Counted from the first letter of the whole stretch, positions 1-63,104 are shown. The stretch is 63,104 bases of DNA, filler included, from 7 parts of 7 records of this genome joined end to end with filler, not necessarily neighbours in it, one strand, 5' to 3'. Numbers and translations are program-made. Notes: generated from the sequence alone by a model not told the origin.

Positions 1-167
1 AGCGCCTTTGCTTGTCTCGTCGAGAACAAAGGCGGCGACAACCGGACGCCCTGTTCCCGCGGCGGCGCAAAGGGCAAGATTATCGCTGAGGCGCAAATCA
101 TGCCGGAACAGGAGCAGCACCGGACGCTCATCATCGGGGACCATGCACTCTCCCATGCACATCAGGG

Positions 168-410
168 TCAATCATCGTTTGTGGCGTTGAGTTGTTCGGG
201 GCGCAAGCCCTCACGGCCACCTTCCTGCGTCTTTAGAAGCCCTTTCGAAAGAGCCCATGTTCTGAGTGCTGTGAGGAGCGCCTGCTCACGGGTCATCCCG
301 GCGCCCTCCATGGCGCTGAAGCGGTCGAGGGCCGCAACGATGTCGTTTGGAAGCGCGCGCGATAAAGTGGCCAGCGAGGTATGAGGCCGTGTGTCAGGTT
401 GCTGTTTCAT
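168..410 (-). CDS. small hypothetical protein ending GLRPEQLNATNDD
   Basis: 80-aa ORF with ATG start; the C-terminal GxxPxxLNAxND-type motif resembles small alphaproteobacterial proteins. Confidence 0.55.
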   Translation of the reverse strand: MKQQPDTRPHTSLATLSRALPNDIVAALDRFSAMEGAGMTREQALLTALRTWALSKGLLKTQEGGREGLRPEQLNATNDD

Positions 411-555
411 GGTTCCCGCCCGAATCTGGTGTGTTCACATACAATCGGTGCGGTTTAAAAACGTTCCGTCGATCTCAGGCAGCTCACGCATCCGTGTTCG
501 GGTCGTGCACAGGGACGGGCGTGTTCGAGGGACAGCATTCAGCAAGAGTGCCGAC

Positions 556-2133
556 CTACGGCTGGGAATGCTGCCAGAACGGGCGGAACGCCTGCAATCG
601 CTTCCAGTCTTCGATCGTGGCGGGCCAATCATAGACGCTGCGTGTTTCACAGGCTCCCAACAGGCGGCCGATGGCGCGTTGCGCGGACGGGTCGTTGATG
701 GAGGAGAGTGGCGGCCTGCAGAGAATCAACTGGGTCACGGCTGCGTCGTTCAGACTGCCAAACATCGTTTGCAGCGTTTTCAGCCGGCTCGATAACCGCT
801 TCACATCGGCAGGCGCGTAGAGGGGGCCGAGGAACTCTATCGCATAGCGGAGCTTTTTCAGCGCCTTGCGCAACGCGTGTTTCTGATCCGTGGCGAAGCT
901 CTCGATCCCTTCAGCGCGGGTGAGGAGGTGGTTCCACCGTTTTTCCAGTTTCTCATCTGCCAGATCTTTGAGTTTTCGGTTGGGTTTTGCCGGTGTGCGA
1001 AGACCTGTCTGGATCAATTCGGAGAGACCAAGCAAAAAGACGTTCACGCGCTCTGTAGACAGCGTATGCCGGAGATCGGCACGAACCTTACGGGCGTGCC
1101 GCTCAAGTGTGCTCAAAACGAGGTTTGCGCCGGGTTCCCGGTGAATTCTGGCATAGAAAGGGCGGGCGACATCGTTGAGGACGACGTCAAGATCGCGCAA
1201 GCGCCCAACCTCGTGGCCCAACCAGCGTGCCTCATTTGCAAACTGGATAACAATGGAGGGTTCGATCACCCTGTTGAACAGGGAAAGCGCGCTGCGCAGC
1301 CTCCGAAGGCCAATGCGCAATTGATGTGGGCCTTCCATATCCTCGGTTTTCCGGACAGCCTCGATGTTTGCTGAAATCTGCGCCAGACATTCCTGCAGCA
1401 TGTCCTGGGCTGCTTCGCCAATGCTGCTCTTTCGGGTAATCGGCACGCGAACTGCCTTGCGGGGCACGGCAGGGGGCTCGATGTAACCGTGTTTGGCCAG
1501 GAGAACACTGCGTGCCGCCTTGGAGAAGCGGGAAAACCTCAGGGCGCCATCCGGCAGTATCATGCGTGCGCCTCTGTAGAGGCCGGTTGGGTGTCCCTCG
1601 ATCAACTCGATCTCGAGCTCATGGAGAGGGGCGCTGCGTCCTGCTGCCTTCACGGCGCCGCTGTCTAAAGCGATTTCGGCTTTTGTACCGTCGTCGAGAT
1701 GAAGGTCGACCTGCGTGCGGCGTATGCGGGTTTCAGCAACCGTTTGGAGTTGGGTGTTCTTAACGAGCCGTGTGATGCGATCCCGGACTTCCTCGTTTTC
1801 GATTGCATCGATGGAAACCACGCCCGCAGGAACCATCCGCTCGATTTCGGTGACCCTGGACAGACCGCCTTTGATGGAGCCGTCGAGCTTGACCGTTTGC
1901 AGCCATTGCGTGCCCGTGCACCGAAGACGCAGCGTAATTCCATTTTCGCGCAGAGCACCTTCCGGCGTGTCGAAATAGAGGCTGTGCAGATGCCGTGTGC
2001 CGCGTATCCTGCGTGTTGCGGTAGGTAGTCGCTCGATGCGCGCGAGAGTGTCGGGCACTTGCTGTTTCTCCAGCAAAAGCTTCAACTCGATTTCTGGCAA
2101 GAAAGATCCCCGCAAATTCCGCAGTGCGAGCAC
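556..2133 (-). CDS. CYTH + CHAD domain protein (inorganic triphosphatase YgiF-like)
   Basis: N-terminal EIELK (ExExK), YFDTP, LRLR and ELEIEL CYTH motifs; HQLRIGLRRLRS, LRDLDV and HALRKALKKLRY CHAD motifs; true start may be TTG at 2100. Confidence 0.9.
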   Translation of the reverse strand: MLALRNLRGSFLPEIELKLLLEKQQVPDTLARIERLPTATRRIRGTRHLHSLYFDTPEGALRENGITLRLRCTGTQWLQTVKLDGSIKGGLSRVTEIERMVPAGVVSIDAIENEEVRDRITRLVKNTQLQTVAETRIRRTQVDLHLDDGTKAEIALDSGAVKAAGRSAPLHELEIELIEGHPTGLYRGARMILPDGALRFSRFSKAARSVLLAKHGYIEPPAVPRKAVRVPITRKSSIGEAAQDMLQECLAQISANIEAVRKTEDMEGPHQLRIGLRRLRSALSLFNRVIEPSIVIQFANEARWLGHEVGRLRDLDVVLNDVARPFYARIHREPGANLVLSTLERHARKVRADLRHTLSTERVNVFLLGLSELIQTGLRTPAKPNRKLKDLADEKLEKRWNHLLTRAEGIESFATDQKHALRKALKKLRYAIEFLGPLYAPADVKRLSSRLKTLQTMFGSLNDAAVTQLILCRPPLSSINDPSAQRAIGRLLGACETRSVYDWPATIEDWKRLQAFRPFWQHSQP

Positions 2134-2334
2134 GCTCGGCTACGGTTTATACTAGACCGGATCCATACAGGATGAAACGTTCTTGCGGCGCAAACCATTC
2201 GCGCTGGCCCGGGTTTCGTGAGGAGTTGCAAGGATCAGGTGGTGACAATTAGCACGCAAAGGCGGCAAACCGCTAGCGAACGCAGTCCGGCCGAAAGGCG
2301 GCTGGCACAATATCGGACGTCTCTTGATAAAGAA

Positions 2335-2351
2335 TGGCTCCCCGGGCCGGA
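2335..2351 (-). other. att core: duplicated 3' end of tRNA-Asn (TCCGGCCCGGGGAGCCA)
   Basis: The reverse complement of TGGCTCCCCGGGCCGGA looks like T-stem, acceptor stem and CCA of alphaproteobacterial tRNA-Asn(GTT); the match stops at the T-loop; it lies about 140 bp upstream of the integrase. Confidence 0.75.
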
Positions 2352-2467
2352 GTCATTTTATCGAAAATGCTGTTCCATTGTAGACACTGCGGCTTAGTAA
2401 CTCCCTGAAATCGCTTGTATTCGCTGACCATGCTATCCATAGTGGTTACCACTAGCGCAAAGCCCAT

Positions 2468-2487
2468 TGTGGGGAAAATGTGGGGAA
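2468..2487 (+). repeat. direct repeat TGTGGGGAA x2 (11-bp period), putative integrase arm-type sites
   Basis: tgtggggaaaatgtggggaa lies between att core and integrase start; palindrome TAGTGGT-T-ACCACTA at 2440-2454 is nearby. Confidence 0.5.
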
Positions 2488-2494
2488 GACTGCT

Positions 2495-3691
2495 ATGGGG
2501 AGCCACACTCTAAACGCGTTGACGGTCCGTCAAATCACGACAAGCAAGAAGGCAAAGCTGCGTGACGGTGGCGGCCTTTGGCTGATTACAAAAGGCAGCA
2601 GCCGTTACTGGATTTTCCAATTCAGTATGAACGGCAAGCGGCGCGAGATGGGGCTGGGGCCGCTGCATAGTGTAGGGCTTGCCGAGGCGCGGGAGAAGGC
2701 CGCAAGCGCGCGTGCATTGGTGCGCCAGGGTATCGATCCTATCGCGCAGAAAACCATTGATGCGATCGAAGATGCGCGCGCCGTTGGTGGTGCCAAAACC
2801 TTTGGTCAGTATGCAGACGAATTTGTAGATAAAGCGGTCAAGGCTGGCCGTTGGCGAGGCAAGAAGACTGAGGCTCGCTGGCGGAACATTCTCAATAATC
2901 ACGCGGCGGGCATTCGGGATAAGCCGATTGCAAAAATCGAGGTCGCGGACGTGCTGGATGTCGTCAATCCTCTATGGGGGATTAAGCAGGAAACGGCGGA
3001 AAAGCTTCGCGAGTCTATCGAGCGCGTTTTGGACGCCGCGAAAGTGGAAGGATTGCGGGAGGGTGACAATCCTGCGGCATGGCGCGGGAACCTTGAACAC
3101 GTGCTCCACAAGCCCGATGCGATCGCACGAACGAATAATTATGCGGCTATGCCTTGGAAAGATGTTCCCGCGTTCATGCGGCGATTGCGTGGCCTTGAAA
3201 CCGTGGGCTCGCAAGCGCTCGAATTCACAGTTCTGACAGCCGCACGGAGTGGCGAAGTACGGGGTGCGATGTGGAGCGAGTTCGATTTAGATAATGCACT
3301 GTGGACTATTCCCGCAGCGCGCATGAAGGCGGGAAAGGTGCATCGCGTTCCGCTTTCGCCGCGCGCAGTCGAATTGCTGCAGTATAGAAAGCGCATGGGG
3401 CTGAATGATTTCGTCTTCCCCGGTGCGCGCGACAGGCGGCCAATATCGGAAAACACCATGTCAAAAGTGCTCCGCGACAATGGCGGGGCAGGATTCACGG
3501 TGCATGGTTTCCGTTCTGCATTTCGCGACTGGGTTACCGAATCCACCGCATTTGACGGGGATCTTGCTGAAATGGCACTGGCGCACGCCGTAGGAGACGC
3601 GGTGGCGCGAGCTTATGCGCGCAGCGACGCGTTAGAAAAGCGGCGCGATCTTATGAACGCATGGGAACAGCATTGTGCCAGACACAACTAA
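2495..3691 (+). CDS. int: P4-like tyrosine integrase
   Basis: Arm-binding N-terminus (DGGGLWL...GKRREMGLG); catalytic R (TAARSGE), HGFR, LAH and AYAR motifs; ATG at 2495, alternative GTG at 2480. Confidence 0.95.
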   Translation: MGSHTLNALTVRQITTSKKAKLRDGGGLWLITKGSSRYWIFQFSMNGKRREMGLGPLHSVGLAEAREKAASARALVRQGIDPIAQKTIDAIEDARAVGGAKTFGQYADEFVDKAVKAGRWRGKKTEARWRNILNNHAAGIRDKPIAKIEVADVLDVVNPLWGIKQETAEKLRESIERVLDAAKVEGLREGDNPAAWRGNLEHVLHKPDAIARTNNYAAMPWKDVPAFMRRLRGLETVGSQALEFTVLTAARSGEVRGAMWSEFDLDNALWTIPAARMKAGKVHRVPLSPRAVELLQYRKRMGLNDFVFPGARDRRPISENTMSKVLRDNGGAGFTVHGFRSAFRDWVTESTAFDGDLAEMALAHAVGDAVARAYARSDALEKRRDLMNAWEQHCARHN

Positions 3692-3834
3692 TCATTGTGC
3701 CAGCATAAATTTCGCTTGACTTTTTTAGGTGAAAACGTCTAAATATTCGGTTGTTATCCAAATGGTTGGATATAACCCATCATGGCCAATATAGGTCATA
3801 TCCAGAATATGTGTCAAGAGGAAATTTCGGAAAA

Positions 3835-4038
3835 ATGCAGGCACAGAACGATAACTACCCGCTCGTCTCCCTCAATGATGCAGCGAAGATGTGCGCGCTT
3901 TCCCGCACCATGGTCAACCGGTATCGCGCGGAAGGCCGCTTTCCGCGTGCCGTTCAACTCGGTGAGCGCCGCATCGCCTTCGTGCGCGCCGAGGTTCAAG
4001 AGTGGATTAACGAGAAGATTGCGGCACGCGCCGCGTGA
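3835..4038 (+). CDS. alpA: AlpA family transcriptional regulator/excisionase
   Basis: LVSLNDAAKMCALSRTMVNRYRAEGRFPRAVQLGERRIAFVRAEVQEW is a typical AlpA HTH; located right after the integrase. Confidence 0.9.
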   Translation: MQAQNDNYPLVSLNDAAKMCALSRTMVNRYRAEGRFPRAVQLGERRIAFVRAEVQEWINEKIAARAA

Positions 4039-4376
4039 CGGCCACCAAGCCCAACAATGAAGAACCGCGGGCAACGCGGCGAACCCATTCACCCAACGGG
4101 GAAATACCAAACTTGAAAATCGAGAACTGCAGGCCAATCCGCCACCACGGCGGAGGGCGATTCCGCGACGTTGCGGAATTTGACGCCGTTATCGCGGACG
4201 GATTCCGCGCAAATGGTTTGAAGCTCGCCATCGCTGCAGATGGCAAAAAGTTCGTGTTCGCACCGGCGAAGAATGGCCGGCGCTTTGCCACACTACGAGG
4301 CGATTACGCACGTCAGCTCGCTGAAGCTGCCTGGAACAAGCTGGAGGGCCGTGTCGCCGATGCATACGACCAATAA
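4035..4376 (+). CDS. hypothetical protein, possibly SpoVG-like nucleic-acid-binding fold
   Basis: GTG start overlaps the alpA stop; beta-rich pattern VAEFDAVIADGFRANGLKL...GKKFVFAP. Confidence 0.6.
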   Translation: MTATKPNNEEPRATRRTHSPNGEIPNLKIENCRPIRHHGGGRFRDVAEFDAVIADGFRANGLKLAIAADGKKFVFAPAKNGRRFATLRGDYARQLAEAAWNKLEGRVADAYDQ

Positions 4377-6066
4377 TCTTCCCACTCTTGACGAAATCGT
4401 CGGCCTTGTCGGTGGCGAGCCAGATCATGAGGCGGGCGTTATTCGCGGCGCCGCTATAGCGGACAATCCGTGCAACATCTTCGTTTCTGGATGGGGATCC
4501 TACAAGGTTGCTCCGCAAGCAGGAGCGAAGCGCGAGCGCCGGGAGCTGCAGGCTTACCTTAACGTCCTTCTCGACCTGCCGGTTATCGATCCTGACGCTG
4601 ACAACGACAACGGACCGGTCGACGTCTGGGCGCGTCGCCAAAGTCCGCCACTTGTGCCGGATGTACTGCCGGACACCATTGGGGCATTCGCGGACATTAC
4701 AGCCGATGTGATGGGCGTCGATGCGGGCGGCCTAGCCATGGCAGCGCTTACAGCCTGCGCAGCCGCTATCCCTGACAGCATCAAGATCCAGCCAAAGGAG
4801 CATGACCAGTATTGGCGCGAATCTGCGCGGATATGGACAGCGATTATTGGCGGTCCGTCTGCGAAGAAGTCGCCGCTAATCAGCGCCTCCTTGCGCCCAC
4901 TGAAACGCATCGATGGTGAGATGCGCCAACGATACCTCGAAGCCAAGGTGAAGTACGATGCGTTGGACAAGGCCGAGAAGGTGAAAGCACAGCCGCCACG
5001 CCACGAGCGCTTGATCCTGGGTGATACGACACCGGAAGCTGCTGCAGACGTGATTAAGGACAGCCCCAACGGTGTGCTGCTCGCGCAGGACGAGCTTTCA
5101 GGCTGGTTTGGCAGCATGGAGAAATACGCAGGCAGCGGACGCGGTGCGCAGAAGGATCGCGCCTTTTGGCTCGAAGCGTTCAACGGCGGGCCGTACAGTG
5201 TCGACCGCGTCGGTCGCGGATCCATTCACGTGCCGAATCTGTCGGTATCGCTGGTCGGCGGGATCCAGCCGGAACTCATTCGCTCGATCGCGCGCGACAG
5301 TCTGGATGACGGCCTACTGCAGCGACTTTTTCCCATTGTCCTGCGTAAAGGCCGTATGGGCAAGGATGTGCCAATGCCGGATGTCGGGAAAGAATACCAG
5401 CGTCTCATAGAACGGCTGGTGCAGTTGAAACAGCCTAAGCGCGGCGACTTTCCGGTCGATGTGGTTCGGTTCTCACCAGAAGCACAGGCAATCTGGCGTG
5501 AGGTGACTACCCGAAACTTCGAACTGGCTTCGTCCTGGGAGGCTGTCAATTCGAAGCTGGCCGCGCATTTTGGCAAATACGACGGAATGTTCGCGCGCTT
5601 GTGCCTCGTGTGGCATTGCATCGAAAGCGAAGGTGACAGGCCGGCCGCGCTGGTTTCGGAGAGCGTTGCAGCCCGTGTCCGCGACTTTCTGTTTGGCTAC
5701 CTGATGCCGCATGCGATCGCATTCTATACCAATGTGGTCGGTCTCTCAGACAAACACGACGCGCTGTTGGCTACCGCGGGTTGGGTACTAGCCCACAAGA
5801 AGAAAGTCGTTTCCGTACGCGACGCACGCCAAGCTGTCCGGCCGCTCAAGAGTGCCGACCGGCAGGTGGCTGAAGACGTTCTGGAGCAGCTGGACGCCTT
5901 CGGCTGGCTGGAGCCAATCCACACAATCATCCGACGCGATTCCAGACAGTGGATGGTCCGTTCGGTGGTACACGAGAAGTTCGCAGACCGTGCCGTTGAA
6001 GAAGCCGAACGGCGGGCCGAAGTCCGTCACCTGATAGCCAATAGCGTGGAAACACTGGCTGCATAA
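4360..6066 (+). CDS. DUF3987/YfjI-type replication helicase-like protein
   Basis: Deviant Walker A (IIGGPSAKKSP), DTTPEA, Walker B (LLAQDE), LVGGIQP and DDGLLQR motifs; ATG at 4360 with GGAGGG upstream. Confidence 0.85.
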   Translation: MHTTNNLPTLDEIVGLVGGEPDHEAGVIRGAAIADNPCNIFVSGWGSYKVAPQAGAKRERRELQAYLNVLLDLPVIDPDADNDNGPVDVWARRQSPPLVPDVLPDTIGAFADITADVMGVDAGGLAMAALTACAAAIPDSIKIQPKEHDQYWRESARIWTAIIGGPSAKKSPLISASLRPLKRIDGEMRQRYLEAKVKYDALDKAEKVKAQPPRHERLILGDTTPEAAADVIKDSPNGVLLAQDELSGWFGSMEKYAGSGRGAQKDRAFWLEAFNGGPYSVDRVGRGSIHVPNLSVSLVGGIQPELIRSIARDSLDDGLLQRLFPIVLRKGRMGKDVPMPDVGKEYQRLIERLVQLKQPKRGDFPVDVVRFSPEAQAIWREVTTRNFELASSWEAVNSKLAAHFGKYDGMFARLCLVWHCIESEGDRPAALVSESVAARVRDFLFGYLMPHAIAFYTNVVGLSDKHDALLATAGWVLAHKKKVVSVRDARQAVRPLKSADRQVAEDVLEQLDAFGWLEPIHTIIRRDSRQWMVRSVVHEKFADRAVEEAERRAEVRHLIANSVETLAA

Positions 6067-6070
6067 CAAG

Positions 6071-6175
6071 AGTGGGGACGACTGGAGATTGCGCGCGAGA
6101 CAAAAAAGTTTTTGAGGGGGGATTCTATAATTCTTTCTCACCTTGCCACGCGCGCAATCCCCATATGTCCCCACT
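6071..6175. repeat. bipartite inverted repeat around an A/T-tract core; putative element origin
   Basis: AGTGGGGAC-N7-GATTGCGCGCG ... 51 nt ... CGCGCGCAATC-N7-GTCCCCACT, directly after the replication gene. Confidence 0.7.
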
Positions 6176-6199
6176 TCAATTTCAACCGAGGAGACAACC

Positions 6200-6395
6200 A
6201 TGGGAATTACGCGTGTTCGCAATCGAACCCTTTATCGCAGACCGTTTTGTTATCGATGCTGATGGAAGCGGCTGGCAGCAATGCCGTGTGATTGGCGTGA
6301 CCATGCAGGACGGCGCGCCCTTCTACATAATTGAAGTGAGCGAGGCCGGTGAGACGCATCTGACCACCACCGAGACCATCCGGAAGCGGCCCTAA
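6200..6395 (+). pseudogene. small hypothetical gene with an apparent +1 insertion after the start codon
   Basis: GAGGAG RBS then ATGGGAATTA; deleting one G gives MELRVFAIEPF...IRKRP, which continues the 6072..6395 frame. Confidence 0.5.
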
Positions 6396-6408
6396 GGGAG
6401 GAACCTCA

Positions 6409-6543
6409 ATGCGCCAATCCTACTCCACCAGCTTCGGCGTAACGATGAGACGCATATCGTGGCAGCGCTTCTGGCTGCTACGCCCCGACCTGCGGCCCGT
6501 GGCGAACGATAACAGATCGCAGCCAACTGCACGGGCCGCCTGA
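6409..6543 (+). CDS. 44-aa peptide ending in an ssrA-tag-like sequence (not in ORF track)
   Basis: AGGGAGG RBS; translates as MRQSYSTSFGVTMRRISWQRFWLLRPDLRPVANDNRSQPTARAA*; an internal ATG could be the start. Confidence 0.7.
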   Translation: MRQSYSTSFGVTMRRISWQRFWLLRPDLRPVANDNRSQPTARAA

Positions 6544-6655
6544 AAGTCCAGAAGCGCCCCGATGCGGTACCGGCCGCACAGCAAAACGCGTTACGCCGCA
6601 GGTTTTAAAGAAGTGATCCAAGCGCCCGCAGAGGCGCATTCCAAGGGAGTTACCA

Positions 6656-7893
6656 TGCCGACATTTGACAGGAGCGCAGAAGTCCCGAAAGGGCAGCGCT
6701 TTTACACTAGCCCTAAAACCATGAAGACATGGGGAGCTGGCGGCCCGCGCGTATCCGGCGCGACCGAAGAATATGAAACTCAAGGCTGGCTAGTCACACG
6801 ACCACCGGAAGGTAGAGCATGGGATGACTACCACCCTGTTCGCCTTCGTCGCGTGCTGCGGCAGCGTGTGGAGCCCCAAGGCTGGATAGGCGCAAGAAAA
6901 GCACCCACGAAGCGCGGCACGGTTATCCCATTTCCTAACGATGGCCCCAGCGCAGATTGGCTGGCGCAGCGGAATGCCGCCGGCCATGCAACCAAGACAG
7001 ACCGCCCTCTGACAATGGTAGAAGGCGCGCTGGTGCGCTCAAAATCGCCACTCGTTATTACGTTGCGGCGGGTGTCCGAGTTAATGCGTCCTATCACCAT
7101 GACGGCTGCAAATGACAACGAACCTGACGACGATGAGGATGCGAATCCCGGTGTGGGCCTTGAGAGGAAGCACAGCCAATCGAACATGCTTCCCAGTATC
7201 CCCGAGATGCTTGCGGCGTTCGCAGACGGAATGCGTCCTCGTGTCGTCACCGATAAAGGTGGGAAGATGAAGCGCTTCCCAGGCGGCCGGACGTTTCAGG
7301 GTGGCTGGCAGCTAATAGGCACCACCGACCATGGCAATAGTCTGTCCGGTCTCATTTTCATCGACGGTGAGCTCATTGCTTATGGTGATTACAACGGCCG
7401 GCGTCGCAAGCCAAAATACCTCGATGGCATGGTGACGGAGCAGAAGTTTGACGATGACTCCGTGACGGCTGACCACGTTCGACGGCAGGACGGCGAGAAC
7501 GAGACCTATATTCGCCTTGGTGGTGGCAGGCAGCCCGCAGCCAACGACAACGCCCCGCCTATGACAATCGACGGCGTCCCGGTTCGCCGGTTCCCTGCCG
7601 GCATCGCTGCTGGGTACGGCAGGCTCGCGGGCGTTTCCGAATCGAAGGGCGTTGGCAAGGACAGGACCAGGGCACCGCGGAGCGAAGTTCTGAACGAGAT
7701 GGAGCGCACTGACCGCCTTGCTGAGATGGAGCTAGACCAATGCGACCTGGATATCATCGAAGACGTGTTGGCTGACTTCTCCTATACGAGGATTGCGCAG
7801 GAGCGCGGCTACGCTCAGTCGTCGGCGCACAGGTCAGGCAAGCGGCTGGTCGAAAACGCCCTTACAAGAATTTCTGAAAAAATCGCGGCCTAA
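6656..7893 (+). CDS. hypothetical protein with C-terminal HTH (sigma-70 region 4-like)
   Basis: Long ORF (frame open from 6562; AAGGGAG before ATG 6656); C-terminal FSYTRIAQERGYAQSSAHR HTH pattern; two AANDN motifs; ends KIAA. Confidence 0.7.
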
Positions 7894-7950
7894 GTACCGA
7901 AACGGCCAGAATACAGCCCCCTTTAGTGAGGGGCACGGTTCCCAAACTCA

Positions 7951-7977
7951 GGGCGGCTTCGGCCGCCCTTTCTATTT
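7951..7977 (+). terminator. intrinsic terminator
   Basis: GGGCGGC-TTCG-GCCGCCC followed by TTTCTATTT. Confidence 0.75.
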
Positions 7978-8019
7978 GCCTGAGCTCAATCCCAATTTTT
8001 TCAAAAAGGAGGCGGTCCG

Positions 8020-8514
8020 ATGACGAAGTCGGAGTATCTCGCCCTGCTGTCACGCCGTCTCGGCGTTACGGCCGTACACGTCAGAGCAATCGTCGATCGT
8101 CTCCACGACGCCGGCATGGTGACGCCAACACGCTCAAAACGGCATCCTCCGCCCATCGATGAACCCGACGTGGTCGCCATCCTGCTAGCGGTCATCGCCG
8201 ACCGAGGTCTCGAACATGCCGCAGACAATGCCTGGCAGCTCGCAGCCGCGCACCATAATGGCGAGCAGTTCTCGGACTTCATGACCCAGCTGCTTTTCGG
8301 GCCGCCGCGCCATGTTGGGCACGTAATCATTCATCGTGAAGGTGCGTCCATCGTGGTCGATGCCGTGCACATGGAGTTTGGTGAGCGCAGCGAAGTGCCG
8401 ATCAGGTTCATTCCTGGCGGGGTGCTGATGGCCATTGCCGCGGAACTTCAGGGCGCATCGCCACGCGATGCAGACGCTATCGCAGCAATTACAAGGATCC
8501 AGAATGGAAATTGA
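8020..8514 (+). CDS. hypothetical protein with N-terminal HTH-like region
   Basis: AAGGAGG RBS; LSRRLGVTAVHVRAIVDRLHDAGMV resembles a wHTH. Confidence 0.7.
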   Translation: MTKSEYLALLSRRLGVTAVHVRAIVDRLHDAGMVTPTRSKRHPPPIDEPDVVAILLAVIADRGLEHAADNAWQLAAAHHNGEQFSDFMTQLLFGPPRHVGHVIIHREGASIVVDAVHMEFGERSEVPIRFIPGGVLMAIAAELQGASPRDADAIAAITRIQNGN

Positions 8515-8818
8515 CGAACTGATTGATGCCGCTGCCCGCGCGGCAGTGGAAGACCCCGCATCGGCAGAACATGCCGCCTCAGAGCGGGAAGCCCTTCTGG
8601 AGCATGGCAAAGAGGCCAAGCATCATGTGTGGGAAATGCATTACGCTAACGCGACCATGCGTGCCCACCTCCGCAAAAAGCTGGCTGCCAGCCCGCCAGC
8701 CTTTCAGGCTGCCGTTGCGGCAGTTGAAAACATCCTCGCCGATGAGTTGGCGGAGGACAACAAGCGCCGCGCGGCGATCCGCGCCGAATACCCGAATCTC
8801 TATAAGGAATACGAATGA
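8504..8818 (+). CDS. hypothetical helical protein
   Basis: AAGGA RBS; overlaps the upstream gene and the capsid start (ATGA coupling). Confidence 0.65.
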   Translation: MEIDELIDAAARAAVEDPASAEHAASEREALLEHGKEAKHHVWEMHYANATMRAHLRKKLAASPPAFQAAVAAVENILADELAEDNKRRAAIRAEYPNLYKEYE

Positions 8819-9470
8819 CGAACATCGCATCGATGATCACCGACCTTGGTGACAAATTCAAAGCCACCACCGAAGACCTTTCCGCCCGTCTTTCCGATCT
8901 CGAGCGCCGCGCCGCGCGCGCAAATGGCGATCACGAGTATGCCGCGAACGATAACCAACAACTCCCCCTGGCTGCAGCAATCGCCGGCAGTGATGAGATT
9001 GCGGACCTGTCCAGCGCGTTCCGAGGCAAGGTCACGCTGAAGCTCCAGGAACAGAATGCCGCCATTACGAGCGCGCCTTCGACGGTGGGTAACAACACAT
9101 CCGCGGGTACGTCCCTCGTGCCGACGCATCGCGTCGATGGTATCGTCACTCCCTATGAACGGCAGCTCCGCGTACGCGACGTAATCGGCCAGGCTCGCAC
9201 CACCTCCAATGCAGTTGAGTACGTTAGGGAAGAGAGCTTTACAAACAACGCCAATGTCGTTTCGGAAGGCGCGAAGAAGCCGCAGTCGGACCTCGGTTTC
9301 GAGCTTTACACGGCGCCGGTTCGCACCATTGCCCATACCTTCAAGATCAGCCGTCAGATGCTTGATGATGGGCCGGCCCTGGCTGCGTATGTGGGCCGAC
9401 GCGGTACCTACGGCCTGCAGTTCGTGGAGGAGCAGCAAATCCTTTTCGGCGATGGCACCGGCCAGAACAT
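8815..9470 (+). CDS. HK97-family major capsid protein (3' truncated)
   Basis: N-terminal coiled-coil/delta region, then LRVRDVI, VEYVRE, VSEGAKKPQSD, VRTIAH and ISRQMLDD motifs. Confidence 0.9.
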
Positions 9471-9570
9471 NNNNNNNNNNNNNNNNNNNNNNNNNNNNNN
9501 NNNNNNNNNNNNNNTTAATTAATTAANNNNNNNNNNNNNNNNNNNNNNNNNNNNNNNNNNNNNNNNNNNN
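9471..9570. other. artificial contig spacer
   Basis: N-run, TTAATTAATTAA (stops in all six frames), N-run. Confidence 0.99.
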
Positions 9571-9628
9571 TTAGAGCCGACCGCTCATAACGGTCTGGTT
9601 CCAGGTTCGAGTCCTGGTGGGCCCACCA
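9571..9628 (+). tRNA. tRNA with CAT anticodon, probably Ile2 (lysidine); 5' truncated
   Basis: Anticodon arm GACCG-CTCATAA-CGGTC; T-arm CCAGG-TTCGAGT-CCTGG; ends GGGCCCACCA. Confidence 0.9.
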
Positions 9629-9721
9629 TTGTCTTCATATCTTGACGCGACCAGAAATACCTGAGTCGATTTTTCGCAAGAAAAACAATGGTCGACCAGA
9701 ATTTTTGAGTCTCGGCGCATG

Positions 9722-9761
9722 GGAGGCTGGAATCGCTGAAACTTCAGCGTTTCCAGCCTCC
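9722..9761. repeat. 19-bp-arm inverted repeat (hairpin)
   Basis: GGAGGCTGGAATCGCTGAA-AC-TTCAGCGTTTCCAGCCTCC, one mismatch. Confidence 0.85.
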
Positions 9762-9885
9762 TTCGCCCTATGGAAGCTGCGATTTGTCTGGTAGTGGCCA
9801 TGGAGCGGACCGCGGCGCATCAAGTGAACAACTGAGAGCCTGTTTGGGCCGAGAATGAACGGCATCATCTCAAACGGAACCTTAA

Positions 9886-10647
9886 ATGCCTCGACCCACC
9901 TTACCCGACGTACTGGACCGCATGTCCACGGACGAGCGTGCGGACAAGGCGAAGCTTAAGATCAAGCAGGTCGTGGATCGAATTAGCGGCTTGCTAGCAT
10001 TGGCGGAGAGCAATGCCCTGATCGTCTATTCTCCATTGCTGTCCAGCCAAATCCGCCCATCCACCGCCGGCCATGCGTTCAATGTATTTCAAAGGGCGAT
10101 GCATGGCTTCGAGATCGTCCAGCTCTGCGCCCTCTGGGACAAGCCGGACTATAGCCTCGCCCACAACAGCATTCCAACGGTACACGCACTGATCGATCGC
10201 GACGACGTCGTAGAGCGATTGGTGGACGATGTGCGAAATTTCTGGCCGGATCGAACTGTATCGCAGGCCCCGTCTGGCCACACGCTTGCCAACTACAATA
10301 GCAGGATGCGGCAGGAAGAAGCCGGAAAAGCCCTTACGGTGCTGAGCGCCCTGCGGAAATCGGTACCTGAGACCCTCGCGTCCGACCTACTGAGTTCGGT
10401 CCGCAACCTTCGCGACAGGGAACTGGCCCACGCCTTGGAAAGAACGCGAGCCGAGGAACGAGCAACCGTGGCGCCGATGAAGTACGGGGATGAAAAGGAT
10501 TTGCTGGCAGTCACCACCCGAGTGATGGAAGACCTTTATCTCTGGATCACCGGCACCAATTTCGACCTAGATGAGAATCGTCGCCTCCAACGAGAGCGGG
10601 CGGAGGCACTATGGGGCAACTGCAGCTTCTCCATCCCGGGCAGATAA
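9886..10647 (+). CDS. HEPN-domain protein (AbiU2-like)
   Basis: All-helical pattern; IVQLCALWD and RNLRDRELAH (R-x5-H HEPN-type motif). Confidence 0.7.
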   Translation: MPRPTLPDVLDRMSTDERADKAKLKIKQVVDRISGLLALAESNALIVYSPLLSSQIRPSTAGHAFNVFQRAMHGFEIVQLCALWDKPDYSLAHNSIPTVHALIDRDDVVERLVDDVRNFWPDRTVSQAPSGHTLANYNSRMRQEEAGKALTVLSALRKSVPETLASDLLSSVRNLRDRELAHALERTRAEERATVAPMKYGDEKDLLAVTTRVMEDLYLWITGTNFDLDENRRLQRERAEALWGNCSFSIPGR

Positions 10648-10734
10648 GGGACCACTACCTGTCCGAACAGAACGAGGCAGGCGATATAAATGCGGCATCG
10701 AGTGCTCTATCAGCATCGTCCAGGCCGCCCCGGA

Positions 10735-11085
10735 TCAGGGACCAACTATGATCAAGCCATCTTGCTTCATGGCCTGAACCAACGACGGGTTGCCAAACGT
10801 TTCGGGAAATTCCCACTGTTTTTGGGAAACCGCGATGGCTTGGATATCCTCTCCACTCTCGAGCATGACGTCGTAGGACAGTTCCGCCAGCCGGTCCCTG
10901 ACCGCGCGACGGTCGCCGATAACCCTCAGGATCACTGCGACGTCGATATCGCTGTCCTCATTCGCTTCTCCGCGCGCGTGGCTGCCGAAGAGCACCAGCC
11001 CGGCAAAGTCGTCTCCATACGCGCTCTTCACGAGCTCGGCGAATGAACTCAAGGCCGTGTGGATATTTGGGGTCATGTTGCTCAT
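10735..11085 (-). CDS. minimal nucleotidyltransferase (MNT)
   Basis: LVLFGSHARGEANEDSDIDVAV matches GS-x-ARG...SDxD; about 116 aa. Confidence 0.9.
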   Translation of the reverse strand: MSNMTPNIHTALSSFAELVKSAYGDDFAGLVLFGSHARGEANEDSDIDVAVILRVIGDRRAVRDRLAELSYDVMLESGEDIQAIAVSQKQWEFPETFGNPSLVQAMKQDGLIIVGP

Positions 11086-11250
11086 ATGGTTGGCCTGGAT
11101 TTCGATGGTAACCGGAGATGATGCAGATTGAGATCTATCACCGCCCTGATGGTTGCGCTGCATTGAGCTGGTGTGCGGACAAGTAAATGGGCAATGCAGG
11201 GTTGGCCGCCACTAACTATCCCGCTGCGCCGAAACAAGTAAGGATAGCTC

Positions 11251-12884
11251 TTGGAAGCCGTTACCCGCATTGAAAAAATCCGTTGCGACTACCTGGAGAG
11301 AGTCGGGCGAGCGTGGGCCGGCCTGGAGCGACAACTCTTGCTCGAGCTCGTCCGATCGCTCGATGAAACCGCCTTCGCATTTCATGTGGCGCCCAACGGA
11401 CCGGAATTGCAGAAACACGACACCGCCCGCAATTTGATGATGTTCGGCGCGAGCACTGCACTGGCACCGCTGTTGGCGGTGCTTCGCGACGACCCGGGAG
11501 GCGTTCCATGGGCGCCATCGGACTCGCGCCTTGCCAGCCTCGCGGATGATTACCTGATCGAATGCGGCAAGTTCTCGGTGGTGCATCGGTTGGCCTCGCT
11601 CGAACGCTACGGACTAGCGGAAATCAGTTTCCCGTCCCCCGACAAACTCGTCATCGAAGTCGAGGACGACGGACCGGAGGCCGGGGAGCGAGCCGAAGGG
11701 GGCTGGCTAGGCGCGCAGCAACGCCTGCGGCTCGCTAAGCTGGAGAGCAGTCTGGTGGCAAAGAAGGAGATCATCGGACAACGAATCGGCAGCTACACCA
11801 CTGCTGCGGGAGGCTGGTCCATAGCCTACGACCCCGACGACGAAACGTTTGGGTACCATCGCGACCTTGCGGAAGTATTCGCCGCGGGCACCGCCGAGTT
11901 GGATAGCCTACCCCCGGCATCCATGATCGGAGGCCGCAGTTTCGATGAATGGAACGGTGTATCGGTGAGGCATACGGGAAGGTGCTTCATCATATCGCCT
12001 GCGCAACCAAGCTGAAGTCGCAGCAGCCCCGGCTGAACCTGAGAAATCTTCTCACCGTCTTCTCCCGGAAGGAGGATATCCATGAACTTTGGGGCGGAGG
12101 GACCAAGGGTCGCCAAGTGCTGGATCTGCTCGGGCTGGATGCGGACGCGGCGGCGCGTCTCGACCGGAATCATGAGATTCCCATACCGTACTATATCGAC
12201 TTCGGGCGCGACTTCGTTCTGCTGCCGATGTTCGGGGCGCTGATGAACCCGATTGCCGGCATGACCGGTCAGCTCCGTCATTTGCATCGTCGTGACTGGG
12301 ACAGGTCGTTGAATGCCCGCGAGGCGGTGTTCAGGACGGATCTGGCCGAGGAGTTGGGCTCCGAGCGATACTTAGTGCCTGGGCACGGGTTCAATCTGCA
12401 GAAGGATGACGGGTCCGATCTGACCGACGTGGACGCCGCGGTCGTAGCCAGGAAAACGGGGGAACTCTGTCTCATCCAATTGAAATGGCCGGACATATAC
12501 GGGCGATCATTGGCGGAACGCGAAAGTCGCCGCACCAATCTCGTGAAGGCCAACGAGTGGGTTGAGCGCGTTCACCGTTGGATCGCAGGCAGGAACTCCG
12601 CAGATGTCTGTAAGGCGCTCCACCTCGCGCACGGCAGCGACCGCCCCGTATCGCTGATGGTCCTCACGCGCCACGTCGCCGATTTCGTGGCGACGACGAC
12701 CTTCGACCGCCGCGCCATCTGGACGAGTTGGCCGCGGCTCGCGAGGACGGTGTCCGAGAACCGCGACGATAACTTCCTCGCGGCTCTTGTTCGGAGAGCG
12801 GATCGCCCGGCTGCGAGGCACTGGAAAACAGTCGTCAACGAATACCGTTTTCCCGGTCTGTCCGTCGAAGTCAGGGTGAGTTGA
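11251..12884 (+). pseudogene. frameshifted large protein with C-terminal PD-(D/E)xK-like nuclease domain
   Basis: Overlapping ORFs 11251..12015 and 11949..12884 join by a -1 shift near 11950-11970; motif TDVDAAVV...LCLIQLKW. Confidence 0.6.
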
Positions 12885-12958
12885 GGTACCGAGGGCAATT
12901 CCGCGCCCGAGAGATATCAGGTACGGACCAGTCGTGCTTCGGCGACATTTGTGTCCTC

Positions 12959-14725
12959 TCACTTGGCTTGCGGGACCTTGATCTCCTTCGCTGCGGCGAG
13001 GCGAAGGAATTCGAGTTCCACCAGCCCTACCCGATGTACGCTTGCGGCCAGAGCGCTGGCGTCGTGCTGGGCCTTCATGTCCTTGATGTCGCCGAGCCAG
13101 AAATACTCCCGCCCCTTGCTGTCGGTGAAGATGAAATCGTCGCCGTCCTTCTTCGCCCTCACGGATTTCGCGTCAGGATCGGCTTCGAACTTGACGACCT
13201 GGGTGCTGCCGGGCTTCCCGCTGATGATCAGCGGGGTTCCTGCCGACAGATCCCGTTCCTTCACCACCAGGTTGAACTCCTTCGTTGCTGCCTCCCCTGT
13301 CTGGAACGGGAAGCCCGTCGCTCCCGTAAGGCGCACGCTGTCGCATCTTGGCTGCATACACACCAGATAGTTGGCGCCCAGATCATCGTAGTTCGGCTTC
13401 TCGGCCTCGTTCTTCGGGCCTCTAACCTTGAGGACGGACCCGAGCGTCAACGTAGGGAGCCAACCTTGCGGCAACCGGGTTCGCCCGTAAGCCTCTCGCT
13501 TGAAGGCGCTCAGCCTGGCGAACTCGATCTGCCTCTGCCATGCGTCCGCGGCGCTTGCGTAGAATACTTCCCCGACGTTGTGTCCGCCGAGACCACCTTC
13601 GGCGGCGGTGCCGTCCGCTTTTGTCAGCTTGTCTTTGGTCGCCTTCAGCTTGGCGAATCCACCGACAACGAACTCCTTGACGATTTCCGGCGAGGCCTCG
13701 GCGCCGCCCTTCACGAACTTGTGGGAGACGCTCTTGACGTCCACCCATGAATTCAGCACGTCCGAACCGATCTGGCCGTCAAGCCGCTCATCGACCGCTA
13801 TCGCATTCTGCAGCTCGCCCAGGAGCAGGTTGATCGCGAACTCCACGGCCTCGTCGGGATCGACTAGTGTCGACCGGTGGGCCAGATAGGCGCCGTCCAG
13901 TTCCTCGCCGAACACCGCCACGACGTGGTGGGCGGATCGTCTCACGGCGGAGATGGAGTGCAAGGCGAAACTGGTCAGCAGACCGGCGGAGAGGTGCACG
14001 AACTCCTTGAGAAGGCGTTCGGGCAGGTCCTGTTCGCTCACCTTCTCGACGTCGTCATCCCCGATCGACTGGGGTTTACTCAGCACACAGATGCGGACGT
14101 TGGCGCCGACGATCGCCGCCCCCGACAGGGTAAATTTGTCGGCCAGCTCCGGGACGGCGACGATCTGATCGAACAGTTCCTTCGCGATCACGGAGACGCC
14201 GTTCTGGGACGTGTAGACGGACAGCAGGCGTAGCCTGCCATTGCCGGAGATGTCGTCCTTGAGTATCGCGATGATGATCTCCACGGCCTTCACCGAGGAA
14301 TTGTTCTCCAGCAGCCAGTCCACGACCACCACGTCGGCGTGCTTGGCTGCGTTCGTCGCCAACGACACCATGTTCTCGCCGGGCTCCGGCCGATAAAGCC
14401 CGCAGATGATCTCCCTATCCGAGAAGGCATCGGTCAGGAGCTTGGCATTCAAGCTGCCTGCTGCGCTGTGCAGGGGGGCATTTTGTTTCCCGGCTTCGGG
14501 CACGGGCTCGACGGCGGGTACCTCATCCGACTCGGGTTGCGCCGCAGCGGAGGCCGGTTCTTGTTTCAGCACGCCGGCAGGCTTGCGCACTGCGACCTTC
14601 GGCTCGGTCGACGGTGCCGGGACGGCTCGCATCTCCGCCTCGTTGTCGATGACGACGGCAGTCTGCAGGAACCGTCGCACCCCCGACAACCGATAGTCCT
14701 GAAACGCTTTGGCGGCCTGAGCCAT
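12959..14725 (-). CDS. large response-regulator receiver protein with uncharacterised C-terminal domain
   Basis: REC motifs VVIDNE, VVVDW (phospho-Asp), VYTS and LSK; C-terminal TLGSVL...YLVCMQPRCDSVR; GGGGGAG RBS in the 15-bp gap after the kinase gene. Confidence 0.85.
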   Translation of the reverse strand: MAQAAKAFQDYRLSGVRRFLQTAVVIDNEAEMRAVPAPSTEPKVAVRKPAGVLKQEPASAAAQPESDEVPAVEPVPEAGKQNAPLHSAAGSLNAKLLTDAFSDREIICGLYRPEPGENMVSLATNAAKHADVVVVDWLLENNSSVKAVEIIIAILKDDISGNGRLRLLSVYTSQNGVSVIAKELFDQIVAVPELADKFTLSGAAIVGANVRICVLSKPQSIGDDDVEKVSEQDLPERLLKEFVHLSAGLLTSFALHSISAVRRSAHHVVAVFGEELDGAYLAHRSTLVDPDEAVEFAINLLLGELQNAIAVDERLDGQIGSDVLNSWVDVKSVSHKFVKGGAEASPEIVKEFVVGGFAKLKATKDKLTKADGTAAEGGLGGHNVGEVFYASAADAWQRQIEFARLSAFKREAYGRTRLPQGWLPTLTLGSVLKVRGPKNEAEKPNYDDLGANYLVCMQPRCDSVRLTGATGFPFQTGEAATKEFNLVVKERDLSAGTPLIISGKPGSTQVVKFEADPDAKSVRAKKDGDDFIFTDSKGREYFWLGDIKDMKAQHDASALAASVHRVGLVELEFLRLAAAKEIKVPQAK

Positions 14726-14740
14726 CTTGTACTCCCCCGA

Positions 14741-17701
14741 TTATTCCCTTGGACCGATCGCGAACTGCGGTCTGACGTTCTCGCCCGCTGCCTGCAATGT
14801 TAGGTCCAGGCCGTTCGAGCGCAGCGCCTGACGCGCGATGAACAGCCCCATTCCCCGTCCGCCTATCTTCTCCGTAGCGCCGAATTCGAAGATGCGGTCC
14901 GCGATGCGCAACGGGATGCCGGGGCCGCTGTTGGAGATGAGAAATAGATCCTCGTCCGCATCGAGAAGGATTTCGCGTTCCCCGCCCGGCACGGTCGTGA
15001 TCCAGTGGATGGCGTTGTCCACGATGTTCACGAAGCTTGGCAGGATGATGGGAGGCAAAGCCAGTATCACCTTGCTGCGGAACGCCGGCGTGGCCACCAA
15101 CTTGATGTCGTGGCGGCGGAGCCGGTCGTTGAACACCTCGAAAAGATAGTTCCGTATCTCCTCGCCCGAGAGTTCCACGGGCTTCCTGTGTAGTCTCCGA
15201 CTCAAGGGCGTGAACAGCGTGAGGTAACTATCGAGATGATCGAAGCCATCGCTCAGGTCGTCCCGTATCTCACGGATTTCGGACGTTCCATACGCCCAGG
15301 GTTGCAACTGGGCGATGGCCGTGCGGATTCGTTTCACCGTATTGGCGAATTCATGCTGGACGATCCCGATCGCCATGCCGGATTGTGCCAGCTCCGAGTA
15401 CATGTCCAACTGCTCTTCCAAGGCATCGGCACGACTTTCCAATGCGGCGGTCGTCGCGTCGAGGGTTCCGCCTTCCGCGACCGCCCCTGTCAGCGACACC
15501 AGTTGTTCGCCTAGTGCTTCGAGCAGGTCCCGGGCATCCTTGGCGATAACGTCCGCCCGATTCTCCCATCCCCGCTGCAGATGGGTCAAATCCGACTCCG
15601 ACATGTCGGAGATATCGGTCCGACCGACTTCGGCGAAAATCAGGTCGAACCCGGATGCCATGCGCTCCAGGGCCTTTCTCGCCATTGTGTCGACCTGCTG
15701 CGACAGACCGGTCGTACGCTCGAGGACTTGGCGACGGAGGCGGGTGGCCTCGTTCTCGGTCGACGATCGACGCTGCTCCAACGACGTGATGAGCCGACGA
15801 CGCCGATCGACGTCGATCTCGTTGACAGCCGCAACCTCGCTGATCCTCTCCTCGACCTCCACGAGCAGAGGCATGACCACTTCCCGTCTGATCCGCTCGG
15901 AATTCTGCTGATACGCGTTCCAATCCGAGGTCAGCGACTTGTTCATCCCGAGCGCGCGCGGTTTGACCACTGTGATGGACTTTTCGAGGGCTGCGACGGC
16001 GCGCCTCGCATCCGCCTCGGCGTTGATGAGCGCGTCGGCGGCTGCTTCGGGACTTTTGATCGTCGCCACTGCCGATAGGCGCTCTTCCGTCATCGCGCGG
16101 ATGCGCTCGGCTTCCCGGGTGGGGTCGCCCTTCTCGATGGATGTGAAGAAGATATCGAGCTCGGTCTTGAATTCCGCCTGGCGTTCCTTGGTCTTGGTCG
16201 CCCTCTTGGCCAGCAGCTTGGCCTCCTGGTTGATCTCCGCCTTGATCGAGTTGAATTCGGACCCGAACTGCGAAGTGGGGCGGAAGAAGTCGATGGCGAG
16301 CCGCTCGAAGAAATTTTCCAGCATACTAGTCATCTCCCGATAGGCACGGTTCGCTCTGAAGCCTTCGCGTCCCGCCTTCTCGACCAGATTGCTGTTTCGC
16401 GAATGGGTGAGTTCGACGGCGCCGAAAATGCGCCGGTACGAGAAGAACCAATCCTGCGCCGACTTCGTGCGCCGCCGTTCGATACCGACGAAATCGAAGT
16501 CGGAGTTGCCGTAGGGCAATATTCTTATGTTGTCCCTGTACACGTACAGGCCACCGATCTTGTTGAGCTTGCCGCTCAGCCGGGCCCATTCGTCCGGTGG
16601 AACCCGCGAGTCCTTCAGCGATCCTTGTAGATAAGCGAAACGGAGGCGGAACGGGCCGCACTCGGTCGGACGTCCTGTGGAGTCCGGCCATACGATGGTG
16701 TGCTGCCGTGCCGGCTGGCCGTACACCGACACGGTGCCGGTGAATTGGCCGAATTCGTCGAACTCGCCGTCGATGTGGTGGTCGGCGGAGTCGAACTCGG
16801 CGGGCGTGAAGAACGCCGACCCGCCGATGAGGTCGCGGCTGACCCCGTCCTCGCGATGATCCCAGAACTGCGCGGATATCGGTGGCTCGCCGCCTTGCGG
16901 CATCATGGTGTTGCCGAAGCCGAGGAGCATCTTCTCCAACGGAGTGGCCTCCGAGCCGGCGTCGTCGGATTGCTCTATGTCGTCCGCCAGTACCGGGTTC
17001 GTCGGACGGATGAAGAAGTGCGTGCCGAAGTCGTCGCCGGCCAGTGTCGGTCCGTCGATCTGAGCGTAGACGGAGCCCGGGTCGAAGTCGGCCATGTCGA
17101 GTTCCGACAACAACCGCTTTCCTATGTCACCGGGTATTCGATCGCCCAATTGCCAGATGTTGGCGCGGATGCGGTCGGCAAGGCCCGTCACCACGCCGAG
17201 ATCCGGCAGTTTCCCACCCTCCAGCTCGACGACCGGCACTTCGATGGCCTCGAGGTCCAATCCCGGGATTTCGAATAGGCCCCATTGTATGAGGCTGACG
17301 ACAAGTGATCCCAAACCGCTGGGACGAACGGAGCGCGTGAGCACCAGCACTTGGGGTCCGATAGCGGCGATCGCCAGCCGTCCGATACCTTTCTCGCCGG
17401 TAATGGCGCGCGCGGTCGCATTGCGAGGTCCGGTCCACGGCTGCTTACCCGGGTCGTTCGCACCGACCTTGCTCTCGGTGCCGAGGGTCAGCCACCGACC
17501 CTCGAAATCCTCCAGCGTCATGCCGATGCCGTCGTCGCGGAGGATGAAGAGCTCGTCCGCGCGAAAATAGTCGACCCGAACGTTGTCGGCATAGGCGTCG
17601 TGGGCGTTCTTGAAGAGCTCGTGGACCGCTGTCGGAATGCCCGCGATCTGCTGGCGCCCCAGCATGTCGACCGCCCTGGCGCGAACCTTGATGCGTGCCA
17701 T
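14741..17701 (-). CDS. MORC-like GHKL ATPase - coiled coil - histidine kinase fusion
   Basis: N-terminal ELFKNAHDA, DDGIGM, GEKGIGRLA; C-terminal H-box GIVQHEF, N-box NIVDNAIHW, NSGPGI, IFE and GRGMGL; no transmembrane segment seen. Confidence 0.9.
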   Translation of the reverse strand: MARIKVRARAVDMLGRQQIAGIPTAVHELFKNAHDAYADNVRVDYFRADELFILRDDGIGMTLEDFEGRWLTLGTESKVGANDPGKQPWTGPRNATARAITGEKGIGRLAIAAIGPQVLVLTRSVRPSGLGSLVVSLIQWGLFEIPGLDLEAIEVPVVELEGGKLPDLGVVTGLADRIRANIWQLGDRIPGDIGKRLLSELDMADFDPGSVYAQIDGPTLAGDDFGTHFFIRPTNPVLADDIEQSDDAGSEATPLEKMLLGFGNTMMPQGGEPPISAQFWDHREDGVSRDLIGGSAFFTPAEFDSADHHIDGEFDEFGQFTGTVSVYGQPARQHTIVWPDSTGRPTECGPFRLRFAYLQGSLKDSRVPPDEWARLSGKLNKIGGLYVYRDNIRILPYGNSDFDFVGIERRRTKSAQDWFFSYRRIFGAVELTHSRNSNLVEKAGREGFRANRAYREMTSMLENFFERLAIDFFRPTSQFGSEFNSIKAEINQEAKLLAKRATKTKERQAEFKTELDIFFTSIEKGDPTREAERIRAMTEERLSAVATIKSPEAAADALINAEADARRAVAALEKSITVVKPRALGMNKSLTSDWNAYQQNSERIRREVVMPLLVEVEERISEVAAVNEIDVDRRRRLITSLEQRRSSTENEATRLRRQVLERTTGLSQQVDTMARKALERMASGFDLIFAEVGRTDISDMSESDLTHLQRGWENRADVIAKDARDLLEALGEQLVSLTGAVAEGGTLDATTAALESRADALEEQLDMYSELAQSGMAIGIVQHEFANTVKRIRTAIAQLQPWAYGTSEIREIRDDLSDGFDHLDSYLTLFTPLSRRLHRKPVELSGEEIRNYLFEVFNDRLRRHDIKLVATPAFRSKVILALPPIILPSFVNIVDNAIHWITTVPGGEREILLDADEDLFLISNSGPGIPLRIADRIFEFGATEKIGGRGMGLFIARQALRSNGLDLTLQAAGENVRPQFAIGPRE

Positions 17702-17969
17702 TATGCGGACGCTCCGAAAAGTATGTTCGAGAACACTCGCCCCGGGGCTGCGCCTCTATCCCTCGCCTGCGTCATTGTTTTCTTATTCGGCCCATATCCT
17801 TTTGCACCCTAAACTAAGCTGAAAATTCTTACACAACTTATTACTCCAATGGGCGCGATCATTGTCGCCGGGTTGCTGTTGCCTTTCAGCGAACTCGTCC
17901 AGCGGAGGAAATCCGGGGATCCGCAAAAATTCGGATCGACCTCGGCGTCGACGAAGACCAGGCTTGGGC

Positions 17970-18698
17970 ATGTCCCGAGCACCGAGCCTACGACGAGTTG
18001 ACGCCGTCCTGAATTCCCACCTGCAGCACGCTTGGCGTCGCGCCGGCATCGAACGGCTCGACCCGTATCTCAGCATCGAGCGGGAGCAGCGCGTCTTCAC
18101 GTTGATCTGCGGATGCGATCCGACTCCGCAGGGCAAATACCTCACGTGGCTTTCGGCCTGGCGCCGACGCTGGTGGACCGACTACGGTTTGCGAACCTGT
18201 TGCGGCATGTTCGAGATGGACCGGTTATCCTCGGGCTTGCGGCATTTCCACGATGTGCGTCCGCATCTTCCTATGGAGATGCGCGATATCAACCGTCTCG
18301 AGACGGTCGACGAACTGCTTTGCGCCGAAAACCGCCTCACAGCGCTCGGTGCGAGGAGCCTGAGGAAGGCGGAACGCGACCAGGCATATGCAGAGAGTGA
18401 ACTGCTGTTCGACGCCGAACACTGGAAGCTGGTCCGTCTCAAGAGCCAGGCGGCGGCCCGCTGGTGGGGAATGGGGACCCGCTGGTGCACATCGGCGCGC
18501 TTCAACAACCAATTCGAGCTTTACGCGAGGAGAGGACCGCTGATGGTGTTAATGACGCCATCCGACAGATACCAGCTCGCCGTCGGGAGCGGGGAATTCA
18601 GGAACTCATCCGATGCCCAAGCCAATATTGAGGTGGTTCTGAGGGGAGCGCCTGCGGCGTTGCGGTTGATGGTGGCGGATTGTCTTTCCCGCGCGTAA
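17970..18698 (+). CDS. phage-type hypothetical protein, PcfJ-like C-terminal region
   Basis: DPTPQGKYLTWL, RDINRL and AARWWGMGTRWCTSA...NQFELY resemble a family common in large phages. Confidence 0.65.
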   Translation: MSRAPSLRRVDAVLNSHLQHAWRRAGIERLDPYLSIEREQRVFTLICGCDPTPQGKYLTWLSAWRRRWWTDYGLRTCCGMFEMDRLSSGLRHFHDVRPHLPMEMRDINRLETVDELLCAENRLTALGARSLRKAERDQAYAESELLFDAEHWKLVRLKSQAAARWWGMGTRWCTSARFNNQFELYARRGPLMVLMTPSDRYQLAVGSGEFRNSSDAQANIEVVLRGAPAALRLMVADCLSRA

Positions 18699-18893
18699 CA
18701 CCCCCATCGCCCTGCCTGGTGGGATCTTCTCGAAATCCAGGGGCCGCATGGTAGTCGGGACAGTCCTGCCGTCATCACATGAGAGCATGAGAACAGGGAT
18801 CACGCCGGGCTTCGGGCAACAGCGAGAGGGTCATTCGAGCCCGGTCAGGCTAAGGTAGATCGTTGGGCGCCTAACGTGGCTCCGTGCTGCAAG

Positions 18894-19310
18894 TCATCGC
18901 GCCAATTCGTTCAGGATCGCTTGGACGACGTCTTCGAGCCGGTCGTGCTCCCAGAACCTCAGGACGCGCCAACCCTGCTCCGTCAGGAGGTCCGTAGTTT
19001 CAGCATCGCGTTGTTTGTTCTGCTCCAACTTGGCTGCCCACCAGCCATCGTTGGACCTGGGGATCGTCTTGTGCAGGGCGCATCCATGCCAGAAGCAGCC
19101 GTCGATGAACACGGCGATCCGCTTCCTGGGAAAGGCTATGTCAATCGATCGGCGCGGGCGACCCGGCACCGGGTAGTGCTTGCGGTAGCGCACGCCCGAG
19201 GAGAACAGGGCCTTTCGCACCGCCAGCTCGACCTGCGTATCGCTCGTGCGCTGCCGCCGCATCCGAGCCGAAACGCCGGCGTTCGCCGGCGGCGGTCGTT
19301 CGATCGTCAA
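18894..19310 (-). CDS. vsr: very short patch repair endonuclease
   Basis: DTQVEL, IDIAF, AVFIDGCFWHGC, WWAAKLEQNKQRD and GWRVLRFWEH; ATGA overlap with the methyltransferase. Confidence 0.95.
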   Translation of the reverse strand: MTIERPPPANAGVSARMRRQRTSDTQVELAVRKALFSSGVRYRKHYPVPGRPRRSIDIAFPRKRIAVFIDGCFWHGCALHKTIPRSNDGWWAAKLEQNKQRDAETTDLLTEQGWRVLRFWEHDRLEDVVQAILNELAR

Positions 19311-20344
19311 CGCTGCGAGGCCTTCAGGGCCGCCCTGAAGGCCGGAACGAATGCCTTGATCATCTCCGGCGGCACGGCGTTGCCGATCTGCCTTGCGATG
19401 TCGCTGTCATTCCCCCTGAATTCGTAATCGTTGGGAAAGCTTTGTAGGCGCGCGGCCTCGCGCAGGGTGATGGCGCGATGTTGCTCGGGGTGGGCGAAAC
19501 GACCGCGCGTGATGTCCGTGCATCCCGTGGTCAGCGTTGGCGCGACGTCCTGCCAGGCCATGCGACCGTACACGTCGGAGAACGACCTGGGCTTGCCGAC
19601 ATGGCAACGGAGCTCGAGATGAGCGGGAAGGCTGGATCGACTACCACCGTCCGCGGGAATGTGCCTGAGGCGCTCGACCGCTATCGATTGATGAGTGCGG
19701 GCCCTGTGCAGCGCATCCTCGGCACTGGCCTGTCCCGATTCCAGTCTTTCGAGATCCGCTATGGCACGGAATACGGTCTTTCTCGGCATCGTCATGTCCA
19801 GGGAGACGAACGTATCGACGGCGTCCCGGGTTCTGGCCGCCAGCATGATGCAACGGCGTCGCCGCTGGGGCACCCCGAAATCCGCCGCATCCCTCAGGAG
19901 CGGATCGGAGACGACATAACCCAGTTCATCGAGTTTCGTCCTCACCTGCGCCACGATGGATGCATAGGCCGGCGTCGCCAACCCGGGGACGTTCTCGAAG
20001 AACACTATGGCAGGCTTCAGCCGTTCCGCGACCGCCAGAGCCCTGACGATGAGCTGTTCGCGCTCGTCGTCGCCTCGAAACCTGTTCTGGCTGCTGAACG
20101 GCTGGCAGGGTGCACAGATGGCCAACATATCCACCTGGCGCCCACGCACGGCGGACGCAATGCGATCGATGGTGTCATCCAGCCGGATATCGCCGTCGAC
20201 CAGTTTGGCGCGGGGGTGATTGGCACGATACGTGGCGGCGGCCACGGGATCGTTGTCGCACGCAGCCAACACGCGCCATCGGGCGCTGCGCAATCCCTGC
20301 GTCAACCCGCCCGACCCGCAGAAGATATCGACCGCAGTTGGCAT
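19307..20344 (-). CDS. dcm: DNA (cytosine-5) methyltransferase
   Basis: Motifs I (DIFCGSGG), IV (PCQPFS), VI (ENVPG), VIII (QRRRR), IX-X (REAARLQSFP, QIGNAVPP); ATG at 20344. Confidence 0.95.
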   Translation of the reverse strand: MPTAVDIFCGSGGLTQGLRSARWRVLAACDNDPVAAATYRANHPRAKLVDGDIRLDDTIDRIASAVRGRQVDMLAICAPCQPFSSQNRFRGDDEREQLIVRALAVAERLKPAIVFFENVPGLATPAYASIVAQVRTKLDELGYVVSDPLLRDAADFGVPQRRRRCIMLAARTRDAVDTFVSLDMTMPRKTVFRAIADLERLESGQASAEDALHRARTHQSIAVERLRHIPADGGSRSSLPAHLELRCHVGKPRSFSDVYGRMAWQDVAPTLTTGCTDITRGRFAHPEQHRAITLREAARLQSFPNDYEFRGNDSDIARQIGNAVPPEMIKAFVPAFRAALKASQR

Positions 20345-20456
20345 ACTCACCTCGGGCGCGGGAGTACAGCACGGCGGAACGACTGGCAAGCCGGCGCGAC
20401 GATGGCAGGTCGACGCGAGCTTGCCGGACGAATGGCATTGTGTCCGCAACCGTCCA

Positions 20457-20852
20457 TCACGACGCGGCCTTGTCGAAATCACCGGCTCGCCATTGCCGTT
20501 CAAGCCCCTGTTCGGTGGTGCGGATGGCCAGATGCAGCTTATCCTGGTCCGTGGCGTCCCGGCGCGCGATATCGATGAGGCGCTCGACGAGTCGCGCGGC
20601 ACTGCCGATGTTTCTCCCGAATGCGTTCGGCTTCTGGGTCCGGCGACCGGCGCCCTGCATTTCCACCATGCCCAGAGCGCTCTCGATGCGCAACAAGGCA
20701 TTCCTGATACGGGTTTTCGAGACTCCCGTCTCGAAGCCGTAGGCTCCTGCCGGCGCCGCCTTGCCATCGTCGTAGAGCAATTCCGCCAACCGCGCCAAGA
20801 GCAGCAGCTCACCCAGCGTGACATCGGGTTCTAGCTTGGGTCTGGTCGCCAT
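20457..20852 (-). CDS. stand-alone LysR/ModE-type winged-helix protein (131 aa)
   Basis: GGAGG RBS; GVSKTRIRNALLRIESALG...GRRTQKPNAFG follows the LysR HTH-wing pattern; no effector domain. Confidence 0.65.
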   Translation of the reverse strand: MATRPKLEPDVTLGELLLLARLAELLYDDGKAAPAGAYGFETGVSKTRIRNALLRIESALGMVEMQGAGRRTQKPNAFGRNIGSAARLVERLIDIARRDATDQDKLHLAIRTTEQGLERQWRAGDFDKAAS

Positions 20853-20905
20853 CGTGCCTCCTGGCCCCCAGGCTGGCACGGATGCTTGAAGAAACTGTTG
20901 ACGAT

Positions 20906-21073
20906 GACGGGATTTCGCCACCGGCTGATGGTATTTCGCTATCTTCTGATGGGATTTCGAAATCATCTGATGGGATTTCGAAATCTTCCGAAGACATTTC
21001 ACCATCAGCCGATGACCATTCGCCATCAGCTGATGGCATTTCGACATCTCGTGATGGGATTTCGACGTCACCC
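20906..21073. repeat. tandem array of 8 x 21-bp degenerate units
   Basis: Units start at 20906, 20927, 20948, 20969, 20990, 21011, 21032 and 21053; consensus GATGGgATTTCGnnATCwnct; each unit is a GAT(G)...(C)ATC dyad. Confidence 0.95.
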
Positions 21074-21124
21074 GCGTGAGGCAGCCGCCTTTGGACGCAC
21101 CCGAAGCGACGCGGCATCCCAAAG

Positions 21125-21186
21125 TTGCAAATAATTCCTACTTGCAAAAACTATCGTTCGAGCGTCTTATTGCGAACCGTTCGCAA
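21125..21186 (+). promoter_or_regulatory. putative Mur/Fur-type operator(s)
   Basis: Perfect palindrome TTGCGAA-CCG-TTCGCAA (21170-21186; TGC-N9-GCA) plus TTGCAA-N11-TTGCAA (21125-21147). Confidence 0.55.
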
Positions 21187-21198
21187 CAAGGGCGACCC

Positions 21199-21837
21199 AT
21201 GAAAACCCAGCATGAAACAGAGAAGGTTTCGCGACGCAGCCTCATCGCCGGCATCGCGGCTGCCGGCGGCACTGCGGCATTGGCCGGCGTCGCCGCGGCT
21301 CAATCCATGCCCGGGCATGACATGGCGGCGATGCAAGACGATGCCCCCAGCGCTGTGAACCCTTACTCGGCTCCGTCCATCCACGAAGGTGGTCATGGGC
21401 AGATGATCACCATGGGGCGGGTGGATGCGGCGGCCAACGGCTTCGACCCCACGGCCATGCTCACCGATTGGGATTTCGGTACGGTGTCGCTCATGGAGGA
21501 TGGCAGGGTCTTGCGCACATTCGAGGTGGAGGCCATCGACAAGGACATCGAGATTGCCCCCGGCGTGACGTTTCCGGCCTGGACCTTCAACGGTCGTGTG
21601 CCCGGTCCCGCCCTCAGGGCCAAGGAGGGAGAGCGGCTGCGGATCGTCTTCCGCAATTATGGGTCCCATCCCCATTCGATGCATTTCCACGGCATCCATT
21701 CCTGGCGCATGGATGGCGTGCCGGGAGCGGGCCTCATCAACCCGGGCGAGGAATTCGTCTACGAGTTTGAGGCCAAGCCGTTCGGTTGCCACCTCTATCA
21801 CTGCCATGCGCTGCCGCTGAAGCGGCACATGCACAAG
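21199..21837 (+). CDS. Tat-exported multicopper oxidase (3' truncated)
   Basis: SRRSLI Tat signal; WTFNGRVPGP, HSMHFHG and YHCH copper motifs. Confidence 0.92.
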
Positions 21838-21937
21838 NNNNNNNNNNNNNNNNNNNNNNNNNNNNNNNNNNNNNNNNNNNNTTAATTAATTAANNNNNNN
21901 NNNNNNNNNNNNNNNNNNNNNNNNNNNNNNNNNNNNN
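21838..21937. other. artificial contig spacer
   Basis: N-run, TTAATTAATTAA, N-run. Confidence 0.99.
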
Positions 21938-23368
21938 ATGTGTATCCGCCAAGATTTTCTGTTCACTCTCAGGAATATGAATATTGGATCCAAGTGGCCA
22001 TTCTTCAGCCTTCCATTCCTTCACCAAACCGTCCTTACTTGCGCTCACGAAAGACTTTCCATCCGCCAATGACGAGAGCGCAGTCACGGCACGAGAATGG
22101 GTACCCAGCACCACTTTATGCAAGCGATGCTGCTTCCAAACATAAAGATGGCCCTTCGATGACCCAGTAATAGTTACATCAGAACCTAGGAAACATATGC
22201 ACAACTGCGTGTGTATGGACCCAATATTGCCGAAAACGCCACTCTTCACCTTCAAGCGATTGCCGCTAAATTCCCAGAAAGTCACATGCCGCACTCCACA
22301 CGTCACAAATTCTGAAGGGCTCCTCCAGGCCACTGCAAGATTTTTGTCGCACATTCCCTTCAATGCCGAGATCTGACGCCCATCGTATGCACTCCACACA
22401 CATATCGTATTTCCGGGATCTGTACCGCACGTAACAAGGTAGTCTCCGTCTCCCGGAGAAAATGCCATAGCTGAAATACTTTCTTGGTTCACCAAAGTCT
22501 TTGCAAATACGACATTCAGACTCTCGCTATCCCAAACATAAACTGTAGGGTGCAAAGGCCCGATGTCAGCAGAAGCAAAAAGGCGTTTGTTGGGGTGTGG
22601 GACTAGACAAGTAATTTGAGATCGATGTCGATCAAAAAATGTTTGCGAATGCTCCTTTGTCCGGTGGACAACAGCCAACGAAGCGGCATTGAAAACTATA
22701 TGTTTGTTTGACGAGAAATGCACGTTGTCACGACAGCTCCAGAAGTTACCTCCATACAGGAACTCTCGGGAAACCACCAAACCTCTCCCAGGATTCGCTG
22801 GCTGATTGTTGATTGCTGTGACGGACCACCTATGGCTTCGACCCCGGGACTTAGGTGAATTTTCACCATCATTATCACGCGGTCCAGCGGCAACTTTTCG
22901 ATTAGCAAGCTTCAGGGCAAGATGAACCTCCTCTTCTAAGTCGCTATCCGAATCATCAGATACCGCGCCGGTTTCGACTTCTTCCGTTGTAGCGTCCCTG
23001 AATTCCCGATATATGACCTTCATGAACACCTTGCCTTTTCCAACTGCCCTAACCACGTCTCGAACCTCGCCCTCCATTAAATCACTCACCTCCACCGAAA
23101 ATGAACCCAAAATATCATCATTGACTACATCCCTATCCTTAACAACCACGACGAGGTCCCCTTTGCTCCCAAGATCTTCAACAAAGAGGTTCAGTGTATC
23201 GTTCCATGTGGGGTCCAGGGTCTTGTACACCACACAAGAACTAGCTCGTTGACCTCCATACTCAAAAACACAGTAAGGGTCAGAGTAACCCCCAAAATCT
23301 TTGGAGGGAAGGTGTTCCGCCCTTTCTAGTGCTATGGTGAGAGCTCCAACAACGTTGCCTCTCGACAT
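21938..23368 (-). CDS. eukaryotic C2 domain + HELP/WD40 (EML-like) protein, 3' truncated
   Basis: C2 motifs DFGGYSDPYC, KTLDPTWN, KDRD; HELP-like FLYGG...CRDNVHF; WD40 repeats (FVTCGVRHVTFW, FVSASKDGLVKEW). Confidence 0.8.
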
Positions 23369-24591
23369 GCTACTGAGCTCCACCCCTTCTTGTGCGGCTT
23401 CTTGTTGGGCAATATATATGAGACTTAACCCCGCCTTTGACAGACAATATACCCTAGTGCTGCAACAAACTAAGGCAGTCGGGCCTCGGGCTGGTCTGTC
23501 TACTCAGCTGGAAATCGACTTTCAAGTCGGGGCGTGGACGCACCGATAAGCGGGGCGGTGGAGCCCTGCACAGCGTTCCTACTGGCAGGCACGCCAGTGC
23601 GGCTGATGCTCAGCTCCCGGCGCCGCCGGCCCCACCCCGCGGTGACCGGCCCGGGTGGGACATCCTCTCATCAGTCTCATGAGGGGACGGAGGAGCCCCG
23701 GGGGCGGCGGGCCCCAGCGCGGGCGGGCCGCCGGCCCGCGGCGCCGCCGGACCCGACCGCAGCGCGCCGCACCGTCGTGATCGGATGGAACCGCCGGCAG
23801 CCGCGGGCCCGGCCCGCGGGCCGGGCCCGGCTTGGGGGTGGGACGCCACGAGGCTGCCGCCGGGCCTTTGAATCTAACTGACGGTTTAAAAGTCCTGACG
23901 CCAAAGGAAGTCGGCAAATCATCGTTAGCAGTCAAGGCCTGGCGCGGAAGACCGCTTCCTGGAGCGGAGCGAGTTCCCCTGAGTGATTTCCCTGGCCCCG
24001 CCGTGAGGGGGAGTGCTGGCGTGCCAGCCAGATCCAGTCCACGTGATTCGCGGAACTTGAATGTCTGGCTCGCCTCCCGTCCCAGGCGCATCTCCCAGCA
24101 TGGTGATCGTTCGGCCTCGGCTTCTTGGTCGGGAGCACTGCCGCGCCCGGCCCGCGGCCGCGCCTCGGCGGCACGGGCGGTCCGGGAGCCCCGATGCATC
24201 CGAAGAGCCGGAGTGATTACTCGATCCGCTGCAGTCATGAACCACCCGAGAGCCCAGGCATCACATCACTCTCAGGCTGCTGAAGTTGTCGCGAACTCGC
24301 GTTCGTCCGCCGGCGTCGCAACCAAGCCCCGACTCCGGCGAGCACTTTGCCAGCCGGTTGGCAGAATCAGTCGGTGGTGTGAGTGAGGATCCTATCAGCA
24401 GCCGAACACAGCGCATTGTCCTGTCCCGTACTGGTTGCCCCAACCTATCTGTTGCTTTTTGTTGCCTCAACAGTCAAGGCTTTGCATCCTTCACTAACAG
24501 GTGCTTGAACGACTTGTGAGCTTGATGCTATATTATAAATGTTCTTGTCGCGACTGTGCAGCAACTGTTCAGGAGACACTTGGACCTGGTC

Positions 24592-26164
24592 ATGTCTACC
24601 AGACTGTCTCCGGACCAACAAGAAAGTGTTGAGACCTTCCAAAGTGTTACAGGTATTGGAAAGCTTGTTAAACAAATGTGCTATGCCAAATTATTCACGG
24701 TTGAAAAAGGAGTGTCAGATGTTCAGGAAAGAATATCGTATTTAGAAAGTGCCGACTGGGACCTAACTCGGGCACTGGAGTTGTTTTTTGCTGCAAGCGA
24801 TGGTGGTCGCGCCAGGGCTGGCAGCTTGGGGGGGGGAGCAACCGCGGCGGCTGCTGGGCCTTCTGACGTGGCCAATCGAGGTCCCGAGGGTGGGATACTA
24901 GATATACTTGGACGGGTTTTCGGGGCCGGAGCTCCCCAAGCACCTCTCCGAGCGAGCACAAGGAATCATGGCGCTGCCTTTGTCGAGAAATTTGAAAGGA
25001 AGTATGGTGAAAGGCACCCAAAGTTTCATGATAACACCTTCAACGACGCTATGAATCAGGTGAGGTATTTTGAGCTTTTGATTTTTATTTGCTTACAAAT
25101 ATATGTCAGGCCAAGAGACAATTTAAATTCCTTATAGTATATATACACTCTTCGCGACATGTGGACACAGACGAATTCTGCAGGTATGCTGTTGGTCGAG
25201 ACTATTACATAGATTTCTAACCGACGAGTGATAAGTCGAGTATTGACCAACGATGAGCTGGCCACTTATATTGACGAGAACTTCATTACTTGGGCAGGCG
25301 ACGTATTGGTTGGTATGTGACATCAAAAGATAAGGCGTGGCGTCGCTTAATGTGGTGTTGCAGCGGAAGCTGTTGAAATTTCGAACGCTCTGCGCTTGAC
25401 GACCTATCCTAGTGTGGCCGTATTATCCCACCAAGGGCAGACTCTTGAGGTCATTGAGGGGTTGACGGGAGTCGACGAGGTAAAAGAGAAGCTGAAGCAA
25501 GTTGTTGAAGAGCACGGTGCAGTTTTGGTGGCTGCTCGCATTGACCAGTGAGTAGACACTTGACTGAGTATGATTGTACCTAATCCATGGCAGGGAGGAA
25601 AGAAATCTGGAGAGACAGCTTCGCGAGGAGCAGGACCGAGAATTCGAAGAATCGTTGGCAAGAGATAGAGCGAGGGTATGCATGATGTGTAAGGCCTGTT
25701 GTGTGATTTGACCGCTGTACTCGTAGGATGAAGAAAAGAAGAAAAAGGAGGAAGAGGAGCGCAGAAAGGTCGAAGAAGCAGCAGAGCTAGAGCGGGAAGC
25801 AGAGAGGGCGAAGGAGGAGAAGAAAGTGGCAAAACAGAGAAAAAGGGAGGCTCTGCCACCGGAACCCGCAGCATCTAGTGATTGTGCAACTATCATGTTT
25901 CGTTTGCCAGACGGAAGCAAGACAACGTGAGTGAAAGGGAATCAGATTTGTTGAATTGTGGTTCTAATGCAATTTACTAGTCGCCGTTTCGATGCCAATT
26001 CTAAGTTCCAGCACGTGTTTGACTACGTCGAAACACTCGATTTTGAGGAGGAGCACTATGAACTGATGCAGAACTTCCCGAATCGTACCTTCAACAATCC
26101 TGATGAAGGTCTTCGGGAGGCCGGAATGGTTCCGCAAGGGATGTTAATAGTACACGAGTTGTAG
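24592..26164 (+). CDS. UBX-domain protein (FAF1/FAF2-like: UBA, UAS, coiled coil, UBX), multi-exon
   Basis: FQSVTG..WDLTRALELFF (UBA-like); FERKYGERHPKF and AKRQFKFLIVYIHS (UAS); FRLPDG, RRF and NFPNRTF (UBX); several GT-AG introns of about 50 nt. Confidence 0.85.
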
Positions 26165-26319
26165 CGAGCTGAGGGGTGACCATAACAACAGCATGCTGTT
26201 TCGAAATGATCTTGGTGGTCTTCTAGGCTGATTTGGGTTGTACTCATCTTCTAAAATGAAGCTTGAAATGCGTTTTATACCCGTGCAAAGTGAATTTACG
26301 CAGCGGTTCATGGCGTAGG

Positions 26320-28194
26320 CTAACCGATTTTGATCTCCCGGTTATGATGGGCACCGTATTCATCTCCGACACTGGCATCCTTGGCAATTTTGGAGACTCG
26401 CCAGGTCTCCTCCTTGGCACTTTGCAGCCGTTCAACAATCGGCATCCAGAACAGGCAAGTGGCTATTCCTAGAAGAATGCACGCCATGGATACGATGTAG
26501 TATCCGTCTGCACAAATTGGTCAGACAAATGAACATCACACCATTCGTTGCAACACATACCTTGCTCAGTCACACATTGACCTCCACCATCCGTGCACAT
26601 TTGCCGCTCGTCAGCGGTGCTGCAAGTGTACTCCTGAAGAATCCCACCCGTCGCAGCAACACACTTGGAAATGGTAAACTGATCCATTAGATACAATACC
26701 GGAGACTTGGGCCACGTGCCTCCAAGATTTCTGCTCAAGGATGTTACCAACTGCGATGGCGACCATTTACATCATAACAGAACTTACGTGATGGTTGTCA
26801 AAACTGTCAAATAAGTTCCGCCAATCTCAGGATCCCCAATCTTCATGAAGAAGCCACAAATAGTCACAAACATTAGGGTCGATCCCAGCGAGGTCAGCGC
26901 CGTAGAAAGAATCACAATCGCATACCAGCCTGTAGCACACAACAGCGTTACGAATTGCAGTTAGGTGAAGCAAGTGAAGGTTACCAGTCGTGATTTCGCC
27001 GCCTTCAGGAAAGTAAAACAGCACTCCAGTGCAAACAACGCACATGACCAAACGGAGTACATAAGCGTAAACCCATACTCTCAAGGGCTTGTCACCGCCA
27101 GCGAGCTTACCACCAATGTATGAGAATACAATGTCTAGGGGAAACTGAACTAGGGCGAGCACTGCCATGGACGCCTTGGGAAAGCCCTATACCAAAGTCA
27201 GCACGTAAGACTGAAGCGCTCACCAATACCCATACCTTATCCAAAAACTTGAAAACAAGGGCCGCATCGTTAGCAGCAAAACCAACTTTGCACGTTACCA
27301 GTAACAAGCACAGCAGGATAACGTTGCGCAGCTGTAATACCCCAAAAATTTTGCGATACACAAGCTTCCACAAGAGTTCCTCCTTCTCTGACGGATCTGA
27401 CGGGATGAACGGCCCCTCGTACTTGAAGAGAGCAATGACCACCGTAACCGTCACGTATACTATGGCACAGAACATAGTGTATTCTCCCAGCGAAACCAAG
27501 CCTCTTTCCGACGGTTCTGCGCGCAAATATGTATTGACAAACGTGGGCTCATTCAATGCCAGGAATATTGTGTAGGACATGAGAAATCCGGCAGTCTGGC
27601 CAACATTCTGGCATGTGGAAGCCATTGATACGTTTTCTTTCGAAAGCATGGTGAGCGCCCAACCGTCCACAGCGATGTCTTGCGTCGCAGCGAGGAAAAT
27701 TAGAAGGAAGAAACAAGCGGTAAGATCATATACTCTGTCCTTGGAGTGCGCAACCATATCTTCGATGCTGTAGCTGAGGTAAAAGAGCACCACAGCGGAG
27801 AGAGCTTGTGTAGGGATGATCCATGTTTTTCTCCGGCCAATTTTGTCTGAGAAGAAAGAGTCTACGATTGGTGACCAAAATAGCTTCAAGGAATATGGCC
27901 ACGCCGCTAGCGCAAAGGTTGCTTGTTCCGTTAATGTAGCCGACTGTTGAATGAGCAAAGGAATGGAACCGAAAACCAAACCAATAGGCACACCTTGAAC
28001 CCAATCTGTATGAGTGTACGTTAGGCTCCTGTCTTTCATATATTACAACAAGCCAACTTACACAACACTAAGAGTGTTATAATACCAGATCTGTCGGATG
28101 CAGAAAGAAAAGTGCTGCTTTTAGGTTGGCTTTCAGCTGGCAGACTTGCCATTTCCAAATCAGCATCGGACTCCCTCGCCTTCCGGGCAGCCAT
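26320..28194 (-). CDS. acetyl-CoA transporter (SLC33A1/AT-1 family), multi-exon
   Basis: QGVPIGLVFGSIP, WPYSLKLFWSPIVD, GRRKTWIIPTQ, AATQDIAVDGWALT, NLGGTWP and final exon DGYY...; start may lie upstream (28458). Confidence 0.88.
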
Positions 28195-29088
28195 TTTCCT
28201 TTTTGATGTAGTTTCCAGTTTGGTTTTCTCGACGGACTTCCCTTCAGCCGAGTTGACGAGACTTCGATTGGGGCTGGTACTAACGTTCCTCTTGGGGTTC
28301 GGTTGCTTTCTACGGCGTGTTGATGTGCTTGGTGATCGACGGGGCTTCGATAGCCTCTTAGCTGGTGTGCGGCTGCGCTGGCGCTGAGTTGGGTCTGCTT
28401 TGGTTCGGGGGCGTGATATCCTCCTTGGAGAAACGGATCTGGGCATACTCCGTTTCAAGTACTCCTACGGCAAGACAAATCAAAACAATATTTTGTTCAG
28501 GTACTTTCTTATTTGGTTGCTGTCAACTTGCACGGGCCAGGAGGGTCCTGGTCCGTGCTTCACTCGCCAAATGCCGTGCGGCCGCCAGCAGCGATTGCCG
28601 CGCCCGCGGTTGTTGACTGGCGCTAGCCCAGGCGCGCGGGCCCCCCGGCCGCGCGCGGCCCCCGGCTGCCTCTAAATTTGGCAGCCGCCCCTACTCGACT
28701 TGGATTCCCTTTCAAGTTTCGGTGCCTGCGGCGGTTCCGACCGGACTCTCCGCTTGCGAAGGCGGGGCTTCCACGCTTAGGTTTCGAATCCTCTCATCAG
28801 TCCGTCCGTCATATAAGCATCTTATTCCAGAACACGACCACCATCTGGTTGGTTCAGAGGACGCCAGCACCATGGTGGCTCACCTCGGCCCCCACCCGGT
28901 CTCGCGACGAGGGGGCCGGGGCGGCCCCGTGTGCCGGCCCCGTAACCCTGACCCGGAGTTCTAGCCCCGCGGCCGTGACCACTTGTTGGCAGTGCTGGGA
29001 ATCCCATCGGTGATCGATGCCATCCCGTCCGGGTTTCACCAGCAACAAGTTCCACCAGCAATATCATCAGATTCTACACAGTGGAACA

Positions 29089-30739
29089 TCATTGAGGTGG
29101 CAAACAGTTGCCTATCTCATCAACAGGCGGGACGGGCGTTGCAAAGTATAGCCGTGGCGACCGGTTGCGATGTGTGCCTACTTGGATGTCATGGGCCGCC
29201 GATTTGATGAGGGTGTCCAAAGATGTTTTCGAAATATCCAGGACTTGTGCCGAGATGGCGGACTTCAAGATGCTATTTTCGGCCTGGTCAAAGTCCTTGT
29301 TGAAATATGCACGCACTCCAGCATAAGTAGTTTCCAGCATCTGCGATGGCCAATGCGGGCGTTTCCTCCTCCCAGCCTTCACTGCTTGGTTGAATTTTTT
29401 CATGAACTGTCGATCTGTTTCCTGACCATAAGCCTCGGATCCCGGAGCAATTTTCGGTTGCTCTTCCTTGAACCCAGCCGCAGCTTGCTCATCACGCATC
29501 TTCTTCTCAAATTCAGAGTAAAACACTGTTTTTGGTCGAGTGTTCTCGATAAAGGGAAGGTCTGTCGACCGTCGAGAATAAAGCATTCTCGTAGGCGCAC
29601 GATGCTCCTTCTCCCATATTTTCTTTTCTTCACGCGTGAGAGTTACATGTGCTGGGTTAACTCTGACAGCAGGCGTTTTCAACGAAGCCCTAGAGCTTCT
29701 CCTTGACTGGGCACGGGATGCACCTTGGGAAAAACCTCGGTTTGTTGCAGTATCTGCCTGGGAGTCAGGTCTGCTTATTCCGATCATTTCCATGCCTTTC
29801 CTCAGAATATCCTGGTCACAGTCAAATGGATTCCCTGTGATCGGTCTGCATTGTTCCCTTTGTGATGGTTGCTGCCCATTTGAGTCATCGTCTACTAGTC
29901 CATGGGCACCACCATAGAACATGTTATGAAACCCGACCTGGCTCCCCCGTGTTGGGCGGGCTGTGGCCGGAACCTCTCCTGGGGTAATGTCCGATATGGT
30001 AATGCGTTTCGCCCTTTCTGTCATAGATCCACTTCCAAGATCAAGTTCTGGAATGCTTGCACCCGAGACACGAGACTTCCTAGCGGCAGGAGAGGGGCTG
30101 CCTTGAAGGGCGGATTCACGCCCTTCACGCCCCTGACCTTCAGCCGCATGAATGGGCGAGGCTGTCGTGTCATCACCAGATCGCTGGGAGTCATTACTGG
30201 CCCGCCGGTGATGGTGTGTTTTCGTTACACTAGCAATTTGGTTCTTCTGCTGGGCTGGTCTTAGATACCTTCTTTTTGGATCTAGTGGGAAGGCGTGAAT
30301 AATCAAGAATTTTCTGCGAGCCACTCAACTTACCAACTTTGACCATATCCTTCAAAGGTATGGAGCTCGCTGGCACACATGACTGAGTCAGCCATTCGAT
30401 TTCTTTTCAACTATACATACCTGGATTCTCCACGAAGCTGCTACGTTTCCTACTTTTCCGCAGCTGCTTTAACTCCATCCGGGTCTGCTTTCTCTCCCGA
30501 ATAATGGAGAATTCCCTTTCCTTGTGTTCGATAAGAGGGTAGGATAATACTTCTAGCTCTATTCTTTCGATTTCAGGAACCGTCCGGCATCCCATCGCCA
30601 CAACAGGGAAGTCATGTTCCACCCTACTGGATTCTATCGAGCGCGCTTCCCACAATGGGGTCGGGGCGGATGGGTGAGTATCTTTGGCGCCATACACATC
30701 CAGGTTAATGAAGTCATGCCTTTCTGTGGTTTGAGGCAT
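29089..30739 (-). CDS. hypothetical eukaryotic protein, probably multi-exon
   Basis: Long open frames 30407..30760 and 29089..30324 in the same orientation; exon limits uncertain. Confidence 0.5.
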
Positions 30740-32001
30740 TTTAGGTGTTAAAAGGAGCACTCTCGTCTGAACATCTACGTGCAGATAACTCTTGACTCAA
30801 GAAAAAAATCTCGACGTTGCTCACTGATTTATGCACGACAGTTCTCTGTGGAGACTCCGCAAGGGCTATCGGGCCTAGCACGAGTCTGCGGTCGTCGGCG
30901 TTCTGGCATGGTCAAGACGGGGGCTGTGGATGATGGCACTTCATGGGCCGCCGACAGACTCCCACGGCGAGCCCGGCCCAACCGATTCGAGTGCCATCAC
31001 CGTCCACTCCTGCTCCGCCAGTGAGGTCTCACCCAAGATTGGGTCCGAGGCCTCTGCACGCGATGACTGGATAGGAAGCTCCGGCAGCCGGGTGGACTCG
31101 GACGCTTGGACTACTATGCCGCGGGGAGTAGACGGGGGCGCCGACTGCGCGCCGCCAGCGCGCACGCACTCGTTTGCCGGCCAGTCGCCGGCCGCGGTGC
31201 ACCGGTTCGGTCCTCCGCCTACGGCACGGCCCAGCAACCGGCAGCCGGCCGCGGGGCGCCGCCACCGAGCGCCGGCCTCCGCGTCCGGTCCGAGGGCCGC
31301 CCGGTCCGGCATCGTGGAACGAGTCCGGGCCCGGCGCTTCACTGGCCGCCGACGCCGCGTGCGGCACTGCACACGGCGCCCCCGGTCCCAGTGCGGCGGC
31401 CGACTCGACTGAGTGACACGCCGTGCCGGGAGTCGCCGCCGCCGCGCGCTGGGGCGTACCGTCAAGGTGACGGCGGTAGGCCGGACTGCCGCCGTACCCA
31501 AGGCACCCTCTGACAGCCCTTCGCTGCCGGCGCACTCATCCATAACTCTAGGCCGCGTAGGTGGCCGGGTAAGGATCAGCCGTTTCAAGGATTTGGAACC
31601 AGAATATCCGACAGAGAATGAATTTATAGTGACATACAACAGCGGTCGTCATCAGTCAATTGGTTCCAGGCGGCCACAGGAAGGGGGAAAGTTGTAGCGA
31701 AAGTTCCCATTGTGAACAACCAACCTCGTATGATTGCTGAATCAGGACTCGGGTCAGACCGCCAAGCCACTGGCGCCATGTGAGTGTCGCTCATGGAGTG
31801 GTGGCGTTGCATCTATCCCCCGACAATTGGGCCGCTTCACTGAATCGGTGTCCTGTGAATCAGGCCGTCAAACAGTCCGACAATCATGTGGCTCAGCGCA
31901 GCCCTCTGAAGCTCTCGCTTTTGGCTCAGTTAGGTCTGGGTTGATCACCCAAACAGCACTGTCCAAGACGTCGAGACCCCCCCCCCCCCCCCCCCCCCCC
32001 C

Positions 32002-32101
32002 NNNNNNNNNNNNNNNNNNNNNNNNNNNNNNNNNNNNNNNNNNNNTTAATTAATTAANNNNNNNNNNNNNNNNNNNNNNNNNNNNNNNNNNNNNNNNNNN
32101 N
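32002..32101. other. artificial contig spacer
   Basis: N-run, TTAATTAATTAA, N-run. Confidence 0.99.
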
Positions 32102-32551
32102 GCTTCCTTGTAAAAAAATCATTTTACCATCCACAAAAGCTGCTTTCCCAGTTTCATTGATGTAACAGAGAATCGCATTTCGTGCAGCCTCAATATGAAA
32201 TGGCATCGATTCCTTGGTAAGCGGAATGTATTTTGCGCCAGAAGTAGTACCAGAAGTTTTAGCAAAATATAGTGGTTTTGCTGGCCAAAGCACGTCTTCT
32301 TCACCTGAAACCACACGGTCTACATACGGTTTTAGCGCTTCGTAATCACGAATGGGCACCTGCGTTGCAAAATCTTCAAATGAACTAATATTCTGAAAAC
32401 CGTGATCTTTTCCGAAGGCAGTATTTTTTGCTTTTGAAATTAATTCATTAAACACATTTTCTTGTGTTTTTACAGGGTTGTTAGCCCATTTTTGAATTCG
32501 GTTTACAACAATTTTTGCAAAGATTTTTGCGGCATTAGATTTTAGGGACAT
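32102..32551 (-). CDS. GH3 family acyl-adenylate protein (3' truncated)
   Basis: VPIRDYE and FAKTSGTTSGAKYIP. Confidence 0.88.
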
Positions 32552-32557
32552 AGGCTA

Positions 32558-33421
32558 TCAATCAAAATCGATGAAACTTGTAGGATTTATAGGGTAACCA
32601 TCTCGCCAAAGTTCAAAATGAAGGTGAGGCCCCGTAGTTAAATCGCCTGTATTGCCAACGGTGGCTATAACTTCTCCAGCTTTCACTATTTCGCCCTGTT
32701 CCTTGGTAAGCATTGCGTTGTGTTTGTATACGGAAATAAGGTTGTTGGTGTGTTTTACAATAATTACATACCCCGTTTGTCCTGTCCATTCCGAAAAAAT
32801 AACAGTTCCGTCTGCTACAGATTTCACAGGAGAATCTTTAGCTGTTACAACATCTACCGCATAATGTTTAGATTTAGAGTTGTAGGGTTCTGAAATAGCG
32901 CCTTTAACGGGTGCAAACAAGGCAAATTCTTGCACTTGTGGCGCTATAAGTGGATTGTATTTGTCCTCTTTGGCTACTTCTTGGCGTAAAAGGGAATCTT
33001 TTCTGGAAGTACGTATTAAAACAGAAGGATCGGTTTTAGCAACTTCAATTAATGAATCTTTATTGAAATCAATCGATTTTACGTCTCCTGTGAGCACTTT
33101 TCTAATCGAAGCAAGGTATTTTTCATTAAAATCTAGACTCCTTTGTAGCGAGTCTGTTTTGTACGTTAATTCAGTAGCTTTTTTCTTTAAAGTTGTAGAG
33201 GAATAGCCCGGAATATACTCACGAAGGGGTGTAAAAGCAATTATGTATGTGGTTGTAAGTATTAAAAACAAGGCAAAAAGTGTACTAAACACGAATACAT
33301 TTAATCTATTCAGTTTAAATGAGAAGCGTTCTTCAAAGGTTTCTTCATTTAAAATGACCAATCTGTATTTGTGTAATAACTTTCTTTTAAACCGCTTTGT
33401 TCCTTTCTCTTTGTTTGCCAT
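32558..33421 (-). CDS. M23 family peptidase
   Basis: HYAVD, YKHN and TTGPHLHFE motifs; N-terminal TM segment. Confidence 0.92.
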   Translation of the reverse strand: MANKEKGTKRFKRKLLHKYRLVILNEETFEERFSFKLNRLNVFVFSTLFALFLILTTTYIIAFTPLREYIPGYSSTTLKKKATELTYKTDSLQRSLDFNEKYLASIRKVLTGDVKSIDFNKDSLIEVAKTDPSVLIRTSRKDSLLRQEVAKEDKYNPLIAPQVQEFALFAPVKGAISEPYNSKSKHYAVDVVTAKDSPVKSVADGTVIFSEWTGQTGYVIIVKHTNNLISVYKHNAMLTKEQGEIVKAGEVIATVGNTGDLTTGPHLHFELWRDGYPINPTSFIDFD

Positions 33422-33511
33422 ACGTTGCAATTGCTTTTTACAAATATAAAATAAACTATAAGCACATACGCTAAAGTTAGCTTCAAAACGTTCTATCTAA
33501 ACATTTCTTGC

Positions 33512-33519
33512 TACATTTG
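33512..33519 (+). promoter_or_regulatory. Bacteroidota -7 promoter element (TAnnTTTG) for tatA
   Basis: TACATTTG; equivalent motifs at 33441-33448 (-, M23 gene), 37826-37833 (-, pgk) and 37925-37932 (+, holB). Confidence 0.7.
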
Positions 33520-33538
33520 CATAATTAAATTTAAAAAT

Positions 33539-33730
33539 ATGAGTGCATTATTTATTCCCTTAGGTGTTATAGGTCCATGGCAAATTGTATTGATTGTAGT
33601 TATAGTGCTACTTCTTTTTGGTGGAAAGAAAATACCAGAACTTATGCGTGGCTTAGGAAGTGGTCTTAAAGAATTTAAAGATGCTTCTAAAGAAGAATCA
33701 ACCGACACTAAAATTGACGATACTAAATAA
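33539..33730 (+). CDS. tatA: twin-arginine translocase TatA
   Basis: [24 protein letters not shown]. Confidence 0.95.
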
Positions 33731-33747
33731 AATTTATTTAGACACAT

Positions 33748-33787
33748 AAAAAAAGAGCCTTTCAGTAAACTGAAAGGCTCTTTTTTT
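33748..33787. terminator. bidirectional intrinsic terminator
   Basis: A7-GAGCCTTTCAG-TAAA-CTGAAAGGCTC-T7 between convergent genes. Confidence 0.9.
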
Positions 33788-33802
33788 ATCTTATTTCCAC
33801 AA

Positions 33803-34798
33803 CTATTCTAGCTTAGAACTCAACAAAATAGACTCCAACTCAAATTGTAGATCTCTTTTTGAAACAGAAGGAGCATAGGTAAATCCTTCAAGAATTAAAT
33901 AGCGATTGTTTTTTTCGTCTTTTACTGCAAAATTAATAAATGGCCCACCCATTAGAGCATCCTTTACTTCCCAGGTTCCCTTCGTTTCATATGCAAATTT
34001 ACCATCTATCGTGGTTTTAAATAGATACGGTGCATAGGCATCTTCTGTAATAAACTGGTCGTCATCTTCAACAGGTAAAAGTTTGCTGCCAATAGAATCT
34101 CTAATTTTTATAATATCCCCAACCGCAGTACTATCATTTTTAATTATACTTAGCGGAGTTTGATATACAAGTATGTTGGTGGTTCCGTCTTTTAAGTCTT
34201 TTCGTAACCAAAAAAAGCTGTCTGTAGCCTTTGCAATGCGGTATGCACTCGGTATTTTCATACTTACCCCCATAACATTCTTCAATGAATCTGTTTTCAT
34301 GAGTGAAATTGAGGTACGTCGCTGTCTTTCTTTTATCTCAGAATCATGGAAAGATGCTATTATTTTAGCTGAATTTTCATTTATTAATGCCACTAGTTTT
34401 TCTTCTGAAGTAGCTTTAATTAAAGATCCTGCCTGTGGTTTTGCATATTCATCTGTTGCAAGTGTTACTTTATCTTCATCGCTTAAAGTAACGTAAAGAA
34501 AAATTCTATTGCTACGTGCAAAGCCTGTAAATGCTTCTGGAGGCATTTGGTTCATTGAAAATAAAGGTTCGTCTTGTGGAAGACCATCTGTTGGTGCTGC
34601 AAAATTATTCCGTATTGCTTCCCCAACAATTCCATTCCAAAGGTCATTTGGTGTAATAATTACCAGTGAATTAATATTTCCAACAGAACTTGGAAGTAAT
34701 GATTTGTCTCGCTTTCCCCCTTCACCACAAGATGTAAGTGAAAAAATCAAGGAAAATAATACCAGAAAAGCAACTTTAGGTACAGATAAAAAATTCAT
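33803..34798 (-). CDS. DUF4837-like lipoprotein
   Basis: Lipobox SLTSC; GLPQDEPLF, GTWEV, MGGPF and YAPS..KR motifs; usual position after mltD in Bacteroidota. Confidence 0.75.
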   Translation of the reverse strand: MNFLSVPKVAFLVLFSLIFSLTSCGEGGKRDKSLLPSSVGNINSLVIITPNDLWNGIVGEAIRNNFAAPTDGLPQDEPLFSMNQMPPEAFTGFARSNRIFLYVTLSDEDKVTLATDEYAKPQAGSLIKATSEEKLVALINENSAKIIASFHDSEIKERQRRTSISLMKTDSLKNVMGVSMKIPSAYRIAKATDSFFWLRKDLKDGTTNILVYQTPLSIIKNDSTAVGDIIKIRDSIGSKLLPVEDDDQFITEDAYAPYLFKTTIDGKFAYETKGTWEVKDALMGGPFINFAVKDEKNNRYLILEGFTYAPSVSKRDLQFELESILLSSKLE

Positions 34799-34866
34799 TT
34801 TTAATTGTTTAAATCTGAAATTAAAATTTAGGGATAGATGTCGCATTAAAAGGATGTTTTTAGGAA

Positions 34867-36435
34867 CTATCCTTTATATATTTTAAGTTTAGTTCCGGGC
34901 TTCAATTTAGTACCACTAATATCGTTCCATTTTTTTATATTCTGTACTGAAACTCCAGGAAATTTCTGTGAAATGCTCCATAATGAATCTCCACTACGTA
35001 CAGTATATGTTTTTTCGGAAGTATTATTCTGACTTGAAGGTGTTTGACTACTAGCAATATCTTGACTACTATTTTTAGGATAAATAATTAAATTTTGACC
35101 TACTCTTAGATTATTACTTCGCATGCCGTTCCAGCCTTTAATTTGACTAACGCCCACTCCGTATCTTTCAGCAATTTTACCTAAATAATCGCCTCTTTTT
35201 ACACGATACCTAATTTTTGAAGGTTGTTCAAATAACTCTGGAAGTGGTTTTTCAGCTTCTTCCAATTCTTTTTGAGCAAAAGCATAAATAGCTTCTTCAT
35301 TAGTAACAAAGGTTCCCACAGAGGTAAGTGGAAGGCGTAATACATAGTTTTCGCCACTGATAACTGGAATAATACCCAATTTATATGAAGGATTCAAAAA
35401 TTCAAGCTCTTCTTTATCTAGATTGGCTAGTTTTGAAACTTGCTCTAATGTAATCTGTTGTCTTATTTTAATAGTATCTGTAGCTACATACGGAATTCTA
35501 GGTCCTTGTTTTTTAAACCCGTGTTCCTGCGCATATTCAAAAATATACATGGTTGCCAAAAATGCTGGCACATAACCTGCTGTTTCACGAGGAAGATAGC
35601 TTCTTAAATTCCAATAATTTGTTTTTCCTCCTGAACGACGAATTGCTTTTGAAACATTTCCAGGTCCCGAATTGTATGCCGCAAGAGCTAAATCCCAATC
35701 ATTAAAACTAGCATTAAGGCTTTTTAAGTATTTACAAGCAGCCTCCGTAGCCATAATAGGGTCTGAGCGTTCGTCTACATACGAGTTTACATCTAACCCA
35801 AACATTTTTCCGGTAGGGTACATAAATTGCCATAAGCCAGTTGCACCAACTCTTGAACGTGCACGTGGATTTAATGCAGATTCAACAATTGCTAGGTATT
35901 TTAACTCTAAAGGAAGATTATGTTTGTCTAATTCCTGCTCAAACATCGGGAAATAATATTCACTTAAACCCATTAAACGCTCTAATGAGCCTCTTCGGTT
36001 TTTTAAATATTGTTTAATCACACTTTCAAGAGAAGGATTGTATTCTACTTTAAAAGGGGTACGCGCATCAAGATCTTTAAGGCGTTGTTTTAACACCTCA
36101 GTTGGAAGCTCTTCATAATCTACAGCTTCATAATCTTGGTTTGCCACACTATTATAAATATCATCAAAAAGATCTGATTTATAGAGCTCTTTTAACCACA
36201 GGCTGTCTTTTTTTCTAGCCAGTGCCATATCTTTTAAATCATAGATGATTGTATCTTTAACACCTGCTGCAATTGCAACGGTAGGTAATTCGGAGGCAAT
36301 TTTTGTAACTTTTAAAGAGTCTACAATTTGAACTTTTGTAGTGTTAAGCTTTTCGCTTGTGTTTTTAGCTTTTTGGGCAAAACCCATACTGAAGACCATC
36401 ATCAGTATAAGTGGGAGCATTTTGTTTAGTTTCAT
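34867..36435 (-). CDS. mltD: lytic transglycosylase with two LysM domains
   Basis: IVESAL, ATGLWQFM and LAAYNSG SLT motifs; YRVKRGD and YTVRSGD LysM repeats. Confidence 0.92.
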   Translation of the reverse strand: MKLNKMLPLILMMVFSMGFAQKAKNTSEKLNTTKVQIVDSLKVTKIASELPTVAIAAGVKDTIIYDLKDMALARKKDSLWLKELYKSDLFDDIYNSVANQDYEAVDYEELPTEVLKQRLKDLDARTPFKVEYNPSLESVIKQYLKNRRGSLERLMGLSEYYFPMFEQELDKHNLPLELKYLAIVESALNPRARSRVGATGLWQFMYPTGKMFGLDVNSYVDERSDPIMATEAACKYLKSLNASFNDWDLALAAYNSGPGNVSKAIRRSGGKTNYWNLRSYLPRETAGYVPAFLATMYIFEYAQEHGFKKQGPRIPYVATDTIKIRQQITLEQVSKLANLDKEELEFLNPSYKLGIIPVISGENYVLRLPLTSVGTFVTNEEAIYAFAQKELEEAEKPLPELFEQPSKIRYRVKRGDYLGKIAERYGVGVSQIKGWNGMRSNNLRVGQNLIIYPKNSSQDIASSQTPSSQNNTSEKTYTVRSGDSLWSISQKFPGVSVQNIKKWNDISGTKLKPGTKLKIYKG

Positions 36436-36622
36436 CAGCTTATTTATTGCTTTTGGGGATAAGGCAAACTCGCCTGATTAATACATTTTTAGAGGAATTA
36501 CAGTTAAATTTTCTAAAAACTGAAACGTCTTTTTAAATAAAAGATTTTATCAAAATTAGTTAATTCACGAAATTAAGCAAATTTTTTACGCGTAGCAGCT
36601 AATATACTGGTATTTAACTTTT

Positions 36623-37807
36623 CTACATTAATGCTTTTATTCCCGGAAGTGTCTTTCCTTCAAGCATTTCTAACATAGCACCACCACCTGTTGAAACATA
36701 ACTTACTTTATCTCTTAAGTTAAATTTTTGAACCGCAGCTACTGAATCTCCACCGCCAACTAATGAAAATGTACCGTTTTGAGTTGCTTTCGCAATGTTT
36801 TTTCCTAGCACAATGGTTCCTTCAGCAAATTTTTCCAATTCAAAAACTCCTACGGGACCATTCCATAAAATAGTTTTAGAATCAGTAATTACTTTGGCGA
36901 AAAGTTCATTTGTTTCTGGGCCTACATCAAGTCCCATCCAGCCTTCAGGGATATCAGCTACACTTTCAATTCGTGTGTTGGCTGTTTCAGAAAAACCATC
37001 TGCAATTATAGCGTCTATTGGTAAATGTACAGCTACATTCTTCTTTTTTGCTTCTTCCAGAATTTCTAAAGCAAGATCTTGCTTGTCATCCTCAACAAGT
37101 GAACTTCCTATTTTTCCACCCAATGCTTTTACAAAAGTGAACGCCATTCCACCACCAATAATTAAATGATCTATTTTATCTAAAATATTTTCAATTATTG
37201 TAATTTTTGAAGAGACTTTTGCGCCTCCAATAATAGCAGTAACAGGCTTTTCGCTTGTTTCTAAAACTTTTTTTACATTTTCAATTTCAGAAGCAAGTAA
37301 CAATCCCAGACATTTATTTTCTGGGAAAAATTTAGCAATAATAGCTGTTGAAGCATGTGTTCTATGCGCAGTTCCAAAGGCATCATTTACATAAACATCA
37401 CCAAATTTTGATAGTTTTTCAGCAAAATCAAGATCTCCTTTTGTTTCTTCTTCATAATAACGCAGGTTTTCTAGTAAAAGAATTTCACCAGATTTCAAAT
37501 TTGAAACCATTTCAGAAGCAGTTTGATTTATACAATCAGCAGCAAATTTTACTTGAACGCCCAAAACATCAGACAAAGGTTTTACAATATGCTTTAATGA
37601 AAACTCATTTTCATTATTTTTTGGCCTTCCTAGGTGAGACATTAAAATACAGCTTCCACCATCTTCCAAAATCTTCAAAATAGTAGGTTTTGCGGCACGA
37701 ATTCTCGTGTCGTCAGTTATAGTGAAAGAATCATCTAAAGGAACATTAAAATCCACTCTAATTAATGCCTTTTTCCCTTTGAAATCTATGTCATTTACCG
37801 TTTTCAT
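36623..37807 (-). CDS. pgk: phosphoglycerate kinase
   Basis: [28 protein letters not shown] and STGGGA. Confidence 0.98.
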
Positions 37808-37935
37808 ATGCTAAAATTTTAAGTGCAAATATACTTTTTTGAATTTTAAAATAATTTTAATCCTTTTTAAAAATTCCGAAGTTTTATAAAATACTTCTTA
37901 CAAAAAAGAAAGTTCAAAATTGATTAGATTTGCGC

Positions 37936-39090
37936 ATGGATTTTTCAGAAGTAATAGGGCAAGAGCATATAAAATCGCATCTTTTAACAACCGTAAAAAA
38001 CGGGCGGATTCCGCATGCTCAGCTGTTTTCGGGAGTAAATGGAAGTGGCCTTTTACCTATGGCAATTGCTTATGCTTCGCAATTATTGTGTAGCCAATAC
38101 GAAGAAGGAAGTCCTGAATATAATTCTTGTAAAAACAAGGTTTCAAAATTAGCGCATCCAGATTTGCACTTTGTTTACCCTGTAAATACGAGTGATGCTA
38201 TAAAGAAAAATGCAATTTCAGATAATTATGCTGAAGCATGGCGCAATTTTGTTTTTAATAACCCCTACGCTTCTCTTTTTGAATGGCTTCAAAGCATTGG
38301 AATTGAAAAAAAACAAGGAAATATTAGCAAATATGAAGCTGAAAATATTTCAAAAAAGCTAGCGTTAAAGGCTTTCGAAGGAGGTTATAAAGTGTTAATT
38401 ATGTGGATGGCAGACAGTATGAATGGAGAATGTGCCAACAAAATTCTGAAATTAGTAGAAGAACCCTCAGACAAAACAGTACTTATTCTACTAACTGAAA
38501 AAGAAGAGCAAATAATCACAACAATACGTTCTCGCTGCCAGCAGCTTACTTTTCCTTTACTATCTGAGACAGATATTGCTGAAAATTTGATAAAAAAGCT
38601 AGAAATTAATGAAAATCTAGCGCTTTTAACTGCTCGCAGATCGCAAGGTGATTTCAATAAAGCTTTGCAACTCCTTGAAGAAACTGGAGATGAAGAAGTT
38701 TTTGAAAAATGGTTTATTAGCTGGGTTCGAACCGCTTTTAGAGCAAAAGGAAATAAAGGAGCGATTAATAATTTATTGGCTTGGAGCGATGAACTTTCGG
38801 GTCAAGGTCGTGAAACGCAAAAGAAATTTTTATTTTACTGTATTGAAGCTTTTAGACAAGCACTTTTAAAAAATTATAAAGCAGATTCACTTTTATTTTT
38901 TGAAGCAAAAGATAAAAGTTTCTCACTCCCTAAATTTGCACCTTTTGTTCATCAAAATAATATTTTTGAAATTACGAAAACAATTGAAGATGCTTCTTAC
39001 CACATTGAACGAAATGGTAATGCCAAAATTATTTTTACAGACCTTTCTATTAAATTAACGCGACTTATACACAAGTCAGAGATAGCATAA
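37936..39090 (+). CDS. holB: DNA polymerase III delta' subunit
   Basis: IPHAQLF, HPDLHF, ANKILKLVEEP and TIRSRCQ. Confidence 0.9.
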   Translation: MDFSEVIGQEHIKSHLLTTVKNGRIPHAQLFSGVNGSGLLPMAIAYASQLLCSQYEEGSPEYNSCKNKVSKLAHPDLHFVYPVNTSDAIKKNAISDNYAEAWRNFVFNNPYASLFEWLQSIGIEKKQGNISKYEAENISKKLALKAFEGGYKVLIMWMADSMNGECANKILKLVEEPSDKTVLILLTEKEEQIITTIRSRCQQLTFPLLSETDIAENLIKKLEINENLALLTARRSQGDFNKALQLLEETGDEEVFEKWFISWVRTAFRAKGNKGAINNLLAWSDELSGQGRETQKKFLFYCIEAFRQALLKNYKADSLLFFEAKDKSFSLPKFAPFVHQNNIFEITKTIEDASYHIERNGNAKIIFTDLSIKLTRLIHKSEIA

Positions 39091-39234
39091 GTAATCTCTA
39101 TAGTATTTAAAACCACAATAGTTTTGTCTTATTAAATATTGCTTGTTTTCCTTGGTTTTTAAAGAGAATCTCCAAAAAGATAACTTACGAGTCTACAAAT
39201 CAACTAAAGTGCTGTAAAAAGGCTTAAAAACAGC

Positions 39235-40080
39235 TTATTTTGTTTTTTTAAAGCAATAAATGTGTGAAGAATACTCTTTTGTGTTTACAGCTTTTAAATT
39301 AGATAGCAAACCAATCCAAATTGCTTTAATAGAAAATTTATTTCCGCTTTTATACTTTTCCGAAAGTAAGCTTACATAAAAAGAATCGAAAACCATTGGT
39401 TCAATTTTTTGCAGCTCAAATTCTTTTGAAAAAAAATGTTTAATTGCCTTTTTAGAAAAATGCCACAAATGTCTAGGCACATCAAAAGCTGCCCAAAATT
39501 TTCCGTAATGCGTTGCATCAAAACTTTTAAAATTTGGAACTGCAATTAAAAGCACGCCATTTGCTTTTACTAAATTTGATAATTCCTCAATAGTTTCTTC
39601 CAAATTTGGAATATGTTCAAGTACATGCCATAAAGTAACAACATCAAATTGCACTCCTTCAAAATCATTTAGTGACGGTTTTAAATCAATTCCTTTCTCA
39701 GAAGATAATGTTGCGGCATTTTTATTAGGTTCCATTCCAGAAACCTTCCATCCTTTTTCTTTTGCAACTTTTAGAAAATCTCCAGTTCCTGCACCAATAT
39801 CTAGTAACGTCCCAACACCATTATTTTGTTTACAAATAAGATTGGCTTTTTTATTTAAAGACCACTTTTTTACTATTTGATATAAGTAAGCTATTAATCC
39901 ACGCTTTTCGTCTGTGTGTGAAATGTAGTCTTGGCTTTCATAATATTTAGAAAGATCTTCTTTTTTTGGCTGTGGAGATGTTCTTAAAAAATCTAAATTT
40001 TCATCATGTATCAAACTGAAAGATTCGTCTGAAACTAAATAATCTTTGACTTTTAAATATATTTTCGGGTTGGTTTCCAA
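39235..40080 (-). CDS. class I SAM-dependent methyltransferase
   Basis: LLDIGAGTG, FDVVTLWHVLEH and DVPRHLWHF. Confidence 0.9.
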   Translation of the reverse strand: METNPKIYLKVKDYLVSDESFSLIHDENLDFLRTSPQPKKEDLSKYYESQDYISHTDEKRGLIAYLYQIVKKWSLNKKANLICKQNNGVGTLLDIGAGTGDFLKVAKEKGWKVSGMEPNKNAATLSSEKGIDLKPSLNDFEGVQFDVVTLWHVLEHIPNLEETIEELSNLVKANGVLLIAVPNFKSFDATHYGKFWAAFDVPRHLWHFSKKAIKHFFSKEFELQKIEPMVFDSFYVSLLSEKYKSGNKFSIKAIWIGLLSNLKAVNTKEYSSHIYCFKKTK

Positions 40081-40117
40081 AGAAAAAATTTATGAAGATT
40101 ATGAATTAATATTGAAT

Positions 40118-40133
40118 TGTTCCACGTGAAACA
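40118..40133. promoter_or_regulatory. parS: parS centromere site
   Basis: TGTTCCACGTGAAACA matches the consensus TGTTNCACGTGAAACA exactly; intergenic, next to mnmG. Confidence 0.9.
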
Positions 40134-40139
40134 ATTTAG

Positions 40140-41512
40140 TTAGCGCCCCATATAAACTAAAAGCACGGAAACGTCGTTTGGAGAAACACCACTTATTCGA
40201 GACGCCTGTGAAACTGTTGCAGGTTTAATTTTTGTAAGTTTCTCCCTTGCTTCATAGGAAAGCGATTTTAATTTTGAATAATCAAAAGACGCAGGAATTT
40301 TTAAACCTTCAAGTCTGTTTAATTTATCTGCATTGTTTTTTTCCTTTTGAATATAGCCCGAATATTTTACTTGAATTTCTGCTTGTTGAATAATTTCAGA
40401 ATCAAGTTCGTTATCTGCTATAAAGTTTTTAACGGATTCTATTTTTTGCATATCCTCCATTGTAACTTCTGGACGTGAAAAGAACTTAAATATTTTATCA
40501 CTTTGCGCAACAACAGCAGTATTTCTAGATTCGAAAATAGGATTAATTTCTTCAGTTGAAGCACTTGTATCTTTAAAAAATTGAACGAAGGCAGAAGACT
40601 TTTCTCTTTTTTGTTCCATCTTTTTCATTCGAACATCACCCGCCAAACCAATAGCATGTGCTTTAGGCGTTAAACGAAAATCCGCATTATCCTGTCGTAA
40701 TAATGTGCGGTATTCAGCACGTGAAGTAAACATCCTATATGGCTCTTCAGTTCCTTTTGTAATTAAGTCGTCTATTAATACCCCAATATAAGCTTCGTTA
40801 CGTTGCAGAATAAATGGGTCTTTTTCATATACTTTTAAGTGTGCATTTATTCCAGCCATTAACCCTTGCGATGCTGCTTCCTCATATCCTGTTGTGCCAT
40901 TAATTTGTCCAGCAAAATAAAGACCAGAAACCAACTTTGTTTCAAGTGTATGTTTTAATTGTGTTGGTGGAAAATAATCGTATTCAATAGCATATCCCGG
41001 ACGGAAAAATTTTACATTTTCAAAACCAGCTACTTGACGTAAAGCTTTAAACTGCACATCTTCTGGTAGCGATGTTGAAAAACCATTTATATAATATTCT
41101 ACAGTATCCCAACCTTCAGGCTCAACAAAAAGTTGATGCCTATCTTTATCTGCAAACCGATTAATTTTATCTTCGATGGATGGGCAATATCTAGGCCCAA
41201 GACTTTGTATGGAACCATTAAACATTGGTGAACGATCAAAGCCTTCGCGAAGAATATTGTGAACATCCAGACTAGTATAACTCATGTGGCAAGAACGCTG
41301 TTTCTTAAGAGCACTAGTAGCATCAGAGTACGAGAATTTCTCTGGAATTTCATCGCCAGGTTGCTCAATCATTTTAGAAAAATCTAAAGAGCGACCATCA
41401 ACACGAGGAGGTGTTCCTGTTTTCATTCTACCTGATTCAAAACCTAAATCAACCAAATCTTTTGTTATTCCAGTTGAAGCTTTTTCACCAGCTCTACCTC
41501 CTCCAAATTGTT
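40140..41512 (-). CDS. mnmG: tRNA modification enzyme MnmG/GidA (5' truncated)
   Basis: KTGTPPR, GPRYCPSIEDK, AGQINGTTGYEEAA and EPYRMFTSRAE. Confidence 0.98.
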
Positions 41513-41612
41513 NNNNNNNNNNNNNNNNNNNNNNNNNNNNNNNNNNNNNNNNNNNNTTAATTAATTAANNNNNNNNNNNNNNNNNNNNNNNNNNNNNNNN
41601 NNNNNNNNNNNN
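41513..41612. other. artificial contig spacer
   Basis: N-run, TTAATTAATTAA, N-run. Confidence 0.99.
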
Positions 41613-42282
41613 CGACATGCATATCGGCAGCCAGATCACCGATCTCGAACCTTTCGGCAATGCATTTGGCCTGATGGCCGAACTGGTCACCGAATTGCGC
41701 GCCGATGGCCACCAGATAGAACATATCGATGTCGGGGGCGGCCTTGGCATCCCCTATGATCACGACCAGGAAGCCCCGCCGCACCCCGAAGCCTATGCCG
41801 CCGTGGTGCGCGACAAGGTCGGGCAATTGGGCTGCGCCCTGATCATCGAGCCCGGGCGCCTTTTGGTCGGCAATGCCGGCATTATGGTCACGCGGGTCGA
41901 ATATGTGAAAAAGGGCGACAAGGACTTTGTGATTGTCGACGCCGCGATGAACGACCTGCTGCGACCCACCCTTTACGAGGCGCATCACGACATCCAGCCG
42001 GTCAACCCGTCCAATCTGCCCGTGATCACCGGCGACATCGTTGGCCCGGTCTGCGAAACCGGCGACTACCTCGCCAAGGGCCGCACCATTGCCGGTGTCG
42101 AGGAAGGCGATCTGCTCGCGGTAATGAGCGCTGGTGCCTATGGGGCGGTCATGGCCTCGACCTATAATTCGCGGCCCTTGATCCCCGAAGTGCTGGTCGA
42201 CGGCCCACGCTGGCACGTCATCCGCCCGCGCAAATCGCTCGACGAGCTGATCGCGCTGGACAGCGTGCCTGACTGGGTGTGA
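41613..42282 (+). CDS. lysA: diaminopimelate decarboxylase (5' truncated)
   Basis: HIGSQ, DVGGGLG, EPGR, GPVCETGD and AGAYG..MASTYN. Confidence 0.95.
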
Positions 42283-42288
42283 TGCGGA

Positions 42289-42699
42289 CTACTGCCCCGG
42301 CGACCGCCGCGCCAGAGGCACGACTTCCACCGGTCGGCCATTGAGCGCATCGTCCACCTTGGCCAGGAGATCGGCCAGGGTAAAGGGCTTGGCGATGACA
42401 TCGTAGATCAGGGCGTCGAGCCCATGCGCCCGCTCGCGCTGGTCGGCAAAGCCGGTCATCATCAGAATGGTGACGTCCGGATAGCTGGCCCCAACCTGCA
42501 GGGCGAGCGCAATTCCATCCATGACCGGCATCTTGATGTCGGTCAGCAGCAGGTCGAAACGGCCCGCCTCTGCCTCCATGGTTTCGGCGGCCAGCCCACC
42601 ATCGTCTTCGGCCACCACCTCATGGCCCTTCATGGTGAGGGCACTGACAACAAAGGCGCGAACAGACGGATCGTCTTCGGCAACGAGGATGCGAGCCAT
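42289..42699 (-). CDS. single-domain response regulator, CpdR-like
   Basis: MARILVAEDD, LLLTDIKMPVMDG, MTGF and KPF; GGAG RBS. Confidence 0.88.
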   Translation of the reverse strand: MARILVAEDDPSVRAFVVSALTMKGHEVVAEDDGGLAAETMEAEAGRFDLLLTDIKMPVMDGIALALQVGASYPDVTILMMTGFADQRERAHGLDALIYDVIAKPFTLADLLAKVDDALNGRPVEVVPLARRSPGQ

Positions 42700-42709
42700 G
42701 ATTGCTCTC

Positions 42710-43624
42710 CTAGTGTTGGCCACTGGCGGCCGGGGCCGCATGTGTCTCTGCGGCCGGAGCCGCTGTTGTTTCCGGAGCAGGCGCCGCCTGGCCCTGCATA
42801 GTCTGTTGCGAACCATTGCCGCGCCCACCTGCGATGCCCGACTGCCCGGCAAAGCTCAGGCGCACACGCACCGCCTCGCTGGGCGGCAATGACAGTCTGG
42901 TATCGAAAGTCGCGCGTTCTCCGGCCATCAGATCCCGCACCCGTGGCGAAACGCTCCATTCATAGACCGCCTGCCCGGTCTCATCGAGCAGGCTGACCAC
43001 GACCGGCGGCACGGCGACAGGATTGTTGGATTGACCCACGATCTGCGCCGAAACGGTCAGAACGTCATTGCCGCCCGAGAGCGCCTTGAGCGTTTCGAGA
43101 TCGGCAAAGTCGAGGCCCACCACATTGACCCCCAGGCCGATGGACTCATATAGCCCCGCCAGATCCGGATAGCGTTCCACGATCGGCACGCGCCAGAAAT
43201 AGGCGCCGCCGACAATGCCGGCCAGCAGGACCACACCGGCAATCCGGGCGCCGCGCCGCAAGCGAGCCAGTGGCAGGCGTGAGGTCATGGCGTTCTGGCG
43301 GCGGGAGAATTCCTGCTGCCGCTTCTTCAATTCGGCCGGATCGATGCCCTCCGCCAGGCCATTGAGCGGCGGCGGACTGGCGGTGGGCCGTTTGGCAGCC
43401 ACCGTCTTTTCCTCGGCGCTCATCGCCTCGTCCAGCGCGTCTTCGGCCATGGCGTCGAACAGCGCGTCGGTCTCATCATCCGCGGGCCGTTGAGACGCTT
43501 CGGACTGCGCGCCCTGGTTCCAGGCCTGATGGCAATGCGCGCACTGCACCTTGCGACCTGCCGAGCCAATGGCCTCATAGGTCACCTGATATTTGGTCTG
43601 GCAATGCGGGCAGGTGATGATCAT
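42710..43624 (-). CDS. MJ0042-type zinc-finger/DUF3426-like membrane protein
   Basis: MIITCPHCQTKY...VQCAHC, one TM segment, periplasmic domain; divergent from ftsE. Confidence 0.85.
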   Translation of the reverse strand: MIITCPHCQTKYQVTYEAIGSAGRKVQCAHCHQAWNQGAQSEASQRPADDETDALFDAMAEDALDEAMSAEEKTVAAKRPTASPPPLNGLAEGIDPAELKKRQQEFSRRQNAMTSRLPLARLRRGARIAGVVLLAGIVGGAYFWRVPIVERYPDLAGLYESIGLGVNVVGLDFADLETLKALSGGNDVLTVSAQIVGQSNNPVAVPPVVVSLLDETGQAVYEWSVSPRVRDLMAGERATFDTRLSLPPSEAVRVRLSFAGQSGIAGGRGNGSQQTMQGQAAPAPETTAAPAAETHAAPAASGQH

Positions 43625-43833
43625 CAGGCGCGCGGGTTTCCGGTCGGGTGTGCGACCCTATCCCTTGCGGGGTTAAAACTCCTCAAACCGCACCCATCAC
43701 CAAAATTGTGCCGCTTTCCCCCGGCCAATGAGCCCCGCATGCCGCGTGGACGGGGTCGCGCTGCTATGATGGGCTAAAGCTGATTCGCTTTTGCACCGCT
43801 TTTTATTGCCCGATGACCCGGGAGCACTGCTTC

Positions 43834-44496
43834 TTGATCGAATTTTCCGATGTGGGCCTGCGCTATGGCAATGGCCCTGAAATTCTCAAAGACCTGACCT
43901 TTTCGATCGAGCCGGGCTCGTTCCATTTTCTGACCGGCCCGTCCGGCGCCGGAAAGACCAGCCTGCTGCGCCTGCTGCTGCTGTCCAACAAGCCCAGCCG
44001 CGGCAAGGTGACCATGTTCGGCGAGGATGTGGGCAATCTCGACCAGGACCGCCTGCTGCAGATGCGTCGCCATATCGGCATCGTGTTCCAGGAATTCCGC
44101 CTGCTGGACCATCTGACCACTTTCGAGAACGTCGCCCTGCCGCTGCGCGTATTGGGGCAACCGGAAAGCGAGTACCGGCCCAATGTTATCGAACTGCTCG
44201 AATGGGTGGGCCTGGGCGAACGCATGCACGCTTTGCCCACCCTGCTTTCAGGCGGTGAAAAGCAACGCGCCGCCATTGCCCGCGCCGTTATTGCCCGGCC
44301 CAAGGTCCTGCTGGCCGACGAGCCGACCGGCAATGTCGACCCCGATCTCTCGAGCCGCCTCGTCCATCTGTTTGCCGAGCTCAACCGCACGCTGGGGACC
44401 ACCATCATTCTGGCCACCCATGAATTGCCGCTGCTAGACCGCTTCCCCTATCCCCGCATGGTGCTGAACAAGGGGGAGTTGACCATCCATGATTAG
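43834..44496 (+). CDS. ftsE: cell division ATPase FtsE
   Basis: GPSGAGKT, LSGGEKQR and LLADEPTGN; TTG start with GGGAG RBS (ATG 43813 possible). Confidence 0.93.
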   Translation: MIEFSDVGLRYGNGPEILKDLTFSIEPGSFHFLTGPSGAGKTSLLRLLLLSNKPSRGKVTMFGEDVGNLDQDRLLQMRRHIGIVFQEFRLLDHLTTFENVALPLRVLGQPESEYRPNVIELLEWVGLGERMHALPTLLSGGEKQRAAIARAVIARPKVLLADEPTGNVDPDLSSRLVHLFAELNRTLGTTIILATHELPLLDRFPYPRMVLNKGELTIHD

Positions 44497-45418
44497 GCAA
44501 TTGCTCGCCCTGCTGCCGCGCCGTGGCGGCGCCGCACCCATTGTTCCCGAACGAAGCGTTGCGGGTCGCACCTTGCTGCTGCTTGTCACCATCATGGCCT
44601 TTCTTTCGGCGGTGACCCTGGGCGGCGTGGTCCTGGTGCAGAAATCAGCCATCGCCTGGTCGGCCGATGTGGGCCGGGAACTGACCATCCAGATCCGCCC
44701 GGCCGAAGGCGAGGTGATGGAATCCAATCTGCGCACCGCAGTTTCCCTGGCCCAGTCGACCCCCGGCGTGGCCAGTGCCAGGGCTCTCAGCATCGAGGAA
44801 AGCCAGGCCCTGCTCGAACCCTGGCTGGGCGCCGGGCTCGACCTGTCGGTCATTGCCATTCCGCGCCTGGTCGTCGTGCAGCTTTCCGATCCGGTCGATG
44901 CCGATGTCGCGCAGTTGCAGCGCAATCTCAGCGCTATCAACGGCGCGAGCCTGGACACCCACGCCGCATGGCGACAACAGCTCAACACCATGGCTGGCAC
45001 GGTCGTGCTCTCGGGCCTGCTGGTGCTCGGCCTGATTGGCGTGGCTACCGTTTTGGCGATCATCTTTGCCACCCGCGGTGCCATGGCGACCAATCGGGAA
45101 ATTGTCGATGTCCTCCACTTCATCGGCGCCTCCAACAAATTCATTGCGGGAGAATTCCAGGGACGCTTCCTTTCCATCGGCCTGCAGGGCGGGTTCCTGG
45201 GCGCGCTGTTCGCCATCCTGTTCTTTCTCCTGATCGGCATGGCCGCCGGCAGCGTCTTGCCCAGCGAAGCGACGGCCCAGGTCGGTGTGCTGTTCGGGCA
45301 ATTCCTGCTTGGCTGGGACGGCATGGCCTTCATTCTGGCTGTCGTGCCGGTGATTGCCGTGCTCACCGCCATCACCTCGCGCATGACGGTGCGGCGCTAT
45401 CTGAGCGAAGCCTCTTGA
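44489..45418 (+). CDS. ftsX: cell division permease FtsX
   Basis: Overlaps ftsE; four TM segments; VLHFIGA motif. Confidence 0.9.
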   Translation: MIRQLLALLPRRGGAAPIVPERSVAGRTLLLLVTIMAFLSAVTLGGVVLVQKSAIAWSADVGRELTIQIRPAEGEVMESNLRTAVSLAQSTPGVASARALSIEESQALLEPWLGAGLDLSVIAIPRLVVVQLSDPVDADVAQLQRNLSAINGASLDTHAAWRQQLNTMAGTVVLSGLLVLGLIGVATVLAIIFATRGAMATNREIVDVLHFIGASNKFIAGEFQGRFLSIGLQGGFLGALFAILFFLLIGMAAGSVLPSEATAQVGVLFGQFLLGWDGMAFILAVVPVIAVLTAITSRMTVRRYLSEAS

Positions 45419-45487
45419 TCCCCTGCCCTCGCCAATCGCGTTCAGCCCCGCTATGACGGGTTGAGTGCCGGCAAGGCGGGGGAGAAT

Positions 45488-46300
45488 ATGTCGATCAAGG
45501 CCGCAATACAGGCGATCCGCACCGCGATCTTTTACGCGGTGTTCATCGGGCAAACCGCGCTTCTGGCCATTACGGCCGGAAGTGTGGGGGTCATTTTCGG
45601 CACCACTCCCTTCGGACAGGCCATTTCGCGCTATTGGTGCTGGTCCAATGTGCTGTTCCTGCGTGTCCTGACCGGCATGGGCACCCATGTCGAGGGTGAC
45701 GAGAACATCCCGCCCGGCGGCTGCATCATCGCCTCCAAGCACCAGTCCGACTGGGACATTTTTGCGATCTTTCCCCATACCGGACGACCGGCCTATGTGG
45801 CCAAGAAGGAATTGATGCGCATCCCCTTTTTCGGCTGGGCCGCGCGTTCGCTCGACTGCATCGAGATCGACCGCCAGAAGGGCGCCCAGGCGATTCCCGC
45901 CATGATCAGTCAGGCGCGCGATGCCATCGACCGGGGATGCCGGATCGTCATCTATCCCGAGGGGACCCGCAGGGCCGCTTTGGCGCCGCCCGACTATCGC
46001 CAGGGCATTGTGCGCATGTACACCTCCCTCAATGTGCCGGTCGTGCCCGTGGCGCTCAATTCCGGCCTGTTCTGGGGCCGCAACAGCCTGGTCATCTGGC
46101 CCGGAACCGCGCGCGCCCGTTTCCTGCCCCCGATCGAGCCGGGACTGGCTCCGGACGTGTTCCTGCAGCGCCTGAAGCAGGCCATCGAGCCCGAATCCAC
46201 CCGGCTGACCCTCGAAGCCATCGACCAGGGCATCGGACGCCCGCCGGATGGGAAGCTGCAAGAGCGTGTGGACGCCCTGCGCGAGCCCCAAGAACACTAG
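45488..46300 (+). CDS. plsC: 1-acyl-sn-glycerol-3-phosphate acyltransferase
   Basis: KHQSDWD, AKKEL and YPEGTR. Confidence 0.9.
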   Translation: MSIKAAIQAIRTAIFYAVFIGQTALLAITAGSVGVIFGTTPFGQAISRYWCWSNVLFLRVLTGMGTHVEGDENIPPGGCIIASKHQSDWDIFAIFPHTGRPAYVAKKELMRIPFFGWAARSLDCIEIDRQKGAQAIPAMISQARDAIDRGCRIVIYPEGTRRAALAPPDYRQGIVRMYTSLNVPVVPVALNSGLFWGRNSLVIWPGTARARFLPPIEPGLAPDVFLQRLKQAIEPESTRLTLEAIDQGIGRPPDGKLQERVDALREPQEH

Positions 46301-46375
46301 ATATTGACGATTGCGACGAACCAAACCATAGATATAGCGTCAGTGCCAGGCAGCGCTTGACGGTCGATACAATTT

Positions 46376-46390
46376 GTTCTAACTTTGTTC
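46376..46390 (+). promoter_or_regulatory. alphaproteobacterial LexA (SOS) box
   Basis: GTTC-TAACTTT-GTTC (GTTC-N7-GTTC), downstream of TTGACG at 46357. Confidence 0.75.
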
Positions 46391-46417
46391 TTCTTCTGGG
46401 GACGCAGGGGAACGTCA

Positions 46418-46759
46418 ATGATGCTCTCGGGCAATACGCATAGAATGGGTGGTGACCGGGCCAATGTGGTGCATTGGCAGGGCCATTCGGGCCGCGACTA
46501 TGGCCTCCGGCCCCGGGCGTTGGACAAGTTCGCCATGGAAGATGCCGAGCTCTATCTCATTGCCAAGGGCAGTCATGTGCTCTGGGTGGGCTCGACCCAG
46601 GATCTGGTCGCCGATCCGATGAGCCGTACGCGGTTTCGGCTGGCGCTCGATTGCGCCACCAATGTGTTCAGCCTGGCAGCGCCGGAAAATCGCCTGGCCA
46701 CCATCTGGGACCTCGAGCAGGCTGCCCCCACCACTGCACCGGTTGCTCAGGCCGCCTGA
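46418..46759 (+). CDS. small hypothetical protein, possibly degenerate GIY-YIG-like
   Basis: AGGGGA RBS; HWQGHSGRDY, LYLI and VLWVGS; ends APVAQAA. Confidence 0.75.
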   Translation: MMLSGNTHRMGGDRANVVHWQGHSGRDYGLRPRALDKFAMEDAELYLIAKGSHVLWVGSTQDLVADPMSRTRFRLALDCATNVFSLAAPENRLATIWDLEQAAPTTAPVAQAA

Positions 46760-47331
46760 CCCGTCCCCGCGCCGGGCAGGCCTTCAGCCTCCAATTGCCG
46801 CGCCAGGCGCATCAGAGCCTGATCCTTGATGCCCAATTGGGTCAAATGGTGAGCGGTGTTGAGCACATAATCGACATTGCGGCCGGAAATCCCGACCCCT
46901 GCGCGGATCATCGCCACCTGCTCCTCAAGGCTCAATTGGCCGGCAAATTGCTCATGGCTTTCGTCCACCACGTAAGTCAGTGCCCTGACCCGGCGGCCAT
47001 CAGCCAGCGTCACCGGCCGCCAGACATCACGGTAAACTGCCGTCACAAGTTCACGCGCATCGAGATAGGCACGCACCTCTGCCCAGGCCTTGGCACAGAC
47101 TTCAAACGCCATGCCCCGGCACGATCCGCCGCGTGTCAACCCGAAGACCAGGCCAGGCACATCCCGTGTGCCCCGATGATGGTGCGATATGATCGAAAGC
47201 GAGCGATGCGCCCCACGCAACAGCCCCAATTGAGCGCCGAGAAACGAAAAGCCGGGGTTCCAGATCAGCGATCCATAGCCAAAAACCCAGTGCGTCTTCT
47301 CCGACGCTTCGAAATCTCGTTCATTCGCCAT
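46747..47331 (-). CDS. chaC: gamma-glutamylcyclotransferase ChaC family
   Basis: WVFGYGSLIW, HRGT..PGLVFGL and LDARE. Confidence 0.93.
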   Translation of the reverse strand: MANERDFEASEKTHWVFGYGSLIWNPGFSFLGAQLGLLRGAHRSLSIISHHHRGTRDVPGLVFGLTRGGSCRGMAFEVCAKAWAEVRAYLDARELVTAVYRDVWRPVTLADGRRVRALTYVVDESHEQFAGQLSLEEQVAMIRAGVGISGRNVDYVLNTAHHLTQLGIKDQALMRLARQLEAEGLPGAGTGQAA

Positions 47332-47482
47332 AGCGCAACCACTTTCCCCATTAGGCTAGCGACACCAATCAACCCGGACAAGGCCATCCTAAACCCGTCT
47401 GACCACACGGGGATATGTGGCGTCTCATCAACGCAATGCAAACCCGCTTCTGACAAGACCGCAGCAAGGATATGAAGAGGCC

Positions 47483-48454
47483 ATGAAAAAGCGAATCATC
47501 ATCCTAGGCAGTCTTGTCCTGCTCGTTGTCATGGCCTGGACCGGCGCCTGGTTCTTCATCGCCGGCCAGTTGCGCCAGCAGATCGAGCTCCAGGCATTGG
47601 CCGATGGCGAGACCGCCCCGCAACTGGTCTGCGGCGGCCTCGACATTGGCGGCTTCCCGTTCCGCTTCGATGTCGAATGCGCCACCGCCTCGCTGGTCTC
47701 GGGCGACCTGCTGGTCGAAATCCCCTATATGCGGGCCAGCGCCATGGCCTATCGGCCCAACCACTTGCTCGGCGCCGCCACCGGCCCCATTGCCATCTCC
47801 GACGCTTTCACCGGCACCCGCCAGGAGGTGAACTGGACCGGGAGTGAAGCCAGCCTCAGGATCGAAGACTGGCGCATCGCCCGGCTCTCCATCATCGCCG
47901 ATGGCGTCACCTGGACCGACCAGCTTTTCGGCGACACGCTGATCGCCGAGGCCGGCCATATCGAGGCCCATCTGCTCGACATGCCCGAGATGCACGACGG
48001 GGGGGCCGGTCGCGCCGCCCTCGCGGGCTATTTGCGGGCCGAGGCGCTGTCGGCTCCCGGCATTGAACTGGGCAATGCCAATGCCGAAATCGAGCTTGAA
48101 GTGACCGCCCTGCCCGATGACATCCGCAATTGGGGTGCTGTGCCCATTCTACCCGACTGGCAACAGGCCGGAGGTAAATTGCGCATCGTGGGCATCCGCG
48201 CCAATGACGGCAGCGCCGATCTGAACGCCACAGGCGAACTGGCGCTCGATGCCCAGGGCTACCCGACCGGGTCGATCAGCATCGATTCCCTGGGCGTTGC
48301 CGAGCGCATCGGCCCCTATCTCGAAGAACCCTGGCGCACTCTGGTGCTGGGCGTGCCTGGCGAGACCGGCCGGCACAGCAACCAGCTCAATTTCGCCGGC
48401 GGGGGCATTTCTTCCGGACTGGTGCCGATCGCCGCACTGGCGCCGTTGTTCTGA
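47483..48454 (+). CDS. DUF2125-like membrane-anchored protein
   Basis: N-terminal TM (WTGAWF); C...IGGFPFRF motif; divergent from chaC. Confidence 0.8.
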   Translation: MKKRIIILGSLVLLVVMAWTGAWFFIAGQLRQQIELQALADGETAPQLVCGGLDIGGFPFRFDVECATASLVSGDLLVEIPYMRASAMAYRPNHLLGAATGPIAISDAFTGTRQEVNWTGSEASLRIEDWRIARLSIIADGVTWTDQLFGDTLIAEAGHIEAHLLDMPEMHDGGAGRAALAGYLRAEALSAPGIELGNANAEIELEVTALPDDIRNWGAVPILPDWQQAGGKLRIVGIRANDGSADLNATGELALDAQGYPTGSISIDSLGVAERIGPYLEEPWRTLVLGVPGETGRHSNQLNFAGGGISSGLVPIAALAPLF

Positions 48455-48540
48455 GGGACGGGCCAGCCACTCGAGCATAGCTCTCATGGCCTTGAGCCCT
48501 CAAATCTCCCCACTGGGGAGATTTGCCCTATGGGACGGGC

Positions 48541-49512
48541 TCAAGCATCATCTCCGCCGCCGTGTTCGCGCACAAAAGGCACGTCCGGGGTGGGCGGGGT
48601 TTCATGCGGACGCCCGAAATCGGGGGCCGCGGTTTCCTGGCCGGCATCGATGACCGAGCGGCGGATGGCCCGGGTACGGGTGAACATGGTTTCAAGCGCG
48701 GCGCCATCCCCATTGCGCACCGCGCGCTGCAGCACCGAAAGATCCTCGCTGAACCGTCCCAGCATTTCGAGCACCGCATCCTTGTTGGTCAGGAACACGT
48801 CGCGCCACATCACCGGGTCGGAAGCGGCGATACGGGTGAAATCGCGAAAGCCCGAAGCCGAGAACTTGATCACTTCCGACTGGGTCGCCGCTTCAAGGTC
48901 AGCCACCGTGCCCACGATGTTGTAAGCCACCAGATGCGGAATATGGCTGGTAATGGCCAGCACCATGTCGTGATGGGCCGCATCCATGCATTCGACCATC
49001 GACCCCATCGCTTCCCAGAAGCGCACGAGCCTGTCCGTATCGGCTTGCGGCACCCCCTCGGTGGGGGTGAGGACGCACCAGCGTCCGGCAAACAATTCGG
49101 CAAAGCCCGCCGCGGGCCCCGAATGCTCCGTGCCGGCAATGGGGTGGCCGGGAATGAAGCTGACCCCCTGGGGCACATGCGGCCCGACCACGCGAACCAC
49201 ATGTTCCTTGACCGAACCGACATCAGAGAGGATCGCGCCGGGTTCGAGATGCGGCCCGATAGCCTCGGCCAGCGCCGCATAGGCGCCGACCGGGGCGCAG
49301 AGAATGACAAGGTCCGCGCCCCGCACGGCTTCTGCCGCATCGAGCGTATAAATGTCGCCCAGACCCAGCTCGCGCGCCTCGTCCAGCGTTTCCTGGCGGC
49401 GGGTGGCAATGGAAATGACTTCCACCAGCCCCTGCCGCCGCGCGGCCAGGGCAATCGAAGAGCCGATCAGGCCAATGCCGATCAGCGCCAGCTTCTTGAA
49501 ATGCACGCTCAT
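48541..49512 (-). CDS. tyrA: prephenate/arogenate (cyclohexadienyl) dehydrogenase
   Basis: GIGLIGSS, DVGSVK, HPIAGTE, SHIPH and GFRDFTRIA; coupled to hisC. Confidence 0.95.
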   Translation of the reverse strand: MSVHFKKLALIGIGLIGSSIALAARRQGLVEVISIATRRQETLDEARELGLGDIYTLDAAEAVRGADLVILCAPVGAYAALAEAIGPHLEPGAILSDVGSVKEHVVRVVGPHVPQGVSFIPGHPIAGTEHSGPAAGFAELFAGRWCVLTPTEGVPQADTDRLVRFWEAMGSMVECMDAAHHDMVLAITSHIPHLVAYNIVGTVADLEAATQSEVIKFSASGFRDFTRIAASDPVMWRDVFLTNKDAVLEMLGRFSEDLSVLQRAVRNGDGAALETMFTRTRAIRRSVIDAGQETAAPDFGRPHETPPTPDVPFVREHGGGDDA

Positions 49513-50603
49513 TGGGTCTGGTCCATGGAATTGAGCACTTTGGCGACGCCGCGCATGGCCTCTTCCGAGCCGATGGAGATGCGCAGCCCATTGTCGATGC
49601 CGTAGGAGGCGCCGATTTCACGCACGATATAGCCGGCATCGGCCAGGGCGGCGAAGGCCGCAGACGCCGTTTCGGGCGTATCGAACAGCACCATGACGAA
49701 ATTGGCCTGGCTGGGCACGACGCGCATGCGATTGCCGGCAAGTTCTGCGCTCAGCCAGTCGCGCCATTGCGCATTATGCGCCTTGAGCCTTGCGTTGAAT
49801 TCGACGTCGCGGGTGGCAGCGGCCCCAGCCATCTGCGCCGGCAGATTGACATTGAACGGCCCGCGAATGCGGTTGATGGCATCCACGACAGGATCAGGGC
49901 CAACCATCCAGCCGATCCGGGCGGCGGCCAGGCCCATTTTGGAAAAGGTGCGCACCATCACGACATTCTCGTGGGTCCGCGCCAGGTCCAGGCCCACCTC
50001 GAAATCATCGGCCGTGACATATTCGGCATAGGCATTGTCGATGACCAGCAGGATATCGGGCCGGAGGCCGGCATGCAGCCGCCGCACCTCGGCAGCGTTG
50101 AGATAGGTGCCGGTGGGATTATTGGGATTGGCCAGCCAGACCACCTTGGTGCGCGCGGTCACGGCAGCCAGCAAGGCATCGACATCGGCCCGGTAGTCGG
50201 TCTCCTCGACCATGACAATATCGGCGCCGGCCGCCCTGGTGATGATCGGATAGACCGAAAAACCGAACCGGTTCATCACGGCTTCGTCGCCGATCCCCAG
50301 ATAGGTCTGGGCCAGCAGGTGCAGCAGGTCGTCCGAGCCATTGCCGCAGACAATGTCATTGGGATCGATGCCATGCACCTCACCCAGCGCTTCGCGCAGC
50401 ACCCGCGACGAGCCTTCGGGATAGATCTCGAGCCTGGCCGCGCCCTCGAGCATGGCGGCAAGGGCCTTGGGGCTGGCTCCGAGCGGGGACTCATTGGCCG
50501 ACAGCTTGATGCTCTGGCTGCCCGGCGCGCCGGACTTGCCCGGCAGATAGGGCGCAATATCAAGAATGCCGGGCTGAGGAATGGGACGGTTCGGTTCGGA
50601 CAT
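49509..50603 (-). CDS. hisC: histidinol-phosphate aminotransferase
   Basis: KLSANE, GNGSD, NPNNPTG, D.AY.EY and RTFSK. Confidence 0.95.
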   Translation of the reverse strand: MSEPNRPIPQPGILDIAPYLPGKSGAPGSQSIKLSANESPLGASPKALAAMLEGAARLEIYPEGSSRVLREALGEVHGIDPNDIVCGNGSDDLLHLLAQTYLGIGDEAVMNRFGFSVYPIITRAAGADIVMVEETDYRADVDALLAAVTARTKVVWLANPNNPTGTYLNAAEVRRLHAGLRPDILLVIDNAYAEYVTADDFEVGLDLARTHENVVMVRTFSKMGLAAARIGWMVGPDPVVDAINRIRGPFNVNLPAQMAGAAATRDVEFNARLKAHNAQWRDWLSAELAGNRMRVVPSQANFVMVLFDTPETASAAFAALADAGYIVREIGASYGIDNGLRISIGSEEAMRGVAKVLNSMDQTQ

Positions 50604-50740
50604 GAGATTGTTCAACAAGGCAGGAAAACCCGCGCGGACCATAGGCAAAGCCATGGCCAAAGGCAAAGCCTCTCTGGAGCGGCCAACACCAATTGCCGCC
50701 CGGCCCATTTGGCGTCGCGGATGTGAAAACAGAGCGGAAT

Positions 50741-50840
50741 NNNNNNNNNNNNNNNNNNNNNNNNNNNNNNNNNNNNNNNNNNNNTTAATTAATTAANNNN
50801 NNNNNNNNNNNNNNNNNNNNNNNNNNNNNNNNNNNNNNNN
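50741..50840. other. artificial contig spacer
   Basis: N-run, TTAATTAATTAA, N-run. Confidence 0.99.
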
Positions 50841-51912
50841 GCGCGCCGATCTGGGCGTGATGATCTCGGCTTCGCACAATCCCTATGACGACAACGGCAT
50901 CAAGCTGTTCCGGCCGGACGGATACAAGCTTAGCGATCAGATCGAGCTTGAGATCGAAAAGCTGATCGACAGCGATATGACGCGCTATCTCGCCAAGGGC
51001 CGCGATATCGGACGGGCCCATCGCGACGAGGAAGCCCGCACCCGCTACATCGAATATGCCAAGCGTACCCTGCCCCGGAACATCGACCTGTCGGGCCTGC
51101 GCGTCGTGCTCGATTGCGCCAATGGCGCCGCCTACAAGGTGGCCCCGATCGCGCTTTGGGAACTGGGCGCCGAAGTCTTCACCATCGGGGCGGAGCCCGA
51201 CGGTTTCAACATCAATTACAAGGTCGGCTCGACCGCCCCTGAGGCCGTTGCGGCCAAGGTCAAGGAAGTCCGCGCCGATATCGGTATCGCGCTCGATGGT
51301 GATGCCGATCGGGTCATCATTGTCGACGAAAAGGGTCATGTGGTCGATGGTGACCAGTTCATGGCCGTCATCGCGGAAAGCTGGCTGGAACGGCAGATGC
51401 TCACGGGTGGCGGCATCGTGGCGACCGTCATGTCCAATCTGGGCCTGGAGCGGCACCTGAGCAAGCTCGGCCTGACCCTGGAACGCACCCAGGTGGGCGA
51501 CCGCTATGTGCTCGAAGCCATGCGCTCCAAGGGTTTCAACGTCGGCGGCGAACAGTCCGGCCATATCATCCTGTCCGATTTCACCACCACGGGCGACGGC
51601 CTTGTCGCGGCGCTGCAATTGCTGGCCGTGCTCAAGCAGATGGACCGCCCGATCTCTGAAATCTGCGCCCGCTTCGAAAAAGTGCCGCAACTGCTGCGCA
51701 GTGTGAAATTCAAGGCCGGCAAGCCGCTCGAGCACAAGCAGGTTATCCAGGCCATTGCCGATGGCCAGGCCATGCTGGGAACCGGCGGGCGCCTGGTGGT
51801 CCGCGCCTCGGGCACCGAGCCGGTGATCCGGGTGATGGGCGAGGCAGACGACGCCATTCTGGTGGAAACCGTGGTCGGTCAGATCGAGACGGCCATTCGC
51901 AATGTGGCCTGA
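50841..51912 (+). CDS. glmM: phosphoglucosamine mutase (5' truncated)
   Basis: ISASHNP, DGDADR, GGEQSGH and RASGTEP. Confidence 0.97.
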
Positions 51913-52012
51913 CGCCGGCCGCCAAATATTGCCAAAGCAATAATACTCAGGCTGCCGAGTAGTATTTTGTAAACGATCAAATTTTGCTTGGGGTTAGGGT
52001 TAAATCTTTAGG

Positions 52013-52027
52013 TTAAGTGGGCCTTAA
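52013..52027 (+). promoter_or_regulatory. putative CtrA box
   Basis: TTAA-GTGGGCC-TTAA (TTAA-N7-TTAA), with a further TTAA at 52000. Confidence 0.6.
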
Positions 52028-52088
52028 GAAGTTTGCCGGATATTGGTCGCAATCGACTTGGTGTCGTGGCAACCAAAGGACCTTCGTT

Positions 52089-52832
52089 ATGCGTAACCTA
52101 TCCGCCGCAGTACTGGTCGCAGGAGCGACCATGATTGCAGGGCAAGCTGTAGCTGCCGATCTGCCCTACTATCCCCCTGTCATCGAAATTCCCGATGTGG
52201 ACCATGGCTATTCCGGCTCGTTCTACCTGCGCGGCAGCGCCGGGCTGAACCTGATGTGGACACCATATGTCAGCCATCCGAGTGCGGCATCTGCAAATAA
52301 GAACTTCGCAATTACCCAATTCGGTTATGGCTATTCGGTCGGCGCCGGTGTCGGGTATGAATTGGGCAATGGTCTCCGCGTTGACGCAACGGTCGATTAC
52401 CTCGCAAACGAAAACATGACGGCCTACATCGATGATGGCTCCGGCGGTGCAACCCTGACCGTAGGCGACCACAAACTGTCGCTGCGCTCAACTGTCCTGC
52501 TCGCCAACGCATACTACGATTTTAGTCTGGGCGATGGCGGTTATGGCGCCGCCGGCGGCATGTTCGGCTACGTCGGCGCTGGCGCCGGCGTTGCTTTCAA
52601 TGACTTCATTACCACGGGATCTGCACTGCCCGACACCCGAGACCAGAACACCAGCCTTGCTGCTGCCGGTATGGTCGGTGTGGGCTATGATTTTGGTCAG
52701 GTGGTTGCCGATGTCGGCTACCGCGCGCTCTATATCAATCGCATTCAAAACGATGCAGCGACCTTTCCGTATACCCTCGACAACAACTGGGTCCACGAAG
52801 TGCGCGGTACGGTCCGCTATCGCTTCAACTAA
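52089..52832 (+). CDS. outer-membrane beta-barrel protein (Omp25/RopB/opacity-like)
   Basis: Signal peptide ending AVA-ADL; GAGVGY and YVGAGAG strands; C-terminal RYRFN. Confidence 0.85.
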   Translation: MRNLSAAVLVAGATMIAGQAVAADLPYYPPVIEIPDVDHGYSGSFYLRGSAGLNLMWTPYVSHPSAASANKNFAITQFGYGYSVGAGVGYELGNGLRVDATVDYLANENMTAYIDDGSGGATLTVGDHKLSLRSTVLLANAYYDFSLGDGGYGAAGGMFGYVGAGAGVAFNDFITTGSALPDTRDQNTSLAAAGMVGVGYDFGQVVADVGYRALYINRIQNDAATFPYTLDNNWVHEVRGTVRYRFN

Positions 52833-52966
52833 GCGGCTTGTGGCGGACCGCCACCTCCGCCCCTGACCTTTTCGGGCCGGTGTCAGAAGACACCGGCCCA
52901 TTTTCGTGGCGCCACTGGACCATTAGCCCCTGCCAATGCTCAATAGCGGGCGGAGGAATTTTCACG

Positions 52967-53956
52967 ATGCATATTCTGATTATCGGTGCCGCCGGGATGG
53001 TTGGCCGCAAGCTCACTTCGGCCCTGTTGGCCCCAGGCAGCGTCGGCGATGACCCCATCGACAAGATCACGCTGGCCGATGTTGTGGCACCTGACGCGCC
53101 GCATACCACCATTCCCTGCAACACCCTGGCAGCCGATCTTTCCGCACATGGCGTGGCCGCAAAACTGGTCGCCGACAGGCCGGATTTGATCTTTCACCTG
53201 GCAGCCATTGTATCGGGCGAGGCCGAGGCCGATTTCGACAAGGGTTATGCCATCAATCTTGATGGCACCCGGTTCCTGCTCGAGGCCATCCGCCAAGAGG
53301 GCAGGAACCAGCCATATTGCCCGCGACTCGTCTTCACCTCGTCCATCGCGGTTTTCGGCGAGCCCCTGCCCCCGGCCATCCCCGACGACATGGCCCATAC
53401 GCCCCTGACCAGCTATGGCACGCAAAAGGCCATTTGCGAGCTTTTGTTGGCCGATTATTCGCGCCGTGGCTTTGTGGACGGTATCGGTATTCGCCTGCCT
53501 ACCATCGTCGTGCGTCCCGGCAAGCCCAACAAGGCGGCCTCGGGCTTTTTCTCCGGCATTATCCGCGAGCCGCTCAATGGCATTGAAGCCGTTCTGCCGG
53601 TGGCCGACAGCGTCCGGCACTGGTTCGCCAGCCCCCGCGCGGCCATCGGCTTCCTGCGCCATGCCGCAACACTCGACACGACCCCGCTCGGCCAGCGCCG
53701 CACCCTCACCATGCCGGGCCTGTCGGCAACCATTGCCGAGGAGATTGCCGCACTCGAACGCTTTGGTGGCGCCGCAGCCACCCGGCTGATCCGCCGCGAA
53801 CCCGATGAGACAATTGCCCGTATCGTGGCCGGCTGGCCGCAGAATTTCGACGCGCGGCGAGCCATGGAGCTGGGCTTTGTCGCCGAGGCCAGCTTTGACG
53901 ACATCATCCGCGCCCATATCGATGACGAATTGGGCGGGGTGACTGTCCGGGCCTGA
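52967..53956 (+). CDS. denD: NAD-dependent epimerase/dehydratase family, D-erythronate dehydrogenase-like
   Basis: GAAGMVG, HLAAIVSGEAE, YGTQK and PGKPNKAAS. Confidence 0.8.
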   Translation: MHILIIGAAGMVGRKLTSALLAPGSVGDDPIDKITLADVVAPDAPHTTIPCNTLAADLSAHGVAAKLVADRPDLIFHLAAIVSGEAEADFDKGYAINLDGTRFLLEAIRQEGRNQPYCPRLVFTSSIAVFGEPLPPAIPDDMAHTPLTSYGTQKAICELLLADYSRRGFVDGIGIRLPTIVVRPGKPNKAASGFFSGIIREPLNGIEAVLPVADSVRHWFASPRAAIGFLRHAATLDTTPLGQRRTLTMPGLSATIAEEIAALERFGGAAATRLIRREPDETIARIVAGWPQNFDARRAMELGFVAEASFDDIIRAHIDDELGGVTVRA

Positions 53957-53973
53957 TCAAAACGCTATTCACC

Positions 53974-54007
53974 AAAAAAAAACGCCGCGGTCCTCCGCGG
54001 CGTTCTT
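53974..54007. terminator. bidirectional intrinsic terminator
   Basis: A-tract, AACGCCGCGG-TCCT-CCGCGGCGTT, CTT between convergent genes. Confidence 0.8.
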
Positions 54008-54025
54008 GCATTGATGGGCCGACGA

Positions 54026-55330
54026 TTAGGCCCCGGTCACGCGCCAGATGACATCGCCGACATCGTCGGCCATCAGCACCGAACCATCGCTGGCCAGCGC
54101 CACGCCGACCGGACGGCCATAGGAATACTTCTCGTCGGGCGAGAGGAAATTGCCCAGGATTTCGCGCGGCATGCCGACCGGCTTGCCATTCTGGAATTCG
54201 ACGAAGGCCAACTTGTAGCCGGACAGCGTGGAGCGGTTCCACGAGCCGTGCTGACCAATGGCCATGCCGGCCGGGAAGCCGGGCAGCGTGCCCTCGGGCA
54301 ACCAGCACAGGCCCAGCGAGGCGGTGTGACCTCCAAGAGCAAAATCGGGCTGCTTGGCACTCGCGACCTTGGCCGCATCCTGCGGTACGCGGTCGTCGAC
54401 AACGCGATTCCAATAGCAATAGGGCCAGCCATAGAAACCGCCATCGACCACCGAGGTCAGATAATCCGGCGGGGTCTCGTCGCCCAGACCATCGCGCTCA
54501 TTGACCACCGTCCAAAGATGGCCGCCCTCGGGCTCCCAGGCCATGCCGACCGGGTTGCGCAGGCCGGAACCGAATATGCGGGACTGGCCCGTCGCCAGAT
54601 CCAGCTCATGGATGCAGGCACGGTTTTCTTCGGCCGCCATGCCATGGTCGCCGATATTGCTCAGCGAACCGACGGCCACGTAAAGCTTGGAACCATCCTT
54701 GGAGGCAATCAGATTGCGCGTCCAGTGTCCGCCCGGGATCAGGTCCATGATCTTTTTGCCGGGTGTCGTGATCCTGGTTTCACCGGCCACATAGGGATAG
54801 GCCAGCACCGCATCGGAGGCGCCGACATAAAGCGTGTCGCCGACCAGGGCTATACCAAAGGGCTGACGAACATTTTCGATATAGGCGTGGCGTTCCTCGG
54901 CCACGCCATCGCCGTCCGCATCGCGCAAGAGAGTAACGCGGTTGGGGCTCTTGCCCGCCGCCCGCGCCCGCTTCATGGTCGCATGCATGGCATGGTCGAA
55001 AATCGAGCGCGGGCCTGAACCCTCTTCGCCCATGGATTCGGCCACCAGCACATCGCCATTGGGCAGCACATGCATATTGCGCGGATGCACCAGGTCACGC
55101 GCAAAGGCATTGACCTTGAGCCCGGCGGCCGGCGTCGGCATGTGATTGCCTTCCCAGCCCTTGGCTGTCGGCATTTTCAGCGTCGGAATCTTGCCCTGCG
55201 GCTTGGGGTCTGGAATGGACGGCGTCGTGCCGAAGGCATGCGGCTTCGGGCCGTCGCCGGAATGGCGGATGGCAACGGCAGCGCCGCCGACAAGGGCTAC
55301 GAAGCGGGCGAATAGAGTAGGCTCGGCCAT
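54026..55330 (-). CDS. PQQ-dependent sorbosone dehydrogenase family protein
   Basis: HWTRN, GSLSN, GLRNPVG, VNERDGLG and FYGWPY. Confidence 0.88.
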   Translation of the reverse strand: MAEPTLFARFVALVGGAAVAIRHSGDGPKPHAFGTTPSIPDPKPQGKIPTLKMPTAKGWEGNHMPTPAAGLKVNAFARDLVHPRNMHVLPNGDVLVAESMGEEGSGPRSIFDHAMHATMKRARAAGKSPNRVTLLRDADGDGVAEERHAYIENVRQPFGIALVGDTLYVGASDAVLAYPYVAGETRITTPGKKIMDLIPGGHWTRNLIASKDGSKLYVAVGSLSNIGDHGMAAEENRACIHELDLATGQSRIFGSGLRNPVGMAWEPEGGHLWTVVNERDGLGDETPPDYLTSVVDGGFYGWPYCYWNRVVDDRVPQDAAKVASAKQPDFALGGHTASLGLCWLPEGTLPGFPAGMAIGQHGSWNRSTLSGYKLAFVEFQNGKPVGMPREILGNFLSPDEKYSYGRPVGVALASDGSVLMADDVGDVIWRVTGA

Positions 55331-55476
55331 GGATCGTCTCGATTGTGGGATTTGAATCTGGAATGTGGCGCCACGCTAATGGCTTTGCCCGCCAAGAACC
55401 AGACATTGGTATGATTTATTTGACAGCTTCGACACATTCGATGCCACCGCCACAACAAAGGGCGGGGGGCCTGAAC

Positions 55477-56775
55477 TTATGGCACGGGGTCTGTCGCCTC
55501 GTCTTGCGCGGTGATGGGTTCCTCGATGACCAGATCGCTGAGATGGATGGCCTCGTCGTCCGCCACCACCGAAACGGCGGCACTGGTACCAAGATCGAAG
55601 TTCTGCTTTTCCTCCTCAGGCAGGCCTTCGCGGCGCGCCAGCCGCACGGTCACGAATATCACCAGAATGGCGAAGACCAGCCCATTGGTGACGAAGATCC
55701 CGGCCGGGCCCAGAAGCTCGAAACTGAGCGAGGACACCAGGGGGCCGATGGTCGAGCCGATGCCGTTGATCAGCAACAGTCCGGCGGACACCTCGACATA
55801 GTCCGCCCGATCGGCAAAGTCGAAAATATGGGCAGCCGCAATGGCATAGCAGGGCAGAAGCCCGGCCCCGAAGGCAAAGCCGATGGCCAGCCAAGGCGAG
55901 GTCGAATAGGGCAGGACAACCAGCGCCCCGCCGGCAACGATCGAAAACAGCGCCAGCCCGATCAACACCTGGCGGCGATCCATGGAGTCGGAAATCTTGC
56001 CGGCCGGCCATTGCAGCACCGCCCCGCCCAGCACGGCAGCACTCATGAACAAAGCCGCATCGCGAATGCTGCCGCTGGCAGCGCTGGCATAGGCCGGCCC
56101 CAGCGACCAGAACGATCCGGTCGCCATGCCGATCAGAAAAATGGAAACCGTGCCGGTGGGAGACAGGCGGAACATGCGCACGGGTCGAAACCGCACAATG
56201 GTGATCGGTGCCGGCTGGCTCGAGCGGGTCATCACAATCGGCACAGCCGCCAGCGACACCAGCACCGAGGCGATGGAAAACAACACGAAGCTATCGGGCT
56301 GGAACAGCGTGACCAGCATCTGTCCCAGCGTGATGACGGTGAAATTGACCGTGACATAGATCGAAATCAGCGCGCCGCGGGTTTCATTGGTTGCCTGATC
56401 GTTGAGCCAGCTTTCCACCACCAGATAAAGCCCGGCCAGGCAAAATCCGGTGATCATGCGCAGGGCGATCCAGACCATGGATTCGACCCCGATGGGGTAA
56501 CCCAGCGCCGCTGCCGAGGCGATCGAGACCAGCGCGGCGAAGGTGCGGATATGCCCGGCACGCATGATCAGGCGCGGCGTCAGCACACATCCCACCACGA
56601 AACCGAGAAAATAGCCCGATCCCAACAGGCCCACCTCAAGGGCGGAAAACCCCTCCAGCCCGCCGCGAATGGGCAGCAGCATGACCTGCAGGCCATTGCC
56701 CATGATCAAGAGCGCCACGCTGAGCAGAATGGCGCCCGCGGCCAGCATTGGAGAAAGGATCGTGCTCCCGGGCAT
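55477..56775 (-). CDS. MFS transporter (YcaD-like)
   Basis: About 12 TM segments; GHIRTF, ESWLN and SDSMDRR. Confidence 0.9.
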   Translation of the reverse strand: MPGSTILSPMLAAGAILLSVALLIMGNGLQVMLLPIRGGLEGFSALEVGLLGSGYFLGFVVGCVLTPRLIMRAGHIRTFAALVSIASAAALGYPIGVESMVWIALRMITGFCLAGLYLVVESWLNDQATNETRGALISIYVTVNFTVITLGQMLVTLFQPDSFVLFSIASVLVSLAAVPIVMTRSSQPAPITIVRFRPVRMFRLSPTGTVSIFLIGMATGSFWSLGPAYASAASGSIRDAALFMSAAVLGGAVLQWPAGKISDSMDRRQVLIGLALFSIVAGGALVVLPYSTSPWLAIGFAFGAGLLPCYAIAAAHIFDFADRADYVEVSAGLLLINGIGSTIGPLVSSLSFELLGPAGIFVTNGLVFAILVIFVTVRLARREGLPEEEKQNFDLGTSAAVSVVADDEAIHLSDLVIEEPITAQDEATDPVP

Positions 56776-57098
56776 GTTTGCCTGCCTTTTTCCGCCCATC
56801 CGATTTGCCCCTGTGTTCCGGCCGGGCGATGCACCAGCACAGGTTCCTTGCATCCTGATCATGCCTGCTTCGGGCCGATGCGCCAAATCAGACTTGAACA
56901 AGCCCATGGTGGCAGCGTTTCATGCTTTGAAGTCAACGATTTGACATTACGCACACAATTGGCGGCCTGCTTCGTCCTTCAGGGGAAACAACTTAATGTG
57001 GCGAGAATCCATTTGACGCCGCACGGCCCGGGGCGTATTTGCGGCCTCAGGACATCTCGCCCTAACGCGAGACAATAGGCCTGGGAGGGCCGCTAGAT

Positions 57099-57809
57099 AT
57101 GGCTGATACGCCCCAAACCGCACCGGCGGTCAAACCGGCTAATCCAAATTTCTCGTCGGGTCCGTGCTCCAAGCGTCCAGGTTGGACGATTGATGCGCTT
57201 GCCGGCGCGCTGACCGGCCGCTCGCACCGCGCCAAGCCCGCCAAGGCGCGCATTCAGCAGGCCATCGACCTGACGCGCGACCTGCTCCAGGTCCCCGCCG
57301 ACTATCGCATCGGCATCGTCCCTGCTTCCGATACCGGCGCTGTTGAAATGTTCCTCTGGAGCGCCCTGGGCGCCCGCGGAGTCGACATGCTCGCCTGGGA
57401 AAGCTTCGGCGCCGGCTGGGTCACCGATGTGCAAAAACAGCTCAAGCTCGACGATGTCCGCGTGCTCGAGGCCCCCTATGGCGAACTGCCGGACCTGACC
57501 CAGGTTGATTTCACCCGCGATGTGGTCTTCACCTGGAACGGCACCACGTCGGGCGTCCGCGTGCCAAATGCTCACTGGATTCCGGCTGATCGTGAAGGCC
57601 TGACCATCTGCGACGCCACCTCGGCCGCTTTCGCGCAGAACCTCGATTTCGCCAAGCTCGACGTCGTCACCTTCTCCTGGCAGAAGGCGCTGGGCGGTGA
57701 AGCGGCCCATGGCGTGCTGATCCTCTCGCCCCGCGCTGTCGAACGGCTCGAAAGCTACAAGCCCGATCGCCCGCTGCCCAAGATCTTCCGCATGACCAAG
57801 GGCGGCAAG
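57099..57809 (+). CDS. serC: phosphoserine aminotransferase (3' truncated)
   Basis: FSSGPC.KRPGW, SDTGAVE, NGTTSG, DATSA and SWQK. Confidence 0.95.
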
Positions 57810-57909
57810 NNNNNNNNNNNNNNNNNNNNNNNNNNNNNNNNNNNNNNNNNNNNTTAATTAATTAANNNNNNNNNNNNNNNNNNNNNNNNNNNNNNNNNNN
57901 NNNNNNNNN
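57810..57909. other. artificial contig spacer
   Basis: N-run, TTAATTAATTAA, N-run. Confidence 0.99.
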
Positions 57910-60900
57910 ACCCCCCAACGTATCAGGGCCGAGCAGCGACTATCAAAACTACTACAATTCGAGAGCGAGATTCCCCCCGGCGCCAGTCCCACTCAACACG
58001 ACTCCATGTCCTCACTCCACGCACTAAGCCCATACCGGAATGGGGGATCAGGGGGAGCTGCAGCATCCTCCCAACCTTTGGCATTGGTCTCCCGACGACA
58101 CTCCTCCTCCCATGCCAGGAACTCCTCAATATTTCACGATGATGGCAATGGTACTCACCATCACCATCAACAACTTCATACAGGTGGGAGCGGTGTAATG
58201 GGGGATGGTTCATCATCTCGACGATCTGAGAGGATATCGATCGGACTATCTATGGCGGATAGTAGGTGGGACATTAACAATCCAGCAGCAACTACCCCAC
58301 TGAGTTTTATGGAAGGGAGCACTGTTGTTGCACGTGTTGGTGGTAGCGGTGGTGGAAGAGACAATAATAGCAACTCCTTCTTCAACAGCTTTAACCCTGC
58401 GATGTTAGCACAAAACAGCTCATATGGCAACGCTGCCTCCATCAGGGAAATTGAGATGGTTCCGACCTCCTCAGGCCCATTCCTTCAGACCCAAGTGAGT
58501 GGATCCGGCAGCATGCATCCTAGCGAATTTACAAGCTCTAACCACACTGAGCGAGAGGGATCAGCAGGTGCTGGTATCGGAAGCGGAAATCAACAACAAA
58601 CGTGGACTCCATCCTTCACACCCCTTGGACTACCAGGTGGACAACAACACCTACGCCGTTCGGACATCCCTTCCATCAACGTCACCTCCCTCGAAGACAC
58701 AATCGAAAATCCGAGTGCCAAAGTCCCAAAATCGGCCAACAACAACAACAACTTAAACAGTTTGTTTGATGAGACTAGTATTGGTGAACATAACATGTCA
58801 GGGTGGAGGCCCATGGATAACTACGCCCTTGGAGCAAGTAGTACCACCCCCTCCCATGGGCGTGGTAGTGTCTCAAAGCGAGGTATGGACTACGCCCTCA
58901 ACTCCTTCGCCAAAATACCCCTCAACAACCATGATAGTGATGATAATAATCAAAACAATCGCTCTGTTCATAGAGAGGAAAATGAGGTTGAGACTACAGC
59001 AGCACGTCCCAGGAGTAATAGGATGGCGCTGTGGCGTCGATGCTGCCGTACCCTCCCCCCTTGGATGCCCCTACGTCGCATCACCCCCCTCGCAATTGTC
59101 CAATGCGTCGTCGTCTCCACCGTCGTCGTCCTCTTCTACTTCTACCCCTCAACGATTGCAACCTCCGCCGCACTGCTCCCTTGTGAGTCTATCCACTCCA
59201 GTCCACTAACAGGGACGCCTTCTACTAATTCATACCTCTCGTCGGATATGGCGATTGATTGCGATACTGAGGAGCATAGTGTGTACACCCAACGGGCAGT
59301 CGTGTCCATCATCGCCTACGGCCTCGGTACACCCCTCGTCATGACACTTGGTGTCTTCGTCGTCGCACGGGCCTTCTTCGGGGGGGATATGGATAAAGCC
59401 CGGCAGGTGTTCTTTTTTACAACTGCAGGTTTTAGGGAGGATAGGTGGTTCTGGGAGGCGGTGGTGATGCTGAGAAAGGCCGCCGTGGTACTTGCGGTCA
59501 CCATCCCTACTGACCCATATACCCGTACAGTAATCGTTACATGGCTCATCATATTCTTCCTTGCACTAAACATCATTGCGAGGCCCTATGACAGTGCTGC
59601 CCTTGGTGCCGTTGAAAATGCATCCCTTGCAGTACTTCTAGTGAGCTTTAGTGTGTTATTCTTACATCCACAGATGGAAGACGATAACCGCGTTCTACTA
59701 TTCGGCGGATCAGTCGTGCTGATTGTAAACGTTCTGTTTTTAGTCCTTGCAGTCGGTGTCATGATATACATCATTACACTCGTTGTGAAGGCCTATCAGA
59801 CACAGTATACAAGTCGTTTGGAGCGTCGGCTAGAGGTGGTGCACAACCTTCGTCTCCTAAGCACCATTGAGGGCAATGAGGAGATTGTAGAGGCGCTACG
59901 GCAGGAGCAGAAGGACCGATTGGAGGCCCTTGAGGTGGAGGAGGCGCTCAATGCGGATGCATCCAACGCCGCCATTGCAACCCTCATCCAGACCATCTCC
60001 CGTATTGAAGACTGGCGACTCGCTAGGAGCAATGCACGTGCCGTTAAGCTATCCCGTCGTGTTACATTGATCCACCCTCGGAGTTTCCAAGTTGGGGACT
60101 TTGTGCTTAATGAGGTGCTACGGGACACTAACGTCATGCAGCGGGCTGCCCTCGCTATCGTCCTTCACACCAACTCCGAGCTCTACATTTCTGGAGGTGC
60201 CCCACTGGCTTACTTTGAACGCCTTGCCGAGGAGAAGGTGCAAGGTGGTGCACTGTGGGCTGACATTGCCACGGGATGCCTTATGGGGCTGACCGACGAC
60301 AAGAATAAGAACGAAGGATATGGCGACAACGACGGTGATGATGGGCAGGCCCTACGCACCCAATCATCATCCATGTCCCTCCCAGGTAGGAGCGGCACGA
60401 ACTGGCAGGGCATTGCTAGCATCAGTGGGTTTGTCATGAGCATGCGGGCGGATGCTACCCCATCATCGGCTACAGCAAATATTGCCGTCTCTGAGGCAAC
60501 TTCTAGGAGTGCCGAGCTGAGGAAGTTCCAAGTCGGCCTGCTGGAGCACATCCACACGCTTTGCCAGGAGCTATCCGCAATGATGATTGTCTATGATCAG
60601 GCCGCATACCGAATCGGAAATGATCGAAAGAGGGGCACTCTGACCCACATCGGCCTACTTGATAATGTGATGCTCCTTGCAGACGGGGATGGTTTCCAGG
60701 TGGATGAAGACCAGATTGGGGCCGCTCATCGGTGGGGGGAGTCGATGGGGGTTACAAGCCACATGGCCCTCCGAGCCGTCTTCACTACGGCTACCGCCCT
60801 ACGCTCGCAACAAATAGTCCCAGAGGAACGACTACGAGAAAACTACCACCAGAAGCGTGTGGACGATGCTGCTGATCTTCTCCAAGCACGTGCCATACAA

Positions 60901-62160
60901 GCACAAACACCCAAGTCGTCAGATGGCCTATTCTCTCAGAACGGTATGGTACTCTTCAACGGGTTAAGTATCGAGCCCCACAACACCAACTCCGAAGACA
61001 ACACCCTTGCCAGCAACGACCTGCCCGCCTCTAACAGCTACACCATTCCAGCAGCCGCCAGACCCGTTGCCACCACCCCCACCACGTCCCATACCGCCAT
61101 CGACCTCACATCAAATGAAACCGCTGTGTTCGCCCCTGTTGCTACCCTGCATCCTCTGCTCCCTAGTGTTAGTCCCACCTGGAGCCCTGGTACCTCCGAA
61201 CCACCATCCATCCAGTCCACCTTCCCACTAAGCCCTAACTGGAGCTCGGGAATCGCCGCCCCGGGGTTCACCGTCACATCTGCTTCGGACTTTGTCCTTG
61301 CAGGTGGCGGTATTGTTGCCAATGTGAGCAGTGGTGCATTTGCAGAGGATGTGGACGGTAGTGCGGCCTCCTTCAGAGCCCCGTCAGTAGCCCATACCAC
61401 TGTTGGTCGACAAGCCTCCCACATAGTCGAAGGTAAACAACAATCAACCTTTGGAAGTAAGGGCAGGCCACAGATTGCGATCGAGTCGTCTCCTTATGAC
61501 ACCTGCATTGGACAACGTCGTAGAACCGCTGTCAAGTCGCAACACGGCAGTCAACATAACACCAAGGGCGGTGGTGGCTCAAGGGTCTTCTCTCATACAG
61601 CCGGTAGTATCGACTCCAAGAACGAGGAGGAAATAAAGGAGATCATACCCAAGAGTAACGGCGTCTCAAGGAAAACCGAGGTGCAGAATAGTAGCAGCAA
61701 CGACACCGCAGCACCACCACCACGTCGTGGAGGAGGCGGTACCGCTAACAACACGTATGTTCTCTCATCGAGGTCGTCGATGGACATTAGCAACAATCCA
61801 GAGGAGATCATGAATTTGTTCCCTGTCCTCGATGCACCACCACCTGGTACAACTGCAGTTCAGATGGAACCCACTGGCGTCTTCCCACCTACCCCCGGTG
61901 AAGCTCAAGTTACCAACAGCAACAACAATAGTAACAATACCGAGGTGACATCTGCAGCGACCCCGTTGACATCTGATGAGGCTCAAGCCGCCCGGAAGAG
62001 ATGTACCAACTGTAACTCGACGGTTGCTCAGAGGTTGGAGGACCTCCTTCAGTTCGAGGCGGCAGTACTCACCATCGCTAAGATGCTGGTAGAGGCGGTT
62101 TACTGGTACGAGAGCGCCATGAAGGACGCCACGAGAAATGCCGATGCTGAAGCTCGCTAG
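57910..62160 (+). CDS. large intronless eukaryotic multi-pass membrane protein (probably 5' truncated)
   Basis: Frame is open from the contig edge; TM cluster with WFWEAVVMLRK and ARPY motifs; long low-complexity S/N/T/P tracts. Confidence 0.8.
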   Translation, partial: TPQRIRAEQRLSKLLQFESEIPPGASPTQHDSMSSLHALSPYRNGGSGGAAASSQPLALVSRRHSSSHARNSSIFHDDGNGTHHHHQQLHTGGSGVMGDGSSSRRSERISIGLSMADSRWDINNPAATTPLSFMEGSTVVARVGGSGGGRDNNSNSFFNSFNPAMLAQNSSYGNAASIREIEMVPTSSGPFLQTQVSGSGSMHPSEFTSSNHTEREGSAGAGIGSGNQQQTWTPSFTPLGLPGGQQHLRRSDIPSINVTSLEDTIENPSAKVPKSANNNNNLNSLFDETSIGEHNMSGWRPMDNYALGASSTTPSHGRGSVSKRGMDYALNSFAKIPLNNHDSDDNNQNNRSVHREENEVETTAARPRSNRMALWRRCCRTLPPWMPLRRITPLAIVQCVVVSTVVVLFYFYPSTIATSAALLPCESIHSSPLTGTPSTNSYLSSDMAIDCDTEEHSVYTQRAVVSIIAYGLGTPLVMTLGVFVVARAFFGGDMDKARQVFFFTTAGFREDRWFWEAVVMLRKAAVVLAVTIPTDPYTRTVIVTWLIIFFLALNIIARPYDSAALGAVENASLAVLLVSFSVLFLHPQMEDDNRVLLFGGSVVLIVNVLFLVLAVGVMIYIITLVVKAYQTQYTSRLERRLEVVHNLRLLSTIEGNEEIVEALRQEQKDRLEALEVEEALNADASNAAIATLIQTISRIEDWRLARSNARAVKLSRRVTLIHPRSFQVGDFVLNEVLRDTNVMQRAALAIVLHTNSELYISGGAPLAYFERLAEEKVQGGALWADIATGCLMGLTDDKNKNEGYGDNDGDDGQALRTQSSSMSLPGRSGTNWQGIASISGFVMSMRADATPSSATANIAVSEATSRSAELRKFQVGLLEHIHTLCQELSAMMIVYDQAAYRIGNDRKRGTLTHIGLLDNVMLLADGDGFQVDEDQIGAAHRWGESMGVTSHMALRAVFTTATALRSQQIVPEERLRENYHQKRVDDAADLLQARAIQAQTPKSSDGLFSQNGMVLFNGLSIEPHNTNSEDNTLASNDLPASNSYTIPAAARPVATTPTTSHTAIDLTSNETAVFAPVATLHPLLPSVSPTWSPGTSEPPSIQSTFPLSPNWSSGIAAPGFTVTSASDFVLAGGGIVANVSSGAFAEDVDGSAASFRAPSVAHTTVGRQASHIVEGKQQSTFGSKGRPQIAIESSPYDTCIGQRRRTAVKSQHGSQHNTKGGGGSRVFSHTAGSIDSKNEEEIKEIIPKSNGVSRKTEVQNSSSNDTAAPPPRRGGGGTANNTYVLSSRSSMDISNNPEEIMNLFPVLDAPPPGTTAVQMEPTGVFPPTPGEAQVTNSNNNSNNTEVTSAATPLTSDEAQAARKRCTNCNSTVAQRLEDLLQFEAAVLTIAKMLVEAVYWYESAMKDATRNADAEAR

Positions 62161-62607
62161 AAACAGGCATCTCCTCTATGAAGAAATGGGGACAACCTTC
62201 AACGAAGACGTACACACATATATATATACCACACAGCGATAACCAAGACCGTCGACTGACACACATCACAGCATAAATGTGTCAGTAGTGCCGTTAAGGG
62301 CTACGGACACCTCCCCCATCATTACCATTATCTATTTACCCCACCATCATCACAGTATATGCACCTCTTCCATCAACACCGTTATTAACAATTAGTATTT
62401 TATTGAAAACTTTTAGTACGTATTGCTTACCTTACCATAACAATGAATTTTCCAATCGAGCACACGCTTTGGTGTGTGTGTTCAAATGCCCCTGTTTGTA
62501 TCTTAAACTAAATAACCAAATGATTAAATTACATTTCCCTACTTATCTCTCGCATTTTAAAGTTTTCAGGTAGACAGACTATTATACACATTATTCTACT
62601 TTAAATC

Positions 62608-63104
62608 ATGTCCGCCTTAGACCGTGAGCTGATCAAGTGGATTCAGTCCATGGACCTCTCACACCCCCTCAAAAACCCTCGCCGTGATCTAGGAAACGGC
62701 TTCCTCGTTGCCGAGATTTTAAGCCGGTATGATCGAAACGTCGAGATGCACTCCTTCGATACCGGATCCGCAATGAGCCGCCGACTAGATAACTGGCAAC
62801 AAATTAGAAAGCTGCTCTCGAATCGTAATTGTACGACCGTCACGGAGGAGATGATGGATTCGGCTATTCAGATGAGGGGGGAGGGGGCTAGTAATGTGCT
62901 GGAGGCGCTGTACGAGCACCTCACCAAGAAACGCCTCCAAGCCGGAAAAATCACCGCCCAGAAGAAGGAGGCTGAGGCCGCCAATGAGGACCTCAAGGCC
63001 AAGGCGGTCCTAGACACCCCCGCCTTCATGCGACCAACCGCCGCCGCACTGTTACGTGAGAATAATGATGAGACTGTGAATCGTCTCCAGCGTCTTACAG
63101 GCCG
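62608..63104 (+). CDS. SPATA4/SPEF1-like calponin-homology (flagellar) protein, 3' truncated (not in ORF track)
   Basis: MSALDRELIKWIQSMDLSHPLKNPRRDLGNGFLVAEILSRY...SFDTGS...DNW; pyrimidine-rich tract and AG upstream. Confidence 0.85.
   Translation, partial: MSALDRELIKWIQSMDLSHPLKNPRRDLGNGFLVAEILSRYDRNVEMHSFDTGSAMSRRLDNWQQIRKLLSNRNCTTVTEEMMDSAIQMRGEGASNVLEALYEHLTKKRLQAGKITAQKKEAEAANEDLKAKAVLDTPAFMRPTAAALLRENNDETVNRLQRLTG

Follow-up and report, generated by a model that had tools for sequence, protein, structure and literature searches.

Several proteins encoded by one mobile element share the motif Asn-Asp-Asn (NDN) and end in Ala-Ala, features that recall the two ends of the tmRNA (ssrA) tag. 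Does the element carry copies of this tag in its own genes, and what would such copies do? A preliminary description had proposed that split adaptor-plus-degron signals time the turnover of the element's regulators or titrate host SspB and ClpXP. To address this question, we examined the element within the window, that is, the whole 63,104-nucleotide stretch of DNA analyzed. Its gene map is as follows.

2480..3691, + strand, tyrosine integrase at the left end of the element (Pfam Arm-DNA-bind_3, Phage_int_M and Phage_integrase; PHROG integrase)
3838..4038, + strand, AlpA-type excisionase/regulator of 66 aa (Pfam Phage_AlpA, 1.3e-13)
4035..4376, + strand, 113-aa ORF without a Pfam or PHROG family, without NDN and without an Ala-Ala end
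4360..6066, + strand, DUF3987 replicative helicase (Pfam DUF3987, 8e-58; PHROG DNA helicase)
6165..6395, + strand, 76-aa ORF without a Pfam family, without NDN and without an Ala-Ala end
6409..6543, + strand, 44-aa peptide with a strong Shine-Dalgarno site
6655..7893, + strand, 412-aa regulator candidate with no Pfam or PHROG match
8020..8514, + strand, 164-aa ORF without a Pfam or PHROG family, without NDN and without an Ala-Ala end
8504..8818, + strand, 104-aa ORF without a Pfam or PHROG family, without NDN and without an Ala-Ala end
8815..9470, + strand, HK97-type major capsid protein, partial (Pfam Phage_capsid from residue 98; PHROG major head protein)

The element is best explained, from its gene content, as a candidate capsid-encoding phage satellite of a Rhizobiaceae-type host. 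A satellite-type gene set (integrase, AlpA, DUF3987 helicase and HK97 capsid) is seen up to the end of the contig, which stops at 9470 inside the capsid gene (N run from 9471), so that the capsid C terminus is not seen. The related locus L002 goes on with a small terminase, an HK97-gp10-like protein and a tape-measure protein, and neither a large terminase nor a portal was found in its scanned stretch. At its longest, the helicase frame begins at 4240, and a start at 4360 matches the length of the closest homologue (568 aa). Small syntenic ORFs with a core similar to that of the 76-aa ORF occur in related loci L002, L003 and L008. The integrase lacks NDN and ends in RHN. None of the ten proteins of the element matched an SspB family in Pfam.

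The nucleotide pattern AAYGAYAAY, which encodes NDN, occurs six times on the two strands of the window, and all six copies are in frame on the + strand between 3847 and 8955, at the positions that the preliminary description had given:

3847-3855, + strand, AlpA, AQNDNY, in the N-terminal tail MQAQNDNYP
4603-4611, + strand, helicase, ADNDNG, as ADNDNGP upstream of the DUF3987 domain
6505-6513, + strand, 44-aa peptide, VANDNR, with ANDN at 6502-6513
7105-7119, + strand, 412-aa protein, first AANDN copy, as AANDNEP
7537-7551, + strand, 412-aa protein, second AANDN copy, as AANDNAP
8941-8955, + strand, capsid protein, AANDN, as AANDNQQ in the N-terminal arm, 50 residues before the Pfam capsid domain

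The longer form ANDN is present in four of the six copies; Gln precedes NDN in AlpA and Asp precedes it in the helicase. Relative to the element's own composition (2,208 residues), the motif is strongly enriched, as had been proposed (NDN, 6 observed versus 0.18 expected; ANDN, 4 versus 0.022; AANDN, 3 versus 0.0028; Poisson P of about 4e-8 and 1e-8 for the excess), and NDN was absent from 38 ORFs of at least 150 aa outside the element (14,645 aa). Permutations of the same residues are nearly missing from the element (NND, DNN, NDD and DDN, 0 each; DND, 1). The statement that codons differ between copies is true of the window to a limited degree, with three of eight possible codon sets in use (AACGATAAC three times, AACGACAAC twice, AATGACAAC once), and becomes fully true when eight related loci are added. 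Across the window and these loci (152,570 bases), all eight synonymous sets are used, each of the 38 NDN copies lies on the gene strand, the opposite strand having none, and third positions vary in the flanking Ala and Pro codons. Ala stands at −1 in 27 of these 38 copies and Pro at +2 in 17, where the host tag has Ala. The NDN signal thus sits at the protein level and far above chance, and in our best explanation the early and regulatory proteins of the element carry it as a short linear motif, [A/P/V]-A-N-D-N-x-P, placed in flexible tails and linkers.

The second feature, the C-terminal Ala-Ala, accompanies the first. The four endings reported earlier were correct in sequence (AlpA, IAARAA; helicase, ETLAA; 44-aa peptide, TARAA; 412-aa protein, EKIAA), and the proposed occurrence of both signals in the same proteins was borne out: all four complete NDN carriers end in Ala-Ala versus none of the five complete noncarriers (Fisher P = 0.008). 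Neither signal is found in 5 of the 10 element proteins, and no Ala-Ala end was detected among the 38 ORFs of at least 150 aa outside the element. The two signals are seldom close together. NDN mostly lies tens to hundreds of residues from the C terminus, with 60 to several hundred residues between NDN and Ala-Ala in AlpA, the helicase and the 412-aa protein; only the 44-aa peptide (13 residues) has the spacing of the native tag (12 to 13 residues).

We then compared these features with the tags of related hosts. In five related genomes that harbor related elements, the tmRNA tag reads ANDNYAEARLAA in four and ANDNNAKGYALAA in one, every tag starting with ANDN, and each genome has a single sspB gene adjoining ssrA. 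The element motif therefore matches the tag head of related hosts, in agreement with the preliminary description, and the host of the window, judged from these five relatives, probably has sspB and ssrA as well. A search of the five genomes for a full-tag pattern (NDN, 4 to 12 residues, AA, stop) gave 18 matches versus 3 for a reversed control, of which 14 were in frame, corresponding to the 5 tmRNA genes and 9 protein genes. In a lambda-like prophage of a related host, NDN was concentrated in early ORFs (13 of 36 versus 2 of 38 late ORFs, P = 0.001), as were Ala-Ala ends (15 of 36 versus 2 of 38, P = 0.0002); cooccurrence of the two within the early region was not significant (8, 5, 7, 16; P = 0.09).

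Conservation in homologues, also predicted earlier, was found for AlpA, the helicase, the 44-aa peptide and the 412-aa protein but not for the capsid protein beyond its closest relatives. Among the best 120 of 214 AlpA homologues, 116 have an N-terminal NDN and 100 end in Ala-Ala, whereas Ala directly precedes NDN in only 47; in the element's AlpA, NDN precedes the helix-turn-helix (HTH), which begins at residue 10 (Pfam). Helicase homologues carry NDN in 22 of 50 cases and ANDN in 17 of 50 at the matching N-terminal site, the closest relatives having [A/P]ANDN-x-P there; an Ala-Ala end is present in 11 of the best 13. The 44-aa peptide closes with 13 residues, ANDNRSQPTARAA, that match a full tmRNA tag in length and at both ends; no tmRNA gene was called at this locus. 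Directly upstream of the gene of the 412-aa family, related locus L003 has a homologous 46-aa ORF ending in ANDNRPENEKAA, L008 has a small homologous ORF in the same position, and the 44-aa peptide module is fused to the N terminus of P0050. For the capsid protein, ANDN occurs at the same place in three of the five closest homologues, and NDN in only 9 of the best 150.

Conservation was strongest in the family of the 412-aa protein. All 50 homologues, which come from Rhizobiaceae-type records wherever named, contain NDN in one to four copies (at least two in 46 of 50), and 47 end in Ala-Ala; in a 29-row alignment, the last three residues (IAA) are invariant. NDN is conserved in alignments at 35 to 50% identity, and members P0044 and P0045 retain it though its position has shifted. 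The 412-aa protein has predicted disordered linkers bearing AANDN, a beta-rich middle and a C-terminal helical domain that ends in EKIAA. In its AF2 model, pLDDT falls below 50 at residues 148-177 and 280-342, and both NDN copies lie inside these segments. In fold comparison, residues 337-412 matched best to 3hug_A (72 aligned residues at rmsd 4.5, Z 6.7) and 6jhe_A (52 at rmsd 2.4, Z 5.8); Z values below 8 are common among helical models. The C-terminal domain is thus a candidate sigma-region-4/LuxR-like fold (Z 5 to 6.7). The earlier label of HTH protein is backed by this middling match to sigma domain 4; Pfam gave no match.

When residues 132-175 of the 412-aa protein were docked to SspB (residues 1-125), the score was 0.34 versus 0.01 for the best of three controls, which is a weak grade; the runs agreed in at least 71% of contacts, and the partner pLDDT was at least 46. 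Of 78 solved complexes, 51 pass the docking mark, against 2 of 108 mismatched pairs. Passes at or below 0.60 comprise only 5 of the 78 solved complexes and all 4 passing mismatches (of 180), and a weak grade is wrong in most cases in which the proposed interaction was not already likely. The pass may also reflect memory, because structures of SspB orthologues have been solved (2nys, 2qas, 2qaz).

How might these signals act? The only reader of the tmRNA tag head that we know of is the adaptor SspB, and ClpX binds the tag by its Ala-Ala end. The reading that we favor, to which we give an even chance, is that a gene-encoded SspB-binding head and a ClpX degron make the early proteins of the element unstable. 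SspB would bind the NDN head of a carrier and tether it to ClpX, and ClpXP would then take hold of the Ala-Ala end and degrade the carrier, with both signals at native tag spacing in the 44-aa peptide and split across the protein in the other carriers. It would follow from such delivery that the excisionase, replication helicase, small peptide and late-gene regulator are kept short-lived, and that the island stays silent unless carrier synthesis is sustained. Some observations weigh against this reading: the capsid protein, a structural protein, also carries the motif; the residue before NDN varies, and the Pro at +2 is foreign to the host tag; most copies lie far from the C terminus, unlike the native tag; half of the element proteins have neither signal; the two signals do not cooccur significantly in the early region of the related prophage; and the SspB docking reached only a weak grade. 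The sequence data partly support the split adaptor-plus-degron proposal of the preliminary description but do not distinguish timed turnover from a titration of SspB/ClpXP.

Titration is the core of one alternative, in which the motifs mainly occupy scarce SspB dimers and ClpXP and the carriers are not themselves the target; the result could be protection of other proteins from the element or its helper, a block on the removal of ssrA-tagged products, or a shared dependence of all carriers' stability on the total protease load. The multivalency of the 412-aa family, the dedication of a 44-aa peptide that is hardly more than a tag, and an early prophage proteome flooded with the same signals all fit such a decoy. 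In addition, one report gives 52 to 356 SspB dimers per cell in E. coli, a scarcity that may differ in this host, and describes proteolytic queues that couple substrates (PMC9382460). A decoy would need neither the motif on enzymes and DNA-binding proteins nor the strict pairing with Ala-Ala ends (4 of 4 versus 0 of 5), and we consider it quite unlikely. It is scarcely credible that the pattern has no protein function and is a site acting in DNA or RNA (such as an operator or a signal for packaging or recombination), an artefact of composition or a product of chance. The NDN-coding copies in the window do look alike as DNA, since only eight codon sets are possible. Their gene-strand location in open frames (38 of 38), the use of every codon set with variable flanking third positions, and protein-level conservation even when the motif moves all contradict such a reading, as do the Poisson P of about 1e-8 and the near absence of Asn/Asp permutations.

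More weight, although still that of an unlikely explanation, goes to a partner other than SspB that would bind NDN-x-P, such as a host hub, ClpX or ClpA themselves, or a protein of the element or its helper, the likeness to the tag being convergent or irrelevant. Two features foreign to the native tag, Pro conserved at +2 and the acceptance of Asp, His, Val, Ser or Gln at −1, point in this direction, as does the weak grade of the SspB docking, and the four family-less ORFs of the element could encode such a reader. Coincidence is nevertheless hard to accept, because the five-residue motif matches the host tag head, is joined by the Ala-Ala end and recurs at tag spacing in nine protein genes of five genomes. 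The motif also occurs in unrelated elements (satellites and the lambda-like prophage) in which an unsystematic look revealed no obvious common reader gene.

Among the systems that come nearest is the native alphaproteobacterial tag itself, read by SspB and ClpXP, with which the element shares the (A)ANDN start and the Ala-Ala-COOH end and, in the 13-residue tail of the 44-aa peptide, the length. The native tag is added by trans-translation, whereas the signal of the element is written in its genes, usually with head and end split or set in internal linkers, with an extra conserved Pro at +2, a variable −1 residue and several heads per protein. In E. coli RseA, the SspB-binding stretch is not known to resemble the tag head in sequence, unlike the element, whose head is a literal copy of it. 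RseA(1-108), a natural SspB-delivered ClpXP substrate with a C-terminal VAA (degron listed in PMC8138137), is likewise bipartite, a regulator whose SspB-binding stretch is separate from its C-terminal xAA degron. That degron is exposed by cleavage; the degron of the element would be the encoded C terminus. To our knowledge, the actinobacterial host class of mycobacteriophage BPs lacks SspB. In BPs, a gene-encoded C-terminal ssrA-like tag is reported to inactivate the repressor gp33 in integration-dependent immunity (PMC4557955), so that here too a temperate mobile element places an ssrA-like C-terminal degron on its own regulator and renders it unstable. BPs differs in using the C-terminal end only, on one or two proteins in an actinobacterial host, without an adaptor-binding head or an element-wide spread. 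New here are the satellite setting and the conserved regulator family; literature searches found neither a description of such tag mimicry in a satellite or regulator family nor an experiment on it. The engineered DAS+4 tag, in which an SspB-binding head is needed to deliver a protein whose ClpX signal is weak (PMC9382460), is synthetic and C-terminal only, whereas the heads of the element are natural, often internal or N-terminal, and combined with a strong Ala-Ala end. Finally, gp18 of Pseudomonas phage pf16 is reported to be a phage-encoded SspB homologue (PMC5587285); pf16 touches the SspB pathway by copying the adaptor, and the element would do so by copying the tag.

The element and its motif occupy the first contig of the window (positions 1 to 9470), on which all the genes listed lie on the plus strand. 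The layout and the features of this contig are listed below.

Layout of the window and features of the first contig
Whole window: seven contigs, with spacers of the form N...TTAATTAATTAA...N
Spacer runs: 9471-9570, 21838-21937, 32002-32101, 41513-41612, 50741-50840 and 57810-57909
2480-3691, plus strand: tyrosine integrase
3838-4038, plus strand: AlpA-type excisionase/regulator
Between the AlpA and helicase genes, plus strand: 113-aa ORF
4360-6066, plus strand: DUF3987 replicative helicase, extent set by comparison with the closest homologue
Between the helicase gene and the 44-aa ORF, plus strand: 76-aa ORF
6409-6543, plus strand: 44-aa ORF with a strong ribosome-binding site
6655-7893, plus strand: 412-aa protein with no Pfam or PHROG family
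Between the 412-aa and capsid genes, plus strand: two further ORFs
Up to 9470, plus strand: HK97-type capsid gene, cut by the contig end, with the rest of the satellite outside the window

The name satellite, which the preliminary description had used, is reasonable because in a related element, L002 from a Shinella record, the capsid gene is followed by genes for a small terminase, an HK97-gp10-like protein and a tape-measure protein; completion of the element in the window is blocked, as the contig stops inside the capsid gene.

Five element proteins (AlpA, the helicase, the 44-aa peptide, the 412-aa protein and the capsid; here called carriers) contain six copies of Asn-Asp-Asn (NDN), and four proteins end in Ala-Ala (AA end), exactly where the preliminary description had placed them when it proposed element-wide mimicry of the ssrA (tmRNA) tag for control or hijack of the SspB adaptor and the ClpXP protease. 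A scan of both strands for AAYGAYAAY returned 6 matches in 63,104 bases, all of them within 3847-8955, on the plus strand and in frame. The implied enrichment over background was borne out: 6 NDN, 4 ANDN and 3 AANDN were observed, against 0.18, 0.022 and 0.0028 expected from the element's own amino acid composition (2,208 residues; Poisson P of about 4e-8 and about 1e-8 for the excess). The background comprised the other contigs of the window and five related genomes; on the other contigs, 38 ORFs of at least 150 aa (14,645 aa) held 0 NDN and 0 AA ends. N/D-rich low complexity was ruled out, since the permutations NND, DNN, NDD and DDN are all absent from the element. AA ends were present in 4 of 4 complete carriers versus 0 of 5 complete noncarriers (Fisher p = 0.008). 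The five carrier genes, and hence all six NDN copies, share one absolute reading frame across 3838-9470, which may be chance (about 1 in 81).

In the five genomes with related elements (G001 to G005), ARAGORN identified the tmRNA tag as ANDNYAEARLAA (4 of 5) or ANDNNAKGYALAA (1 of 5), and all five carry a single SspB-family gene on the downstream side of the two-piece tmRNA gene, within a few hundred bases of it (loci L015 to L024). In trans-translation, tmRNA itself carries one alanine; with this residue counted, the appended host tag begins AANDN and finishes LAA; the element motif is thus its head, and the AA ends are its tail. Alphaproteobacterial SspB reportedly reads the ANDN head. In the E. 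coli tag, the SspB and ClpX sites are separate, and adaptor-dependent tag variants depend on the head alone, according to PMC9382460 and PMC8138137.

Eight related loci (152,570 bases), fetched using the alignment of the 412-aa family, contained 32 more copies of the pattern; every one is in an open frame on the gene strand, and the opposite strand has 0. Among the resulting 38 copies (window plus eight loci), 27 have Ala at −1 and 17 have Pro at +2, for a consensus of [A/V/P]-A-N-D-N-x-P, and all eight synonymous codon sets were used. A DNA-level site was ruled out because the copies are all in frame, lie on the gene strand and draw on eight codon sets. Two neighboring large proteins (L005 13824-16235 and L007 15324-17426) have a common NDNSSHPY stretch that lacks the Ala/Pro context and is probably an ordinary conserved segment rather than the motif.

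Conservation in homologues held for the 412-aa protein, AlpA, the 44-aa peptide and the closer helicases; it was weak for the capsid and did not extend to the distant helicases. All 50 homologues of the 412-aa protein, from Rhizobiaceae-type records wherever these were named, contained NDN (one copy in 4, two in 31, three in 8 and four in 7), and 47 had an AA end, of which 41 were IAA. An alignment of 29 rows (the window protein and 28 of the 50 homologues) placed ANDN at both window sites in nearly all rows, with additional copies within longer N-termini, the motif retained at shifted positions in two family members (P0044 and P0045), and the last three residues invariant. Among the best 120 of 214 AlpA homologues, NDN was located within the first residues in 116 and an AA end was found in 100. 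For the helicase, 22 of 50 homologues contained NDN and 17 of 50 ANDN at the matching N-terminal site, and the AA end was present in 11 of the best 13; more distant homologues had neither feature, and those without NDN showed no ANDE or ANDD at the corresponding site. The capsid is a weak case, with ANDN at the same place in 3 of its 5 closest homologues and NDN in 9 of the best 150. The 412-aa family, although common in Rhizobiaceae genomes, had no match by tblastn in a collection of 50,697 phage records and may be satellite specific.

Relatives of the 44-aa peptide lie directly upstream of the 412-family gene in two related loci, L003 (9105-9245; 46 aa, ending in ANDNRPENEKAA) and L008. The core of the peptide (RRISW...) corresponds, in free-standing form, to a module found at the N-terminus of some 412-family proteins; in the homologue P0050, the fused core is residues 14 to 35. 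These sequences point to a history of splitting or fusion. The tail of the 44-aa ORF resembles a tmRNA tag frame; neither ARAGORN nor Rfam (E up to 1) detected an element-encoded tmRNA there in a search of positions 1 to 10,500, and we kept the ORF as a protein because of its strong ribosome-binding site and conserved protein homologues.

Across the five genomes, the ANDN pattern occurred 18, 15, 26, 33 and 35 times versus 5, 1, 10, 10 and 6 times in a reversed control, and the copies were concentrated in mobile elements. One cluster, in G005, is a lambda-like prophage that has replication genes of its own, a sigma factor, a gpA-type terminase, a portal and capsid E. Both features were enriched in its early region, with NDN in 13 of 36 ORFs versus 2 of 38 late ORFs (p = 0.001) and AA ends in 15 of 36 versus 2 of 38 (p = 0.0002), although their co-occurrence within the early region was not significant (p = 0.09). 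A search for NDN followed by 4 to 12 residues, AA and a stop gave 18 matches in the five genomes and 3 in the reversed control; 14 of the 18 were in frame, namely, the 5 tmRNA genes and 9 protein genes. A prohead-protease cleavage site was set aside, as the carriers are mostly AlpA, helicases, regulators and methyltransferases, not virion proteins. An SNF2-type helicase of the prophage (L009 15980-17719; G005:C24:220980-222719) carries ANDNVP within its C-terminal tail. Its last residues, DDIPF, match the ending of the bacterial SSB tail and would be a second borrowed host peptide on this protein.

The AlphaFold2 model of the 412-aa protein, built on the 29-row alignment, was poor overall (mean pLDDT, 56.7). 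The two ANDN copies lie between a beta-rich domain and a C-terminal helical domain modeled with confidence, in stretches where pLDDT is below 50 (148-177 and 280-342). The helical domain matched sigma-factor domain 4 and LuxR-type helix-turn-helix structures (Z of 5 to 6.7, common for helical models). Complex prediction of SspB residues 1 to 125 (locus L021) with residues 132 to 175 of the 412-aa protein, run without use of alignments, scored 0.34 in three runs versus 0.01 for the best control; 0.34 lies in a range (0.60 or lower) that held only 5 of 78 solved complexes and all 4 passing mismatches (of 180). The docking mark was reached by 51 of the 78 solved complexes and 2 of 108 mismatched pairs. 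The runs agreed in at least 71% of contacts, with a partner pLDDT of at least 46 and no interface reported. Because structures of SspB orthologues have been solved (2nys, 2qas and 2qaz), the pass may reflect memory of known complexes, and the predictions lend weak support to binding of the 412-aa protein by SspB.

As an observation, the tag-mimic motif is well supported. The most likely mechanism, to which we would give about an even chance, is a bipartite degron. SspB would bind the NDN head in a flexible tail or linker, the SspB tail would dock on ClpX, and ClpXP would begin at the AA end. Carrier levels would then decide island excision, replication and the switch-on of late genes, and with unstable carriers the island would stay silent and its induction would depend on sustained synthesis. 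We infer the steps that lead from a motif equal to the tag head to SspB binding, and from binding to degradation. The repressor of mycobacteriophage BPs is likewise unstable and has a gene-encoded ssrA-like end, as described in PMC4557955. Speaking against a bipartite degron are the Pro at +2, the variable −1 residue, the capsid copy and the long distance from head to end in most carriers. It is conceivable, if unlikely, that NDN-x-P is read by a partner other than SspB. A non-protein or chance origin conflicts with the strand, frame and codon use of the copies and with their conservation, and we regard it as extremely improbable.

That the 412-aa family is multivalent, that the 44-aa peptide is nearly a pure tag and that SspB is scarce in E. 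coli would all suit carriers that act as a decoy or queue for SspB/ClpXP, a role that we nevertheless consider quite unlikely. We think it very unlikely that the satellite senses a helper phage through a proteolytic queue at SspB-ClpXP. In such a scheme, scarce SspB-ClpXP would clear AlpA, the helicase, the 44-aa peptide and the sigma-4-like regulator in the resting cell; the early program of a helper would flood the cell with dozens of ANDN...AA proteins, as a G005-type prophage would; and saturation of SspB/ClpXP would stabilize the satellite regulators together, so that the satellite would excise, replicate and begin late transcription. Helper and satellite would share the tag mimic as a currency, and a parasite could read helper activity without a specific anti-repressor.

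Gene-encoded ssrA-like ends and bipartite substrates delivered by SspB are already known, and a search of open-access papers and bioRxiv turned up none that described the motif in phages or satellites. What appears to be new is a literal, conserved copy of the adaptor-binding head across a satellite's early proteins, together with a putative regulator family that has up to four heads and an invariant xAA end. If the motif recruits SspB, the early protein sets of satellites and phages in alphaproteobacteria are wired into one host protease by a literal copy of the trans-translation tag. Such wiring would explain the transience of excisionases, replication proteins and activators, would predict cross talk among ribosome rescue, phage infection and satellite induction, and would provide genetic work in Rhizobium, Agrobacterium and Caulobacter with a family of split degrons that are natural and portable.

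Elsewhere in the window, the start of the second contig (9571-9630) resembles the T-arm and acceptor end (3′ half) of a tRNA gene; no gene was called in this stretch by ARAGORN, and a contig break within a tRNA gene here could mark an attachment site. The contig at 32102-41512 has 30 to 36% G+C, versus 46 to 66% in the other contigs, and is either foreign DNA or a mis-binned contig.
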